Source of the DNA: Promethearchaeota archaeon | Lineage (GTDB): Archaea > Asgardarchaeota > Lokiarchaeia > Sigyniarchaeales > SOKP01 | Direction: 5' to 3' | Assembly (NCBI GenBank): GCA_011364975.1 | Contig: RDOE01000011.1 | Coordinates: 1 to 59,427 of the forward strand | Length of the DNA: 59,427 bases | Shown: positions 1 to 59,427 of the stretch, one piece after another | How the letters are laid out: every line of letters begins with the position of its first letter | How positions within the stretch are numbered: position 1 is the stretch's first letter | The notes under the pieces: generated by a model | Database searches by the model: none | What the model saw: only the letters and a program-made list of their open reading frames with translations | What the model was told of the DNA's origin: nothing | Made by a program: the position numbers and the translations under genes

Positions 1-89
1 AATTCTTTATAACCTATATTATTAGATAAAAAGTATTATGGTTCTGAGCTAATTAATTTTTAAAATCCCAAATTGGTTTACTTTAGAAT

Positions 90-1361
90 TTAATTAGTAA
101 TTTCTTCTTTTCGATAATCCACACGTGGGAGTTGTGTTATGTCATAAGGAAGGGGCGCATCATCTGGTATGGGATCAATATAAAAATAGCGAAAATTCGC
201 ATTCTGCATCCTACAGGAGGTAACACGATGTTTATAAGCAGGATGATGGATCATTATTTTCCAAATTTTTTTCAAAGGCATATCTCGAATATTCCCAAAA
301 GATAAAGGGGTAAAATCACAGGGAGATACTTCCCCATATGCTGAAATGTAATATTGAATATATGCTGCTAAGCATCCAACACCTGCAAGATAAGATTCAA
401 TAGAATTTTGCCAAGATTGTGAAGAGAGTGGAGGAATAATTTGGTTTTTATTAATATAAGAAGAATATTCACGAATTTCTTCACGTTGGTCCATTGTTAG
501 AAGTTCACTCGTATCTTTCAAAATTTTTCCTGTTGGAACTCCATCAAATAACATTACATTATGTAATCCCAGTCTTTTTGCGAGTTCATGAATTTCTTTA
601 TACTTACCCTGTTTAGTAGAGGATTGAGTAGCATAAGATGAAAATCCAACAAATATTCCTTTCTCTTTCGCCAGCTTTATTCCATTTATTGCTATTTCAA
701 AAAGACCTGCTACACCTCTTAACTTGTTGTGCTCGTCTGGAACTGGACTATCGATGCTTACGAAGAGTGAGTATAATCCCGCTTTAGATAATTTATCTAC
801 ATTATCTTGAGTAAGAAGTAGACCATTAGTGAAAAGTATCGGAACTGACTTTTTCTGATTAACATAAGAGATCAGATCAAAAATATCTTCGCGTAATAAA
901 GGTTCCCCACCTGTAAAAGCTATGATTGATACACCCAGCTTTTGACTTTCTTCAATCACTTTTTTTGCTTCTTCGGTACTTAATTCGGTAATACCTGCTT
1001 TTTTATGCTTTCCTGCACTACAATGAACACAATTACATTGACATTTATAAGTAACCGCAAATGTCATTGCAATAGGTCGCGCATGTCTCAGTATTCTTCC
1101 CCTAATCACATTCTTAATGGCTCGGAACATAGCTCGGCTGCCTACAGGAGGGGAAAATGTATTCGCTACTCTATTTCCATGCCATTGTCCCAAATTATAA
1201 TTTTTATAAAATTTAGTCTGGGCAATAAGCATAGTTATTAGGCGAAACCTATTTACGATTGGGTTCAAAAATCCAGTACCCACAATTTCTCCATTATCAA
1301 GCTTTTTATAACTCACCAATCGCTTCCCAAAAAGTTGCCAAATTATGCGTTCTCTTACCAT
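90..1361 (-). CDS. Radical SAM protein with C-terminal SPASM/twitch domain
   Basis: CQCNCVHC (CxxxCxxC), FTGGEPLLR, C-terminal GCLAA..YISAYGEVSPCDF..FGNI. Confidence 0.9.
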   Translation of the reverse strand: MVRERIIWQLFGKRLVSYKKLDNGEIVGTGFLNPIVNRFRLITMLIAQTKFYKNYNLGQWHGNRVANTFSPPVGSRAMFRAIKNVIRGRILRHARPIAMTFAVTYKCQCNCVHCSAGKHKKAGITELSTEEAKKVIEESQKLGVSIIAFTGGEPLLREDIFDLISYVNQKKSVPILFTNGLLLTQDNVDKLSKAGLYSLFVSIDSPVPDEHNKLRGVAGLFEIAINGIKLAKEKGIFVGFSSYATQSSTKQGKYKEIHELAKRLGLHNVMLFDGVPTGKILKDTSELLTMDQREEIREYSSYINKNQIIPPLSSQSWQNSIESYLAGVGCLAAYIQYYISAYGEVSPCDFTPLSFGNIRDMPLKKIWKIMIHHPAYKHRVTSCRMQNANFRYFYIDPIPDDAPLPYDITQLPRVDYRKEEITN

Positions 1362-1540
1362 TTTAAAACTTCAGTACTTTCTTTACTTTTATTATGTATA
1401 CTTTGTATAATTGATTTGATCTATTTCATCTTTCCGATAATTAATATATGGAAGTTTAATTCCTTTTTTTGTCCTTATTTTATAATTTTTATACCAAAAT
1501 CATAGCATAATGTTTTAATTCTATTATTCACTATTTCAAC

Positions 1541-1846
1541 GCGGACCATTTGGGGTGGTTCGAAGTCCCATGCTGGACGGACCGTAAAATCCTCATAGCG
1601 GAAATTGCCTGAATTCAGGTTTCATGAGTATTGGTATCCATTATTATGTCTCGTCGAAGCGTCACCCTGATCGGTGGGCGCTTGAGCAGTATATTCTGTA
1701 GGGAATATACAAGCCCGTAATTACAAACCCGGTCAGGCCCGGGAGGGAGCAACCGTAAGTAGAGGTGCTTACGCTTTCAGGTGCTTGGCGTGGAGAGGTG
1801 TAATATCATTGGTCATATCAGTAGGATTGAAATCGAGGTTCAGGTT
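1541..1846 (+). ncRNA. ffs: Archaeal signal recognition particle RNA (7S SRP RNA)
   Basis: GC-rich ~305 nt island with no ORF. Helix 8 motif CGGTCAGGCCC-GGGA-GGGAGCAACCG (1730-1755). Helix 6 GTATATTCT-GTAG-GGAATATAC with GNAR loop. 5' Alu-like domain with complementary GGTTCG/CGGACC. CCTGAATTC (1608) pairs with GAGGTTCAGG at the 3' end, followed by a T-tract. Confidence 0.92.
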
Positions 1847-1870
1847 TTTAAAAAAAAAAGTTTAATAAAC

Positions 1871-2314
1871 TCAATATTCTTTTGTTTTTACTTTTAGAAG
1901 ATATTCACAGTGAGAATTACTGTTTGTTAAAATGCACTTATTTATTTCAGCATCAAAAGAGTATTCTGGAAATAAATTAGTGAGGAAACTCTTAGTATAG
2001 GGAAAACAGATGCTATTGTGAATCGTTTCCGCCTGATTAGGATTTTTTTTTCCTCCTATAGGACAAAATTTATTAGAATGCTTGATTTTGACGGAAATTG
2101 TTGATGCGTCAATATAGTTTACTTTAGTCGTTGCACCTAAAGCGTTATATGCAGTTTTTAATGCTAAATCTAAATCCTTTATCCCTTTTCTTTTATAAAT
2201 TCCCGCTAATTTAGCCCCTAATTTAGTACTTACTGCTCTCGGTAGATTTTCTCCTCCAACTTCAATCATCTCATTAATATAAGCATGGAAGAATTTTAAT
2301 GTATCTTTAACCAT
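1871..2314 (-). CDS. V4R / methanogen-output-domain-like small-ligand-binding protein
   Basis: FCPIG...ICFPY...CILTNSNSHCEY cysteine pattern typical of V4R/MetOD1-type domains. Confidence 0.55.
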   Translation of the reverse strand: MVKDTLKFFHAYINEMIEVGGENLPRAVSTKLGAKLAGIYKRKGIKDLDLALKTAYNALGATTKVNYIDASTISVKIKHSNKFCPIGGKKNPNQAETIHNSICFPYTKSFLTNLFPEYSFDAEINKCILTNSNSHCEYLLKVKTKEY

Positions 2315-2470
2315 AAAATAAAACCAATCATAAGGTAGTGATAAATGTTAATTTTCAATTATATATTGATTATATTAACTTATTTATGACTATAAAGAAA
2401 TAGGAAACTAATATCTCTATATTATTTTAAAATCAAAGATTAAAATAAAAAAATAGATTGAATAAGGTTA

Positions 2471-3070
2471 TTAAGTATTTTTTATTGAGAATCGAAGAAG
2501 TTTATCCTTATCCTCTTCAGCGTATTCAATACCAATTCTTTTGTTAAAAATAATAGTGTTTTTATCTATTTGTTCTCCTTGAGTAAAAAAAAGAGTTGAA
2601 TCTGAAGAAATAGAATCCGTTCCATTAAATTCATCCTTTGTGATATTAAGTCCCATACATAATTTACTTGGTCCATCTATAAGATTTTTATAATTCTTTC
2701 CAATTTTAACGTTTCTTAACTCTTTCATTACTTCTATGCCAAATATTGGATAAAGTTTTCGAATAAACACCGCACAAGGTATACCTTCCGGCTCTGTAAT
2801 TACATTAAGACAATAATACTTACCATAGATATAATAAACATAAATTGTACCTGGTTGCATGTACATAATTTTTGTTTTCTCGGTCTTTTTATTGTTATAA
2901 CAATGGCTTGCTTTATCTATTGTGCCTAAATATGCTTCGACTTCGATTATTTTTCCAATAATTACATCATTATTTATAAGTCTTACAATATATTTTCCTA
3001 ATAACTCTTTAGCAACTGTGATTGTATTTCTGTTAAAAAAGGCCCTAGTCAATCTTTTTGGAATATCCAT
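2471..3070 (-). CDS. mpg: DNA-3-methyladenine glycosylase (MPG/AAG family)
   Basis: VAKELLGK..GKIIEVEAYLG..DKASH..PGTIYVYYIYG..CLNVIT..GPSKLC..RIGI. Confidence 0.95.
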   Translation of the reverse strand: MDIPKRLTRAFFNRNTITVAKELLGKYIVRLINNDVIIGKIIEVEAYLGTIDKASHCYNNKKTEKTKIMYMQPGTIYVYYIYGKYYCLNVITEPEGIPCAVFIRKLYPIFGIEVMKELRNVKIGKNYKNLIDGPSKLCMGLNITKDEFNGTDSISSDSTLFFTQGEQIDKNTIIFNKRIGIEYAEEDKDKLLRFSIKNT

Positions 3071-3176
3071 AATTTAAGGTTTTTAAGAATTTATTAAATT
3101 AATTAGTGTCCTTATATTATATTTAATATTCACTTTTGAGGAATATTAGGAGAAATTTGAAACTTATGGGATAATA

Positions 3177-4265
3177 TTGAAAGCACCTGAGAGAATTTTA
3201 AAATCAATCAATCATGAGGAGCCAGATAAGGTTCCTGTTTTCGAAACTGCTTTTACTAATAATACAATTATGAAGTATTATGGAGTAAATGTATCAACAG
3301 GGAGAGGGTATAAAATATATTATGAATTCTTAAGAAATGTTGGAATAGATTTAGTCTTGAGTTTAGTGTCATTATTTCCCCGTAAATTTCTAAAGCGAGG
3401 GGAGGGTTTCATTGATGAATATGGAAGAGTTATGAAATTCGAGAAGTATAAAGATGGTACTCAATTAACAACTTATGTTGGAGGACACTTTAAAACATTT
3501 GAAGAATATGAAAGTTGGGAACAACCAGATCCGAACTTAAACACAAGGTTAGAGCAATTTTTTGATGGAAGGAAGATTCAAAATGAGTTAAATGACGAAG
3601 TCTTTTCGATTCCCGCAACGGGTTCTCTAATGGAATGTACATGGGAAAGTTTTGGCTTAGAAACTTTTTCAAGATTATTGGCTAAGAAGCAACAAATAAA
3701 GAAGATCTTTGATGATCGGGGGAAATTTACTCTTGAAATGGTTAAAATTTTAGCTGAAAATGATGCTAAGATAGTCTTATTATGGGATGATTATGGATTT
3801 AAAAACGGATTGTTCATGAGACCAAGTCTTTACCGAGAATATATCTTTCCATGGCTTAAAAGAATTTGTGAAGCAGCACATAAACACGATTGTAAAATAA
3901 TGCTTCACTCAGATGGAGACTTGATGGAGATTTTCGAGGATATTGTTAAGGCAGGGGTAGATGTTATTAATCCAGTGGAATCAACAACAGCAAATCCAGA
4001 ATATGATATATTCAAATTAAATGAAAAATATGGAGATAAGATAACCTTTTCTGGAAATTTAAGCCCAATCTTACTTGCGATTGGTGAAATTCATGAGATT
4101 GAGGAGTATGCCAAACGATTAATTCGAGAATTAGCCCCTGGAGGGGGTTATATATTCGGGTCAGGCCATAGTATTAATCCGGCTGTCACTATCGACAGAT
4201 TTGAAGCAATGCAAAACATTCGTAGAAAATATGGAAATTATCCAATTAAAATCCCTAATAATTAA
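3177..4265 (+). CDS. Uroporphyrinogen decarboxylase / MtaA-CmuA methyltransferase superfamily protein
   Basis: ER..INHEEPDKVP, DEYGR, WDDYG, LHSDG, GGGYIFGSGHSI. Confidence 0.85.
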   Translation: MKAPERILKSINHEEPDKVPVFETAFTNNTIMKYYGVNVSTGRGYKIYYEFLRNVGIDLVLSLVSLFPRKFLKRGEGFIDEYGRVMKFEKYKDGTQLTTYVGGHFKTFEEYESWEQPDPNLNTRLEQFFDGRKIQNELNDEVFSIPATGSLMECTWESFGLETFSRLLAKKQQIKKIFDDRGKFTLEMVKILAENDAKIVLLWDDYGFKNGLFMRPSLYREYIFPWLKRICEAAHKHDCKIMLHSDGDLMEIFEDIVKAGVDVINPVESTTANPEYDIFKLNEKYGDKITFSGNLSPILLAIGEIHEIEEYAKRLIRELAPGGGYIFGSGHSINPAVTIDRFEAMQNIRRKYGNYPIKIPNN

Positions 4266-4268
4266 AAT

Positions 4269-4360
4269 AAAAATTTGAGGGGATGTACCCTCATTCTAAG
4301 GGAGGGGTCCGTTTAGATAAATGGCTTTTAAATTTAGCACACCTAAACTTAAAATCCTCC
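4269..4360 (-). ncRNA. Unassigned structured small RNA candidate (three-way junction plus terminal hairpin)
   Basis: GGAGG(4301-05)/CCTCC(4356-60) closing stem, 12-bp hairpin 4326-4354, 6-bp hairpin 4309-4324, hairpin TGAGGG/CCCTCA 4276-4293, then a minus-strand T-tract. TTTATAAA at 4383-4390 is about 25 nt upstream on the minus strand. Confidence 0.5.
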
Positions 4361-4468
4361 AAATGATATTTTTATTTGTGTCTTTATAAAGATTTATACA
4401 GTAATATTGTATATGATTTGGAATAAGCTCTTTGTATAAAACTACACTTTAAAATCATTTCAAATTGA

Positions 4469-5296
4469 TTAGAATTTTCGATTTAACTCGTCCTTTAGAA
4501 AAGATGATAAATTTTTATTTGATGCTATAAAGGGAAACTTTAAATCGATGGATAATGGTTCATTTATTTCATTTCCTTCTAACGAGAAGATACACCCTCC
4601 TGCCTCTTTTAATATCAATAATCCCGCAGCTACATCGACTAAGCGATTGGATTCTCTTAAATTAATAAATGCTTCCATACTTCCCTTGGCTATTTGACAT
4701 AATGTTAGGGCAGTGCTGCCTAATACCCTTATGCGATGGAATCGCCTAATTATTGACCCCAATCTCTCGATTTGAGCAAAAGCATCTTTTTTTGAAAAAT
4801 TCAGCTCAATAAAACAATTATCATAAATATCTAAATTAGAAACGTGAACCTTTTTATCATTGAAAAAAGATCCGTCTCCTTTTACTGCCCAATAAAGATC
4901 TTTTGTGCTTAAATCAACTACCACGGCCTTTACTATACTTTTTACATACTTTCCCATAGCATAAGCCATAGAGAATGAACAATAAGGAATGCCTCTTACT
5001 GCATTATTTGATCCATCAACAGGATCAACAATTAAGATATTCTTGTTTTCAATAGCTTTATCTTTACTTCCAATATATTTTTCTCCAATCTCTTCGCTAA
5101 TTAATAAGGTATCTATTTCATTTTGCTCAAGGATATCTATTAAAGTCTTCTCAGCAACTAAATCGATCTGCATTGATAAATCTCCTCCTGCCCCTTTATG
5201 AGATTTATTTGCTCCTTCTTTCTTTCCTATTAAGGGGTGGATAATATCATATATACAAAGAGCTGTATCTTTTAAAAAATCAATCGTTAATTCCAT
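4469..5296 (-). CDS. suhB: Inositol monophosphatase / fructose-1,6-bisphosphatase (IMPase family)
   Basis: GAGGD..IDLVAE, LISEE, IVDPVDGSNNA, RVLGSTAL, DVAAGLLILKEAGG. Confidence 0.9.
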   Translation of the reverse strand: MELTIDFLKDTALCIYDIIHPLIGKKEGANKSHKGAGGDLSMQIDLVAEKTLIDILEQNEIDTLLISEEIGEKYIGSKDKAIENKNILIVDPVDGSNNAVRGIPYCSFSMAYAMGKYVKSIVKAVVVDLSTKDLYWAVKGDGSFFNDKKVHVSNLDIYDNCFIELNFSKKDAFAQIERLGSIIRRFHRIRVLGSTALTLCQIAKGSMEAFINLRESNRLVDVAAGLLILKEAGGCIFSLEGNEINEPLSIDLKFPFIASNKNLSSFLKDELNRKF

Positions 5297-5302
5297 AATT
5301 CA

Positions 5303-5593
5303 TCAAGGAAGGATAAAAGATGGCTTCTTATTACCTTTGAACTTAGTCATCTTTAAAATGAGATCTATTTCCGAGATTAACCAACAGAGTACATCATAAG
5401 AAGGTTCCGAAAGGTAAACTTTTCTTGCATGGTCCCTTATAGAAATATCATCTGGCTTTTGAAAATTATTCTGGAGATATAATTGCCTTTCAGCTAACAT
5501 CCAGCATAAATCATCATAAGGTAACTCTTTTTGGGCAAGAAAATAAGCTGCCACGCTTATATTATGCTTGGTATCATCATTATAATTAAACAA
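5303..5593 (-). CDS. Conserved hypothetical protein with internal duplication (YD.LCW.L[AI][ES]E twice; DUF2934-like)
   Basis: AAYFLAQKELPYDDLCWMLAERQL ... SYDVLCWLISEIDL. Confidence 0.6.
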   Translation of the reverse strand: MFNYNDDTKHNISVAAYFLAQKELPYDDLCWMLAERQLYLQNNFQKPDDISIRDHARKVYLSEPSYDVLCWLISEIDLILKMTKFKGNKKPSFILP

Positions 5594-5654
5594 TATTCTT
5601 CAAAAGGATAAGGGAATATTCCATTAAAAATATTATGACGTTTTTTATAATATT

Positions 5655-6392
5655 TTATTGAATTATTTGATTTCTTTCAATAATCCATTTATCAACAATA
5701 AAACTTTGTTTTTCTGTTTTGTTATTGATATCATAAGAAGAATGGATTGTACTTTTTGGAATCCAAAACTCATCACCATTATCCATTGTTATAAGAAGAG
5801 CTTTCGGGCTCTCAACTTTTATTATAGCTTGAAGCTCCAAAGTATCCCTAGAGACACCATATTCTGTAGTTTCTACGACTGTAAGCCCATCTCGTGAGGT
5901 AATATGTTCTGTAAAAAGCCCATATTCCCTTTCTTCATCAATTTCTGTTCCTTTCTTGACTTCAAAGGTACCACTTGTTGCAAATTCAATTTTCTCAGCA
6001 AGGATATGCTCTAAGAGCAGATTTAACAAGTTAGTATTGGGAAATCGCAATTTTTTCGTATAATTTCCAAGTTTTATTCTTAAAACTTGTCTAGTTTCAT
6101 CCTCCCAACCTACATAGATCTCTGTTTTACGATCCTTAAATACATGATACCCTCGCCAGTTTGCACTCTTTCTATTTAGCACATCTAAGATACAGATAAT
6201 TTCCTCAACAGATAATTTTACAGTTTTGCCCTCTCCTTCAAAAGTTTTTTCCCAAGAACCATCTTCTTTACGATGAAGACAGCTTAAAAAAATATAGGGT
6301 ACTGTTTTTGAGGGACTACTAATTACAACGCTGGTTTTGTTCCCATAGAAAGTTTTTGTATGAAAATCTGTCATGACAGTTCGAAATTTCAA
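5655..6392 (-). CDS. Hypothetical protein, possible PC4/Whirly-like ssDNA-binding N-domain plus small beta-barrel C-domain
   Basis: Long ORF. DGSWEK..GKTVKLSVEEI resembles the PC4/Whirly pattern. C-terminal ESPKALLI..GDEFWIPKSTI..VDKWI module. Confidence 0.5.
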   Translation of the reverse strand: MKFRTVMTDFHTKTFYGNKTSVVISSPSKTVPYIFLSCLHRKEDGSWEKTFEGEGKTVKLSVEEIICILDVLNRKSANWRGYHVFKDRKTEIYVGWEDETRQVLRIKLGNYTKKLRFPNTNLLNLLLEHILAEKIEFATSGTFEVKKGTEIDEEREYGLFTEHITSRDGLTVVETTEYGVSRDTLELQAIIKVESPKALLITMDNGDEFWIPKSTIHSSYDINNKTEKQSFIVDKWIIERNQIIQ

Positions 6393-6549
6393 TTATTATT
6401 CTATCATATATAAGATGATTATAGAATTAAAATGCATATAAATAAAAATGAAATTGCAAATTGCTAAATTTTTCAACCCAAATGTTCCATTTACCTTATT
6501 TAAGACGCTCATGATTTTAAATAAAAAGTATATAAAAAAATGTAATTTG

Positions 6550-6939
6550 CTAACCAATTGTTTTTAAGAAGTTGGAAAATATTTCTTGAGATGCTTCAGG
6601 CATATCTTCAATAACCTTTTTCACTTTTTCTATGAATTCTTCTTTTGATTTAGCATCCTTTAAGATATAATTATCAATATCTCTAAATTTGTTGGTTATT
6701 TTTTCATAGGCATGAGTAATTGAATCAAGGTTTTTACTTATTGATAATTTCCATTCTTGATCTACGGAAATTTTCTCCTTGTCTTTATCTTTATCTTTTT
6801 TTTCCTTTTCTTTTTCTTTGTCCTTCTCCTTGTCTTTATCTTTATCTTTTTTTTCTTTATCTTTTTCTTTATCCTTCTCCTTGTCTTTATCTTTATCCTT
6901 GTCTTTTTTATCCTTCTCCTTTTCCTTTTCTTTTCCCAT
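6550..6939 (-). CDS. Hypothetical protein with N-terminal alternating K/(D,E) low-complexity tract and helical C-terminus
   Basis: ATG start, about 55 residues of KE/KD repeats, then normal helical sequence. Confidence 0.7.
   Translation of the reverse strand: MGKEKEKEKDKKDKDKDKDKEKDKEKDKEKKDKDKDKEKDKEKEKEKKDKDKDKEKISVDQEWKLSISKNLDSITHAYEKITNKFRDIDNYILKDAKSKEEFIEKVKKVIEDMPEASQEIFSNFLKTIG
6773..6935. repeat. Coding tandem repeat, 51-bp period (17 aa), about 3 copies
   Basis: TTCTCCTTGTCTTTATCTTTATC at 6773, 6824 and 6875. Confidence 0.85.
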
Positions 6940-7176
6940 AAAATCTCAACTCTTTAATGTATTATTTTAGTGCAAATAATAAATTCCAGATATTTAAAAT
7001 TATGTTGATAATTGTATGAATAATTTAAAATTTAAAAATTCCAAATTTAAGAGATAGATTATTCCATATGAGATTTATATTATAAATGAAGTACTTGAAA
7101 TTTCTTTTTGATTCATTCCGTCAGTTAATTTTAATAATTTACATACTCTATAAGATTCAAATTTGAGAGAATAATT

Positions 7177-8091
7177 ATGAAAAAAATCACAGATCACCTA
7201 TATGTTGTTAAGGAATATAATCCAAATTCTCAAGATTGTTGTGTTTATTTAGTCGATTCACAAAGTGATGAGGGTTTAATTCTAATAGATGCTGGAATTA
7301 ATCAAGAACCATTTCAAGAAATCAAAAAATTTGGTTTTGATTTAGGAAATTTAAAGCATTGTCTTATTACTCATGGACATCTTGATCATTTTGGAGCCTG
7401 TCCCATGTTAAAGGAGTTTAATAAAAATATAAAGTTCTACGCTCATGAATTAGATGCTGCACAAATCGAACAAAAGCCGACAGGTCAGTATGTAGAACAA
7501 TTTTTTGGAGATTATAACTATGAACCAATCAAATTAGACCATAAAATCAAGGATAATGAAATTTTAAAATTTGGAGATTTAGAATTTAGGTGTATTCATA
7601 TACCTGGACATACTAAAGGGTCGGTAGCATATCATTTAGAAATTGATGAGAAAAAAATACTTTTTGGGGGAGACCTTCCTGGAATTGCCATAAATATTAA
7701 CGACGGTAATTTGGATGATTATATAATTTCAATGGAAAAATTGCTTAAATACGATATTGATATTTCATGTGAGGGGCATGAAGACATTATTGAACCCTCT
7801 GATAAAGTTAGAAAATTTATTAAAAACTATATAAGATTCAATCAAGGACTTAATACCGTAGTTTTGGAAAACCCTTATGATACAAAAACTCTTTTAGAAC
7901 TTGCAAAAAATTGTTATGAGTTGCAGTTTTACCCTACCGCATTAGATTTTTGCAATTATTTGCTCGAAATTGATCCTAATCATTCTGAAGGCCAAGAATT
8001 ACTTCGGGAAATTGAAAAACATAACCCTGAAAAGCAGGAATTCATTAAGAGACTGATTAAAGAGAATTTTAAGGGAGAACTGAGAATATAA
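7177..8091 (+). CDS. MBL-fold metallo-hydrolase with C-terminal TPR-like helices
   Basis: THGHLDHFG, PGHTKGS, FGGD, EGH; C-terminal LAKNCYELQFYPTALDFCNYLLEIDPNH. Confidence 0.9.
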   Translation: MKKITDHLYVVKEYNPNSQDCCVYLVDSQSDEGLILIDAGINQEPFQEIKKFGFDLGNLKHCLITHGHLDHFGACPMLKEFNKNIKFYAHELDAAQIEQKPTGQYVEQFFGDYNYEPIKLDHKIKDNEILKFGDLEFRCIHIPGHTKGSVAYHLEIDEKKILFGGDLPGIAININDGNLDDYIISMEKLLKYDIDISCEGHEDIIEPSDKVRKFIKNYIRFNQGLNTVVLENPYDTKTLLELAKNCYELQFYPTALDFCNYLLEIDPNHSEGQELLREIEKHNPEKQEFIKRLIKENFKGELRI

Positions 8092-8356
8092 GTATACAGG
8101 TAAAGATTTTGAGAAAACATTCACAGCAGCTGCATACACCATAAGAGATGATCAGATCGTTGTCAAAGATGGAGAGGTTATAGCTGCACCTATGGGTACA
8201 TTGCTCTGTTCTGAGGGTAAAATAAAGGAGAGCATAATGGAAGCGATGTTGGAGGATGTAAAAGCCAGTTGGCAAGATCATTATAGTATTAAATTCAACA
8301 ACTATGCTGTATAAGATGTGTACGCTCCAAAAGTAAAAGTAGTAAATGGAGTGTAA
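8084..8356 (+). pseudogene. fwdA: 3' remnant of formylmethanofuran dehydrogenase subunit A
   Basis: Frame 8084 reads KDFEKTFTAAAYTIRDDQIVVKDGEVIAAPMGTLL...MLEDVKASWQDHYSIKFNNYAV*DVYAPKVKVVNGV*, resembling the FwdA/FmdA C-terminus (AAYTIKDGEIVVKDGE...YSV...NY.V). No 5' part; internal TAA at 8312-8314. Confidence 0.75.
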
Positions 8357-8581
8357 AATACTTTTTAAATAATTTATTGATTTTTTTATTTAATTTCTAT
8401 TTCTTTCTTTTATCCTTAAGATTCCAATAGTTTTTAGGAAAATGTTCGAATAATTTTCAACGTGTATGCTAACCATAGGTGTTCACTGAGATCCATTCAT
8501 GATAATAAATAAATTTGGTTATTATTACTAAAAATCGGGATTATAATTTCATTTTAAGAAGTTCTTATTTTGAAATATTAA

Positions 8582-9847
8582 TTAATAGTGAAATTTTCTT
8601 TTCTGTTTGAATCTTAATCTTTCGTTGAATATATTTATATTATATAATTTAAATACATACCAAACTCCAAATATCAGTCCCAGATGAGATGATACGCATA
8701 ATCCAGCATAAGCTAAATTAAATATCATTTGGTATAAGTTAAAGATATTAGGATTTTGACGATTTAAATAATAAAAGTAATGTTGTGTCGCTACTGCAAT
8801 AGCATCTCCATTATTTGATATTGAAATTTCATTAATCATACCACTAACTCTAATAGACCAATGGGGCAAATTTGTATCTTTCATTAGACAATAAATTTTA
8901 TTATTCGCATCATCGTAAAAAAGATCGCCACCAGCAATAAAATTACCATCTGATGATATTGCAAGATGGGACGAATCAGATCTTAGTGCATATCTCCATA
9001 AATAGGTCATATTATAAATATTGAATAAATAACACCCATCCGCACAGCCCGCTGCAATGTTTGAACCATCTTGAGATATTGAAAGTGATCGTACTGTAGT
9101 AGTTGTCTCATAAGTCCTAATTGGTGTTGGATTAGTATTATAAAATACATTAATGCGGTGGTTCTGCCCACCCATTGCAATAACATCACCACCAGAGGAG
9201 ATAACTAAACTAGTAATAAATATTTCTTGAGTATCATAGCACCATAGCGGTGAAGAACTTTCTTTTTCAAAAAAGTAAAGAATTCCCTCAGAAGAAGCAG
9301 CAATTTTATTACCATCATCAGATATTTCTATAAGAGGATAGGTTCCTGAAGGTATAAATGTAGACCAAAGAGTAGTAAGTCCTTCTCTATGGTAGAGACA
9401 CAAGGTCTCACCGGATAATATTACAATGTAATTTCCATCAGCGGAGATTTCTGCATAGGTAAGCATATATGGATTCCCCGTATATATCTTTATAGGAATA
9501 GGTGATTCTCTTTGAAATAGGAAGACATTAGAAGCTAAATCGCAGGCAACAATATATTTTCCATCAGCTGAAATGTCCACAGATATAACATCATCACTCA
9601 TTTTATAGCGCCATTCTGGTAATGGTTTATAATGTTTAAATAAATACAAATAATCGTTCCCGCTTCCAACAACCACAAAATTCCCCTCCTCAGACATCGC
9701 GCAAGTTGAATATTGCTCATCATGATTATCAGTTAAAAAATAACTCCATGATGGGTTAAAATTATTTAAGATAGTTAATAATGTCGAAGATGTAAGGATC
9801 CCTAACATTGAAAAAATGGCTAAGAACAAAATTCTATTACTTTTCAT
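8582..9847 (-). CDS. Membrane-anchored WD40/PQQ-like beta-propeller protein
   Basis: N-terminal signal/TM, repeated V.SV.IS.DG.YI..G....LYLF.....P.W units, C-terminal TM. Confidence 0.85.
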   Translation of the reverse strand: MKSNRILFLAIFSMLGILTSSTLLTILNNFNPSWSYFLTDNHDEQYSTCAMSEEGNFVVVGSGNDYLYLFKHYKPLPEWRYKMSDDVISVDISADGKYIVACDLASNVFLFQRESPIPIKIYTGNPYMLTYAEISADGNYIVILSGETLCLYHREGLTTLWSTFIPSGTYPLIEISDDGNKIAASSEGILYFFEKESSSPLWCYDTQEIFITSLVISSGGDVIAMGGQNHRINVFYNTNPTPIRTYETTTTVRSLSISQDGSNIAAGCADGCYLFNIYNMTYLWRYALRSDSSHLAISSDGNFIAGGDLFYDDANNKIYCLMKDTNLPHWSIRVSGMINEISISNNGDAIAVATQHYFYYLNRQNPNIFNLYQMIFNLAYAGLCVSSHLGLIFGVWYVFKLYNINIFNERLRFKQKRKFHY

Positions 9848-9906
9848 ACGACCCCTAAGATATACTTATAAAAATAAGCTATTTAAAGTTATCTATATCC
9901 TATTAG

Positions 9907-10554
9907 AAGGACATTTCCATTCTGAAGGGAAGTAAAGCCTATAAAGGATTAGTGCCTATTTTCAAGTAGACAAAAGTAAAGAAGCTCACCGAAGATAATG
10001 AAATCAATCGACAACAAGAAGAAAGTGAAACCAAGATAAGTCTTAGCTATTTTAAATTAGAGAACGTGTTTGATATAAGCCAAACCAGTGAATCTGAAAC
10101 TTATTTACAGCAAAAAAAAGAAATTGATGAGAAGACAATGAAGAACGCCGAGATTGACTTTGAGGTCGCTCTTGATTTTTTCAAACAACATCTTCCCGAT
10201 GTAACACTTACTTTTGACTTGGGAAGTATTAACCATAATGGGAAAAAAGGAGAATACCTACCCGAGTTTCAACATATAATCCTCTATGAAAAAACGAGTC
10301 ATATAGTATAACATGAAATTGCCCATCATATTATTGATAACGTGGTAAACATCAGAACGAAAGATTATGCCAAAAATGAAGTTTTAGCAGATTTGGGATG
10401 CTATTTATTGATGCTTCACTTCGAGGCAAATATTAACTATAATTTTAGTTATTCCAATGTGTCGAGCGGTCGCATCACCGATAATTTTGAACTAGCTGAG
10501 TTCGAGGGATATAATAAATTAAGTAAATCCATATCTAATTTTTTTAATAGTTAA
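9907..10554 (+). pseudogene. Degraded ArdC-like ssDNA-binding domain plus zincin (MPTase/ImmA-IrrE-like) metallopeptidase
   Basis: One frame: ILKGSKAYKGLVPIFK*...YFKLENVFDISQT...SHIV*HEIAHH...KNEVLADLGCYLL...FSYSN. In-frame stops at 9967-9969 and 10309-10311. It joins the two listed ORFs 10066..10311 and 10342..10554. Confidence 0.75.
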
Positions 10555-10636
10555 GAGAAGTGAAAAAAGAATATTGAAGTGATAAAAATGATTTTGAAAA
10601 ATTTTAATGATTCGGGAGGTATAATCCTAAAATTTA

Positions 10637-10942
10637 TTACATCAGCTCTATTTCTACTAGAACTGATTCTGGAATCTGAATCTTCATAATTAAATGCATG
10701 CTACGCTCATTCGCAATAATTTCGAAAAGTCGCTTATGAATGCGCATCTCAAATTTTGCCCACATGTTTGTACCTTGCCCGCTAACGTTTTTCATAACGG
10801 GTACTCTTAGGTGCTTAGTTGGAAGAGGAATCGGGCCTTGTTTTCTGATCCCCTGGTTCTGGCATACTGATTCGATTTGATCACACACTGTTTGTAGAGC
10901 ATCAAGTTGAGTGCTAGATAGTCTAATCCTTGCTTTCTGCAA
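10637..10942 (-). CDS. rpsJ: 30S ribosomal protein uS10
   Basis: MQKARIRLSS..GPIPLPTKHLRVPVMKNVSGQGTNMWAKFEMRIHKRL (archaeal S10 / eukaryotic S20 pattern). Confidence 0.97.
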   Translation of the reverse strand: MQKARIRLSSTQLDALQTVCDQIESVCQNQGIRKQGPIPLPTKHLRVPVMKNVSGQGTNMWAKFEMRIHKRLFEIIANERSMHLIMKIQIPESVLVEIELM

Positions 10943-10960
10943 ATTATCTAAGTTCTCCTT

Positions 10961-11008
10961 TAATTATGAAATGTAGTAAAAAATACTAATTCTAATTATG
11001 AAATGTAG
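10961..11008. repeat. 16-bp perfect direct repeat in the rpsJ leader
   Basis: TAATTATGAAATGTAG at 10961-10976 and 10993-11008. Confidence 0.85.
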
Positions 11009-11036
11009 GATTGATAATTATTATTAAAATAAATAT

Positions 11037-11057
11037 TTTATTACTCTTCTAGTGAAA
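11037..11057 (+). promoter_or_regulatory. Shared upstream motif copy 1 (TTTATWACTCTTCTAGTGAAA)
   Basis: 20/21 identical to 12183-12203; both lie about 185 bp upstream of a + strand gene. Confidence 0.5.
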
Positions 11058-11219
11058 TGCTCTGAAATATTTTTTTGCTTCAAATTTATTTTTAATTCTT
11101 ATCCAATAATTATTAGATTAAACTTCTGTCTTGTTCAAGGTCAATGTTAAAATAGTAAATTAATTATTAAGATCTCCTTTAAATATGATTATTTTTTTAT
11201 TAAACTAACTAATCATTAC

Positions 11220-12020
11220 ATGAAAGATAGAAGTGAGTTGGAAGATATGGTTAAAGTTAAGTTTGAGAAAGAAGATCAATTTGGCGTAATAACATTCATG
11301 GATAAACCATTAAACCTAATAGATTCGGTTTTTATCGAGGAGTTAGAGACTATTTTAAGTGATTTAAAATCCAAACATATTAGAGGCCTTCTTTTTAAAG
11401 TGGATGCAGGTAATTTTTCAGCGGGAGCAAATGTGGGACTTTTTCAAAGTCTAGATGAAGAAGCTGTACGTAAAATGTTACAACGATTTTTAGACCTTAT
11501 ATATCAAATAGAAAAATTGTCTTATCCTACAATGGCCGCTGTTAAAGGTATGTGTATAGGAGGAGGTTTTGAAATAGCTTTAGCATGTGATTATATTTGG
11601 GCGAGTGAAAACGCACAATTTGCCGCAGCAGAGGTATTAATAGGAATTGTACCTTTAGGAGGCGGTGCTCAAAGACTTGCTCAGAGATGTGGGATCGCAA
11701 GAGCTAAAGAAATCACGTTGGGAGGACGCTTTGTTAAACCTGATGTGTTGGAAAGATGGAATGTAATAAATAGAGTTTTACCAGAACAAGAACTCAATGA
11801 AAAAGCAATTAAGTTCATGAAGTTTCAATCAAATGGTCCAACATTAGCTTTGGATATAATTAAGAAGCTATTAAGAGAATATTATGAGAATAGTTTAGAA
11901 AATTCTGATAAATTACTTGTAAATATAGTTCCAAAACTTTTTAATACAGAGGATATCAAGATTGGAATTGAATCTTTTAAAAAACAAGGACCTGGAAAAG
12001 CAATATTCAAAGGTAAATAA
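11220..12020 (+). CDS. Enoyl-CoA hydratase/isomerase (crotonase) family protein
   Basis: NFSAGANV, AAVKGMCIGGGFEIALACD, AEVLIGIVPLGGGAQRL. Confidence 0.95.
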   Translation: MKDRSELEDMVKVKFEKEDQFGVITFMDKPLNLIDSVFIEELETILSDLKSKHIRGLLFKVDAGNFSAGANVGLFQSLDEEAVRKMLQRFLDLIYQIEKLSYPTMAAVKGMCIGGGFEIALACDYIWASENAQFAAAEVLIGIVPLGGGAQRLAQRCGIARAKEITLGGRFVKPDVLERWNVINRVLPEQELNEKAIKFMKFQSNGPTLALDIIKKLLREYYENSLENSDKLLVNIVPKLFNTEDIKIGIESFKKQGPGKAIFKGK

Positions 12021-12182
12021 TTTTTCTTCTCTTTTAATTACTAAAAGAAGAATTTAAATAAAAATGTAAAAGGTAAATAGCCAAAAGTTGGATATTATAG
12101 AAAATTTGCGAATTTAAAATCAATTTCTTTTCTTGATTTCAAGATTTTTTGTTTCTTAAATATGTATTTTTTAGTGATTTAA

Positions 12183-12203
12183 TTTATAACTCTTCTAGTG
12201 AAA
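12183..12203 (+). promoter_or_regulatory. Shared upstream motif copy 2
   Basis: TTTATAACTCTTCTAGTGAAA, see 11037-11057. Confidence 0.5.
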
Positions 12204-12370
12204 ACTGGTAATACTTTTATATCATGTTTTAAGAAAATTAGGTATATTTTAATTTAGAGCTTTAAATTGTACGAAGAAATAAAGAATGATTAACAAATTG
12301 TAATAATACAGCTTTAATATGCTCTTTTTTTGTTACTTATTGAGAATTGAAATAAAAAGAAGGTGAATAA

Positions 12371-13291
12371 ATGTCAAAATATATAAAGCCTGAATCAACA
12401 GAACATCAACTGGAAGTTCTTGTCACAGGTGCAACAGGGAATCAAGGAGGGGCGGTTGCTCGCAAATTAATTGATCGTGGTCATACAGTTCGTGTGTTTA
12501 CTCGAAAACCAGAGTCATATAAAGCTAAACAATTAGAGAAATTAGGGGCAGTGGTTTATAAGGGAGACTTTGAAGATGTTCTAACAATCGAGAATGCTAT
12601 GGAAGGTGTAGATGCTGTTTTTGCTATGACAACGCCATATGAAAGAGGAGTTAGAAGCGAAGTGAAACAAGGTTTTTTACTAGGCAAGACTGCCAACTCA
12701 TTAAGGATTAAGCATTTCGTATATTCATCAGTAAGTAATGCTGATAAACATAGTGGGATACCTCATTTTAAGAGTAAATATGAGATTGAGAAGTTTGTAA
12801 TAAATACAGATATAAACTACACCATTATAAGGCCTACGTATTTTATGGAAAATTTCTTAAATCCACAAATGTTGTCTAAAATTAATGAAGGAATCCTTAC
12901 ATTACCGATGATCCCCGAAAGGAATCTACAAATGATATCCATTGAAACAATCGCAGACTTTGTAGTATATATCTTAGAACATAGAGAGAACTTTTTAAAG
13001 CAATCTATAGATATTGCTTCGGATTCGATTGCAGGAAATGAAGTAGCAAATATTTTATCAGAAATAAATGGTCATAAGATTGAATATGTCAGATTAAGTT
13101 ATGATCAAATTTCGAGTAAAAGCGATTATGTAATAAAGATGTATAAGTGGTTAAATGAAATTGGATTTGATGTAGATATACAATCTTTGCATAAAAGATA
13201 TCCAGAAATCAGTTGGCCTAGGTTTGATGAATGGGCCAAACACAGACAATGGAATGATATTAGAAAACCAATCATGCAAAAGGTTATATAA
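12371..13291 (+). CDS. NmrA/HSCARG family NAD(P)-binding protein
   Basis: VLVTGATGNQGGAVA, HFVYSSV, PHFKSKYEIE, IRPTYFMEN; SD AGGTGA upstream. Confidence 0.95.
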   Translation: MSKYIKPESTEHQLEVLVTGATGNQGGAVARKLIDRGHTVRVFTRKPESYKAKQLEKLGAVVYKGDFEDVLTIENAMEGVDAVFAMTTPYERGVRSEVKQGFLLGKTANSLRIKHFVYSSVSNADKHSGIPHFKSKYEIEKFVINTDINYTIIRPTYFMENFLNPQMLSKINEGILTLPMIPERNLQMISIETIADFVVYILEHRENFLKQSIDIASDSIAGNEVANILSEINGHKIEYVRLSYDQISSKSDYVIKMYKWLNEIGFDVDIQSLHKRYPEISWPRFDEWAKHRQWNDIRKPIMQKVI

Positions 13292-13526
13292 ATTCATTAA
13301 ATTTTTTGATAATTCCATTAAACCATACCAATCCATATTGATAATATTTTCATACTCAGTTGTTAGAGAAGTAAAGCTAATTTGCTGAAACTATTTTGAA
13401 GTTAACTATATTTGAAATTCGATCTATATTATCTTTTACATTAAGATATCCACAGAATTTCATAGGGATTCGAAATTATTAATGAAAGAGATACGACCCA
13501 GCTATTCATTACTTCGCTTCGTTTTC

Positions 13527-14393
13527 CTAAAAAGCATAAGGTACAAGATCGATTGCAGTAGAACTTTCAATTCCCGAATTAGCCTCTAAAATCCCATTAC
13601 CTAGAAAATAAACCTTTTTAAGTAAGGTTGTCCATTTGAAAAAATGATTTTCATATCTCTGCCAACTCACCTCATCTCTGATAATGAATTTTACTACAGA
13701 TTGGATTAACTTAGAATTGTTTGAAATGGACTCTACACCATAGTATGCATTTTTAGCATTCGTGTTACTTAACTCAATTATAATCTGCCCATATCCTTGA
13801 AGTGATTGGAATTCCCCGATTTCAGAAAAACCTAAGTCTAACCATTTATGATTTTCTTCAATTAGGGTATTATTAATGTTTAAGTCATCATTTACAAAAC
13901 CTAATGAGTTAAATTTTTGATCATCCCATAATGGGTATAATTGGAAGAAAATATTGTATTGTTCTGGATTATGCCACTCAAATTTAGTTGAATTGAATAT
14001 CCAAGACTCATTTTGCAGTGAATAAGACTCTATTTTTATTAATGAAGTTACAGAAATATGGTTTAGAATCCGTAAATAATACTGATCAATATTGAGTCTA
14101 AAGCTGTTATAAGTATGTATTAAATAGGTGGTAGCTCCACCTTGAATTTCATTAATAAACGTTAAATTTTCCCCATATCTCAATTTACAGATAATATAAT
14201 CAGACTGGCTTAATATATCGTATTCTTCATAATCTTGGTTAAAGTATCCCATTAATGGGCTCGATTGAGGAGCATTGCATATAACAAGATTAGGAGGGAC
14301 TGATGGTAAGAAGAGATAAAGCTGAAGAGATAGAGCACAGATACAAGCTAAAGAGATTCCAAAAATAATCTTATTAGAACGCTCCATTTTCAT
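13527..14393 (-). CDS. Hypothetical secreted or membrane-anchored protein
   Basis: N-terminal hydrophobic segment followed by N/S/Y-rich sequence. Confidence 0.65.
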   Translation of the reverse strand: MKMERSNKIIFGISLACICALSLQLYLFLPSVPPNLVICNAPQSSPLMGYFNQDYEEYDILSQSDYIICKLRYGENLTFINEIQGGATTYLIHTYNSFRLNIDQYYLRILNHISVTSLIKIESYSLQNESWIFNSTKFEWHNPEQYNIFFQLYPLWDDQKFNSLGFVNDDLNINNTLIEENHKWLDLGFSEIGEFQSLQGYGQIIIELSNTNAKNAYYGVESISNNSKLIQSVVKFIIRDEVSWQRYENHFFKWTTLLKKVYFLGNGILEANSGIESSTAIDLVPYAF

Positions 14394-14589
14394 TATTGTA
14401 ACTAATTAAATACCTATAAAATTTATATTAACATTTAATTAACTTTGATTTAACTTTCGCTAGGTGATAATATAAAGAGGAAAGTATTTAAATGTGCTGA
14501 TAGGATCAATTTGAGATAAATATGTATTGTAAAACTTATATCAACATTCATTTTTATTCGTATTTCCAAAATCTGCGTTCCAATTTTAT

Positions 14590-15729
14590 TTAATAAAATC
14601 CTAAGAGAAACTTGTTACCAATAATAACATTATTTAGATACTGTGTTGCAACCTTATAGCATTTGATTGCCTCCTCTTTTGAAGTAAGAGGCAAATCTTT
14701 CATCTGGTAGGCTCCATGGAATACTAGAAGGCTATACGGAATTTTTTTATTTATTGAACTAATATATTGAGCAATTAATTCTACCTCCTCATGATTAATA
14801 TATCCAGGAACCATAAGAGTGCAAGCGCTCATTTCAGGTACTCCTTTTCGTATTCCAAAAAATTTATCTGCCAGATATTTAAAATTTTCCAATGTTTTCT
14901 TATTAGAAGCGCCGCATAAAGCATAATTTAACTTTTCATGAAAAGTTTTTAAATCAAATTTAATGTTCCCTCCTGTTCGTATTGCAATTTCCATACACTC
15001 CTCAATCAGATCAGTGTTACCGCTGCCATTCCACTCCCAACACACTCTAAATTTACGCTTAATATCGGTTTTTTCGATCTTTTCTAAAATTTTATTTGCT
15101 AAATTGATAGTAAAAGGTAATTGAGCCTCAGGTGTCCCACCAAAATAGCACATGCATGTGATTCTCTTGTTTTCAGCGATTTGATTTGCTAAAACATCGA
15201 CATTAGTTAAATTTTTTTTTGAGATATATTTATGAGACTCATTTTGACAAAATAAACAGTTAAAAGTACATCCATATAAAAAAGCTGCATAAGAATATGT
15301 GCCATACTCAGGTCCATCCACATCAGAATAATTGGGATATCCATTAGAAGTCCCAGCAGGACAAATCCATGCATTGCAGCAATTCGTAGGGTTCCGATCA
15401 AGATATCCATAGATATATCCAGTAGAATTCGTAGGTAAGGGTAGATCTCCATTTAAATTCTTTTTCATATTTCTTAATCCGCAATAGCTAACATCCTCAG
15501 GCCCTAATTTGCAATTATTCATACAGTAATTACAGCTTAATTTTAAAACTTTTTTATCACAAAATGGAGCTTTATCGGGCAAATCTACTAATTTCCTAAC
15601 CTGTTTATGGACATTGAGAATATGAACGCGAATATCATCCCAGTTATGTTGTAATATACAATTTCTGCAGATTTCTAGAACCTCAGCAATAAAAGGTCCA
15701 GTTTTACCGCAAAACTTACAAATTCCCAT
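14590..15729 (-). CDS. Radical SAM protein, PFL-activase-like archaeal family with N-terminal Cys clusters
   Basis: GCTFNCLFCQN, YFGGTP, KFDLK, IPYSLLVFH; extra CxxC pairs at the N-terminus. Confidence 0.88.
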   Translation of the reverse strand: MGICKFCGKTGPFIAEVLEICRNCILQHNWDDIRVHILNVHKQVRKLVDLPDKAPFCDKKVLKLSCNYCMNNCKLGPEDVSYCGLRNMKKNLNGDLPLPTNSTGYIYGYLDRNPTNCCNAWICPAGTSNGYPNYSDVDGPEYGTYSYAAFLYGCTFNCLFCQNESHKYISKKNLTNVDVLANQIAENKRITCMCYFGGTPEAQLPFTINLANKILEKIEKTDIKRKFRVCWEWNGSGNTDLIEECMEIAIRTGGNIKFDLKTFHEKLNYALCGASNKKTLENFKYLADKFFGIRKGVPEMSACTLMVPGYINHEEVELIAQYISSINKKIPYSLLVFHGAYQMKDLPLTSKEEAIKCYKVATQYLNNVIIGNKFLLGFY

Positions 15730-15735
15730 AAACTT

Positions 15736-16392
15736 TCACTTCTTTTTTAGTAATAAAAATTGTTGCCCTGATTTTTGCTTGAGGTTAGATTTTACTATAA
15801 AACCGTTAAAATTGTTTTTCTTAAATGAAGATGTAAATAATTCTAATTCTTTTTCATCTTTTGGGTAAAATTCAATAACAGCTCTCCCGGCTTGCTTTAA
15901 TATTTTATATATAGTCGTAGCAACGTTGTTTAAAGTTTTTAATTTATCGCCTAATTCCCTTTTTTCACTCACTATAAAGTTATAGGCCGAAACAGAGATT
16001 ATATGATCAATTGAATTTTCCTTTAATGGTAAATAATTAATGTCAGCTAATATATAATGCACATTATTATAATTAGAATAATCCTTCGCCTTAATTTTTG
16101 CTTTATATAGCATGTCTTTTAACATATCTACTCCAATAACCCGAAAACCACTTTCAGCTAATACTTCCGAGGAGAATCCCGTTCCACAGCCTAAATCTAA
16201 TATAATATATTCCTTATCTTCCAAGATATCTTGAGTGCTTAAAAGATCCAATTTGGTATCATATAGATATTGAATACATAGAAGCGTGGTTTTTTTCTGG
16301 TTTCGCTCCATCCACTTTGAATTATTATATTCCTTTGCTTTATCTCCAATATATGAATCGGGAAATTTAGGTAAACGATTATTCTCTGACAT
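15736..16392 (-). CDS. Class I SAM methyltransferase, Bud23/WBSCR22-like (SSU rRNA m7G methyltransferase-like)
   Basis: ILDLGCGTGFSSEVL plus Bud23-type motifs P..Y....A..Y..S.....Q...T, ISVSA, GRAVIEFYPKD. Confidence 0.75.
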   Translation of the reverse strand: MSENNRLPKFPDSYIGDKAKEYNNSKWMERNQKKTTLLCIQYLYDTKLDLLSTQDILEDKEYIILDLGCGTGFSSEVLAESGFRVIGVDMLKDMLYKAKIKAKDYSNYNNVHYILADINYLPLKENSIDHIISVSAYNFIVSEKRELGDKLKTLNNVATTIYKILKQAGRAVIEFYPKDEKELELFTSSFKKNNFNGFIVKSNLKQKSGQQFLLLKKK

Positions 16393-16512
16393 AAATAGTA
16401 AAAATTGAAAGCTATATAAATTAAAAATATAAACTATTTAAATAAACAGATCAAATAAATAATGGTAATTACATATTGATTATGAGGTATTATATTTTAT
16501 TAAATAGTAAGA

Positions 16513-16911
16513 ATGGGATTTATTATGAAGGATAATATTCTTATATGTGATGATGAACCTGATATTGTATTTTTAACAGATAAGTTTCTCAAACATGGGG
16601 ATTATAAAACTATTACTTGTAATAACGGAAAAGAGGCATTGAAGATCATTGAAGATAAATTTGACGATATTCTGCTTGTGCTCCTTGACCTTATGATGCC
16701 TGGTCTTTCAGGTTTTGAGGTGCTCCGATCGATTAAAAATGATGAGAGATATAAGGATATATTAGTAATCCTTTTTACCGTGAAAAGTTTTAAAGAAGAT
16801 ATTCAAAAGGGCAAGGATCTAGGTGCAGATGGGTATATTACTAAACCTTTCAAGGGAGAAGACCTTCTCAATTATGTAAAAGATATTTTGAAAAAGAAGA
16901 AAAAGAAGTAA
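16513..16911 (+). CDS. Single-domain response regulator (CheY-like receiver)
   Basis: ILICDDEPD, LLDLMMPGLSGFE, GADGYITKPF. Confidence 0.95.
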   Translation: MGFIMKDNILICDDEPDIVFLTDKFLKHGDYKTITCNNGKEALKIIEDKFDDILLVLLDLMMPGLSGFEVLRSIKNDERYKDILVILFTVKSFKEDIQKGKDLGADGYITKPFKGEDLLNYVKDILKKKKKK

Positions 16912-17113
16912 TTTTTTGATAATTTTTCTCATTTTAATTTTCTTATTCTGGCACCCAAACATCAAATTTAAGAACCAAATTTAAAGATATGTTTATTCTT
17001 TACGATATCGATCAAATTTATAAAAAGTAAATAGATTTTTTAACAAAGTAGAAGATGTAATTATAAATCATTAATATAAGATTATAATTGTTATTCTCAA
17101 AAGCTGGTCTCTG

Positions 17114-17503
17114 ATGCCTGAAGCAAAGAAAATATTAATTGTTGATGATGAACCAGACATTGTCATCCTTACTGAGAAATTTCTTGAATTAGAAAATTAT
17201 GAAACTATTCCTTGTACTAATGGAAATGATGCTTTACAAATTATTGAGCAAGAACATAACGATATAGCGTTAGTATTATTAGATTTGATGATGCCAAACA
17301 TTAGTGGTTATGAAATTTTAAAATCGATTAAATCCAATGAGAAATTTAAAAGGATTTTAGTAGTTCTTTTTACAGTAAAGAGTTTTACTGAGGATATTCA
17401 AAAAGGAAAAGAATTAGGGGCTGATGGCTATTTAGTAAAAGCAGTTTCCGGTAAAGAATTATTAAGTTATGTGAAAACTATTTTAGAAAAACATCCTTCT
17501 TGA
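17114..17503 (+). CDS. Single-domain response regulator (CheY-like receiver), tandem paralog
   Basis: ILIVDDEPD, LLDLMMPNISGYE, GADGYLVKA. Confidence 0.95.
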   Translation: MPEAKKILIVDDEPDIVILTEKFLELENYETIPCTNGNDALQIIEQEHNDIALVLLDLMMPNISGYEILKSIKSNEKFKRILVVLFTVKSFTEDIQKGKELGADGYLVKAVSGKELLSYVKTILEKHPS

Positions 17504-17608
17504 AATAATAATATTGAAATAATCCTTAATTTTCCTGAGCTTCGTTAAAATTAAATCTTAATGTGTATTTCACTTTATAGTTAGTAGATTAAGAAGAGTT
17601 AGGAAATT

Positions 17609-18625
17609 ATGGTTGATCCCCAGACTGTCACCTTTGGCATTACATTAGTTTTAATTGCTACACCGTTATTTCATTTAGCCGTTGTTTTTCAAAAATTAGG
17701 ACTCATGCAAAGTGAGGAAATTAAGTTTGATAAAGGAATTAAAGGGATCTTACTCACGTTTAAAGAGATTGCTAAAAATAAATGGTGGTTATTAGGAACT
17801 ATATTTGGAATAATCGCGTGGCCTATGTATCTTATGTCTATTGGCCTAGTAGGCTTTATGGTTAGTGAACCAATCAATTCAATCGGAATAATCCTTCTTG
17901 TAATAGTCGCTAATCGATATTTAAAAGAAAAAATTGCATGGTATGAACTATTAGCAATATTATTATTAGCTATTTCTCCAATTTTAATCGCAGCAGCAGG
18001 TATTTCTAAAGTCATTGTAGATCTTTATGCTATGGTTTTTCCCTTGATTATATTTTTAGCAATATCCGGTTCAATTACCATATATTGCTTTATGTTAAGT
18101 GTTAAAAAGAGAGGAACACGTTCAGAAGGATTATATATTATGTTAGTAGGATCTTTGTTGTTAGCAATTGGAGGTGTGTTTACAAATATTTTAGCTCAAG
18201 CAATAATTCAAGCAAATATTAAATTTACATGGTATTTTTGGGTAGAAATATTTTTTGGCATCTTCTGGGGCGATTATCCTCATTTATGGGTATTTTTATC
18301 CTGGTGGCTCATGAGTATTACAAATTTAAGTAGTATAGCTTTCTATCAATCAGCATTTCAAAAAGAGCGTGTCGCAATTGCATTTCCCATATTTGATTCT
18401 ATTGGATTATCTATTCCAATTTTAGCTGGAATATTTGTTTTTCAACAGACTTTTAATAACTATTTTCTATTTTTCATTGGAATAGCACTAATATTAATTG
18501 GTACCTTAACATTAGGACGTTTTCAAACAGAGTTTCAATCTTTGGATTATAACCAATGGAAATTATATCGAAAAAGAATTAAGAAAAAATCAAAAGATAA
18601 TGAGAAAAATCCCATAGCAAATTAA
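17609..18625 (+). CDS. DMT superfamily transporter (EamA/NIPA-like)
   Basis: About 9 TM helices, QK.G, WWLLG, YLKEKI, YQSAFQ. Confidence 0.75.
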   Translation: MVDPQTVTFGITLVLIATPLFHLAVVFQKLGLMQSEEIKFDKGIKGILLTFKEIAKNKWWLLGTIFGIIAWPMYLMSIGLVGFMVSEPINSIGIILLVIVANRYLKEKIAWYELLAILLLAISPILIAAAGISKVIVDLYAMVFPLIIFLAISGSITIYCFMLSVKKRGTRSEGLYIMLVGSLLLAIGGVFTNILAQAIIQANIKFTWYFWVEIFFGIFWGDYPHLWVFLSWWLMSITNLSSIAFYQSAFQKERVAIAFPIFDSIGLSIPILAGIFVFQQTFNNYFLFFIGIALILIGTLTLGRFQTEFQSLDYNQWKLYRKRIKKKSKDNEKNPIAN

Positions 18626-19795
18626 ACTGAAAATAGTAATTAGACAAAGACTTTTTCTTATATTATGTAAAATATGTCGTCTAGGTCGCCTTCCTTTTTT
18701 ATCAAGTAATTCTGGAAAGAGGCTGTGATCATGAGGTTCTGTCTGATACCAATATGCTGTAGATGACCAATCATCTTTTCGATGATTATCGTGTCCATGT
18801 TCTATAGTTATCACAATTTTTTGATTGAAGTAAATAGGATCCTCAATGTGATATCGATAATAAGAAATTTTACCCCACCAATTAAAGCCACCAGGCTTTA
18901 TTGTCCCGTGATATGGTGCAAAATATTTCTGACGTTGCCCCCATGCTTGATTTACATAATCTTCAGTACCAGTTCCATGCAATGTTACAACCTGTTTATC
19001 AATATCCTCATCGATAAATATCATGTCATCTCCCTCTCCAGGCCAATTAAAAAACCAAGGCATGAAGGTGATATTATCAATATCTAAATGGCAACCAACA
19101 TAATGTCCCTTCCCAGACGCTTTTAAAATTGTATAATTTTCATTAAGCGGATCAGTATTGCGTCCTCCATATGAAAACTTTATTGGCTTTCTTTTAACAT
19201 ACTTCTTGTTATTTTTTGGATTAACTTTTTTGGGGATGACAGGATTTTCTCTCCTCCATTGAGCATGAAATCGACCAAGCTTAATACCGTCTTGAAAGCC
19301 ATCCTCGTAAAATTCATAATCGATATAATAAAAAAATCGAATTGACTTGCTGGTATCATTTTCTATTGTTATTTTAAATCCATTCGAAAAAGGCATAGGC
19401 CACCAAGAATTAAATCCTTTTCCAGATTGGGGACTCATTTGTAATGGCAAGGATACAAAATTCTTATGTTTAGCATGGCCTAAACCGAAAAAGTCTCCTA
19501 TAGGTACTTCCACACTTGGTTTATCCAATGATTCATTGTCCCAATACATCCTAATAATAATGTTGCGTAGATAATAACGCTCATTACTTGCAATTGTACA
19601 CCAGATATGTCTTATAATCCCTGATCCTTCTACATCTGCTATTTTTACCGTTTCACTCGGACTAATATCTTTCCAGTCATAATTCCCTTCATTTTTGTCA
19701 TAACTAGAAACACGTTTACTCTTAATTGAATCAGACTTTAATTCTATTATATTGTTCAAACTTGAAATACCTAATCTCATAGGTTTTATTAGCAC
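18590..19795 (-). CDS. DUF2961 / glycoside hydrolase family 172 protein with C-terminal TM
   Basis: GSGIIRHIWCT, PSVEVPIGDFFG, MPF, FHAQWRR, GEGDDMIFID, HGTGTEDY, IEHGHDN. Confidence 0.9.
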   Translation of the reverse strand: MLIKPMRLGISSLNNIIELKSDSIKSKRVSSYDKNEGNYDWKDISPSETVKIADVEGSGIIRHIWCTIASNERYYLRNIIIRMYWDNESLDKPSVEVPIGDFFGLGHAKHKNFVSLPLQMSPQSGKGFNSWWPMPFSNGFKITIENDTSKSIRFFYYIDYEFYEDGFQDGIKLGRFHAQWRRENPVIPKKVNPKNNKKYVKRKPIKFSYGGRNTDPLNENYTILKASGKGHYVGCHLDIDNITFMPWFFNWPGEGDDMIFIDEDIDKQVVTLHGTGTEDYVNQAWGQRQKYFAPYHGTIKPGGFNWWGKISYYRYHIEDPIYFNQKIVITIEHGHDNHRKDDWSSTAYWYQTEPHDHSLFPELLDKKGRRPRRHILHNIRKSLCLITIFSLICYGIFLIIF

Positions 19796-19933
19796 TTATT
19801 CCTATATTAATGTTCAAGTCTCATTTTAGTAAATAATTCTGATTTATCATTTATGAAATAAAACCTTAAATAATTAAGAACTCAAGATAATTATAATAGA
19901 ATTTTTTAAAACAATTTTGAAAAGTGAATTAGA

Positions 19934-20605
19934 ATGGTTTTAGAAGCGGAACCTGACAGAATTTCTTTCTTTAAACAATATTTTTCTGTAATCATATTAG
20001 CCGCGAATATTCTTGTATTTATCTGGCAGTTAATGGACCCTACGGGTAATATGCACATTGAAGCAGCATTTGTTCCAGCTGAATTTTTTGCAGGTGAAAA
20101 ACTATGGACAATTTTTACTTCAATGTTTATGCATGGTGATTTTGTTCATATCATTATGAATATGTGGTTTTTCCTTGTAATAACAGATAATTGCGAGCAT
20201 GCAATGGGACATATACTATATTTAATAACATATTTCGCATCAGGTATTTTTGCAACATTACTTCATGCGTGGAGTACAGTGTTTATTCCGTTCTGGGGAG
20301 TGACTTACGCACAATTCATTCCCTCTTTAGGAGCATCCGGTGCTATATTTGGTCTAATGGCAGTATACGCAATCCTTTATCCTAAAAATAAATTTTATAT
20401 TTTAGGTGGAACTTATATGCGAAGAATATCGGCAGGATATTTCATTATTACCTACTTTATAACTGAACTAATGTATGCATTTTTCTCATTTGAATTAACG
20501 GGAACTGCACATTTTGCACATGTAGGTGGTTTTGTAGCAGGAGCAATTATAGCAGGAATCTTTAAAGCAGCAAGAAGACCCTCTTCTCAAAAGAAAAATG
20601 TTTGA
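19934..20605 (+). CDS. Rhomboid family intramembrane serine protease
   Basis: TSMFMHGDFVHIIMNM, GASGAIFG, AHFAHVGGF. Confidence 0.95.
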   Translation: MVLEAEPDRISFFKQYFSVIILAANILVFIWQLMDPTGNMHIEAAFVPAEFFAGEKLWTIFTSMFMHGDFVHIIMNMWFFLVITDNCEHAMGHILYLITYFASGIFATLLHAWSTVFIPFWGVTYAQFIPSLGASGAIFGLMAVYAILYPKNKFYILGGTYMRRISAGYFIITYFITELMYAFFSFELTGTAHFAHVGGFVAGAIIAGIFKAARRPSSQKKNV

Positions 20606-20700
20606 ATTTTAACTTAATAAAAACAATCTCAATTTTTTTTTCTCCTAAAATTTTTTGAATAAAGAATTATTAATTCAACCAATATAAAAAGATTAAAGAC

Positions 20701-22101
20701 GTGTTAAAAATGCCTTCTAATAATAATAGACCGGGTTCTCGAACCGAAATCGCAATTATAGGCATGGGATATGTTGGGATCCCCATGGCAGCATTGCTGG
20801 CAGATGTAGATGATTTTTACGTTACGGGAATTCAAAGGAGATCTCAACGCTCTGGTTGGAAGATTGATTGGCTTAATTCTGGAAAAAATCCTTTTGAAGG
20901 AGATGAGCCAGGATTAGATGATTTGATAAAAAGGGTAGTTCAAAATGGTAAGTTTAAAGTTAGTGATAATTACGATGCTGTTGATAATGCGGATTTTATT
21001 CTAATTGATGTGCAAACTCCAGTAGATGATGATCGAATTCCAAGATATGAATCCCTTCTTGAAGTATCTCAGAATATATCTAAACACCTTAAAAAGGGAG
21101 CCACAATTATACTCGAATCTACTGTAGCTCCTGGAACAACTGATAGTTTAGTTTGCCCAATACTGGAAGAAGGAAGTGGCTTAAAAAGGAGTAGAGATTT
21201 CTATCTTGTATTTTCTTTTGAACGAGTTATGCCAGGTAAATTATTGGAATATATTACAGATTTTCCACGAGTGATTGGAGGAGGGTGCAAACAAGCTAAC
21301 GAAAATGCAAAATTTTTATACGGGAAAGTAGTTAAAAAAGCATTGCAAGTTACAGATACTCTCACTGCAGAATTAACCAAATGTATTGAAAATGCTTATC
21401 GAGATGTTAATATCGCATTTGCAAATGAAATGGCTTTGCTCTGTGAGGATTTTAATAGAAATATATATGAAATAATTGGGTTTATAAATCAACGTCATGA
21501 TAGAATGATGCATTATCCTGGATCTGGCGTAGGAGGTCACTGTTTAACCAAGGATCCTTGGTTACTTTTGCATGGATATAATAAGTATACCATCCGTAAG
21601 AATGAAGCTAAAATTAAAATAGTTCCAGATTCCAGAAATTTAAATGATTACATGCCTTATCATATGGTTGAATTAATGGAAGAAGTATTTAGGGAATCAC
21701 ATAAACTTGTTGATAATATAAAGATTGTTTTATTGGGAGTATCCTATAAAGCAAATACAGATGATACTCGAAATACACCTACAGAAAATATTATTAAGGT
21801 ACTCCAGAGTCGATATCATTCTCATAATATAAACTATATTGCTCATGATCCTTATGTTAATGAAAGAGATTATAGACTCACAGAATTAACAACCAATTTT
21901 GATGAAGCGGTTAAAGGGGCTGATGTATTAATATTTGCAACTAATCATAGAGAATATTATGAAATTGATTTAGATGAACTTAAAAAGAAAGTAAGAACTC
22001 CTATTATAATCGACGGGAGGAATATCTTTAACAAGAAAGTTATTGAAGAAAAAGGTTTTATCTACCGTAAAGTTGGTGAAGGTCCGGAAAAACCTTTCTA
22101 A
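20701..22101 (+). CDS. UDP-N-acetyl-hexosamine (ManNAc/GlcNAc) 6-dehydrogenase family
   Basis: IIGMGYVGIP, VQTP, LESTVAPGTT, ERVMPG, ENAYRDVNIAFANE, PGSGVGGHC, DGRN. Confidence 0.92.
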   Translation: MLKMPSNNNRPGSRTEIAIIGMGYVGIPMAALLADVDDFYVTGIQRRSQRSGWKIDWLNSGKNPFEGDEPGLDDLIKRVVQNGKFKVSDNYDAVDNADFILIDVQTPVDDDRIPRYESLLEVSQNISKHLKKGATIILESTVAPGTTDSLVCPILEEGSGLKRSRDFYLVFSFERVMPGKLLEYITDFPRVIGGGCKQANENAKFLYGKVVKKALQVTDTLTAELTKCIENAYRDVNIAFANEMALLCEDFNRNIYEIIGFINQRHDRMMHYPGSGVGGHCLTKDPWLLLHGYNKYTIRKNEAKIKIVPDSRNLNDYMPYHMVELMEEVFRESHKLVDNIKIVLLGVSYKANTDDTRNTPTENIIKVLQSRYHSHNINYIAHDPYVNERDYRLTELTTNFDEAVKGADVLIFATNHREYYEIDLDELKKKVRTPIIIDGRNIFNKKVIEEKGFIYRKVGEGPEKPF

Positions 22102-22213
22102 ATACCATTCAACAATTTACTATAACTTATTTTTAAATCTCAAGTTCTTGCAGAACCTTGAAATAAATCCTAGCATTTAAAAATTTATCTCAAGAGATTA
22201 TTATTTACTTTTT

Positions 22214-22351
22214 TTACTTATTATTAATTTTGGCTTTCTTTTTTTTTCTAATAGAGTTAATATAGGTGATTATGCCATCCACAATGCCTCATCCTGTACA
22301 AAACTGCTCTTCTTCATAAGGCCGTTTTATTTTATCTTTCCATTCAGACAT
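22214..22351 (-). CDS. Candidate 45-aa selenoprotein with CxxU motif (in-frame TGA at codon 21)
   Basis: MSEWKDKIKRPYEEEQFCTG(U)GIVDGIITYINSIRKKKKAKINNK*. TGA at 22289-22291, three codons after a Cys; the frame stays open and protein-like for 24 more codons. Confidence 0.5.
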
Positions 22352-22478
22352 TTTTCTAAGGTGGGTCTATTTTTTTAATTAGAATAAAAAAGAACTAAAT
22401 TAAAAGAATAATTATTATATTTAATAAGAGTTGAATAATTTGTTTATTTATTAGAATAGCGTTAAGAGTGAGTTAAAT

Positions 22479-22757
22479 ATGGTATTTAAAGACTTGAAGC
22501 ATGAACTTGCTGAAATGAGAAAAAGTATGGATAAAATAACTATGGAACTTCATGAAACCAATATTGCTTTAAGAGAGTCGCTGAAGATGACTGCAGACTC
22601 TATTAGAGAGATGAGTGAAAACTTTTCTAAATCATTAGAGCAGACTCTAATTGCTATGCAGGATATGAAAATTCAGATGGACATTAAAGATACCATTATT
22701 AAATCACTTGGTATTGAAGGAATATTACCAGATTTTTTAAAAACAAGAAAAAAGTAA
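22479..22757 (+). CDS. Small coiled-coil hypothetical protein
   Basis: Heptad-like helical sequence, GAGTGAG SD-like element upstream. Confidence 0.75.
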   Translation: MVFKDLKHELAEMRKSMDKITMELHETNIALRESLKMTADSIREMSENFSKSLEQTLIAMQDMKIQMDIKDTIIKSLGIEGILPDFLKTRKK

Positions 22758-22808
22758 AGGTTCTATTTTATATTTAGGCATAAAAAATAATATAAAAATA
22801 AATAAATA

Positions 22809-22994
22809 TTATTGATTTTGCCATCTTTTGATAAAAAAATATAGGATAATTAAGGATATTCCATATATTACCGAAACTAGAAACCAGATAAGAGTTTCTT
22901 CTATATTATTTGCATACAATGCTGCTAAAGTGCGATAAATAAAAAAGATGATTAGTATTGATAAGAGTTGAAACCGCTGTTTAATTTTATCCAT
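22809..22994 (-). CDS. Small two-TM membrane protein
   Basis: ATG start, two hydrophobic helices, fills an otherwise empty gap. Confidence 0.65.
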   Translation of the reverse strand: MDKIKQRFQLLSILIIFFIYRTLAALYANNIEETLIWFLVSVIYGISLIILYFFIKRWQNQ

Positions 22995-23079
22995 AATGTC
23001 AATTAATATGCTGTTAAATTTAATTAATAATATTCATAATAATCAATATTATAAAAGACTTAGAATATTAAAAACAGAA

Positions 23080-23280
23080 ATGTTGAAAAAACCACCAAAT
23101 TGTTATATTTGTGGAAAAAATTGTGTTGATATATTAGATAGGTGTCATTATTGTATTTGCGATATTAATATTTGTGATACTTGTTTGAACTCAGTGAAGA
23201 AGAATGATAAAGTATGGATTTGCCCAAGTTGTCATGAAGAAAGGAATATTGATACCAGTAAGTTGTTTCGAGACAAATAA
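23080..23280 (+). CDS. Stand-alone C4C4 RING-type zinc finger protein (Not4-like spacing)
   Basis: Likely start ATG 23080; C-x2-C-x13-C-x-C-x4-C-x2-C-x12-C-x2-C with W.CP.C. Confidence 0.75.
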   Translation: MLKKPPNCYICGKNCVDILDRCHYCICDINICDTCLNSVKKNDKVWICPSCHEERNIDTSKLFRDK

Positions 23281-23335
23281 TAGAATTTATCTCTGACTTT
23301 AATTTGAATTTTAGATATTAATTATTAGGAATGAA

Positions 23336-23407
23336 AAGCCAATGATGAAATATTTATTAATATGATTCTCGGTCTGAAAATGAAATCATCAAGGAAGTCT
23401 GAGGCTT
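23336..23407 (+). ncRNA. Box C/D-type sRNA candidate
   Basis: Terminal stem AAGCC(23336-40)/GGCTT(23403-07) directly flanking C box ATGATGA (23342-48) and D box CTGA (23399-402). Internal CTGA (23374-77) as possible D'. Intergenic. Confidence 0.72.
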
Positions 23408-23496
23408 ATTGAGATTTTAAAGCATAAATTAATAGAAACAAAAAATTACAATAAAATAAAAATGAAAAATAGAAAACCAGACTAGGTGAATAATTA

Positions 23497-23982
23497 CTGG
23501 GTAAAATTTCAAAGGTTCTTGAAATAGAAAATTGCAATAATGATGAATTGCTTAGCGTGATTTATAAATCAGATTTTTGGGAAAAAATTGCTCCAACTAA
23601 AAGGATCAACGCAAACTTTGTTGCCCCTAATGTGCTCTATTCCAAAATTCATGATGAGATAGAAATTTTGAAGTTCCCGATTGAAATAGAAGGAGAATTA
23701 GTTTTGATAGATAAAGGAGAAGAGGTAGGGAAAGGAAGAATTATTGAATTTAATGTGAGAAACAATAAAGATATAAAAGAATTAGAGGGTCGAATTCGAG
23801 TTAAGTATTTATCACCAAAAGCATCTAAAGTAGGTATATTTATAGAAAATTTTACTTTAGCAGATAATTTTCTTAAATTATTGGGATCAGCAGCAGAATT
23901 CATTGTTCAGTCGAAAATAACTGATCTTTTGAGAAATTTAGAAAAATTTTGTAAATCTGGTAATCTAGCACAATTTCTTTAA
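23497..23982 (+). CDS. SRPBCC/START-like (CoxG-like) hypothetical protein, probable CTG start
   Basis: Frame open from CTG 23497, directly after SD AGGTGA and an in-frame TAA. Beta-rich core plus C-terminal helix with LRNLEKFC. Confidence 0.6.
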   Translation: MGKISKVLEIENCNNDELLSVIYKSDFWEKIAPTKRINANFVAPNVLYSKIHDEIEILKFPIEIEGELVLIDKGEEVGKGRIIEFNVRNNKDIKELEGRIRVKYLSPKASKVGIFIENFTLADNFLKLLGSAAEFIVQSKITDLLRNLEKFCKSGNLAQFL

Positions 23983-24071
23983 TGAAAAATTAATTTTTGT
24001 TTTAACAAAGACATTTATTTAAATTATTAATTATAATACTCAGAGTATTATTTAATAACTTGTAATATATT

Positions 24072-24920
24072 ATGAACATCTGGGTCTTAGATTCTGAAAG
24101 CGGTATTACTCTACTATATAAAGCTTACATGGATCTCCCTTTAGATGAGGATCTTGTGTCTGGACTATTAGCTGCCTTAAATCAATTTACAGTATTTGAA
24201 TTCCAACAAGGGATTGAAAGTATCGATATGGGGGGTTTGCGATGGGTATATCTTGAAGAGAAAGAAGCAAATCTCCTATTTGTAGCAGCAGCAGATAAAA
24301 ATGTTAGTTCAATTATTTTGAAGGCTCGATTAAGTATTATAAAACAAACTTTTCTGGAAAAGTACGTATTAAGTGATCTAGAAAAATGGAAGAAAACATG
24401 GAAAGGAAATACAGACCTCTTTACTCCTTTTAAACAGATTATAGATGAATATTATTCCCAATGGTTAAGAGCAGAAGATATCTCTACAATCGCGGAGTAT
24501 TGGGACATTTTGGGGGTATTCCAACAAATATTAAATCTACTTATGAATGTAATTGAAGCTCATGTGAAACCAAACCAGAGGGAAGTTATCTATAATCGAA
24601 TAGAGTCTATGTTTCAAAATTATTTAACTCATGATTATGTCAAGAATAATCCAGAATTGAGTAAATTTGCGTTTAATAGAATGTCAGGTATTAACATTAT
24701 TAATATAGATCCAACAAATTGTGATATGCTTGTTGTAGAAAAACAAGTTATTAATCTCATAAGAAGAATTGTTGAAATGGTAAAGAAAGAAGAAGGTTAT
24801 TATACCAGTTTAAAATATTTCATTGAAGAAAATATATTTGAGTACTTAATTTCAAATGTTTCATTATTAAATGAATTAAATTTATTCAAATTCTTTTTAA
24901 AGCTTTTCTTATTAAATTAA
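24072..24920 (+). CDS. Longin-domain protein (eukaryotic signature type)
   Basis: IWVLDSESGITLLY..DEDLVSGLLAALNQF..IESIDMG..LLFVAAAD. Confidence 0.8.
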   Translation: MNIWVLDSESGITLLYKAYMDLPLDEDLVSGLLAALNQFTVFEFQQGIESIDMGGLRWVYLEEKEANLLFVAAADKNVSSIILKARLSIIKQTFLEKYVLSDLEKWKKTWKGNTDLFTPFKQIIDEYYSQWLRAEDISTIAEYWDILGVFQQILNLLMNVIEAHVKPNQREVIYNRIESMFQNYLTHDYVKNNPELSKFAFNRMSGINIINIDPTNCDMLVVEKQVINLIRRIVEMVKKEEGYYTSLKYFIEENIFEYLISNVSLLNELNLFKFFLKLFLLN

Positions 24921-25042
24921 TATATTAATTCCGTCTCAATTCTTTATTAATGAATACTAAGATTTAACTTAACCTAATGATTTAATTAGATTTATTAAAG
25001 CTTATTTATTTAAAATATTATTGAAAGTCTAAATTCTCTTGG

Positions 25043-26425
25043 TTGATACTTTTGGATATACCATTATTGATATTGCTTTTTATTCTATTTGCCTTTATCA
25101 TAGCTAGCTATACAATTAAGGATTTAGACTTTGTCGCTATTTCTCTATTATGCATGTTCTTTGGAGCATTAATAACTGGATTAAAAACAGGATTTGAAAT
25201 TGGAACCTTTGTAGGATTTATTGAATGGGATGCTATAATCGTAATTTTAAGTATGAGTATTATAACCAAAATCGCTCAAGATTCTAATGTGTTAGAATAT
25301 GTTGCAGTAAAGCTTTTCAAACTTTCGAAAGGGAATCGCTCTTTATTTTTATATCTCCTTTGTGTAATAACTACTCTTTTAGCAGCAATTATTACTGATG
25401 TGGTAGTTGTACTGATTTTAGCCCCTGTAGTTGTAAGACTTTGCCATTTTCTTAAAATTAGAGCAGGTACCTATCTTCTTGGGATGACCATATGCATCAA
25501 TATAGGCTCTATTATTACCCCTTTTTCGAGTGGTGAAAATATTATCATTTCAGATGCGTTCAAATTAAATACTATATATTTCATAGAAAATTATTGGATA
25601 TTCTCTTTCTTCCTATTATTTGCAACTATATACATAATTGAGAGGTTCATTTTATCTAAAGAACCTGAGATCGAAGAAGAACAAAAAAGATTTGTTTTGG
25701 ATTTGGTTGATGCGGATATTATGATAAAAAACAAGAAAATGTTTTACTTCAATAGTGTTGCAATTATTATTACTATCGCATTATTCGCAATTTTACCTGT
25801 TTTATATTTAACAGCAATCTTTTCGGCACTTATTCTAGTTTTAGTAAATAAAAATTACACAAAAAAATCTATGAGAGACCTCTTAAAAGATATTGAATGG
25901 GAAATTATATTTTTCTTTATATCCTTATATGTTATCGTAAGAAGTATGGGAATTGCAGGATTTAGAGAAATCTTTACCAATATTCCTTTTGAAATTTTTA
26001 ATCCAATTGCTGTATCATTCATCTTATTAATATTCATTAGTGTCATTTCTGGTTTTGTTGCTAATACACCAACAGCTTTAATATTTATTCCAATAATTGA
26101 TACATTGATAGTTGATTTTGGATTTCCTTCGCTTCCACTATTTTTCTCATTCATAATTGCTATTAACCTTGGTGGAAATTTGATTCCACAGGGTGCGGCT
26201 GCTGATATGATGACTCTAAAGGTAGCTCAAGATTCTGGAGTAGAAAATTTAGGATATAAGAGGCTTCTAAAAACTGGCGCTTTATTTGCATTTATCCATA
26301 TAGCATTTGCCTTATTTTATCTACTGATAATAATTAATCCACTATTTTCAATCTTATTTATAATAGCGATTTTAACTCTGGTTGTCTTGATAGTACTACC
26401 ATACTTGAGAAGATATAAAAAATAA
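25043..26425 (+). CDS. ArsB/NhaD/SLC13 (IT superfamily) permease
   Basis: IEWDAI, NIGSIITPFSSGENIII, IEWEIIFFF, SGFVANTP, NLGGNLIPQGAAA. Confidence 0.9.
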   Translation: MILLDIPLLILLFILFAFIIASYTIKDLDFVAISLLCMFFGALITGLKTGFEIGTFVGFIEWDAIIVILSMSIITKIAQDSNVLEYVAVKLFKLSKGNRSLFLYLLCVITTLLAAIITDVVVVLILAPVVVRLCHFLKIRAGTYLLGMTICINIGSIITPFSSGENIIISDAFKLNTIYFIENYWIFSFFLLFATIYIIERFILSKEPEIEEEQKRFVLDLVDADIMIKNKKMFYFNSVAIIITIALFAILPVLYLTAIFSALILVLVNKNYTKKSMRDLLKDIEWEIIFFFISLYVIVRSMGIAGFREIFTNIPFEIFNPIAVSFILLIFISVISGFVANTPTALIFIPIIDTLIVDFGFPSLPLFFSFIIAINLGGNLIPQGAAADMMTLKVAQDSGVENLGYKRLLKTGALFAFIHIAFALFYLLIIINPLFSILFIIAILTLVVLIVLPYLRRYKK

Positions 26426-26437
26426 GGAATAAAGAAA

Positions 26438-27706
26438 TTAAGGAAAAACTCCTCTTAATTCTATTGCTCTCGCTATACGAGATACAGCTATAATATATGC
26501 TGCTGTGCGAAGGGGAATCTTTCTCTCTTGAGAAATTTGATATGTTTCTTCAAACGCTTCTATAATTATCCTTTTTAACTCTTCATTAATTCTATCAAGT
26601 TTCCAAAAATAAGAATGAATATCTTGAATATATTCAAAATATGATACACAAACACCTCCGCTATTTGCTAGGATGTCAGGTAATACATGTATTCCTTTTT
26701 TATATAATATTTTATCAGCTTCAGGGGTTGTAGGACCATTTGCTCCTTCAACGATTATTTTACATTTTATCTTTTCAGCATTTTTATCTGTAATTTGGTT
26801 TTCTATTGCAGAAGGTATTAACACATCACATTTAGAAGTTAGTAATTCATCATTTGAAATGAGTTTATAATTATTATCCTTATAATCTTTTAAATAATTA
26901 CCCTCTTTTGTCCATTTTAATAATTTCTCAATATTTAATCCATCTCCACAATAAAGACCAGTCGATATGTCAGATATTGCCAATATCTTACATCCATGAT
27001 TATATAATAGTTCTGCAATCGTCCCTCCAACATTACCAAATCCTTGAACAATAATGGATAAATCTTTTAATTTTAAATTAAGTTTCTCACACAATGCTTG
27101 GAGTACAAAGTACAATCCCATACCTGTGGCTGGTTCTCTCCCTACTGAACCACCTATTTCGATAGGTTTTCCTGTTACAACTCCAGGTACAGATCTACCC
27201 TTTTGCATAGAATACACATCCATTATCCAAGCCATGATTTGTGCATTTGTATTTACATCTGGTGCTGGAATATCAATATCAGGGCCTATAATATTGATAA
27301 TTTCTGCTGTATAGCGACGTGTGAGCCTTTCCAACTCTGCTTTGGATAACTTCTTTGGATCAACACATACACCTCCTTTAGCTCCACCCAATGGGAGATT
27401 AAGAAGTGAGGTTTTCCATGTCATCCACGTAGCTAATGCCTTAACCTCATCTAAATACACATGAGGAGAATACCTTATACCTCCTTTTCCCGGACCTCGA
27501 ACAGTAGAATGATGAACTCGATATCCTTCAAAAATTTTGATTGAACCATCATCCATCTTTATCGGAATTGATACTATAAGAGCTCTTTCTATTCTCTTAA
27601 GATATTCTGTAATATTAGGATCAAGTTTCATTTCTTTAGCCACAATATCAATTTGGGTTTTTGCTACTTCATAAGGGTTTATTTCTTCAACCATTTTTAT
27701 ATTCAC
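26438..27706 (-). CDS. gdhA: Glutamate dehydrogenase (Glu/Leu/Phe/Val family), copy 1
   Basis: [58 protein letters not shown]. Confidence 0.95.
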   Translation of the reverse strand: MNIKMVEEINPYEVAKTQIDIVAKEMKLDPNITEYLKRIERALIVSIPIKMDDGSIKIFEGYRVHHSTVRGPGKGGIRYSPHVYLDEVKALATWMTWKTSLLNLPLGGAKGGVCVDPKKLSKAELERLTRRYTAEIINIIGPDIDIPAPDVNTNAQIMAWIMDVYSMQKGRSVPGVVTGKPIEIGGSVGREPATGMGLYFVLQALCEKLNLKLKDLSIIVQGFGNVGGTIAELLYNHGCKILAISDISTGLYCGDGLNIEKLLKWTKEGNYLKDYKDNNYKLISNDELLTSKCDVLIPSAIENQITDKNAEKIKCKIIVEGANGPTTPEADKILYKKGIHVLPDILANSGGVCVSYFEYIQDIHSYFWKLDRINEELKRIIIEAFEETYQISQERKIPLRTAAYIIAVSRIARAIELRGVFP

Positions 27707-27807
27707 CTATTAGAATTTTTAATTAGTATCCACATTTAATTAACAAGAAGTACAAGGTTGAATATAATCAATTTATTAAATTTTTTTTTGTTTTTGAAAA
27801 AGCTTTG

Positions 27808-27821
27808 GGGATATTTTTCCC
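27808..27821. promoter_or_regulatory. Palindromic operator GGGA-N6-TCCC between divergent gdh genes
   Basis: GGGA-TATTTT-TCCC(AA) in a very AT-rich spacer; same architecture at 37886-37899. Confidence 0.6.
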
Positions 27822-27922
27822 AAGAAAATTTAAAATTTGTTCAAACATAACCCTAATTTATTATCAAAAAGTGAAAAATGTTAACTTTTTAAAATAACTA
27901 TCTCCGCTGAGTAAATGAAATT

Positions 27923-29173
27923 ATGACAGAAAATTTAGATCCGTTTAGTATTTCTCAGAAGCAACTTTATGAAGCATGTAAAATCAAGGGATATGATACC
28001 CAGATTTACGAAACACTTAGTGTACCTGAAAGATTTGTTGAAGTTAAAATTACGATGAAAATGGATAATGGTACTATAAAAACGTTCAAGGGATTTAGAT
28101 CACAATATAATACAGCACGTGGTCCAGGTAAGGGAGGAATTCGCTGGCATCCAGAAGAAAGTGCTTCATTGGTAAAAGCATTAAGTGCGTGGATGACATG
28201 GAAAACGGCTTGTGTTGATATCCCTCTAGGGGGTGCTAAAGGAGGGATTATATGTGATCCTAAGGGAATGAGTAGTCGTGAACTTGAAACATTAGCCCGA
28301 AGTTATATTCGACAACTTGCTGATGTTCTCGGTCCAAATGTGGATGTTCCCGCCCCAGATGTATATACTAACCCACAAATAATGGCTTGGATGATGGATG
28401 AATATGAAAAAATAACACGAAAGCATGTACCTTCAATTATTACGGGTAAGCCATTACCTTTAGGAGGCAGTGCTGGGCGTTCTATAGCAACTGCACAAGG
28501 GGGGGTTTATACAATTAGAGAAGCAGCTAAAGATATAGGTTTAAATCTTAATGGTGCAAAAGTCGCAGTACAAGGATACGGTAATGCGGGTTCTTGGGCT
28601 GCTAAATTACTTCATGATGAATTTGGTTGTACCATAATTGCTGTTTCTGATTCAAGAGGAGGGATATATGCTAAGGAGGGGCTTAATCCACATAAAGCGG
28701 CAGAACACAAAGAAAATACAAGATCGGTGATTGGATTAAAAGGGACTGAAGAGATTACAAATGAAGACTTATTAGAATTAGAATGTGATATTCTTATTCC
28801 TGCAGCATTAGAAAATGTAATTACCCATGAAAACGCACAAAATATAAAAACCAAAATTATTTGTGAACTAGCAAATGGTCCTACTACACCTTATGCTGAC
28901 GATCTTTTATTCGATAACAATATCCTTGTGATTCCCGATTTCTTAGCAAACGCAGGTGGTGTAACAGTTTCATATTTCGAAATGGTTCAAGGATATTATC
29001 TTTATTTTTGGACAGAAAAAGAAGTGTTTGCAGCACTTGATAGGGTAATGACAAATGCATATCGCTCCACTATCGAAGAAGCCAAAAAGTATAACACCCA
29101 TAATAGAATGGGTGCTTATAGTATATCTGTTGAACGCGTACTAGAGGCTATGAAATTAAGAGGTTGGATATAA
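27923..29173 (+). CDS. gdhA: Glutamate dehydrogenase, copy 2 (divergent)
   Basis: [53 protein letters not shown]. Confidence 0.95.
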
Positions 29174-29429
29174 ATTATATATCAACACCCATTATCTTTT
29201 CTATTTAATTTTTTTACATTTTTTTTCGAATTAACCATTACTTAACCGATAATAAATTAAATTATTAAGTTTATACAATAACTTTGTTAATCCAATTTTA
29301 ACTTTATATATGAAATTTCGTTTATTTTTAAAATTAAAGGAAATGATCCTATATATTTTATGTTGATAATATTAATTAATTGTAGATTTTATTGATTAAT
29401 TATAAATTGCAGTTTTCAGATGATAGCTT

Positions 29430-30989
29430 TTGGATAAAATTGGTATTATGGATCTGGGATCACAATATACACACCTTATCGCTCGACGAATTAGAGAATT
29501 GGGAATTTATTCTGAAATTTTACCATATAATGTCTCGCTTCAGGAATTAAGAACTCTATCTCCTAAAGGGATAATATTATCTGGTGGCCCAAATAGTGTA
29601 TATGAATTAAATAGTCCAAAATTACCATCAAGATTCTTTAATTTTATAAGGGAAGAGCAAATTCCTGTTTTAGGAATCTGTTATGGGCTACATCTAATTG
29701 TTCATCAACTTAATGGAGAAATTGAAGCTCATGATAAAAAGGAATATGGAAAAGTAGAATTAGATATTTTAGATATTGATGAGCTTTTCCATACATTAGA
29801 TTCTCCTCAAATTGTGTGGATGTCCCACGGAGATCAAGTAAAATCTTTACCACTTGGGTTTAAAATTCTTGCTAAGACAAACAATTGTCCGATTGCAGCT
29901 TATAAAAGTCAAGATTCCTTATTTTATGGAGTACAATTTCACCCGGAAGTTGCACATACCCCAAATGGAAAAATAATCTTAAAAAATTTTATTGAAAGAG
30001 TTGTAAAAGCAAAAAAAGGATGGATTCTTGAGGATTGGATTGAGCAATCGATTGAACAAATAAAGATGACAGTTGGTTCTAAAAATAGGGTGATCTTGGG
30101 ACTAAGTGGTGGTGTAGATTCCTCAGTTGTAGCACTTTTATTACATAAAGCGATAGGAGATAGACTGCATAGTATTTTCGTAAATAATGGTGTATTGAGA
30201 AAAAATGAAGTGGATGAAGTCCAGGAAATCTTCAAGAATAAATTAGGATTCAAAAATTTTCATTTCATTGATGCTGAAGACTATTTCTTAAATAAGTTAA
30301 AAAATATTAGTGATCCTGAAGAAAAGCGAAGAATAATCGGTCATTCATTCATCGAGGTATTTGAAAACCAAACTAAAGAGTTAGAAAAGAAATATCCGGA
30401 TATAAAATTCTTAGCTCAAGGCACAATATATCCAGACAGAGTTGAAACAAGCACAACCAGCGATACGTCATCAAAGATAAAGTCACATCATAACTTAACC
30501 TTGCCTGAAAATATGAGTCTTAAAATTATTGAACCATTAAGGGATTTATATAAGGACGAAGTGCGGAAAATTGGCTTAAAATTAGGTTTACCGGCAGAAA
30601 TTATACAGCGTCATCCTTTTCCAGGTCCGGGATTAGCTGTTAGAATAGTTGGTCCAATTGATAAACAAAAGCTTGAAATTTTACGGAATGCTGATGAAAT
30701 TCTTATTGAAGAAATTAAAAAGGCTATGTTATATGATTCATTATGGCAAGCATTTTGTGTCTTTTTACCTTTAAAAACTGTTGGTGTTATGGGTGATTAT
30801 CGCACATATGAATATATATGCTCTATAAGAATCGTGGAATCTTTAGATGCCATGACGGCAAATTTTGCGAAGTTAAATTGGGATTTATTGGAGAAAATCA
30901 GTTCAAGAATCGTAAACGAAGTTAAAGGGATAAACAGGGTTGTATATGACATTTCTAACAAACCTCCAAGTACTATTGAATATGAATAA
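29430..30989 (+). CDS. guaA: GMP synthase (glutamine-hydrolysing), single-chain
   Basis: DLGSQY, LGICYG, QFHPEV, LSGGVDSSV, QGTIYPD, IKSHHN, RHPFPGPGL, KPPSTIEYE. Confidence 0.97.
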   Translation: MDKIGIMDLGSQYTHLIARRIRELGIYSEILPYNVSLQELRTLSPKGIILSGGPNSVYELNSPKLPSRFFNFIREEQIPVLGICYGLHLIVHQLNGEIEAHDKKEYGKVELDILDIDELFHTLDSPQIVWMSHGDQVKSLPLGFKILAKTNNCPIAAYKSQDSLFYGVQFHPEVAHTPNGKIILKNFIERVVKAKKGWILEDWIEQSIEQIKMTVGSKNRVILGLSGGVDSSVVALLLHKAIGDRLHSIFVNNGVLRKNEVDEVQEIFKNKLGFKNFHFIDAEDYFLNKLKNISDPEEKRRIIGHSFIEVFENQTKELEKKYPDIKFLAQGTIYPDRVETSTTSDTSSKIKSHHNLTLPENMSLKIIEPLRDLYKDEVRKIGLKLGLPAEIIQRHPFPGPGLAVRIVGPIDKQKLEILRNADEILIEEIKKAMLYDSLWQAFCVFLPLKTVGVMGDYRTYEYICSIRIVESLDAMTANFAKLNWDLLEKISSRIVNEVKGINRVVYDISNKPPSTIEYE

Positions 30990-31082
30990 CTGATTTTATC
31001 TTTTTATAACACTAATGTTTTATTTCTAATAGATTTTAATTGCTAATTTTATTAAATAACTTATAATTTATGATTTATTCAA

Positions 31083-32885
31083 ATGATAGTTATGAAAGAA
31101 GAAGAGATTGCGTGGGATTTAAGTCATTTATTTAAAAATCAAAATGATCCCAGAATTGATGAAGTAATTCAACATTTAGAAAAGAAAGCGGATCAGTTTG
31201 TTGAAAATTATAAGGGTAAAATAAAATCACCAGATTTTAAAGCAAAAGATTTACTTTATTTATTTCAGCAACAAGAAGCATTTGAAGCTAATATGGATGA
31301 GTTAATGACTTATGCATATATTCTATATGATGCTAATATGAATATTCCCGAATCCGAAACATTGAAAAATAAGACAGTTCAATTTGCTACGGAATTATCT
31401 CAAAAATTGACATTCTTAGAATTAGAAGTTGGTAAGTTTGTATATCAAAATGAAGAGTTATATAAAGATCCTCTACTTAAAAATTACAAGCATTATCTTG
31501 AAAAAGTAAGAAGAAAAGTTCCCCACTTACTTTCAGAGTTAGAAGAACAATTGATATTAGAAAAAGATCAATTTGGAATTATGCAATGGAGTCAGTTACA
31601 GGGTAAATGGTTAGGAACCAGAAAATTTAAAGTTATGGTAGAAGGAGAAGAAAAAATATTATCATACAATGATGCAAATAGTCTACTAAGTCATCCGGAC
31701 AGAAATACAAGAATATCAGCCGATAAATCAATTTATGCCACTTTAGGAAAAGATGAATATATTTTTTCAACGGCGTTAAGAAATATTTGTGCAGATTGGA
31801 TGAAAACCGTTGAAAGAAGGCATTATGACAACGCAATTCATGATAGCTTAATAATAAATGATTCATCACACCAAATTATCAAAAGCTTGATGGAAACAGT
31901 TGAAAAAAATGTAGATGTTTATAGAAGGTACATGCATTTAAAAGCTAAACTTCTCAATCTACCTAAATTAAATTATGCTGATGTTCTCGCTCCACTTCTC
32001 GAAACTCCAAAAAAGGTATACTCATGGCAAGAAACTAAAAAATTAATTCTTGAAGCCTATGAAAAATTTGACACGGAATTTTCACATTATGCAAGAGAGA
32101 TGTTTGATAAAAATCATATAGATGCAAGTACCAGAGATGGAAAACGAAATGGTGCTTATTGTTCTTCATGGTATAACGGAAAATCAGCATTTATATTAAT
32201 GAATTATACAGGTCAATTGCGAGAAATTTCAACATTAGCTCATGAAATGGGTCATGCCATACATGATTATCTAGCTATGAAGAATCAAACCTATTTTAAT
32301 CTCCATCCGGGATATACTGTCGCTGAATGTGCTTCTATTTTTGGGGAATTGTTACTAACGGATTTATTATTAGAAACCTCTGAATCAGATGTAATAAAAA
32401 AGACGATTTTAGCTAATTTACTTGATGAAGCAGGTATGGCTGTTTTTCAGGTAAGTGCAAGATTCTGGTTTGAGCAAAATTTATATGACGCTATAACTCG
32501 CAAAGAATATTTAGATGGTCAAACAATATGTAAATCCTGGGTTAATGGAAGAGATAAAATTTATGGTGATTCAGTGGATTTTCTTGATGAGCTTATTTGG
32601 GAATGGACTATGAAACCTCATTATTTTAGGGTAGGCCTAAGATTTTATAATTATCCTTATGTTTATGCTCAGTTGTTTGTATATGCATTGTATCAGAAGT
32701 ACAAGACTGAAGGAAAATCCTTTATTCCTAAATTTAAGAAGCTTTTGAGTTCTGGTGGTAGCTTATCTCCAGAAGAGTTAGGTAAGATTGTTGGTTTAGA
32801 TATTTCAAAACCAGAATTTTGGGAATTAGGGATAAAACAATATGAAGAATTTGTAAATCAATTGGAAAAATTGATTAAAACATAA
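31083..32885 (+). CDS. pepF: Oligoendopeptidase F (M3B)
   Basis: WDLSHL, GKRNGAYC, TLAHEMGHAIH, AECASIFGE, FYNYPY. Confidence 0.95.
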   Translation: MIVMKEEEIAWDLSHLFKNQNDPRIDEVIQHLEKKADQFVENYKGKIKSPDFKAKDLLYLFQQQEAFEANMDELMTYAYILYDANMNIPESETLKNKTVQFATELSQKLTFLELEVGKFVYQNEELYKDPLLKNYKHYLEKVRRKVPHLLSELEEQLILEKDQFGIMQWSQLQGKWLGTRKFKVMVEGEEKILSYNDANSLLSHPDRNTRISADKSIYATLGKDEYIFSTALRNICADWMKTVERRHYDNAIHDSLIINDSSHQIIKSLMETVEKNVDVYRRYMHLKAKLLNLPKLNYADVLAPLLETPKKVYSWQETKKLILEAYEKFDTEFSHYAREMFDKNHIDASTRDGKRNGAYCSSWYNGKSAFILMNYTGQLREISTLAHEMGHAIHDYLAMKNQTYFNLHPGYTVAECASIFGELLLTDLLLETSESDVIKKTILANLLDEAGMAVFQVSARFWFEQNLYDAITRKEYLDGQTICKSWVNGRDKIYGDSVDFLDELIWEWTMKPHYFRVGLRFYNYPYVYAQLFVYALYQKYKTEGKSFIPKFKKLLSSGGSLSPEELGKIVGLDISKPEFWELGIKQYEEFVNQLEKLIKT

Positions 32886-32972
32886 CAATCAAATTTTCTT
32901 TTTTTAATTTTATAACTAATAGACCATAAGAATTTCTAAAAAAAGTATAATTAAAAAAAATATAAAAAATAT

Positions 32973-34646
32973 TTATAACATTATTTTTATTTCTTCACCA
33001 AATAGAATCTCTTGAGCCACTTCAAAGGCTATATTATAATCGAAAATCTTTTTTCCTTTTGCCATAGTTGCCATTTCGAATATTTTGCTCTCAATCTTAT
33101 ATTTCAATCTTCCGATATCAAGTGCTCCAATCCCAAAAATACCTGGAATTAATTCATCATTATAAAAATTTGGTTTCATGCCTTCAATTCCATATGGGGG
33201 GACCAAGTTAATATCTACCACTATTTTATTAGGAGGGAGCTGTTTTAATATCTTTTTAGAGATCATTTGAACTCCAGCTTTACCAACTGACCAAATAATA
33301 TCTGCATCTTTTACTAAATTATAGTAATCTTCTTCAGTTTTGGTAACAATACCTTTTATGGGTTCCGACTTTTTTCCTGCCTTTATTGTCAATTCGTTTG
33401 CTAAATTTGTAACATGATCTTCCCTTCGGGAAGAAATTGAAGCACTTGCACCTATTTGAGAAGCAATAATCGCACTAATCTGACCTACTGGCCCTGTACC
33501 CCCAAGAATTGCTATATTTTTATTTCTAATAGTTTCAATATAATGTAATCTCGCAACTTCGATTGTTTTAGCCACAATAGCTGAAGCTGTTGTATGAGCG
33601 CCCCTAGGATCAATAATAACAGAAGATTCAAAGGGTGATACTATGGCATCTAAGACGTTTTTGGCAATTTTATCTGCTTCTTCTACATTAGAACCTCCTA
33701 TGAAATAAACTGTTGGTGCCCCCACTTTTCTAGAAAACATAGCATCTTGAACTAATTTGGTTACTTGATCTGCTGTCATCTTACTATAGGGAATAACAAT
33801 GTCAAATCCCGCATCATAACCCATATTTATGTCAAAAGGAGAGCAATAATCATCTGTATCGAAAAAATGCAATATTTTTTCTTCTCTCTCTCTCTTTTTA
33901 ACTTTAATAGGCATTATTTCTAAAACAGTAGATTTCAAAACATCATCAATAGAATTTGCCTCAGTAAGTCCTTTTACTACTTTTTTCACACTTACCAGTT
34001 CATGCTGAATATTTAATTCATCTGCCAAAAAAACTATTCCATCGAAATTTCTTTTATCACAAATAAATAAACCAGTGATGTTATACTTATCTATCTTTTT
34101 AGCGAGTTCTAAGACTCCCATCATCATCCATGATTCTCGAACTTTAAATTTCATCTCTTCTTCTTCTAATTTGCACTCATCTTTTAAGTATTGCCTCCAT
34201 ACGGTCAATTGCTGAAATCGAAGATCATTATAGTGAACACGGCCCATCTCCTTATACTTTTCAATTTCGTCAGAAAATTTTTTTAATAACTCTTTCTTAT
34301 TTAATAGCGGAGATGAGATATGATTTAAAGCATATTCTGGAATACCTACCATGTTATAAAGTATTCCTTCCCTCTTAAAAATGCTTACAAATTCATCCTC
34401 ATCATCCACCATTGCCTCACTTTCTCTTAATCCTTTATCTTCAGCAGCAAAATCAGGCTGGTATTGCTTAATTAATCCTTTAATAAAGTCCATGTACTCT
34501 CTTGAAATGAAATATAGATCATCGATTATTCCATTTTCCTGCTTGGGTTTTTGAACAGACCAGTCCACAGGAAACTCACTTTCTACTAAAATTATTTTTA
34601 ATTTCTTATTTTTTAATGGCTTTAATTCCAAAACTTGCATATTCAA
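32973..34646 (-). CDS. NAD(P)-dependent methylene-H4MPT dehydrogenase (MtdA/B-like) fused to an unknown ~250-aa N-terminal domain
   Basis: C-terminal part: DTDDYCSPFDINMGYDAG, VQDAMFSR, FIGG, DPRGAHTTASA, LGGTGPVG, DINLVPPYGIEG, GIGALDIG.LKYK. Confidence 0.85.
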   Translation of the reverse strand: MNMQVLELKPLKNKKLKIILVESEFPVDWSVQKPKQENGIIDDLYFISREYMDFIKGLIKQYQPDFAAEDKGLRESEAMVDDEDEFVSIFKREGILYNMVGIPEYALNHISSPLLNKKELLKKFSDEIEKYKEMGRVHYNDLRFQQLTVWRQYLKDECKLEEEEMKFKVRESWMMMGVLELAKKIDKYNITGLFICDKRNFDGIVFLADELNIQHELVSVKKVVKGLTEANSIDDVLKSTVLEIMPIKVKKREREEKILHFFDTDDYCSPFDINMGYDAGFDIVIPYSKMTADQVTKLVQDAMFSRKVGAPTVYFIGGSNVEEADKIAKNVLDAIVSPFESSVIIDPRGAHTTASAIVAKTIEVARLHYIETIRNKNIAILGGTGPVGQISAIIASQIGASASISSRREDHVTNLANELTIKAGKKSEPIKGIVTKTEEDYYNLVKDADIIWSVGKAGVQMISKKILKQLPPNKIVVDINLVPPYGIEGMKPNFYNDELIPGIFGIGALDIGRLKYKIESKIFEMATMAKGKKIFDYNIAFEVAQEILFGEEIKIML

Positions 34647-34652
34647 ACTCCT

Positions 34653-35270
34653 TTATGTGATAATTTTGTTTATATTTATGTTATTTAAATCGATTTTTTT
34701 GACTTTGATATTGTAATTTTCAAAAAGTATTTTCAATTCTGAAAATATCTCTTCATGGGTAAAGTGCATAATTGAAAATGCATCGTTTCTAATCATATTA
34801 GCAATATCTAATACTTTTTTTACAATCCACTTAGGTTTTATAGTTAGTTGAATGGATTTTTTTTGAGAATCTATCTCATTTTTTAATAATTCCATCCATA
34901 TCTTCAAACTCTGAGCTTTATAAGAGTCTTCTTTATGTTCATCACAGAGAGTGGCATATTCCATTTCTAACTCATTAATTAACGCCTCCTTTTCAATGAT
35001 GTCTACGGTTAGGAAATCCCTTACATTATCAGGAATATCAATACTGTAATAAGGAATCCAGAATTTATCTAAAAATCGGGAAAGGACGCTTTCATAGCTC
35101 TTTTTTATTTCTTCTTCGTTTAAATCTATAATGGCAAACCGAAATTTTTCTTTTTTCAAAAAGGATTTCAAATTTTTCAATTGCGAATTATCTAATCTCT
35201 GATTTTTATTTCTTATTAAATATAGAGTAATTTTTTTATTTTTTATTGGCTTAATTTCTAAAGTTTCCAT
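34653..35270 (-). CDS. Hypothetical protein, stand-alone paralog of the N-terminal domain of the downstream Mtd fusion
   Basis: LEIKPIKNKKI vs LELKPLKNKKL; IPYYSIDIP vs ILYNMVGIP; QSLKIW..LLK.E vs QQLTVW..YLK.E; WIVKKVLDIA vs WMMMGVLELA. Confidence 0.8.
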   Translation of the reverse strand: METLEIKPIKNKKITLYLIRNKNQRLDNSQLKNLKSFLKKEKFRFAIIDLNEEEIKKSYESVLSRFLDKFWIPYYSIDIPDNVRDFLTVDIIEKEALINELEMEYATLCDEHKEDSYKAQSLKIWMELLKNEIDSQKKSIQLTIKPKWIVKKVLDIANMIRNDAFSIMHFTHEEIFSELKILFENYNIKVKKIDLNNININKIIT

Positions 35271-35686
35271 TTTCAGTAATCTCTTAAAATTTCTTTGTTA
35301 ACGAATAACCTAACTGGATCAAAATTAAATTGGATTTTTTATTATTAAAAAAAATGACAAGATCAATTACGTTGAATTTGATAACATTAATTTTTATTTT
35401 TATAAAAAAAAAATGACTAAAATATTTGTCAAATAATAAAAAATCTTTATCAATAAAAAAAATTGAATACTATACGATTATTTTTGATTTTATATTCTGT
35501 TTCAAAGGTTAATTATGATAAATTTTTTTGTTGAAAATTCGCATTTATTCTAATTTGAATTGCAGAAAATTGAGTTATATTGATAGAACGCTCCTTTAAA
35601 CATAATCAAGAGAGAAGAGAAAAGTATAGGATTACAGAGAAATATGGGATAATATAATTCCATTTCTTAAACTTTTAAGGTAATAA

Positions 35687-37351
35687 TTAAAGTCTTATTG
35701 ATTGAGGGTAACTTCCAGAATAAATTTCCTTTTTAACTAGATCTAAATCGAGTTCTTCTTGAGTTTTTATTTCTAAATTCCAGTTATTACATACTTCAAT
35801 TGCCCGTTGAGAAATACAAGCAATATCATCACGTTTTAATAAATTTAATCTAAACTTTCGAACTCCTGCAAGAAGTTGTTGAATACCAGTCCCTAGTTTA
35901 GATACAAAATATGTATACACTCCTACTGCCGATGCAGGAATATTAAAATCTTTAAATTCTCGTTTTAAATTATCATATTCTACAAAAATTTCATTAAGAC
36001 TAATATCATCAAGATTTTTATGTTTTTCTAACCCTAAACTTTTAACATTTGCGGAAGTGAGTTCCTTTTTTTCAACAAGTTCTGCGATATAGCGCGATTT
36101 CATTGCAGCAGTAATTGGGGCTCTTGCCATGGCTATGCATTTCACATAGGGGGCACCCATGGCAAGAGCCTTGAACATCTGAGTTTCGTTTGCAAAACCG
36201 CCTGCGATGGCAATGGTTGGTATTTTCACATTCGGACTTTTATTTTTAATCATATCTAAACAACCAGTTACTAATGCTTCTAAATAAACAGTAGGAATGG
36301 AGCCTTCATTCATCATACTTACAGGACTCATCCCAGTACCTCCTCCGGCACCGTCAAAAGTCATTCCATCAACTCCTCCTTCAACACCCAATTTTAAGAT
36401 CCAAGCCGTTGCTGCTGGTCTATAGGCTCCTGTTTTTATAAAGATATTTCTAACTCCATTTGAACGTATTTGATCTATCTCTTCAAGTATTTCATAGGAA
36501 GTACATAATCCCACTCTACTATGTCTTTCAAAGTCGGCGATTATCCCTGTCTTCCATTGCTCTTTTACAATTGGATCTGAGGGATCAGGAAATACTAAAT
36601 AACCACGATTTTGCAAAATCTGAGCCCTTTCTATCGACTCTAATCTCACTTCCCCACCTATAGCCTTTGCTCCTTGACCAAATTTGATTTCTAACGATTC
36701 AACATCTAATTGTGAGGTTACATAATCAAAAACTCCTAACCTAGTATCTTCAACGTTTTTCTGCACGATTATATCTCCATGTTTACCATCCCATAACTCT
36801 CTATATGTTTTAACTCGATACTTCATATCAGCTGTATCGGTCACCCTCGGATAAATGGCGTGATTAGCAAATTGAGCATAGGGATCCATACCAACAACAT
36901 TTTCACCAATCGTAATACTGATGCCCGCTAACGCTGCACCTTTTGCAAGACCTTCCCAATTACGTTTTGCAACATAAGTACTTCCTAAACCAGCAATCAC
37001 GAAGGGTAATTTTTGTAAAATGTTTCCCCAATATGAGGTTAAGTTTACATTAGGAAAGATAACTTTATCTTCATCCGGATCGATACCTTGAGCACCTCTC
37101 ACCTCAAATTGGATTTGAAAATCACCATAAGATAATCCATAGTCTTTGGGAGAACCTGCTGTGGAATTACCATAATATTCTCTACGGGGGTATAGGACTT
37201 CCCTACCTCTTAATGCAGATTTAGAAACTTCACAAAAAACAGGGCAATCTGCTACGCATATTGGGCAGAGTCCAGACTCGCATGCATCCTCTACCCGAGT
37301 TCTGGCACCAATCATACTTGATTGGTTTGAAAGCATGGAATATTTTGTCAT
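35687..37351 (-). CDS. FMN-binding glutamate synthase family protein (stand-alone GltB FMN domain)
   Basis: SGLCPIC..C..CE, GENV, EIKFGQGAKAIGGE, IKTGAY, DGAGGGTGMSP, AIAGG, KALAMGAP. Confidence 0.92.
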   Translation of the reverse strand: MTKYSMLSNQSSMIGARTRVEDACESGLCPICVADCPVFCEVSKSALRGREVLYPRREYYGNSTAGSPKDYGLSYGDFQIQFEVRGAQGIDPDEDKVIFPNVNLTSYWGNILQKLPFVIAGLGSTYVAKRNWEGLAKGAALAGISITIGENVVGMDPYAQFANHAIYPRVTDTADMKYRVKTYRELWDGKHGDIIVQKNVEDTRLGVFDYVTSQLDVESLEIKFGQGAKAIGGEVRLESIERAQILQNRGYLVFPDPSDPIVKEQWKTGIIADFERHSRVGLCTSYEILEEIDQIRSNGVRNIFIKTGAYRPAATAWILKLGVEGGVDGMTFDGAGGGTGMSPVSMMNEGSIPTVYLEALVTGCLDMIKNKSPNVKIPTIAIAGGFANETQMFKALAMGAPYVKCIAMARAPITAAMKSRYIAELVEKKELTSANVKSLGLEKHKNLDDISLNEIFVEYDNLKREFKDFNIPASAVGVYTYFVSKLGTGIQQLLAGVRKFRLNLLKRDDIACISQRAIEVCNNWNLEIKTQEELDLDLVKKEIYSGSYPQSIRL

Positions 37352-37376
37352 TTTAATCTCGTTTTCAAAAGTTTAA

Positions 37377-37571
37377 TTATTCATATATAAATAAGCAACT
37401 TGGTTTTTTCAATTCGTTATTATTAGTCTGAAATTCTTCAGAACAGTTCCAATTGTAATTTCTTCGAGGTTGATTAAATAAAGATCCAAATAAGATGGAG
37501 TTACTTTTACAAATATGACAAACATTTCTTCCATAGGAATATTCAATACCGCATTCAGGACATTTTATCAT
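37377..37571 (-). CDS. Small zinc-ribbon protein
   Basis: CPECG...CHIC; strong SD GGAGG upstream. Confidence 0.75.
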   Translation of the reverse strand: MIKCPECGIEYSYGRNVCHICKSNSILFGSLFNQPRRNYNWNCSEEFQTNNNELKKPSCLFIYE

Positions 37572-37603
37572 TATTTTTTGATCCTCCTCCGTTTGTGTTC
37601 TTT

Positions 37604-37858
37604 TTATATTGCTTCGTATAAGCGTGGATATTTCGATTCATAAATTTTAAGCTTATTAGGATACTTTTGTTTAATCCTTCTAATAACTTTAGAAAGTGAA
37701 CTTCGATGTTGATATCCCATAGCAAAAGACCATTTTTCTGCGGTTGATTTTCCTATTTCTTTCAACTTATCTAAACATATTTGTTCATATGTTTTAAATA
37801 CGGCTTCTGAGGCGATAGTCACCACCTCTGGACGTTCATTCGATCCTTCTACCAACAT
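37604..37858 (-). CDS. Small winged-helix DNA-binding protein (putative regulator)
   Basis: CLDKLKEIGKSTAEKWSFAMGYQHRSSLSKVIRRI..LKIYESKYPRLYEA helix-turn-helix-wing layout. Confidence 0.65.
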   Translation of the reverse strand: MLVEGSNERPEVVTIASEAVFKTYEQICLDKLKEIGKSTAEKWSFAMGYQHRSSLSKVIRRIKQKYPNKLKIYESKYPRLYEAI

Positions 37859-37885
37859 TTTTCATTCACATAGATTATTTATAGT

Positions 37886-37899
37886 GGGAATGCTTTCCC
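37886..37899. promoter_or_regulatory. Palindromic operator (T)GGGA-N6-TCCC(A) upstream of the wHTH / glutamate synthase-like cluster
   Basis: TGGGAA-TGCT-TTCCCA, 28 bp upstream of the wHTH start and downstream of TTTATAAA (37935-42). Confidence 0.6.
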
Positions 37900-38258
37900 A
37901 ATTTATTGCTTTGTTTAATAATATATCGTGAAAGTTTATAAATTTTACTTTTGATGGTTTTTCCTGAATATTGTTTAGATAATATGAGGGAATCGAGACC
38001 TTTGTTCAATTATTACCGTAAAGCTTAATAAAGTTACCGATTTGAGGTGAAAAATTTTAAATTTAAAACCGACAAAATAAATTGAAAGTATTACTTTAAT
38101 TTCATTACCAGTTAACAATAATTTAATAAGGATGGTATAAATAGAGAAAATTTATTATTCAATTCATAAGATTGTATTCTTTATAGTTTCGATAAATTTA
38201 ATAATTTAAGTCTGCTAGTTTTTCTTTAGTCTACTGAAGTTTTTTTTAAAGAAAAAAA

Positions 38259-38936
38259 TTGTTAAAAACCAAATTCCTATACTTCTATCTTTCAATAATA
38301 TTTGGATTAATTGGTATTTTTTTTCCTACTCACGTAAGTAGCCTTCTAGGATTTGATATCGGAGATCTTATTAATTGGAGTTTTGGCTTATATTTATATG
38401 TCCCACGTAATCCTATTGAAGAAACTAGATTCTATTACCATCTTAATATTGGGATTATTTTAACTCTATATATCTTTTGGTTAATCGGAACAATACTTTA
38501 TGATATTAGGAAGATTAAAAGAGAGAAAAGATATACTAGTAGCACTATTATAATAATTGTTATTTTAATTCTTATATGCCAGAGCCTTTACATTAATAGT
38601 GATATTCTTGTATGGCGGTTATTTATTTTTGCATTCGACTTCAGTTCAATTTTTGCATTAATAGGAATCTATCAAGTAAATGAGCAATTAATAAAGGAGG
38701 GTTATCAAAAGAGAAAATGGAATCAAAAAAACCTAAGATTATTTGGAATCTTAACATTAGCTACTTCGTTAGGCGGTCTAGTTTATCTTGTAGTGATATT
38801 TTTTATGTTTGCCTATCCTTTTGGTATAAGCGTTATAATTAATTATTACATTCAGATGTTTCCAAATGCTTTGTTATTATTACTTATTTTTATTTTTGGT
38901 TTTTATTATATAAGAAAAAGTAATAGAATCTCATAA
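38259..38936 (+). CDS. Hypothetical multi-pass membrane protein
   Basis: About 6 hydrophobic helices; P..NWSFGLY motif similar to 56796..57299. Confidence 0.7.
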   Translation: MLKTKFLYFYLSIIFGLIGIFFPTHVSSLLGFDIGDLINWSFGLYLYVPRNPIEETRFYYHLNIGIILTLYIFWLIGTILYDIRKIKREKRYTSSTIIIIVILILICQSLYINSDILVWRLFIFAFDFSSIFALIGIYQVNEQLIKEGYQKRKWNQKNLRLFGILTLATSLGGLVYLVVIFFMFAYPFGISVIINYYIQMFPNALLLLLIFIFGFYYIRKSNRIS

Positions 38937-38944
38937 TTTTAAAA

Positions 38945-39163
38945 TTATTTTATGAACTCGGTTAGGAGGATGGATTTATATTCGGGGTCGCGTGATTCAA
39001 AAGGTATCCTTTCCTCTCCAGAATAGATATCCTTTTTTTCCCTCTTAGCGAAAAACTCAGAAAATGGAATTAAAATATCAGATAAATTTAGATGTTGTTC
39101 AAGTTCAAGTACAAAACTCGATTCAAAAAAATTTGGGTACTTTTCATATAGCTTTATTGTCAT
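38945..39163 (-). CDS. Small hypothetical protein
   Basis: ATG-initiated 72-aa ORF filling an intergenic gap, typical composition. Confidence 0.45.
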   Translation of the reverse strand: MTIKLYEKYPNFFESSFVLELEQHLNLSDILIPFSEFFAKREKKDIYSGEERIPFESRDPEYKSILLTEFIK

Positions 39164-39279
39164 TTTATTCTAAAGAGTATATTTTTTATTTAAATAATAA
39201 GTTGAAATTAATTAATTAAAAAGGATACTCTCGACAAATTTAGTAAAACAATAAGTAAAAGGATAATAATAAAAAGTAA

Positions 39280-39735
39280 TTAGAATGGAGGTCCATACAT
39301 CCCTGAGAATATTGACATTATGAATGACACAATAAACACTATTCCGATCGCCCAACATAAAAGCCCGATGATCCCTAACACTAACCCTCCAGTGGCCATT
39401 TCTGGGGAGTCATCTTTTTTACGACCTATCGACCCAAGTATTATAGCCACAATTGATCCAATGAAAGGAAGGATAAAGAGGCCTAAAAATCCAAATACTA
39501 ACGCAATAATTCCATTAGTATTATTCTGTTTTGGGGGATAAATAATTGTTGTTGGCTGAGCTGCTTGCTGAGGGTAAGGAGGTAGGGGTGGTACAGGAGG
39601 GGTGGGAGAACTTGGTTGTTGAGAAGATTGTGTTCCCCATTCAGATTGAAGGTTATGTCCACAATATGGGCAAGCATGCCACTCTCCTTCTATTTTTATA
39701 CCACAATTAGGACAAAAATTTAACATAAAGATCAC
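39280..39735 (-). CDS. Zinc-ribbon + Pro/Gln linker + DUF4190-like membrane protein
   Basis: FCPNCG...CPYCG, PQ-rich linker, IIALVFG..GSIVAIILG..ATGGLVLGIIG. Confidence 0.85.
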   Translation of the reverse strand: MIFMLNFCPNCGIKIEGEWHACPYCGHNLQSEWGTQSSQQPSSPTPPVPPLPPYPQQAAQPTTIIYPPKQNNTNGIIALVFGFLGLFILPFIGSIVAIILGSIGRKKDDSPEMATGGLVLGIIGLLCWAIGIVFIVSFIMSIFSGMYGPPF

Positions 39736-39800
39736 AATATTTTTTATTAAATAATTAATAGCGATAATTGAATTTATTTCTACGCTATTTAATAGGTATA

Positions 39801-40292
39801 TTATGTTTTTAACTTTTCTTTTAATAGAAGTTCATCAAAAGAACTACCTTCTTTAATAACATTAAGTATGAGATGAGTATTAGTTCCTTCAACATAAGGA
39901 GATGCATGTATTTTTTTAACCATTGCGCTTAATTCGAATCGACTTTTAAATCGGGCTAATATTAATGCATCATAGTCACCGGTTATATCATAAACTCCGA
40001 ATACATTAGGATTTTCTGCAATTTCTTTTTCTATATCTAACATTTTACCTTTAGAGATTGTAATTTCTATTACTGCAATAATATTATATCCTAATTTTTC
40101 ATAATCAATTTGAATTCCATAATTTTTAATGATACCACTTTCCTCTAATTTATCTATATGACTTTTAATGGTTATCGGTGATTTTCCTAATTTTTCAGCA
40201 ATATGATGATACTTAGCTTTACCATCTTTACTTAGAACAGCTAAGATATCTAAATCTACTTCATCACTAGAAGGCAAATCTTTATGTTCCAT
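39801..40292 (-). CDS. Lrp/AsnC family transcriptional regulator
   Basis: DEVDLDIL..L..DGK..IAEKLG..LEESGIIK.Y..IDYEKLG, YDITGDYD. Confidence 0.95.
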   Translation of the reverse strand: MEHKDLPSSDEVDLDILAVLSKDGKAKYHHIAEKLGKSPITIKSHIDKLEESGIIKNYGIQIDYEKLGYNIIAVIEITISKGKMLDIEKEIAENPNVFGVYDITGDYDALILARFKSRFELSAMVKKIHASPYVEGTNTHLILNVIKEGSSFDELLLKEKLKT

Positions 40293-40464
40293 AGTTTAGA
40301 ATGGGATAAGTTTAATTTTAAGATTTGTTACTTTATTAGGCTTTGTTAAAAAGTGTTGTGAATTGGAGAGAGAAAACTTAACGTTGCATTCTTGCTATAA
40401 TCTTTAAATTTTAAAAGATATTCTCTAAATTAATTAGGAAAATTAGAACGATTAGAAATTAATT

Positions 40465-42015
40465 ATGAAAATAATGAATAATAATACCCTAAAGATAATA
40501 CCTGAACCAGTAAAGAGCTCTATTAATGATGGAAAGTTTTTCATAAATTCAAGAACGAAACTTATAAGTAATGATTTGACGGATGATGTGTTAAAGTTTT
40601 TACGCAAGTTTTTAAAAGATTATAAAGGATTGAATCTAAATCAAGAAGAATTCTCTCATACAATTAATTATGATAATGCAATTATATTGAAAGTCATGAA
40701 TAGTAATAAAACAATGCAAAAGGAAAGTTATACATTACAGATCTCAAAAGCTTTAATTGAAATTACAGCTGGTGAAGTAAATGGAATATTTTATGGAATT
40801 CAAACCTTAATTCAAATTATTTTCTTAGAAAATATAGTGATTGATGAGAAAAGTGAAACCATAACTTTACCTTGCTTAAAAATTAGCGATTATCCTCGCT
40901 TCAAATGGAGAGGATTCATGTTAGATGAAGCCAGGCACTTCTTTGGTAAAGAAACTATTAAAAAATTGCTAGATTTAATGGCATTATTAAAGTTCAATAT
41001 ATTTCATTGGCATTTGACTGATGATCAAGGGTGGAGAATCGAAATAAAGAAATATTCTCTTCTCACCGAGATTGGATCGAAACGTGAGGGAACAATTGTT
41101 CCTAATGCTAAAATTGCACGAAGTAAAGGCAAAAGAAAAGTAGAAACGGATAACATCCCTGTAGACGGCTTTTATACTCAAGAAGATTTAAAGGAAATAA
41201 TTCAATATGCTAATGAAAGATATATTACAATCATTCCGGAAATTGATTTTCCTGGGCATGTTGTCGCAGCATTAGCATCATATCCCAAATTAAGTTGTAA
41301 TGGTGGACCATTTAAGGTGAGTTCATTATTCGGGGTCCATAAAGATGTATTTTGTATTGGTAATGAACAAGTTTTTGAATTTTCTAAAGACGTATTAAAA
41401 GAAGTTATGAAAATTTTTCCTTCAAAATATCTTCATGTAGGTGGAGATGAAGTACCTACAAGACGCTGGAATACATGTGAGAAATGTCAAACTAGAATTG
41501 CAAAAGAAGGATTAAATAACACTAAAGAATTACAGGAGTATTATACTTCGAGAATATGCTCGTTTTTGAAGTCTCATGAACACATTTTGATCGGTTGGAA
41601 TGAAATTTTATATGATAATTTAGATATTGATGCAGTGTGTCAATATTGGACTAATAATTTTGATTTAGTGTTAGACCATATTAAAAAGGGAAGGAAGGTA
41701 ATTATGTCAGAAATGAGTACAATTTACCTAAATTATCCAATTGAATTGACACCACTACGAAAAACCTATGAATATGATCCGCTTCCTACTGAACTTGAAG
41801 AAAATTATGTTCAAAATGTATTAGGCTTAGAAGCTTGTTTATGGACGGAAATTGTTAAGGATTCTAAAATGGTAGAATTAAGAATTATTCCAAGATTATT
41901 AGCAGTTGGAGAAATTGGCTGGAGCCCTAAGGAAGTAAAGAATTTTGAGAGATTTGAGGAAAAATTGAATTCATTTTATAAGATTTTAGATTATTATAAA
42001 ATCGGTTATGATTAA
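40465..42015 (+). CDS. Beta-N-acetylhexosaminidase (GH20)
   Basis: DYPRFKWRGFMLDEARHF, FHWHLTDDQGWR, PEIDFPGH, HVGGDE, LWTE. Confidence 0.97.
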   Translation: MKIMNNNTLKIIPEPVKSSINDGKFFINSRTKLISNDLTDDVLKFLRKFLKDYKGLNLNQEEFSHTINYDNAIILKVMNSNKTMQKESYTLQISKALIEITAGEVNGIFYGIQTLIQIIFLENIVIDEKSETITLPCLKISDYPRFKWRGFMLDEARHFFGKETIKKLLDLMALLKFNIFHWHLTDDQGWRIEIKKYSLLTEIGSKREGTIVPNAKIARSKGKRKVETDNIPVDGFYTQEDLKEIIQYANERYITIIPEIDFPGHVVAALASYPKLSCNGGPFKVSSLFGVHKDVFCIGNEQVFEFSKDVLKEVMKIFPSKYLHVGGDEVPTRRWNTCEKCQTRIAKEGLNNTKELQEYYTSRICSFLKSHEHILIGWNEILYDNLDIDAVCQYWTNNFDLVLDHIKKGRKVIMSEMSTIYLNYPIELTPLRKTYEYDPLPTELEENYVQNVLGLEACLWTEIVKDSKMVELRIIPRLLAVGEIGWSPKEVKNFERFEEKLNSFYKILDYYKIGYD

Positions 42016-42037
42016 CAAGAAAATCTAAAACATAGAA

Positions 42038-42415
42038 TTAAAAAAAACCAAATAAAAGAAATGGGTTTACAAACATAAAACACAGAAATAAAATTATTAC
42101 AATAAAACAACAACATGCAATACATCCTTCATTGTTTTGTTTTTGAGGTTTAGGTTTAATAACAATATCATTAAGTTGTTGTCTTAAATCGTACAATTCT
42201 CTTTTCAGATCCTCAATTTGGGGATCCTTAGAATATTTAATTTGTTGCTCTAAGAGAATAACTTTTTTATTTAAATCTTCAATAATTTTATCCTTATCAT
42301 CTGATTTAACATACTCTGAAAATTTTGTGCCACAAAAAGGACAAAAGTTTTCTAAATCATCTAATTGAGCTCCGCAGTTTGGACAAAGGGTCATAATTTG
42401 GTTTTTTTTATACAT
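42038..42415 (-). CDS. Zinc-ribbon + coiled-coil + C-terminal TM protein, paralog A
   Basis: CPNCG..NFCPFCG, coiled coil, Cys-rich TM. Confidence 0.85.
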   Translation of the reverse strand: MYKKNQIMTLCPNCGAQLDDLENFCPFCGTKFSEYVKSDDKDKIIEDLNKKVILLEQQIKYSKDPQIEDLKRELYDLRQQLNDIVIKPKPQKQNNEGCIACCCFIVIILFLCFMFVNPFLLFGFF

Positions 42416-42666
42416 TCTCTTTTTCTTATTATCTAGTCTAGAATAATGATCTTGTATATTTTTAAGTTTAACGCTGGTGTAAAAACTTTTTATCTATATC
42501 TTGAAATTTTATAAAAATCAGACTTTAGATATGAGTTTATGAAGCGAGAAAAGATTTATTATTTAATACACTCTTCACTTATATAGATACTTAAGATATT
42601 CAAAATTTAATTATTTACGATAAATGATTTAAAGTAGTTTCATAAGAAGGATATGAGAAACCTAAA

Positions 42667-43329
42667 TTGATAATGCTTGAGATAAATTTTGCTATTACTT
42701 TTTTCTATGGCTTTGTAGTAGGACTTTCTCCTTGTATATTATTAATGTTAAGTAGTTTCGGGACATCTTTACTTTTGACAGAGAAAAAAAAAGATTTTTT
42801 TCAAATCCTACTAGGGTTAATATTAGGAATGATCTCCGCATATATCGTAATTTCTATCATATTCCTTCCTTTTACGGAGTTATTAGCCCTTTATGAATAT
42901 ACTAAATTTGTATTTGCTGGAATTTTGATTTTTTTAGGAATTTGGCAAATTCTTGAAAGTCAAAAAGAAAAAAGTGTCATTTTTGGTACTCCAACCAAAG
43001 TAAGAACAATCCTCAAAGATTTTATTGAAAAAAGATCTGGTTATTATTCCTTTTTAGTTGGAATACTTTTTGTTTTTATTAAAATTCCTTGTTTCGGTTC
43101 TATATATTTATCTCTTATTTATGAGTTGCATAGTAATCCAATGCTTTTTCTTTATATTGTTGTCTATTTATTTGCAATGGTTTTGCCTGTAATTATAATA
43201 TTATCATTAATAAGATTTGGATTAGAATCTTCTAAGGTTAATGAATATCGACTAAAATATAGATCATATTTAAGAATATTAAGTGGGGGCATTTTGATTT
43301 TTCTTGCGATATATTTATTAATCTTCTAA
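42667..43329 (+). CDS. CcdA/DsbD-beta-like transmembrane thiol-redox protein
   Basis: 6 TM with two Pro-Cys motifs (GLSPCIL, KIPCFGSIY). Confidence 0.85.
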   Translation: MIMLEINFAITFFYGFVVGLSPCILLMLSSFGTSLLLTEKKKDFFQILLGLILGMISAYIVISIIFLPFTELLALYEYTKFVFAGILIFLGIWQILESQKEKSVIFGTPTKVRTILKDFIEKRSGYYSFLVGILFVFIKIPCFGSIYLSLIYELHSNPMLFLYIVVYLFAMVLPVIIILSLIRFGLESSKVNEYRLKYRSYLRILSGGILIFLAIYLLIF

Positions 43330-43330
43330 A

Positions 43331-44116
43331 TTATCTATTTTTGGTCCTTTTTAAGTGCTTATAGAATAAGGCTACTAAAATTTCACAACTTATAAAACCA
43401 AGAGCTATTCCTATGGTTAATATGCGTGAAAAGTCACGCATTGTTAGAGTTTGAGCAATAGCTCTACATGTTTCATTTAAAGGAGCGACACTAGCACCAC
43501 CACCATAAAGTCCACCACCTGATCCTCCTGTAACTATTCTTTTATCAGATACAACTGGTTCATCGACTAAAATTCCTCCTGATTCTTCAATATAAGCTTC
43601 CGAATTTACATCCCTCGCAATATTTACCCCTTTTACTATATCTGCCCTTGCAAGAACTCTTAATCCAACACAAAGTGAGGAAATTATTAAACCACTGTAA
43701 TAAGCAGTACTTATTAATTCGAGCGTTGGTTCATAGCTCGATAAGGCGTCCCAATGGCCTCCACTTGGAATGAAAATGCAATCATATTGTTGAAGGATAT
43801 ACCAATCTACGTCAGAAATTAATATATCTGAATTAATAATCTCTGGATCATTCCTATGACATGATGATATAGTTGCAGAAACGCCTGCAGTTGTTACAGT
43901 CCAACCCCATGATTCAAATATTTCTGTAGCATTAAAGTAGGTTATCCCAACTCCACTGGCAATCAAAATCATAACATTGATATCTCTAGGGGGGTCTTCT
44001 GAAGACTCTTGGGCTTCAACTTCGACTAAAGGATTAATAATAGAGGTTATACTTAAAATTGTAATAATTACTAGCAAGCTTTTAATCTTTAAGGCATGTT
44101 TCACCTTTTTAATCAT
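43331..44116 (-). CDS. DJ-1/PfpI family protein with signal peptide and C-terminal membrane anchor
   Basis: YDCIFIPSGG, ISSLCVG..VLARADIVKG, VVSDKRIVTG; hydrophobic N- and C-termini. Confidence 0.85.
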   Translation of the reverse strand: MIKKVKHALKIKSLLVIITILSITSIINPLVEVEAQESSEDPPRDINVMILIASGVGITYFNATEIFESWGWTVTTAGVSATISSCHRNDPEIINSDILISDVDWYILQQYDCIFIPSGGHWDALSSYEPTLELISTAYYSGLIISSLCVGLRVLARADIVKGVNIARDVNSEAYIEESGGILVDEPVVSDKRIVTGGSGGGLYGGGASVAPLNETCRAIAQTLTMRDFSRILTIGIALGFISCEILVALFYKHLKRTKNR

Positions 44117-44237
44117 AAAAAATTCTATTAATCTTATGATTGAAAGTCAATTTTTAATATTTACTTTTTAAGTTATAAATTAATATCTGAGATTATAATT
44201 CTAATACGTAATTTTTAAGAGAAAATTTCGAGATATA

Positions 44238-44597
44238 TTAATGTACATAAAAAATCTTGAAATATAAACTAATTAGATACCAAATAAATAAAACAATAAC
44301 GAAAATTACACAGAATAAATACCACAAATCTCCTGATTGATTTTTTTTCTTAACTATTTTAATATTACCAACAATTAATTCTTGTTTTACCATTTCGAGT
44401 TCATTTTTTAATTCTAAAATTTGATTTTGTTTAGTTCTGGAGAGCTGATCTTCCAGAAAAGCTACTCGATTTTCTAATCTCTTAATAATTAATTCTTTAT
44501 TATTAGGTTTAAGACGATCATCAAATTTAAATCTACAAAACGGACAAAAATTCTCAATTTCTTTTATTCTTTCTCCGCAATTTGGGCAATAGCTCAT
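44238..44597 (-). CDS. Zinc-ribbon + coiled-coil + C-terminal TM protein, paralog B
   Basis: YCPNCG..NFCPFC, V.FLE.Q, QI..LK.EL; collinear with 42038..42415. Confidence 0.85.
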   Translation of the reverse strand: MSYCPNCGERIKEIENFCPFCRFKFDDRLKPNNKELIIKRLENRVAFLEDQLSRTKQNQILELKNELEMVKQELIVGNIKIVKKKNQSGDLWYLFCVIFVIVLFIWYLISLYFKIFYVH

Positions 44598-44744
44598 TTT
44601 TTAGATCCCTTCTTTTTTTGTTCTCCAAGGTAACAAATAAGAAGATGTAAATTTTTAAGTTTGACTGTCTCTAGATGAAATTTGATTAAATATCTTGAGA
44701 TTTTGGTTTTAAATATTTTATAACGCAGTGTTAAAATATAACTC

Positions 44745-45134
44745 TTAGCATAAAGAAAGATTATAATCTGATTTAAGAGATCCTTTAAAAGCTATAATTT
44801 CTCCAGTGACACACAATTCTTTATCTAAAGTTTTGTTGAGATCTTTTATTTTGTTAAAAAAGTGTTTATAATCTAAATTTACGTCCATATATTTTTCATT
44901 ATATATTAAATCTAAGAGCATATCATAAATTTTCTTCCCTATTTCTATATGGTTTAAATCTAAAATTTTCATGGAATTTAATAGTAATTCCATCTCTACA
45001 AGATGGAATTCTTCATTTTTTCCATTTTCAATAATAAAGTGAATCAATTTATGTAAGTTTAAGTCAACGACTTTAAACTTGAGAAAATCATCAGTTTCTT
45101 CAATTAATTCAATTTCTTCCAATACTTTTATCAC
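44745..45134 (-). CDS. Hypothetical protein
   Basis: 129-aa ORF, typical composition, no motif recognised. Confidence 0.6.
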   Translation of the reverse strand: MIKVLEEIELIEETDDFLKFKVVDLNLHKLIHFIIENGKNEEFHLVEMELLLNSMKILDLNHIEIGKKIYDMLLDLIYNEKYMDVNLDYKHFFNKIKDLNKTLDKELCVTGEIIAFKGSLKSDYNLSLC

Positions 45135-45248
45135 AAATCACATAACAATATTTTTATTTAAAATAAAAACAAATTTTTTATAACCCAATTTCTTTTAAAA
45201 TTTTGTTATTATCTCCAACGATAATGAATTACAAAATTTAAGATTTAT

Positions 45249-48005
45249 ATGATAAAAGATAACCTTCAAGATCAGTTATGGCATGCTTTAGATGAAAAAA
45301 AAGTATTAGAATTTTTAAAAACTGAAATAACAGGATTAACCACTGAAGAAGCACGCAAAAGATTAGATGAATATGGACCTAATGAATTAGAATCAGGAAA
45401 AAAAAAATCTAAATTAATTTTATTGATGGATCAGTTTAGAAATCCAATAATTCTAATTTTAATTGGAGCAGCACTAATTTCTTTAATTGCAAATAAATTA
45501 ATCAGCACGTATGTAATCCTGATAGTTATTATTTTTAATACCTTTATAGGATTCTTTCAAGAATATAAAGCAGAAAAATCTCTTGAAGCTTTGAAGTCAA
45601 TGGCATCTCCGGAGGCAGAAGTACTCAGAGATTGCATTGATTTTGGAGGTTGTACTGAAAAGAGAATAAAGACTAGAGAGATCGTTCCAGGAGATATATT
45701 ACTATTGGATGCTGGAGATATCATACCTGCTGATGCAAGATTATATGAAACTGTGAATTTAGAAATAGATGAATCCATTTTAACAGGTGAATCTATGCCT
45801 GTTATAAAGAATAATACGACTCTTAATAAGGAATTAACCGTTGCGGAAAGAAGAAATATCGCATTTTCTGGAACTGTTGTAACTAAAGGAAGGGGCAAGG
45901 CAATTGTAGTTAATACGGGTATGAATACAGAAATGGGTAAGATTGCTCAACTATTGAAAGAAGCAGAGGAAACTAAAACACCCCTTCAAAAAAGAATATC
46001 AAAATTTGGTATATTTTTAGCTTTACTTGCCCTTATTGTAAGTATTATAGTTTTTATCTATGGCATTGTACGAGGGTTTGAATTCTATGAAATGTTTTTA
46101 TTTGCACTTTCTACTATGGTTTCAGCAATACCAGAAGGCTTACCGGCAGCAATTTCCATAGCTCTAGCTATTGGGGTTAACAAAATGGTAAAAAGAAATG
46201 CCATTGTAAAAAAAATACAAGCAATTGATACCATAGGAGCTATAACTGTAATATGTACAGATAAAACTGGAACATTAACTACGAATCAAATAACGACACG
46301 AGAGATCTTAGTTGAAAATAAACATATTAACATTACTGGTGTTGGTTTTACCCCAGACGGCAATTTTGAAATAAATGGAGAAGAGATCAATATAAATGAA
46401 ATTGATACAGCAAAATTACTTCTTGAAATAATTACTTTGTGTAATGATGCACGGTTAAGACAACATGAAATAAATGGGGAATTTAAATGGGAAATTTATG
46501 GGGATCCTACTGAAGGATCATTAATAGTCGCATCTTACAAAGCAGGAATTCATAAAGACGTAATTGAAAAAAATTATCCACGAATTGATGAAATTCCATT
46601 TACTTCAGAGCAAAAATACATGGCAACATTCCATAGAAATACTAATAACAAAATAAAAGTATGTGTTAAAGGTGCTCCAGAAATAATATTAAATCGTTCT
46701 CATCATATCATGAGCGAAAACGGTATAAATCCCTTGACTCCAGAATTAAAAAAAGATCTTCTTGAAAAAAGTAATTCTATTGCCAATAGGGGCCTACGAG
46801 TTCTTGCAGTTGCATATCAAGAAATTGACCCTTCTAATTTGGAGAGTTGGAAAGAAAACATAATAAAAGAGAAATCGGAACTTATGATAATAGGATTTAT
46901 TGGAATGCTCGATCCTCCCAGATCAGAAGTAAAGAAAGCAATAGAAGTCTGCAAGAAAGCGGGAATAAAAGTGAAAATGATAACAGGAGATCACCGACTT
47001 ACAGCGCAAGCAATTGCTAGAGAGATAGGACTCCTTGATAAAAAAGCAAATATCATATCTGGATTTGAATTAGACCAACTAACAGAAACAGGATTGGACG
47101 AGATAATAGAAGACACTGTTGTTTTCGCTCGAGTATCACCATTACATAAATTTCAGATTGTTCGATCTCTAATAAAAAAGGGACATATTGTTGCAATGAC
47201 AGGTGATGGTGTGAATGATGCTCCCGCGTTAAAAGAAGCGAATGCTGGGATTGCTATGGGAATTACTGGAACAGATGTAACCAAAGAAACTGCGGATATA
47301 ATTTTAACAGATGATAATTTTGCGAGTATTGTAAATGCAGTTGAAGAAGGTCGAGTCGTCTTCAATAACATGAAAAAAATCATAAAATTTCTTCTTACTA
47401 CTAATATAAGTGAAATACTTATAGTTTTGGTTTCTCTTATTTTCTTGATAAATCATCCTTTAATTTTTACATCGATTTTGATTCTATGGATCAATCTTGT
47501 TACAGATGGATCTTTGACCATAACTTTAGCAAAAGAGCCAAAAGAAGAGGATATTATGAATCGTCCTCCAATACCCATTGATGAAAAAATATTAAATCGG
47601 AATTTAATATTAAATATCATTTTTATTGCTGCGGTTATGGCGTTAGGTACGATAGCACTATTCATTTATGGGTATGCAAATCAAAGTCTCATTCGAGCGC
47701 AAACTATGGCATTTATTACATTGGCGATGTTCCAAACATTTAACGCTCTCAATTGTCGTTCAAATACTTCCTCGTTATTTAGATTAAAAATATTCAGTAA
47801 TAAAAGCATTCTTTATGGAGTTGGGATTTCAATTTTTTTGTTAATTCTAGCAACGTTATTGCCGTTTTTTCAATTAACTCTTGGTATAAGTGCCTTATCG
47901 ATTATTGATTGGATACTTGTTATAATTGTATCAAGTACAGTACTTCTTGCGGATGAAATTAGAAAAATAATTCGAAACCAAATAAAAAAGAAATCCATGG
48001 CTTAA
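45249..48005 (+). CDS. P-type ATPase, type IIA (Ca2+/cation transporting)
   Basis: LTGES, IPEGLP, DKTGTLT, KGAPE, MITGD, MTGDGVNDAPAL, WINLVTD. Confidence 0.97.
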   Translation: MIKDNLQDQLWHALDEKKVLEFLKTEITGLTTEEARKRLDEYGPNELESGKKKSKLILLMDQFRNPIILILIGAALISLIANKLISTYVILIVIIFNTFIGFFQEYKAEKSLEALKSMASPEAEVLRDCIDFGGCTEKRIKTREIVPGDILLLDAGDIIPADARLYETVNLEIDESILTGESMPVIKNNTTLNKELTVAERRNIAFSGTVVTKGRGKAIVVNTGMNTEMGKIAQLLKEAEETKTPLQKRISKFGIFLALLALIVSIIVFIYGIVRGFEFYEMFLFALSTMVSAIPEGLPAAISIALAIGVNKMVKRNAIVKKIQAIDTIGAITVICTDKTGTLTTNQITTREILVENKHINITGVGFTPDGNFEINGEEININEIDTAKLLLEIITLCNDARLRQHEINGEFKWEIYGDPTEGSLIVASYKAGIHKDVIEKNYPRIDEIPFTSEQKYMATFHRNTNNKIKVCVKGAPEIILNRSHHIMSENGINPLTPELKKDLLEKSNSIANRGLRVLAVAYQEIDPSNLESWKENIIKEKSELMIIGFIGMLDPPRSEVKKAIEVCKKAGIKVKMITGDHRLTAQAIAREIGLLDKKANIISGFELDQLTETGLDEIIEDTVVFARVSPLHKFQIVRSLIKKGHIVAMTGDGVNDAPALKEANAGIAMGITGTDVTKETADIILTDDNFASIVNAVEEGRVVFNNMKKIIKFLLTTNISEILIVLVSLIFLINHPLIFTSILILWINLVTDGSLTITLAKEPKEEDIMNRPPIPIDEKILNRNLILNIIFIAAVMALGTIALFIYGYANQSLIRAQTMAFITLAMFQTFNALNCRSNTSSLFRLKIFSNKSILYGVGISIFLLILATLLPFFQLTLGISALSIIDWILVIIVSSTVLLADEIRKIIRNQIKKKSMA

Positions 48006-48088
48006 CAGATATTAATTCTAAATTAAAAAATAATTAGAAAAATTAGGGATATACACCCAATTTTATTAAAAAAAAATAAAGATGATAT

Positions 48089-49009
48089 TTAAAAATAGTC
48101 CATAAATTCTCTCTGCATAGGATTTTTATCTGTGCATTGCACTCCAAATTGGCATAGTTCACAACCAACGATATACGTATCTTCATTTAACTTCCAATTA
48201 ACTCGACGCGACTCTGATTTCAGAATCGAACTATATCTTGGAATTGCTTTCCTAGCAATTTTCATACGATACTTATTACATTTTATTTTATTATATCCTT
48301 TATCTGTAATTGCATTGATTGGACATTTCTTAGCACATTCTTTACAGAGGCCTTTAGCAAAATAAAGACAGTTAGCATATGGTTCATCGCTCTTTCGCGA
48401 GGTGACTTCTAGGGGAGCGTTAGTTATAATAGAGGCAAGTCTAATATTGCATCCAACATCAGTAATAAGCCCCTCATGCAATCCCAAGGTTCCTAATCCC
48501 GCAGCAAAAGCAATATATCGTTCAGACCAAGTAGTATAGAATTTTTTTTTCATAATAATTGAATAAGCATCACTTAATAATCCAGAAGTAGCTTTGTATT
48601 CTTCTATTTCAAAAAAATTTATTGCTTTTTTGACAATTTCCCTTTTAAATTCATTACCATAATTTCGCGCGATGGTATAAATCTCGGCGGGTAAAGTTAT
48701 TTTAGGTAATGAAATAAAATTGTTTCCCTCTTTCCGTATCTTTTCCGTAAAAGGGAAAACGATTGATATAACCGACAATTCTGAGGTCGATACATAATCT
48801 TGATCGTTAGCTAACCACATTTCAAGAGGATTCAAATGTTCTGTTCCTAAAAGTTCTTTATATTTTTGGAAAATTGAATCGCTGGCTTTTGCGACTCCAA
48901 TTAAGGGATCAGTAAATATTTTTCCACCACCATACGCTTCTGGAAGCAAATTGAGTGTATTATTCTTAAATTCTTCTTTTAGAAAGCTCAATAATTCATT
49001 ATTTAACAC
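48089..49009 (-). CDS. Epoxyqueuosine-reductase / reductive-dehalogenase-like Fe-S protein
   Basis: WSERYIAFAAGLGTLG..G...RLASIIT, C..EC..KCP..AI..KC, GCELCQ..VQC. Confidence 0.85.
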   Translation of the reverse strand: MLNNELLSFLKEEFKNNTLNLLPEAYGGGKIFTDPLIGVAKASDSIFQKYKELLGTEHLNPLEMWLANDQDYVSTSELSVISIVFPFTEKIRKEGNNFISLPKITLPAEIYTIARNYGNEFKREIVKKAINFFEIEEYKATSGLLSDAYSIIMKKKFYTTWSERYIAFAAGLGTLGLHEGLITDVGCNIRLASIITNAPLEVTSRKSDEPYANCLYFAKGLCKECAKKCPINAITDKGYNKIKCNKYRMKIARKAIPRYSSILKSESRRVNWKLNEDTYIVGCELCQFGVQCTDKNPMQREFMDYF

Positions 49010-49303
49010 TTTTCCTATCGAGTTTACTCTTGATATAATTAATCAACCCATTGAATTTACTTTTATCTATCTGACCGATTAATATATAGGAAATGTTAGT
49101 TTTAAAATATTTCATCTAACTTTTTCTATTAATGCTAAAAACTAATATAATTAAATATAAAATAGAGTAAAAATCAAAAAAACTAGATGAATAAAACATC
49201 ATTCTGATATGACAATAATATTTATTGCATTTTACCTTATAATTTATATCAATGAAGGGGTTAAGTATTAACTGATAGAATTTCCTATAATGTAAATGTA
49301 GAG

Positions 49304-50347
49304 GTGGGTGCTATTATGGAAGTAATAAACGCAATAATCTATTTGGATTTGGATGAAAATAAACCTAGTGTTAATTTTTGGTACCCTTTTAGTCTTTCTG
49401 AAGACATTAGCAGATTTATTGCTAAAAAGTGTTATTCTATTATATCTGAAGATGAAGATTTTATCCCGGAAATTCTTCTGATATTTCCCGTCCAATCGTT
49501 AAAACTTAAAGCATTGATCAAATACTTTAAAAGACAGAAATTTGACTCTGGTACAAATTTCATAAGATCTGCTATTATCTTTTTATTTGATGAGAAGGAT
49601 GATAATATCTTTTATAGATATATGAGTTATTTAGATCCTTATTTTAACGAAACAATTGGAAATATTGCAAAATTAGAAGCGAAAAAAGTAGAAAAGGAAG
49701 TGATATACGAGGAAATTGTAAAGTTGCAACAGAATTTACATGATATTACTAATTATTTAAAAACTAAGAGTGAATACGTATCTGAAGAGGAAGATGTTAA
49801 GGGTATCATGTTAGATTTCGATCCGATTGTAAAAAGAAAATATAAGGTAGTTATATTAGGAGATCCAAGTGTAGGAAAAACCTCTACTATTCTTAGGTTT
49901 ACGGATAATGTATTTTTGCGTGCATATATACCTACAATGGGATTAAATATTACTCAAAAGATTTTTAAAGTTAATAATAGCGCTATAGAATTGGTGATGT
50001 GGGATATAGGAGGCCAGCAAAAGTTTGAACTTATAAGAAGACAATTTTACGATGCCTCAAGTGCATTTATTTTACTATTTGACTTAACAAACCCCAGATC
50101 ATTTGCCAATATTCCTAACTGGTACTATGATTTGCGAAATTATAATGAAAAGTATCATTCATTACCTGGTTTTTTAATCGGAAATAAATTAGATTTAATC
50201 AATCAAAGGATAGTAACTAGGCTTGATGCAGTGAAGATAGCTAATAGCTTAAATTTGGATTATTTTGAAACTTCCGCTTTAACGGGTTATAATATTGAAC
50301 TTATCTTTCATGAACTTGCCTCTATATTATTAAATTACGAAAAATAA
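49304..50347 (+). CDS. Rab-like small GTPase with N-terminal uDENN/longin-like domain
   Basis: GDPSVGKTS, YIPTMG, WDIGGQ, GNKLD, ETSA; ~170-aa N-terminal extension. Confidence 0.9.
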   Translation: MGAIMEVINAIIYLDLDENKPSVNFWYPFSLSEDISRFIAKKCYSIISEDEDFIPEILLIFPVQSLKLKALIKYFKRQKFDSGTNFIRSAIIFLFDEKDDNIFYRYMSYLDPYFNETIGNIAKLEAKKVEKEVIYEEIVKLQQNLHDITNYLKTKSEYVSEEEDVKGIMLDFDPIVKRKYKVVILGDPSVGKTSTILRFTDNVFLRAYIPTMGLNITQKIFKVNNSAIELVMWDIGGQQKFELIRRQFYDASSAFILLFDLTNPRSFANIPNWYYDLRNYNEKYHSLPGFLIGNKLDLINQRIVTRLDAVKIANSLNLDYFETSALTGYNIELIFHELASILLNYEK

Positions 50348-50624
50348 ATTTTAATCTACTTATGGTTTTTAATAGCAAGTGAATAGCAATTTCAATAAAA
50401 TAGTCAAATCTGGTTTTAACTTGCAATGGGTGAATTAATAGATTTTTGCTAAGAATAATAGAGTTTAATTCAATAAAGAGCCTTTCCGATAAAATAATAT
50501 AATAAAATTAGTATAGAATAATTAAACTTCTTGTGAGAACCATGAGTACAATAAATTTTATTTTGTGATACCTTTATATTTTCTTAATTGTAATATTAAT
50601 TAATATTTTAGGGGAAAATTAAGT

Positions 50625-50762
50625 ATGAATAAAGGAGATTCTGAGAAACGAACGGAAATATGGCTAAAATATTGTGAAGAATGTGTGAAGTCAAAACTTG
50701 AAACTAATGATGAAACGGTAAATAATTCGTTAGGAAATCCTTCTAAAAAGGTCAATTCTTAA
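50625..50762 (+). CDS. Candidate 45-aa micro-protein with CxxC
   Basis: MNKGDSEKRTEIWLKYCEECVKSKLETNDETVNNSLGNPSKKVNS*; AGGGGA upstream; below the ORF-track cutoff. Confidence 0.45.
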   Translation: MNKGDSEKRTEIWLKYCEECVKSKLETNDETVNNSLGNPSKKVNS

Positions 50763-50876
50763 GATAGATTCTCAATTTGAAAATTCTATATCCTAAATGA
50801 AAATAATATCAATTAAATCTATTAGAGGATTAACTTTTATCAATTACAATTAGACCTTGGTTGTAAATTACCCAAA

Positions 50877-52178
50877 TTGAATATGAAAATTAACGAATCT
50901 AAAAGGTATACTCCACATCATCTTACAAAGTATGATATTAACGTTCGAGCTGCAATGTTTGCAGTAGTGTTAAGTATTTTTATTGATGTTTTAGGTTATA
51001 GTTTAGTATTACCCCTGTTACCCGGTATTGCAAAAACTTTTGGAGCATCAGATCTCCTCGTTGGTATAATTATTTCATCCAATGCATTTACCGCATTGAT
51101 TGTGGCTCCGCTCTGGGGCCGAGCAAGTGATAAATATGGACGAAAACCTTTATTGATGATTGCCCAAGCAGGGACTTTAGTAGCTTTTTTATTACTAGGA
51201 ATCTCTAATTCACTCTTTATGATCTTTTTTTCAAGAATTTTAGATGGGTTGATGGGGGGTCAGATGCCAATAATTAAAGCATTCATAACAGACATTACAA
51301 CCCCTCAAACAAGGACTTCAGAAATTGGAAAAATTACAGTAGGGGCATCATTAGGTATGATTTTGGGACCTACTATTGGAGGATTACTGGGAGTTCTTGA
51401 TTGGAGATATCCAGCATTTGTCGCAAGTAGTTTATCAATTTTTTCCATTCTATTAACCTGGAAGGTGTTAATTGAAAGTATGCCTAAGGATAGGCGTAAT
51501 GACATTCAAATTGAGTTATCAGCAAAAAAGGTTGATAGCCAGAATGTAAAAAGGAACGGTTTTTGGAGCATGACATTAATTTTAAGGTTAGTACAACGTC
51601 TTATGGCATTCCTAATAACCGTAATGTTTAATTCAAGTTTAGCTCTTGTTATTGATAAACGTTATAATGGGGGTCCAGAAATTATAGGTTTGATCATGAC
51701 AGTGGGTGGGACTGCTGCAATCTTTTACGGAGGTTATTTAATGAAACGATTGATTCGAAAAGTGGGAGAAAAGAAGATTTTTATTTTTACAGTTTTATTA
51801 ATCACTACAATTCCCCTACTATATCCCTTTTTATTCGAGCTTTGGACTGTTTTTATCTTTGTATTACCATTTGCATTTTGTATGGCATTTATGCCAGCGC
51901 TTATACAAGCAAACATAGTAAAAGCAGTAAATCCAGATAAACAGGGAAGAGTTAGTGGCTGGAGTACTAATGTACAATCAATAGCACAAACCATAGCACC
52001 GTTGATAGCAACTTGGTTTTTACAAATAGGAGGATTTTCATTTGGATTTATAAATTTAAATTCTTATGATTTGATTGGATTTACTTCTGCTTTATTTGGT
52101 GTGACTCTTGTTATCCTCGCATTCATAGATCTACGAAAGAATCCAGATCTTTATTCATATGAAACTAAAAAAAAATAG
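50877..52178 (+). CDS. MFS transporter (TetA/DHA1-like)
   Basis: IFIDVLGYSLVLPLLP, WGRASDKYGRKP, SRILDGLMGG, GMILGPTIGG. Confidence 0.95.
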   Translation: MNMKINESKRYTPHHLTKYDINVRAAMFAVVLSIFIDVLGYSLVLPLLPGIAKTFGASDLLVGIIISSNAFTALIVAPLWGRASDKYGRKPLLMIAQAGTLVAFLLLGISNSLFMIFFSRILDGLMGGQMPIIKAFITDITTPQTRTSEIGKITVGASLGMILGPTIGGLLGVLDWRYPAFVASSLSIFSILLTWKVLIESMPKDRRNDIQIELSAKKVDSQNVKRNGFWSMTLILRLVQRLMAFLITVMFNSSLALVIDKRYNGGPEIIGLIMTVGGTAAIFYGGYLMKRLIRKVGEKKIFIFTVLLITTIPLLYPFLFELWTVFIFVLPFAFCMAFMPALIQANIVKAVNPDKQGRVSGWSTNVQSIAQTIAPLIATWFLQIGGFSFGFINLNSYDLIGFTSALFGVTLVILAFIDLRKNPDLYSYETKKK

Positions 52179-52195
52179 AAATTTAGGTTTATTTT

Positions 52196-52996
52196 CTAGC
52201 TATTTTTAAAAATTGGCCGCCTTTTTTCTAGAAAAGCTTTAATCCCTTCTTGAAAATCATCAGTGCCAGCACTTTCTACTATATTTTTGATTTCTTTGTT
52301 AATTTGAGCTTCGAAATTATTGGAATAAGAGCTATTAATCATATCTCTTGTTTTACCGAGAGCTATAGTGGCACCTTGACTTAAATTTTTTGCTAAATCT
52401 TTTCCATGAGCTAGTAATAAGTCGTTAGATTCAAATATTCGCGAAACCAGACTGAAGGCAAGCGCTTCTTCCGCAGATAAAATTCGATTTGTCAAAATCA
52501 TATCATTGCTAAGAGATAAACCAACTATCTTAGGAAGGTGGTAAGTTAAGGTACTATTAGGGGATAAACCAACTCCAGTAAAAGCACTTCCAAATTTAGC
52601 GTCAATAGAACATATTCTCAAATCACATGTACAAGCCAATCCTAAACCAGCCCCAAAACAAAACCCATTAATCGCTGCAATTGTTGGAAAATGCAAGGTT
52701 TTTAATAGTCTTAGAGCACTATGAAATTTCTCAGCTAGTTGTGCCATATATTGTTTTGGTTTCTCTGCTTTTTTAAAGCTTAAAATATCGCCTCCAGCAC
52801 AAAATGCTTTTCCTTTCCCCGTAATTATTAAACTTCGGAGCTCATCTTTATCAGCTATATATTTTAATGATTCATATAAATCCGTGGCTAGTTGATAATT
52901 TAATGCGTTAAAATTGTCTGGCCTGTTTAGATAAAGGATATCAAATCCATCCAATTCTTCTATACTTATTGTCTTATAATCAGGCATTAACCTCAC
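52196..52996 (-). CDS. Enoyl-CoA hydratase/isomerase family protein
   Basis: LNRPDNFNAL, AFCAGGDI, AAINGFCFGAG, DFQEGIKAFLEKRRP. Confidence 0.95.
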   Translation of the reverse strand: MRLMPDYKTISIEELDGFDILYLNRPDNFNALNYQLATDLYESLKYIADKDELRSLIITGKGKAFCAGGDILSFKKAEKPKQYMAQLAEKFHSALRLLKTLHFPTIAAINGFCFGAGLGLACTCDLRICSIDAKFGSAFTGVGLSPNSTLTYHLPKIVGLSLSNDMILTNRILSAEEALAFSLVSRIFESNDLLLAHGKDLAKNLSQGATIALGKTRDMINSSYSNNFEAQINKEIKNIVESAGTDDFQEGIKAFLEKRRPIFKNS

Positions 52997-53250
52997 TTTT
53001 ATAATTGATATCGTTAATTTTTAAATTCAAAAATAATTGTATATTTTTTCAAACCTCTTATTGTAGTTTCATCGGAATTCCTTTAAAGTATTATGCTCAT
53101 ATTGAAGTAATTCACAATAATCAACCAAAAAAGTATTTATATGAAAAAATAAAAAGTATTACATTAAGATTTAATATCGTTATTAGTTTTGATAATAAAT
53201 TTTATCCTTATAAATATACTAAAAACATCTTATATTGGAAGGTTAACATA

Positions 53251-54888
53251 ATGGTCAAATATAAAAGAGGTCATCTCTATTATCCTGAATTCCCGGTTTA
53301 TAAATTATTAGAAGATACTGCTAAAAGATTTCCTAATAGATTAGCATTCCTCTATCCTAAAAAGATGAGTTTTAAAGAATTTAAGATAAAAGTGGACATC
53401 TTTGCCACTGTATTAAGAAATTTAGGAGTAAAGAAGGGAGACAGAGTTGCGTTATATGCTCCTAATTCAATCGAGTGGGAGATTTCTTTTTATGGCTTAG
53501 AAAAAGCAGGAGGGATTTTAGTACCCATGAATCCACAATTTAAAGAAACTGAAGTGGAATATGAATCAAATGATTCTGGAGCAGAGATCATTATCGTTTA
53601 TCAATCGTTATATCCTCATGTCGCGAAAGTAAAAAATAATACGAAATTGAAATACATTATATTAATCGAATCAGAGGATAGGGAAAAATTACCAGAGGAA
53701 ACCTTAGGTTGGTCTGAGCTTATAAATACAACAGAAGCAGATCCACCTGAATATGATTATAATGTAAAAGAAGATCTTGCTGCACTTGTATATACTAGTG
53801 GAACAACAGGACTCCCTAAAGGGACAATGTTAACCCATTATAACATGGTATCAAATATAATTCAAATCTCTCAACTTTTTGAGTTAAGTGAGTTGGATAT
53901 CGCGATGACAGTACTTCCTCTTTATCATATTTATGGCTTGAATGTATTAATGAACCAAGCGGTTTGGTTAGGAGCCGCACAAGTCGTCACTCCTCGATTC
54001 GAAGTGCAAGAGTTTTGTGAATTGATAGAGAGATATCAAGCTACATATAGTTTATGCGTTCCACCAATATTCCTTGCTGTAGTTCGTCATTTAGAGGAAC
54101 CTAATATAAAAGGATATGACTGGAGCAATCTAAAAATATTTAATAATGGAGCCGCCCCTATCCCTCTAGAACTTCTTGAACGGTTCGATAAATTAGCAAA
54201 AGAAAAATGTAATGCTCACCATGTGACTGTTCAGCATGGTTGGGGTTTAACAGAAGCTTCTCCTGTGGTAGCTGTCAATCCTATGCATCGTCCCAAAATG
54301 GAATCCCAAGGTACGTTAATTCCAGATACATTTCACAAGATTGTTGATCTAGAAACAGATAGGGAACTTACTGAGCGGGGAGCGGTGGGAGAATTAGTTA
54401 TAAAGGGACCTCAGGTAATGAAAGGGTATTGGAACAAACCAGATGCTACAGAAGAATCTTTTTGGACTGATCCAGAAACAGGTGAAAAATGGTTAAGAAC
54501 TGGTGACATGGCCTATATAGATGAAGAAGAATATGAACATCTTTTAGATCGAATAAAAGAAATGATTAAATATAAAGGTTGGAGTATCGCACCCGCAGAA
54601 TTAGAAGATTTACTTTTTAAAAATCCCCATATATCCGATGCTGCTGTGATCGGGAAACCTTCTAAGGAGCTTGATGTTGGAGAGATCCCAAAAGCATTTA
54701 TCATCTTGAAACCGGAATCTAAAGGTAAAGTCAACGAAATAGATATCATAGGTTGGGTTGAGGAGCGAATCTCTGCTTATAAAAAAATTCGTGAAGTGGA
54801 ATTTGTGGATACAATCCCAAAATCTGGCTCAGGAAAAATTTTACGTAGAGAGTTAGTTGAATTAGAGAAAAAAAGATTAAATATGTAA
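53251..54888 (+). CDS. Long-chain acyl-CoA ligase (AMP-binding); true start likely ATG 53251
   Basis: YTSGTTGLPKG, GWGLTE, GELVIKGPQVMKGYW, RTGD, DRIKEMIKYKG, IPKSGSGKILR. Confidence 0.95.
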   Translation: MVKYKRGHLYYPEFPVYKLLEDTAKRFPNRLAFLYPKKMSFKEFKIKVDIFATVLRNLGVKKGDRVALYAPNSIEWEISFYGLEKAGGILVPMNPQFKETEVEYESNDSGAEIIIVYQSLYPHVAKVKNNTKLKYIILIESEDREKLPEETLGWSELINTTEADPPEYDYNVKEDLAALVYTSGTTGLPKGTMLTHYNMVSNIIQISQLFELSELDIAMTVLPLYHIYGLNVLMNQAVWLGAAQVVTPRFEVQEFCELIERYQATYSLCVPPIFLAVVRHLEEPNIKGYDWSNLKIFNNGAAPIPLELLERFDKLAKEKCNAHHVTVQHGWGLTEASPVVAVNPMHRPKMESQGTLIPDTFHKIVDLETDRELTERGAVGELVIKGPQVMKGYWNKPDATEESFWTDPETGEKWLRTGDMAYIDEEEYEHLLDRIKEMIKYKGWSIAPAELEDLLFKNPHISDAAVIGKPSKELDVGEIPKAFIILKPESKGKVNEIDIIGWVEERISAYKKIREVEFVDTIPKSGSGKILRRELVELEKKRLNM

Positions 54889-55182
54889 ATTCTTCCAATT
54901 ACCCTTAATCAGTATGAAATTGATATCTAAACTTTAATTTTATTAAAATATTTAATTGGATTATTCTTTTCAAAGCCCAGATGACTTAACTAAAGATTGT
55001 TTATCTGTTTGACTTTATAAGTTGACATGTCATCTTATCGAACTATTAATATTCGGTTTCCATAAGATTTAAATATACGATTTTTCATCGTATTAATAGA
55101 GTTAAGAATATTATTAGTATTATAATCAATTATTCTTTCCACTCAGATGGATTGAAATAGTTAATAATAAAGGTCAATAATT

Positions 55183-55404
55183 ATGGTAATTACAGATATT
55201 GATTACTCGAATAAATTTTTGGAAGTACTCCAATATTTACAATCTACTTATAAAAAATTCCCTAAATTCATGATAGAAATAATAGCTGAAAATTATGGAA
55301 TTCCTACCAGAGAAGTCAAAGAACTGATTTATATCTATAGAAAAAAAGGAACATTGAGAATCTTAAAGGATGAAGGCTATTATTATCAATTAAATAAATC
55401 GTAA
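55183..55404 (+). CDS. Small winged-helix-like protein
   Basis: IIAENYGIPTREVKELIYIYRKKGTL..GYYYQL. Confidence 0.65.
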   Translation: MVITDIDYSNKFLEVLQYLQSTYKKFPKFMIEIIAENYGIPTREVKELIYIYRKKGTLRILKDEGYYYQLNKS

Positions 55405-55425
55405 TTTGTTCAATCTTTTTAATTT

Positions 55426-55719
55426 TTATTTCTTTTTTACTTTTTTCTTCTTTTCCTTCTTTTTTACTTCCTGATTAGAATCGTCTGGGTTTAATTTATT
55501 ATAAATTACTCCAACTTTATTGAGAGCATCCATATTCAAAGGATTTAATTCAAGTACTTTTCTATACATTTCATAAGCTTTTACTAAATTATCTTTTTCC
55601 TCACAAAGTGCGCCTAATTCTAAAAAATTTGCAATTGCTTCCTCATTTTTTCCCAAAGATAAGTTTGCTTTAGCTATTCCATACAGTGCTTCAAATTCAG
55701 AATCATTCTCTTCTGTCAT
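55426..55719 (-). CDS. TPR protein with basic tail
   Basis: ALYGIAKANLSLGKNEEAI, AYEMYRKVLELNPLNMDALNKVG. Confidence 0.85.
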   Translation of the reverse strand: MTEENDSEFEALYGIAKANLSLGKNEEAIANFLELGALCEEKDNLVKAYEMYRKVLELNPLNMDALNKVGVIYNKLNPDDSNQEVKKKEKKKKVKKK

Positions 55720-55917
55720 AACTTTTCAAAATTATTTTTCTATTATAAATTTTATATTTTAAACTATAAAAAAATTCAATATATCGAATAAATAAAAATT
55801 TGTAGTTAAAACTTTGATTTAATGGTTGCTTAAAAAGTTAGGGAGAGAGTCATTATTATCAAATTGAAATAACCCTTATTTTATACCAAAAATATTATAA
55901 ATTAAATCATATTCAAA

Positions 55918-56538
55918 GTGGATAATATGAGTGAACATGGATTTTGGTACGAGCATTGGCCTAAAGCGGGACTTATAGCAGCAATTTTTCTCCTTCTTTT
56001 GCTTTTCTTAAATTCAAAAGTTCCCATTGGGAGTTTCGAATGGCTTTATTGGTTAAGTTTACCTCTCTATATGATTCACCAATTTGAGGAATATGTATAT
56101 CCGGGCGGATTTAAAGAGGAATTAAATAAGATTTTGCTTCGAGGAAAAGTATCTCGAGAAATTCTAACAGATAAAATGGTTTTAATAATAAATGTCGGGT
56201 TTATCTGGATTTTAACACCGGTTCTGATTGTATTAGGTGTCTTTTCAATCATCTTTCCAGTGATATTGATGACGCTTGTTACATTTAACGGATTTGTTCA
56301 TGTCATTGCAAGTATCCGATTCAGAAGATATAATCCAGGATTATTCATCAGTTTAGTAGCAAATATTCCCCTTGGGTTATATGTATTAATTGGTTTGGGA
56401 TTGAATGCTTTAGCAAGTGGTATGGAACTTTTCATTGGAATTTTGATCGGCGTAATTCTTCACATGGGATTGTTCATCGTTTTAGGTCTAAGAACCCGAA
56501 AATATAACCGTATCTCACTCTCTGATATTGAAAAATGA
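55918..56538 (+). CDS. HXXEE domain membrane protein
   Basis: YMIHQFEEYVYPGGF, NGFVH, YNPGL. Confidence 0.92.
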   Translation: MDNMSEHGFWYEHWPKAGLIAAIFLLLLLFLNSKVPIGSFEWLYWLSLPLYMIHQFEEYVYPGGFKEELNKILLRGKVSREILTDKMVLIINVGFIWILTPVLIVLGVFSIIFPVILMTLVTFNGFVHVIASIRFRRYNPGLFISLVANIPLGLYVLIGLGLNALASGMELFIGILIGVILHMGLFIVLGLRTRKYNRISLSDIEK

Positions 56539-56795
56539 ATCCAGTAATAATTTGAAAAAGGATCATTTATCTAAATGAAATAGAAAAGAGCTATCAAAAT
56601 ATTTCTAATTTTGATTTAGAGAAATACACTCAAGCTTTGACTATAGTTCCACATTGTATTCATGATTTAAACATCATGATTAAATCTTAAATCTTATTTT
56701 GACCGGAAAGATATAAAGATAATAAAAGAATCTTATCATAAGAGCAAAGAAAAAGGCGACATATTCTTGAAACAAGCAAAAAACTTTCTTGATTT

Positions 56796-57299
56796 TCACT
56801 GGGATGTTAAGAATTTAGTAAGTATGCTACCCAAAATGATTAAAGCGCCTCCTAAAAACAAGCCTATCACTCCAAAACAAGGCTTATAACGACTCCACAT
56901 GCTTAGGTCATAAATTTGTACTTCTGCGAACTCCATCATCATCAACCATAAAATTGTACTAGTTATTATGACAATACCAAAAAGAATGTATTTGGAAAAG
57001 TTGAATGATCCTTGTTTTAAAATACTCTTATCCTTAATTAATCCGATGAAAATCATTAAAATGCTTGAGCAAATTATCAAGGAGGAAATTATAGAGGGAA
57101 AAAATTGAAGAGGGTTTGTATAAAATCCACTAGTAATTGTTAGATTAAGCTTATCAGAATAATAACCCCATATCCAATTAGTAATTTGATGATGCCAAAC
57201 AATGTTCTCAAAAAATGCAGCAGGACTAAATAATGCAATTGAACATATGATATTCCCTAAAATTGGAATTATCCATGAATATCCTTTAAAATTTCTCAT
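56796..57299 (-). CDS. Hypothetical four-TM membrane protein
   Basis: IALFSPAA..WIWG, P.FGVIG.FLGGALIILG. Confidence 0.75.
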   Translation of the reverse strand: MRNFKGYSWIIPILGNIICSIALFSPAAFFENIVWHHQITNWIWGYYSDKLNLTITSGFYTNPLQFFPSIISSLIICSSILMIFIGLIKDKSILKQGSFNFSKYILFGIVIITSTILWLMMMEFAEVQIYDLSMWSRYKPCFGVIGLFLGGALIILGSILTKFLTSQ

Positions 57300-57691
57300 T
57301 ATTAATTCTTCCCAAATATTAATTTGATAGAAGTAAACAGCTAATCTTTAATTAATCATTTGTGTTGTCAACAAACTATTAAGGCTTTCACAATTAATAA
57401 AAGTAGTATAATAGAACAAATTATGAACTCAGATGAGAACTTGATATATTATTATCTTAAATTACATTCTTTTTCACAATAAATCTAGAATGCTATTTTT
57501 TATCTAAAACGCAAGAGTGATCGTTGTCCTTCTTAAAAGAATGATAAAAACCAGATGTAAAACAGTGTAATTTCGGAAATTGAGACAACTCGGGAAACTC
57601 CTTCATTTTACAGCAAAGATTATCAAGTGGATCAAGGTTTTTGAGATTATTTGAATAGGACACCAAGATGTTTTGATAAATCAAAAAATTT

Positions 57692-59427
57692 TCAATTTTT
57701 GTGGATATTTTCTGGATATTTATTCCCACAATTGCCACAGTAGATTCCTCCAGACTCATCCCATCGTAAACAATATGGACATTGAACTATTTGAGTATCC
57801 GATGATAAGTTTTGCCTTATAGGTTCTTTAAAATATATTTTTTCCGTTATTTTGGGAGTATCATAAATTGGTTTTGACCGAATTTTTCTAGGCATATTAT
57901 TACGAGTGATGATTACAAAAAGCGTTAGCCCCAAGGCAGCAATCAACCCGATAATAGTGAAAATCATAATTGAAAGATTATTAATAAATGGATTATCTGG
58001 AGGTAGATCAGGGGGATTCGGTAACTGATAATCAATAGTGAAAGTTCTCAAGAAAGATTGATGGGAACTGCCAAATGAATCTACTCCAAATACTTTAATT
58101 GAGTGGATACCATTTGAAGGCATTGGAATTGTTGTGTTTCCGAAAATGGTTCGATTTGGTTGACCATCTAAAGAATATCCAATCCAATCTAAAGGAGTAC
58201 CATTTTCAAAGCTAAGTAATAAACCTTCTTTTAGGTTGCCTCCAATAAAATAATTTGGATCCCAAGAATAACCAAGTGCATCAATGTAAAAGATACCGGT
58301 ATATGCATAATTAGACCCAAACCGAATTTTTTCTATACTTAAAGCGGGAAGGTAGAAATCAATGTTGCTTAGAACTATATGATTGTTTAAATATACATCA
58401 AAAGTGTCTGTTTGGGTATTAAAATCTATTCTTATATGAAACCAAGTGTCGTCAGCGTATACGCCCTCTGCAAATGCAATATAACCATTTCCTGCACTTA
58501 AACATTGAAATTCACCATTATTTCCCTCATCAATATTCAACACAACCACATTTTGTCCTTCACTATCATACAATGAGACTATACAAGTACTAGGGCCAAA
58601 TCCTTTACGCATATAAAATTCAACTGTTCCTATAGTTTGGAAATTGAAGGTTTGGAAAATCTCCGGATAGGCACTAGTGGACACATCCTCAATAACTAAA
58701 ACTTTCTTATGACCAGTTATATTAGAGACTACATAGCCATTTCCAAATCCATGATGAGGAATAAAATCCCAACCATTTGGTATTGAGCCATCTGCGTCAT
58801 TTTCAAATCCATAAGTAGCGGGATAATAACCCTGCATGGGTTCATTATATACCTTATTTTCAGGTGTAATAATTTTGATATGGTATGAAGTTTTGATTTC
58901 AAAATAGCGAATATCTGACTCATGATACGCACCATACGTGTCATTTCCTACTACTTTAATCTTATGAAAGCCGTTTGAAGGCATTGGAATTGTTTTATTC
59001 CCATTAATAGTTCGATTTGGTTGACCATCCAATGAGTATCCCATCCATTCTAAATCGCTAGAAGGTTGGAAACTTAAAAGAAGACCCTCATTACAATCAT
59101 CTCCGATATTATAAAATGAATCCCATGAAAAACCAACAGCATCGAAATATTGATGATAATCTATAGCAGGATCGGAGGTCGTAAACCACAATTGACTAAT
59201 TTCATTACAATTTGAGCTAACAAAAGGTAAATCTTCATGATCTTGAAGAATCCCATTGATATACCAATTATATTTATGAGTCACGCAATTAAATTCAATT
59301 CTATGATGATACCACTCATTACTATTCAAATTTCCTACTTCATGCCAATCACTACCATCCCAATAACGATAATACCCATTGTATACCCCCAGATAAGGAC
59401 CACTCCTAAATTCAACGTTGTTATAAG
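57692..59427 (-). CDS. 5'-partial large cell-surface protein: repeated LamG-like/Ig-like modules, TM, cytoplasmic double zinc ribbon
   Basis: Frame open to the window edge. Repeat DA.G.SWD..Y.IG....EGLLLSF....L.W.GYSLDGQPNRTI.GN.TIPMPSNG.H.IKV.G.D..G twice; W.H.RI.F; TM; CPYC..CGNCG. Confidence 0.85.
   Translation of the reverse strand, partial: YNNVEFRSGPYLGVYNGYYRYWDGSDWHEVGNLNSNEWYHHRIEFNCVTHKYNWYINGILQDHEDLPFVSSNCNEISQLWFTTSDPAIDYHQYFDAVGFSWDSFYNIGDDCNEGLLLSFQPSSDLEWMGYSLDGQPNRTINGNKTIPMPSNGFHKIKVVGNDTYGAYHESDIRYFEIKTSYHIKIITPENKVYNEPMQGYYPATYGFENDADGSIPNGWDFIPHHGFGNGYVVSNITGHKKVLVIEDVSTSAYPEIFQTFNFQTIGTVEFYMRKGFGPSTCIVSLYDSEGQNVVVLNIDEGNNGEFQCLSAGNGYIAFAEGVYADDTWFHIRIDFNTQTDTFDVYLNNHIVLSNIDFYLPALSIEKIRFGSNYAYTGIFYIDALGYSWDPNYFIGGNLKEGLLLSFENGTPLDWIGYSLDGQPNRTIFGNTTIPMPSNGIHSIKVFGVDSFGSSHQSFLRTFTIDYQLPNPPDLPPDNPFINNLSIMIFTIIGLIAALGLTLFVIITRNNMPRKIRSKPIYDTPKITEKIYFKEPIRQNLSSDTQIVQCPYCLRWDESGGIYCGNCGNKYPENIHKN

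Follow-up and report, generated by a model that had tools for sequence, protein, structure and literature searches.

A probable 45-residue selenoprotein gene with a non-canonical SECIS-like element in the Lokiarchaeia

The selenoproteins of the Rdx group (SelW, SelT, SelH) combine a thioredoxin fold with a C-x-x-U motif, in which the redox pair is positioned at the N-terminus of a helix. A very small selenocysteine-containing (Sec) subunit is VhuU of Methanococcus, which represents the split-off C-terminus of the [NiFeSe] hydrogenase large subunit and whose gene is located within the hydrogenase operon.

According to the passages on Asgard selenoproteomes in PMC11227280, seven selenoprotein families are recognised in these archaea (SelD, FrhA/VhuU, HdrA, FrhD/VhuD, Prx-like, AhpF-N-like and DsbA-like), which were found through homology to known ones and with eukaryote-like or GAA_A-type SECIS models as a requirement. 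The lokiarchaeal SECIS, as portrayed in the corresponding passages of PMC4989117, consists of a 9-bp stem preceded by AUGA and followed by GA, the stem being capped by an 11-base loop (with adenines first and (A)G last); in the case of HdrA-VhuD a single such element serves two adjacent genes (PMC4989117, same passages).

Here, we analysed a stretch of 59,427 nucleotides (hereafter the window; contig RDOE01000011.1 of assembly GCA_011364975.1) from a member of the Lokiarchaeia, in which a spacer of 377 bases, situated between two plus-strand genes, holds a minus-strand frame (family A; Table 1). We consider it very probable, on the comparative evidence laid out below, that this frame genuinely encodes a selenoprotein of 45 residues and is equipped with a non-canonical SECIS-like element. 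A sequence-only reading of the window had proposed an ATG-TGA-TAA frame that would be hidden from ORF callers, and the frame was recovered exactly (45 codons, with the peptide as given), table 11 yielding just two fragments (20 and 22 aa). The predicted peptide starts with MSEWK and continues through an acidic linker into a C-x-x-U motif (Cys18-x-x-TGA21, the TGA being its fourth position), behind which come an amphipathic helix and, as the tail, a run of Lys residues (poly-Lys). The region upstream of the ATG (127 bases) is common to the family A gene and the divergent gene for a 92-aa protein.

Table 1. Features of the family A locus, given in positions of the window (P1 to P3, helices of the RNA element).
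Feature	Position	Strand	Remarks
Putative mini-selenoprotein gene (family A)	22214..22351	-	45 codons + TAA stop
ATG of the family A frame	22351..22349	-	opens the 20-codon stretch before the TGA
Internal TGA (codon 21), predicted to be read as selenocysteine	22291..22289	-	TGA in 14/14 genus loci and 58/58 orthologues
TAA, terminal stop of family A	22216..22214	-	after 24 further codons
Cys18 codon, putative C-x-x-U partner of Sec21	22298..22300	-	invariant (58/58)
Asp25 codon, one helical turn past Sec	22277..22279	-	invariant (58/58)
3'-UTR SECIS-like element, three-way junction	22133..22202	-	model R1: 72.5 bits, E 3e-12
P1, 5' strand (AUCUC)	22194..22198	-	pairs with 22137..22141; nearly invariant in 99 elements
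P1, 3' strand (GAGAU)	22137..22141	-	nearly invariant in 99 elements
P2 hairpin, 10-bp stem	22160..22191	-	22182..22191 with 22160..22169; 9/9 modelled pairs covary
P2 apical loop, 12 bases (AAA + terminal UAG)	22170..22181	-	motif nearly invariant in 99 elements
P3 hairpin, 5-bp stem, UGCAA loop	22143..22157	-	5/5 pairs covary
UDP-glucose/GDP-mannose dehydrogenase family gene, convergent neighbour	20701..22101	+	Pfam; synteny anchor, outside the system
92-aa protein gene, divergent neighbour	22479..22757	+	no Pfam match above cut-off; synteny anchor

A DNA search over 41 related genomes recovered stretches of ~70% identity, several of them starting near the family A ATG. The frame was present in all of the 15 loci examined within the genus (including five identical N-terminal residues), where differences in the length of the acidic linker kept the frame, the in-frame stop occupied one and the same place of the motif and conserved residues resumed past it; the final stop was TAA in the 14/14 genus loci checked. 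Six-frame searches with a peptide profile matched family A in 107 genomes at the level of the order (154 searched) and in 106 at the level of the phylum (400 searched); being related, these genomes do not, we stress, count as independent observations. In the phylum search the matches (one per genome at E <= 0.001) were spread over ten genera and all belonged to one family-level lineage, f1 (105/134 genomes, the window's own left out), with no profile match in the 265 genomes of the other families; exactly one in-frame TGA was found in every listed match (106 genomes). The surroundings are conserved as well, since the dehydrogenase gene adjoins the mini-gene in 30/30 loci and the 92-aa gene in 29/30.

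Among 58 family A sequences, Met1, Cys18, Sec21 and Asp25 were invariant, while Lys5 and Gly20 were kept in at least 90%. The Cys-to-Sec spacing was mostly 2, with 4 in a few orthologues and 7 in a subgroup of genus g22. Cys homologues, which the sequence-only reading had named as possible support, did not emerge for family A in any of the 400 genomes of the phylum or the 154 of the order; TGT was encountered only in a sister family (family B, 4 genomes; see below). Neither the family A nor the family B peptide matched a Pfam family.

Table 11 ends the frame at the TGA, and were this a true stop, the product would have 20 residues and the stretch behind it would be a non-coding structure or a separate peptide. 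Such an arrangement appears very improbable, given that the 14 codons past the TGA vary most at their third positions (nucleotide diversity at positions 1/2/3 of 0.398/0.237/0.577 in 58 orthologues) and that an excess of synonymous changes is confined to the frame opened by the upstream ATG: their share among codon differences amounted to 43% before and 33% after the TGA, as opposed to 9% and 4% when the bases past it are read in the two shifted frames. Further evidence against a true stop comes from length changes upstream, which stay in frame, and from family B, which has TGT at the same place. The Gly codon preceding the TGA also varies synonymously (GGA 28, GGT 15, GGC 14).

No conserved start codon exists past the TGA (the GTG of the window is ATT, ATC or GTT elsewhere), and the sole stem in this stretch, which had been pointed out at 22269-85, is fully formed only in the window (6/6 pairs) and is not conserved, at least 5/6 pairs being possible in 24/58 orthologues. 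As it is unconserved and follows from the Ile/Asp/Gly codons, we do not regard this stem as a signal. Taken together, the codon statistics, the missing downstream start and the unconserved stem indicate that the stretch is translated in the frame of the upstream ATG. Conserved with its TGA in 106 of the 400 genomes, the family A frame is far beyond chance, and no reading other than a recoded TGA (kept in 58/58, with the coding-type conservation on both sides that had been put forward as support) agrees with this conservation.

The RNA element begins, in the window, 11 bases past the stop codon. Among the 93 elements with a script-found ORF, the end of the stop codon falls anywhere from 14 bases ahead of the element's first base to 40 bases past it. 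The fold obtained with RNAalifold comprises a closing helix (P1), a hairpin (P2) whose stem has 9-10 bp and whose loop has 11-12 bases, and a small hairpin with a YGCAA loop (P3). In an alignment of 15 elements, 94.7% of the cells pair and 11/19 pairs show double changes; none of 500 shuffles reached the covariation score (slid controls <= 0.18). A covariance model of the element recovered 99 copies in 70 related loci, of which 96.8% of the cells pair and 16/19 pairs show double changes (any measure reached by 0/500 shuffles), figures that rest on an alignment fitted to the covariance model. Within the P2 loop, AAA is found in 99/99 elements and the terminal U, A and G in 98, 94 and 99 of 99, respectively, while the P3 loop keeps its G in 98/99 and its C in 91/99. 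Neither model R1 nor an nhmmer profile of the 99 elements detected further copies in the window's genome, which thus has no second gene of the kind.

That a canonical SECIS is absent, as previously noted for this locus, proved true: the canonical-SECIS model (R2) found none within ~1.5 kb of the mini-gene at 15 loci, and Rfam returned neither a SECIS nor another credible family (whole window at the gathering threshold; 22050..22420 at E <= 10). What had escaped notice is the SECIS-like element itself. Model R2 recovered just 2/15 of the elements at these loci (ranks 8 and 14, E > 1), and canonical SECIS elements do occur in the window's genome and genus, behind known selenoprotein genes. The canonical pattern gave 30 matches, 26 with a paired stem, and 26 were extracted with their flanks; the canonical elements of the genus were found to be closed by a helix as well and to bear a small hairpin at the side, in many cases with YGCAA as its loop.

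The likeness was assessed by running an AUGA-free model of the mini-gene element, unfiltered, over 85.5 kb around the 30 canonical-pattern matches. The 7 best hits, and 13 of the 38 hits overall, coincided exactly with canonical SECIS elements, P3 and the loop of P2 being in register, at individually weak E-values (0.04 to 0.7). An AUGA-free descriptor applied to the 3.7-Mb genome gave 4 sites, of which one is the element, 2 are canonical SECIS elements and 1 is unexplained, and none in the reversed-genome control. A kink-turn obtained by shifting the register of AUCUC/GAGAU was also considered and rejected, the G-A being at the needed place in 22/99 elements only (by hand). From these comparisons, the element is most likely a derived Loki-type SECIS, whose AUGA/GA kink-turn core would have been lost or moved.

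A competing account is that the UGA is read through without Sec (by near-cognate Cys or Trp insertion, or in a programmed manner), the element being a terminator, a stability determinant or a protein-binding site. It draws on the missing AUGA/GA core and on the failure of both the canonical SECIS model and Rfam to recognise the element, which, moreover, is placed as a terminator would be, before a convergent gene. We nonetheless hold this account to be unlikely, in the first place because three separate features are common to the element and the canonical SECIS elements of the genus, which the AUGA-free model ranks first.

The genomic distribution of the element weighs against read-through without Sec as well. 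Across 135 f1 genomes (of which 108 carry the element, mostly in one or two copies and with five in G089), it is confined to positions behind the TGA-bearing mini-genes of families A and B, no other gene being followed by it. Of the 99 elements (70 loci), 92 directly follow a mini-ORF with one TGA, 5 stand behind a frame of family A or B that contains one TGA and has either a non-ATG start or no stop within the stretch examined, 1 follows a Cys form and 1 is a weak remnant. The tallies of element and gene are equal in each genus except g22 (47 elements vs 45 genes), where two genomes (G093 and G116) have the element and family B and show no family A match.

Family B is a second mini-gene, which in related genomes often follows family A on the same strand and consists of an acidic N-terminus, a Cys-x4-TGA motif and a conserved Met-Trp-Tyr helix, with its own element of the same type. 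It was detected in 64 of the 154 genomes of the order, all of them in f1, and adjoins family A in about 60 genomes; in the window's genome (99% complete) it was not found at E <= 1. The position four residues past Sec is occupied by Asp in family A and by Asn or Asp in family B.

Four genomes carry a TGT (Cys) exactly at the TGA position of family B. In three of them, closely related and hence taken as a single event, no element follows the gene, and the fourth (G130) carries one of the two weakest elements, so that the Cys forms amount to two events in all. This is the classical Sec/Cys signature, and the loss of the TGA is accompanied here by that of the element; it is seen in the paralogue B and not in A. 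Although Cys insertion at the UGA would fit the Cys forms of family B equally, the element is gone where TGA became TGT and the gene was kept (3/4 genomes, among the two events), and a role as terminator is disfavoured, since a terminator would still be needed where the TGT gene persists without the element. In genus g21 the A and B genes abut and share a single element behind the second one, an arrangement that also argues against read-through without Sec and that resembles the HdrA-VhuD case in the passages of PMC4989117 cited above.

The host is equipped for Sec insertion, a point that the sequence-only reading had asked to be confirmed. In the window's genome, SepSecS (460 bits, contig C106) exceeds its cut-off, and directly beside it lies a tRNA-Sec-like gene of 87 bases with a UCA anticodon, which scores below the Rfam cut-off (40.3 bits vs 47); ARAGORN called no tRNA at this candidate and nothing in the whole window. 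A SelB-like gene is located ~4 kb further on the same contig, below its curated cut-off (234.5 bits vs 242), a PSTK-like gene likewise scores below its own (166 bits vs 290), all three of these matches being strong nonetheless, and SelD matches above its cut-off and shows an in-frame TGA at the usual site. TGA closes 192 of 1567 long open frames in this genome and is thus an ordinary stop that has not been reassigned. Given that SepSecS is present in 130/135 genomes of the lineage, including those of genus g15, which is without the mini-gene, the co-distribution with the Sec trait is uninformative within the lineage. All the lineages that hold the mini-gene have the Sec machinery, which also speaks against a read-through that proceeds without it.

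The very short frame and its early UGA, together with the upstream region shared with the almost always adjacent 92-aa gene (127 bases; 29/30 loci), would also suit a selenium sensor, i.e. a Sec-dependent short frame whose translation, whether completed or aborted, would signal the selenium supply and regulate a neighbour, and whose peptide would be of little function in itself. We give hardly any credence to this idea: selection past the Sec acts at the level of amino acids (with Asp25 invariant and the hydrophobic face conserved), the next gene is convergent in the window's genome and none follows on the same strand, and family B has been retained in Cys forms that are devoid of the element, which implies that the peptide matters in itself.

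Under the selenoprotein reading, which we favour, the ribosome would decode the UGA of codon 21 as selenocysteine, and the signal would most likely be the three-helix RNA element 11 bases past the stop. This element may recruit the Sec elongation factor to the UGA, which lies ~90 bases upstream. Cys18 and Sec21, at the N-terminus of the helix, could then act as a redox pair or join Asp25 in a metal site. Anchoring of the peptide to the surface of a partner, for example membrane, nucleic acid or protein, would fall to its hydrophobic face and basic tail.

The product was modelled with AlphaFold on the family A alignment (mean pLDDT of 77). The model predicts a helix over residues 4-8, a loop over 9-19 and a second helix over 20-44 (pLDDT of 90-94 for residues 21-40), in line with the amphipathic helix that had been expected past the TGA. 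A helical-wheel count places Sec21, Asp25, Thr29 and Asn32 on the polar face, and Ile, Val and Tyr opposite to it. A Foldseek search of the model against the PDB gave no match, as would be expected of a lone helix. The functional guesses rest on the motif, this one model of a 45-residue peptide and analogy: the best of them, still tentative, is a redox peptide in which Cys18 and Sec21 would cycle between the selenol/thiol and the selenenylsulfide states, in the manner of the C-x-x-U motifs of thioredoxin-fold selenoproteins, and metal binding through Cys, Sec and Asp25 comes second, as a more doubtful possibility. The A and B peptides may act as homo- or hetero-oligomers that group several Sec residues.

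Family A is not among the seven Asgard families in the passages of PMC11227280 cited above, nor is it added in the portions of a 2026 review (PMC13188914) that treat them, in keeping with the earlier remark that it was absent from the reported families. Published surveys would have missed it, since they relied on homology searches with known families (as described in the same passages of PMC11227280). In the full-text literature (supplementary tables of selenoproteome papers aside) there was no report of such a peptide. At 80% likeness, four metatranscriptome contig sets gave no cover of the locus, a result that has no bearing on its expression. On our reading of the alignments, family A, which is conserved in 106/400 genomes and falls outside the known families, constitutes a new family of selenoproteins whose SECIS-like element is a variant one, and the novelty that had been ascribed to the peptide from its letters alone has held.

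The Asgard selenoproteome of seven families would gain family A and, in related genomes, family B, both of them without a known relative, hidden from gene callers and present in about four fifths of one Loki-type family. The AUGA/GA core is the feature that links the archaeal and eukaryotic SECIS elements. If the mini-gene element works, motif scans that require AUGA undercount selenoproteins, and the locus offers a natural test of which SECIS parts the Asgard archaea need. A broader proposal, the prospects of which we regard as evenly balanced, is that the element is a working SECIS without the AUGA/GA core and that A and B constitute a new, helix-only class of Cys/Sec peptides for redox chemistry or metal binding. 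Should it be true, the lokiarchaeal SECIS reader would recognise the apical loop, the YGCAA hairpin and the AUCUC/GAGAU helix rather than the motif shared with eukaryotes, and the proposed archaea-to-eukaryote path of SECIS evolution would change. The family A peptide is small enough for synthesis, so its chemistry is directly testable.

Compared with the thioredoxin-fold C-x-x-U selenoproteins, the family A peptide likewise has its motif pair where a helix is predicted to begin, whereas the model shows a lone helix without the beta-alpha-beta fold, the peptide is less than half their size and its Cys-Sec spacing is 2, 4 or 7. Like VhuU it would be a selenopeptide of archaeal origin that is only some dozens of residues long; unlike that of VhuU, its gene is flanked by a sugar dehydrogenase gene and the 92-aa gene, and the peptide shows no Pfam likeness. 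From the known Asgard selenoproteins family A differs by its 45 residues, its lack of Pfam likeness, the absence of a Cys form in 400 genomes and its restriction to one family-level lineage, although it shares with them the hosts, the Sec machinery and a TGA that is conserved across many genomes.

The closest likeness is to the lokiarchaeal SECIS, although AUGA, which directly precedes the stem in the latter, is seen in 0/99 of the mini-gene elements, and the GA (or AA) that follows the stem has a counterpart in 1/99 (counted as GA). The mini-gene element further differs in its side hairpin directly after the main stem, in a closing helix that is nearly invariant in sequence (AUCUC/GAGAU) and in an A-run that is often shorter than the AAAAA of the canonical elements. 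The family A gene thereby fails two defining SECIS features, and yet it would work like a Loki SECIS-dependent gene: the element occupies a 3' UTR position near the stop, has a stem of 9-10 bp under a loop of 11-12 bases that is A-rich at its start and ends in AG, resembles the canonical elements of the genus in its side hairpin with a YGCAA-type loop and its closing helix, and, as genus g21 illustrates, a single copy can serve two adjacent genes.

A second mini-selenoprotein family (family B) was found in the order, positioned 230-370 bases downstream of family A (the C-x-x-U mini-gene of the window) and equipped with its own SECIS-like element. Its members are about 45 amino acids long and share a layout in which an acidic N-terminus is followed by a Cys-x4-Sec motif and then by a helix with a conserved Met-Trp-Tyr. 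Family B is present in 64 of the 154 genomes of the order, while none was recovered from the window's own genome; Cys forms occur in four genomes, three of which have lost the element.

A one-contig genome (G089) yielded five elements and three matches to family B, against one or two in other genomes, the extra copies lying approximately 1.9 Mb away from the syntenic locus. At one further locus (L117) a weak additional element was detected just after that of family A, in a genome that lacks family B; it may be all that is left of a family B gene since lost.

In the window, the family A mini-gene is separated from the divergent gene of 92 amino acids by a spacer of 127 bases (22352-22478), within which an A/T-rich block, conserved among orthologues and placed some 50-85 bases before the mini-gene ATG, may serve as a shared TATA/BRE promoter region. 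Of two conserved neighbours, one showed a weak, below-cut-off Pfam likeness to a FYVE-type zinc finger and the other to a longin domain of the FUZ/MON1 type; both are trafficking signatures of a eukaryote-like sort, such as have been reported in Asgard archaea.

The host genome (G000) carries a Sec gene cluster, in which a tRNA-Sec-like gene (scoring below the Rfam threshold and showing acceptor-stem mismatches in the alignment obtained) is situated 83 bases from SepSecS, and a SelB-like gene is found about 4 kb beyond.

Features recovered in the window, its genome (G000) and related genomes (G089; L, loci taken from related genomes; C, contigs)
Feature	Location	Strand	Remarks
Family B	L069 527-667	+	further loci: L072, L083, L085, L087, L110-L126
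Family B/element sites	G089, around C1:190007-191483 and C1:2131808-2132249		
Weak additional element	L117 304-366	-	38.6 bits
Conserved neighbour	window 22996-23280	+	FYVE-type, 22.5 bits
Conserved neighbour	window 24072-24920	+	longin, 16.6 bits
Sec gene cluster	G000 C106:32958-39594		
Canonical SECIS	L030-L059; G000 C69, C119, C145, C149, C154, C169, C173		
Weak canonical-SECIS model matches	L003 1213-1297; L002 1980-2064	-; +	18.5 and 16.9 bits, E 0.3-0.6

The weak matches to the canonical-SECIS model fall some 280 bases upstream of the mini-gene, on the opposite strand; the site is kept in two genomes, reads ACGA where canonical elements have AUGA, and its loop ends in UAG. Separately, an AUGA-free SECIS-like descriptor match in the host genome (C69:3549-3578, minus strand) was noted around 200 bases downstream of a canonical SECIS (3759-3793, same strand), and may be either a chance occurrence or a second element.

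When folded, the canonical Loki SECIS of the genus show, besides a closing helix, a side hairpin whose loop is of the YGCAA type; this hairpin goes unmentioned in the part of the Loki SECIS description by Mariotti et al. 2016 (PMC4989117) drawn on here. Both the G two bases before AUGA and the C after GA are invariant (26/26 each), a pattern consistent with a kink-turn whose closing pair is G-C.

Follow-up and report, generated by a model that had tools for sequence, protein, structure and literature searches.

The operator of the nitrogen repressor NrpR is GGAA-N6-TTCC. In the TrmBL1/Tgr and SurR regulons of Thermococcales one factor reads one short motif and controls a catabolic regulon, and this factor activates or represses according to the side of BRE/TATA, upstream or downstream, on which the motif is placed. 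The heptads of the omega repressor (plasmid pSM19035) and the half-sites of nuclear receptors are boxes that work as direct or inverted repeats, those of the receptors also as everted repeats. NrpR responds to 2-oxoglutarate according to the accessible part of PMC4902934, and OxsR of Haloferax volcanii, in the accessible part of PMC9426492, is little more than one winged-helix domain and acts as a specific transcription factor. A limited literature search on specific transcriptional regulation in Asgard archaea returned no regulon, operator or factor/site pair, nor a GGGA motif.

The DNA analysed here (the window) is a stretch of 59,427 nucleotides from a Promethearchaeota genome. It contains three exact copies of GGGA-N6-TCCC, against 0.30 expected, and none of 100 dinucleotide shuffles reached three:

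27808..27821, no strand: box pair in inverted form, GGGATATTTTTCCC (GGGA-N6-TCCC, AA directly after), in the spacer between divergent glutamate dehydrogenase (gdh) genes
37886..37899, no strand: box pair in inverted form, GGGAATGCTTTCCC (GGGA-N6-TCCC, AA directly after), upstream of an 84-aa gene
321..334, no strand: third exact palindrome, inside ORF 90-1361(-)

The first two had been noticed in a sequence-only reading, and both are present at the positions it gave. Its remark that the window has no other exact intergenic copy is also correct, because the third copy sits inside an ORF; this copy is probably outside the system. It is fairly likely that the two intergenic copies belong to a cis-regulatory two-box element, placed in the promoters of a regulon common to this order of Lokiarchaeia-type Asgard archaea.

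The genome that holds the window (G000; 3.74 Mb, 200 contigs, about 99% complete, 99.25%) has 21 exact copies of GGGA-N6-TCCC, 7 of them intergenic as defined by a crude longest-ORF map, where a first-order Markov model of the 468 kb of intergenic DNA predicts 0.69. Among 64 comparable palindromes (a four-letter half with three G/C, N6 and the reverse complement) GGGA is the most frequent in intergenic DNA with its 7 copies, the runner-up having 3. When the spacer was varied from N0 to N12, the intergenic GGGA/TCCC counts were 1, 0, 1, 0, 0, 1, 7, 3, 1, 5, 1, 0 and 2, with enrichment at N6 only. Over-representation between genes at one fixed spacing is a general property of transcription-factor operators, as is conservation before orthologous genes with invariant boxes and a free spacer, and both are found here. 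Direct repeats spaced by N7 show no enrichment in G000 (3 intergenic, background 1 to 6). The exact site at C172:14273 has a G+C-rich spacer and may be a chance occurrence.

The first site of the window lies between these genes:

26438..27706, minus strand: glutamate dehydrogenase paralogue (Pfam ELFV_dehydrog and ELFV_dehydrog_N), likely start ATG at 27694
27923..29173, plus strand: glutamate dehydrogenase, 416 aa (Pfam, NCBIfam), orthologues in 29 of 30 congeners

The minus-strand protein scores 526 bits with NCBIfam GdhA_Arch, under the equivalog cut-off, and its homology match begins at 27694. The spacer also holds TTTAAAA at 27829-27835. The site had been described as central, which stands roughly and not exactly, the palindrome being 101 bp from the ATG (27923) of the plus-strand gene and either 113 bp from the likely ATG (27694) or 101 bp from a GTG (27706) of the minus-strand gene. 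None of 24 orthologous gdh promoters carries the palindrome, exact or with one mismatch, and it is specific to G000 among those compared; another G000 copy, before a TFB gene, is likewise unique. On these grounds the two copies of the window might share sequence and not function, the gdh palindrome being a lineage-specific accident. Nevertheless, 14 of the 24 congener gdh spacers have at the homologous place a direct repeat, TTCCCAA-N4/5-(T)TCCC(C/A), in which the two boxes keep their sequence and 11-bp phase, only about 0.7 intergenic copies of the palindrome are expected per whole genome, and orthologous promoters of iorB and of a small Zn-ribbon gene (P0003) likewise alternate between the inverted and the direct form, again with the 11-bp phase kept. 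An accident is therefore unlikely. A clade of gdh orthologues (L043-L050) is without boxes.

Footprinting in relatives, which had been suggested as a check, showed the two sites of the window to be copies of one cis element conserved in related genomes. Before the ATP-citrate lyase/isocitrate dehydrogenase operon (acl), 24 of the 25 loci in the genus had both boxes exact while the spacer varied freely, and the remaining locus had one mismatch; like all the footprint loci these come from related genomes and are not independent samples. Additional acl loci have the palindrome in 3/3 cases in the genus, 3/4 in genus g12 and 2/2 in genus g5. The operon (contig C163) gave 253 bits with PF16114 and 225 bits with PF24948, followed by a gene with PF00549 and PF00285 and then an Iso_dh gene; Citrate_bind and ATP-grasp domains are joined in one subunit and CoA-ligase and citrate-synthase-like domains in the other, as in ATP-citrate lyase.

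At iorB, 16 loci had upstream DNA, and in all 16 a box pair in some form occupies one constant position, ahead of a conserved ATTAT..AACGAATAATTTAATTAAATT: five exact palindromes, two with one mismatch (G000 included), four GGGA-N7-GGGA and five TCCC-N7-TCCC. The iorB-iorA operon (contig C165) was recognized through IorA, with 704 bits for TIGR03336 (cut-off 650.9) and iorB adjacent; the IorB models reached 158 bits and fell short of their cut-offs, on an ORF that had been given too late a start. The 24 strong P0003 loci comprise 11 exact palindromes, two with one mismatch, 10 direct repeats (TGGGAA-N5/6-TGGGAAGG, adjoining TTTAAATA) and one without boxes. A third Zn-ribbon gene (C132) and the Zn-ribbon gene before glnA have no box pair upstream.

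The boxes could also be core-promoter elements, G-rich and BRE-like and read by one of several TFB paralogues, so that a BRE-TATA-BRE arrangement at gdh would drive transcription both ways. Where the boxes form a direct repeat, the proximal one runs straight into the TATA-like string (GGGAAGG followed directly by TTTAAATA), at acl an extra GGGAAAA stands before TTTTTATTAAA, the spacer of the gdh site, ATATTTTT, is itself TATA-like, and there is the G000 copy before a TFB gene. However, the spacers are often not TATA-like (AGCGCT, ACTCCT and ATTGCC at acl), about 22 bp separate the acl box pair from the TATA-like string that follows it, and the site before TFB is conserved in 0/20 congeners, so that the promoter of this paralogue was discarded as a conserved target. 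A core-promoter role is accordingly quite unlikely. Still less probable, and indeed very improbable, is that the element acts as RNA, as a 5'-leader hairpin with a GGGA/UCCC stem and a six-base loop that would be bound by protein or affect stability. Hairpins of -5.2 to -9.0 kcal/mol are predicted, the variable middle is loop-like and the site at the Zn-ribbon genes may fall within the transcript; yet their Z-scores are only -0.5 to -2.1, the boxes are invariant with no compensatory change at any stem position in about 100 loci, the direct-repeat forms are unable to pair, and the TATA-like string comes only after the site in the acl and iorB promoters.

The second site of the window precedes a cluster of genes:

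37604..37858, minus strand: 84-aa minimal winged-helix protein (P0001; fold from AlphaFold2), first gene of the cluster
37377..37571, minus strand: 64-aa Zn-ribbon protein (P0002; family profile A2), with the paralogue P0003 on another contig
35687..37351, minus strand: 554-aa FMN-type glutamate-synthase-related protein (PF01645, predicted from sequence)
34653..35270, minus strand: 205-aa protein of the same cluster, no Pfam match at E up to 0.1
32973..34646, minus strand: 557-aa protein (Pfam Mpt_N), residues 256-547 resembling the NADP methylene-tetrahydromethanopterin dehydrogenase MtdA

The order winged helix, Zn ribbon, FMN-type protein agrees with the earlier description. The site ends 27 bp before the ATG (37858) of the 84-aa ORF, and TATA-like strings flank it, TATAAATA (minus strand, 37876-37883) and TTTATAAA (37935-37942), so that its placement between a TATA box and the start codon, as first described, is ambiguous. 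Assignment of the 554-aa protein follows from a partial match to PF01645 (47.8 bits, cut-off 20.4, model positions 191-302 of 369), which makes it a putative member of this family; its homologues are named 'glutamate synthase-related' or 'FMN-binding glutamate synthase family protein', and among solved structures no sequence match was found. The 557-aa protein matches PDB entries 1LU9, 6TGE and 6TLK at E about 1e-28. P0002 and P0003 are related by BLASTP (E 4e-7), with the same palindrome upstream of P0003, and a Zn-ribbon gene comes after the winged-helix gene in 9 of 19 loci. Complex prediction for the 84-aa and 64-aa proteins gave a score of 0.00, the fold of the Zn-ribbon partner being itself uncertain, and this result speaks neither in favour of binding nor against it.

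That the 84-aa protein is of the winged-helix type, as had been proposed, is borne out by its AlphaFold2 model (17 orthologues), where three predicted helices (24-35, 40-47, 52-65) are followed by a two-stranded wing (70-73, 80-83) with a core pLDDT above 85. Foldseek returned generic winged-helix matches only (Z-alpha, MarR, ArsR, PadR and Sso10a-type, best E 0.02), no Pfam or NCBIfam family was matched, PF01978 included, and in Atlas only unnamed or FaeA/ArsR-like small clusters appeared at 0.85 to 0.90. The sequence-only reading had this protein as a possible autoregulator in charge of the regulon. It would then repress its own operon and control gdh, acl and the rest through the palindrome, perhaps with the Zn-ribbon protein. 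Besides the modelled fold, this explanation is favoured by the exact palindrome with variable spacer kept before the gene itself (17/20 loci of the genus and 3/3 in g12), by the location of the cluster no more than about 10 kb from gdh in 10 further genomes of the genus, and by two P0001 paralogues on contig C120 that share another upstream motif, GTATTCGTACAC, as would fit an autoregulator family with distinct operators.

The range of the family does not follow that of the element. P0001 homologues were found only in genera g1, g12, g20 and g23, with 0/31 genomes in nine other genera of the taxonomic family and 0/16 in other genera of the order, whereas the element occurs without them in g2, g5, g8, g9, g14 and g15. 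At iorB, g2 (2/2) and g15 (G061, with two copies in tandem) have exact palindromes, g8 and g9 have forms with one mismatch, and g5 and g14 have direct forms. A profile search of G030 (91% complete) and G034 found no member of the family, and both have the exact palindrome before acl. In G030, which belongs to another genus and has 49 copies, most of them in coding DNA, intergenic copies precede a PorC/VorC-type subunit, a class IV aminotransferase and acl. Among single-contig genomes of the order, G032 has the exact element and G038 and G057 have it with one mismatch. Moreover, the recognition helix of P0001 varies by clade (HRSS or NPNA/S) while the boxes are unchanged. The chance that P0001 is the reader is consequently slim; most likely it is a regulated gene of the regulon.

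The earlier suggestion of a link to glutamate holds, as the element ties together genes around glutamate and 2-oxoglutarate. The nitrogen regulon that had been proposed from it does not: matches were expected at glnA, amt and glnK, but neither Amt nor PII was found in the 99% complete G000, the single glnA has no site at up to two mismatches within 400 bp upstream, and the conserved targets are acl, iorB, the Zn-ribbon gene and the winged-helix cluster. An NrpR-like repressor with shifted specificity (GGGA for GGAA) that senses 2-oxoglutarate and controls a nitrogen regulon would account for the same 4-N6-4 palindrome geometry, with one base different per half, and for targets that surround 2-oxoglutarate, to which NrpR responds as far as the accessible part of PMC4902934 goes. 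The search for nrpR that had been advised gave no PF01995 match in G000, although the control genomes of M. jannaschii and M. acetivorans do match. In addition, the loci examined keep GGGA/TCCC boxes without variation, and not GGAA-N6-TTCC, and the direct-repeat forms misfit a symmetric NrpR dimer. Together with the lack of Amt, PII and a glnA site this makes an NrpR-like repressor extremely improbable.

Several other candidates were set aside. DUF134 is a single HTH gene that stands beside a site, with one mismatch in G000 and exact in G030, and it is present in 53 of 61 genomes, an order-wide distribution that still fits the range of the element; it was rejected as reader on the sole ground that in 28 relatives no GGGA box pair, and AT-rich palindromes instead, were found within 260 bp upstream. 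The spacer upstream of an Lrp/AsnC gene (39801-40292) holds one lone GGGA only. A one-mismatch site before sucC (C163:7931) is probably inside the gene, whose start was called too late on the ORF map. The 205-aa proteins near two of the sites are unrelated and were dropped as a pair. For a YbjN-like gene with an exact G000 site (2.5-kb contig C111), 30 congeners yielded no orthologue. Genes next to one-mismatch sites in G000 are only suggestive of a catabolic theme, this genome being rich in such genes.

The element that we favour would be a pair of GGGA/TCCC boxes with their GGG:CCC cores separated by one helical turn (11 bp), GGGA-N6-TCCC being one of its forms. The putative regulon, by its conserved sites, would include ATP-citrate lyase with isocitrate dehydrogenase, indolepyruvate:ferredoxin oxidoreductase with ADP-forming acyl-CoA synthetase, glutamate dehydrogenase, the small Zn-ribbon gene, and the cluster of winged helix, Zn ribbon and glutamate-synthase-like protein. 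Its theme, as read from the target list, would be peptide and amino-acid catabolism and the citrate/2-oxoglutarate/glutamate node and not ammonium assimilation. The reader would be a sequence-specific DNA-binding factor conserved across the order. Because a box can be turned round from one orthologous promoter to another without a change of phase, each box is probably occupied by one subunit or one dimer, the two cooperating across one turn. By visual comparison with TATA-like strings, the sites at acl, iorB and gdh are placed well ahead of the core promoter, as for an activator, and those at the winged-helix and Zn-ribbon genes adjoin the TATA-like string or come after it, as for a repressor; depending on position, the factor may thus work in either direction. 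A single RNA run contained part of the window, with 0.05 of the sampled words and in the form of contigs, which do not reveal where transcripts start. More tentatively, it is possible that this factor is an order-wide master regulator of peptide and amino-acid fermentation, orientation-blind at two GGGA boxes one turn apart and neither NrpR nor the neighbouring winged-helix protein; an undescribed family or an unusual mode of recognition may be involved.

The 2-oxoacid oxidoreductase with acyl-CoA synthetase, glutamate dehydrogenase, and ATP-citrate lyase with isocitrate dehydrogenase are thought to carry the energy metabolism of these archaea, and these are enzymes that the element precedes. 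If an order-wide regulator is confirmed, this would be the first regulon defined in Asgard archaea. The element is in any case a concrete sequence to work with, invariant across many species, and free box orientation combined with a constant phase is an uncommon kind of operator grammar, for which a structural explanation is worth seeking.

Compared with the NrpR operators of methanogens (nif, glnA), the inverted form is likewise a 14-bp dyad in archaeal promoters with four-base halves and six free bases, but one base differs per half and direct-repeat forms occur. The two systems share a tie to 2-oxoglutarate (for NrpR from the accessible part of PMC4902934), whereas G000 has no NrpR gene, nif, amt or glnK and its glnA is no target. 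P0001 resembles OxsR, as portrayed in the accessible part of PMC9426492, in size and in winged-helix fold; unlike such single-domain winged-helix regulators it has no Pfam family, and its range is narrower than that of the element. The position-dependent activation and repression proposed here is like that of the TrmBL1/Tgr and SurR regulons, although the motifs differ, the reader is here an inferred one and box orientation is free. Finally, short boxes, direct or inverted, at fixed spacing and each with its own unit, are the arrangement of omega heptads and nuclear-receptor half-sites; those operators belong to unrelated organisms and proteins, and the flexibility described here appears only as evolutionary variation between orthologous promoters.

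The palindrome GGGA-N6-TCCC was observed three times in the window against 0.30 expected, a number reached by none of 100 shuffles. Two of the copies are present as the sequence-only reading had described them, each with AA directly on its 3' side, and the third lies within a long ORF.

27808-27821: GGGATATTTTTCCC, in the intergenic spacer of a divergently oriented pair of glutamate dehydrogenase (gdh) genes
37886-37899: GGGAATGCTTTCCC, 27 bp upstream of the start codon of the 84-aa ORF
321-334: third exact copy, within a long ORF

Both gdh genes encode ELFV-type enzymes. As the - strand gene more likely starts at ATG 27694 than at GTG 27706, the 101/101 bp symmetry of the site is an artefact. 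The genome to which the window belongs (G000; 3.74 Mb, 200 contigs, 30.6% G+C) was then scanned whole, with intergenic DNA set by a crude longest-ORF map. On this map 7 of the 21 exact copies are intergenic, compared with 0.69 expected from a first-order Markov model over 468 kb of intergenic DNA. Moreover, GGGA ranks first of 64 comparable palindromes in the intergenic DNA (7 copies vs 3 for the runner-up) and the six-base spacer alone is prominent, the counts for spacers N0 to N12 being 1, 0, 1, 0, 0, 1, 7, 3, 1, 5, 1, 0 and 2. GGGA-N6-TCCC is a real intergenic signal and not chance. The intergenic copies include the following.

100 bp upstream of the ATP-citrate lyase (acl) operon; downstream of that operon lies an isocitrate dehydrogenase gene
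about 40 bp upstream of the gene for a 72-aa Zn-ribbon protein, a paralogue of the window's Zn-ribbon protein (BLASTP E 4e-7)
in the spacer upstream of a TFB gene; lineage-specific, with a counterpart in none of 20 relatives
upstream of a YbjN-like gene (2.5-kb contig) for which 30 congeners have no orthologue
a copy whose own spacer is G+C-rich and which may have a chance origin

Phylogenetic footprinting, which had been proposed as a check and which compares related genomes that are not independent samples, found box pairs kept upstream of orthologues of acl, the 84-aa gene, the Zn-ribbon gene and iorB. At acl, 24 of 25 loci of the genus (G000 included) carry an exact palindrome and the remaining locus has one mismatch, a count that leaves out L081, where the contig begins within the gene. 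The six bases in the middle of the palindrome are free to vary, examples being AATCCT, ATTACA, AAAGAA and AGCGCT, and it is followed by the conserved ATAT..ATG..AAAA-TTTTTAT(T/A)AAA. Upstream of the 84-aa gene 17/20 loci carry an exact palindrome, the others being one with a single mismatch, one cut by a contig end and one without the element. The 24 strong Zn-ribbon loci comprise 11 exact palindromes, two with one mismatch, ten with the direct repeat TGGGAA-N5/6-TGGGAAGG immediately 5' of TTTAAATA and one with nothing; five weaker matches, which are other paralogues, have no box pair upstream. The G000 palindrome at iorB carries one mismatch, and all 16 iorB loci with upstream DNA hold a box pair at the identical place (five exact palindromes, two with one mismatch, four GGGA-N7-GGGA and five TCCC-N7-TCCC). 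This operon continues with iorA (TIGR03336 above cut-off) and an ADP-forming acyl-CoA synthetase subunit. At gdh the direct repeat TTCCCAA-N4/5-(T)TCCC(C/A), made of the same box, stands at the homologous place and in the identical 11-bp phase in 14/24 orthologous promoters (locus L028 being a fifteenth case judged by eye), whereas the palindrome was found in 0/24 with one mismatch allowed. The promoters of one gdh clade (L043-L050) have no boxes.

Since box orientation differs among orthologous promoters while the phase is the same, the unit is the single GGGA/TCCC box. As read from these promoter sequences, the element is two such boxes with GGG:CCC cores 11 bp apart, either of which can change orientation between orthologous promoters; such an orientation-free grammar is uncommon. 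In one iorB locus of the TCCC-N7-TCCC type (L286, genome G008) three TCCCATTAT boxes follow one another every 11 bp (CCCCATTATCTTCCCATTATCTTCCCATTAT), suggesting that further phased boxes can be added to the element. An RNA hairpin would be energetically feasible, with predicted energies of -5 to -9 kcal/mol, but both the direct-repeat forms and the total absence of compensatory changes contradict it.

With TATA-like strings identified by eye, the box pair ends about 22 bp upstream of TTTTTATTAAA at acl, lies likewise 5' of a conserved AT-rich core at iorB and at gdh of congeners, and abuts the TATA-like string of the 84-aa gene. The palindrome-type Zn-ribbon promoters have a conserved AAAAAGTTTTTAAAT about 27 bp upstream of the pair, which would therefore fall near the transcript start. 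The TATA-adjacent boxes may be core-promoter (BRE-like) elements, a reading that fits neither the acl geometry nor the G+C-rich spacers. The element and its targets are better taken as a candidate transcription-factor operator and regulon, in a lineage for which none has been described; the literature searched includes no paper that treats an Asgard regulon or this motif. A protein reading the element may act as activator or as repressor, depending on whether its site lies upstream or downstream of BRE/TATA.

The 84-aa ORF (P0001) matched no Pfam or NCBIfam family. Modelled with 17 orthologues, it is predicted to be a minimal winged helix of three helices and a two-stranded wing (core pLDDT >85), in agreement with its earlier wHTH assignment; Foldseek gave generic matches only. 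It heads the following cluster.

37604-37858, - strand: P0001
37377-37571, - strand: 64-aa Zn-ribbon protein, directly after P0001
next gene: 554-aa protein containing part of an FMN glutamate-synthase domain; homologues in Promethearchaeota/Lokiarchaeota assemblies bear the name 'glutamate synthase-related'
next gene: 205-aa protein of no family
32973-34646, - strand: 557-aa protein, MtdA-like in its C-terminal half (PDB 1LU9, E 1e-28) after 255 unassigned N-terminal residues

The MtdA-like protein shares a cluster with the FMN glutamate-synthase-related protein. Elsewhere in the window a 282-aa protein (24072-24920, + strand) has a weak longin-domain match (Fuz_longin_1, E 0.009, below cut-off), often seen in Asgard genomes.

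The 84-aa family occurs in 23/24 other genomes of the genus vs 0/16 genomes of other genera in the order. Profile search found it in the genera g1 (6/6), g12 (4/5), g20 and g23 and in none of 31 genomes from nine other genera of the family; both g5 genomes searched lack it. Where it was searched, the order's other family lacks the Zn-ribbon family and the 554-aa protein as well. Outside the genus the element is exact at acl in 2/2 g5 and 3/4 g12 genomes, and in g14, g2, g8 and g9 another gene lies immediately before acl, which lacks its own promoter. At iorB it is exact in both g2 genomes and, as two tandem copies, in one g15 genome, while g8 and g9 have one-mismatch forms and g5 and g14 direct ones; 5/13 loci have no scored pair (one contig-cut, one with several GGG boxes of an unscored form, three without upstream DNA). 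By crude ORF calls, 8 of the 49 copies in the g5 genome G030 are intergenic, three of them preceding a PorC/VorC-type subunit, a class IV aminotransferase and an OsmC-like gene; its acl copy, additional to these eight, lies 5' of the acl start within an open frame. The 49 copies in G030, about 40 of them in coding DNA, compare with 19 of a reversed control pattern. Since the element is present at acl or iorB in genera without P0001 (g5, g2, g15), and a reader is needed in every genome that keeps its sites, P0001 is probably one of the regulated genes rather than the reader, and the proposal of a regulon run by an autoregulated wHTH protein is not sustained.

Two tandem paralogues of P0001 carry a different candidate operator, GTATTCGTACAC (GTA-N4-TAC), about 20 bp upstream of a TATA-like string.

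C120:1332-1553, - strand: P0001 paralogue, GTATTCGTACAC upstream
C120:1774-1995, - strand: P0001 paralogue, GTATTCGTACAC upstream

In addition, the HTH protein DUF134 is encoded by a single gene in 53/61 genomes of the order, and AT-rich palindromes, ATGAATAATTATTCAT among them, are conserved upstream of this gene (L220-L248).

The sequence-only reading had placed the sites in a nitrogen regulon, possibly under an NrpR-like factor; the role of NrpR is described in PMC4902934. G000, scored 99% complete, has no NrpR domain, ammonium transporter (PF00909) or PII protein (PF00543), and its single glnA has no element site within 400 bp, so that neither proposal holds. The genome encodes glnA and four gdh paralogues though it lacks PF00909 and PF00543, an absence that fits an organism releasing rather than scavenging ammonium. 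The conserved members point to amino-acid fermentation and the citrate/2-oxoglutarate/glutamate node and not to a nitrogen regulon. The steps concerned would be transamination to glutamate, glutamate dehydrogenase, 2-oxoacid:ferredoxin oxidoreductase with acyl-CoA synthetase, and isocitrate dehydrogenase with ATP-citrate lyase. In G000 the genes next to one-mismatch or direct-repeat copies include those for aminotransferases, acyl-CoA dehydrogenases, thiolases, methylmalonyl-CoA mutase, lysine 2,3-aminomutase and a peptide-binding protein, which is suggestive of the same catabolic theme.

The small Zn-ribbon family (CxxCG..EY..WNC....L(I/V)YE) recurs beside glutamate/glutamine enzymes, with weaker members near gdh in five other genomes.

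C33:58667-59083, - strand: directly upstream of glnA (C33:57231-58637); hhalign probability 95%
C132:29692-29919, - strand: a gdh paralogue lies about 3 kb away
window 37377-37571, - strand: in the glutamate-synthase-like cluster

These proteins could be protein-level regulators of the adjoining enzymes. Upstream of the C132 gene (~30000-30100) an inverted repeat with 9-bp arms, TGGAGTTCA..TGAACTCCA, flanks an AT-rich stretch.

The NrpR operator resembles the element in form and is the nearest described operator in this respect, whereas the defining features of the NrpR system, tested in G000, were not found there. TrmBL1/Tgr and SurR are archaeal regulators that activate upstream of BRE/TATA and repress downstream, and the placement of the element, as judged by eye, resembles this position-dependent activation and repression.
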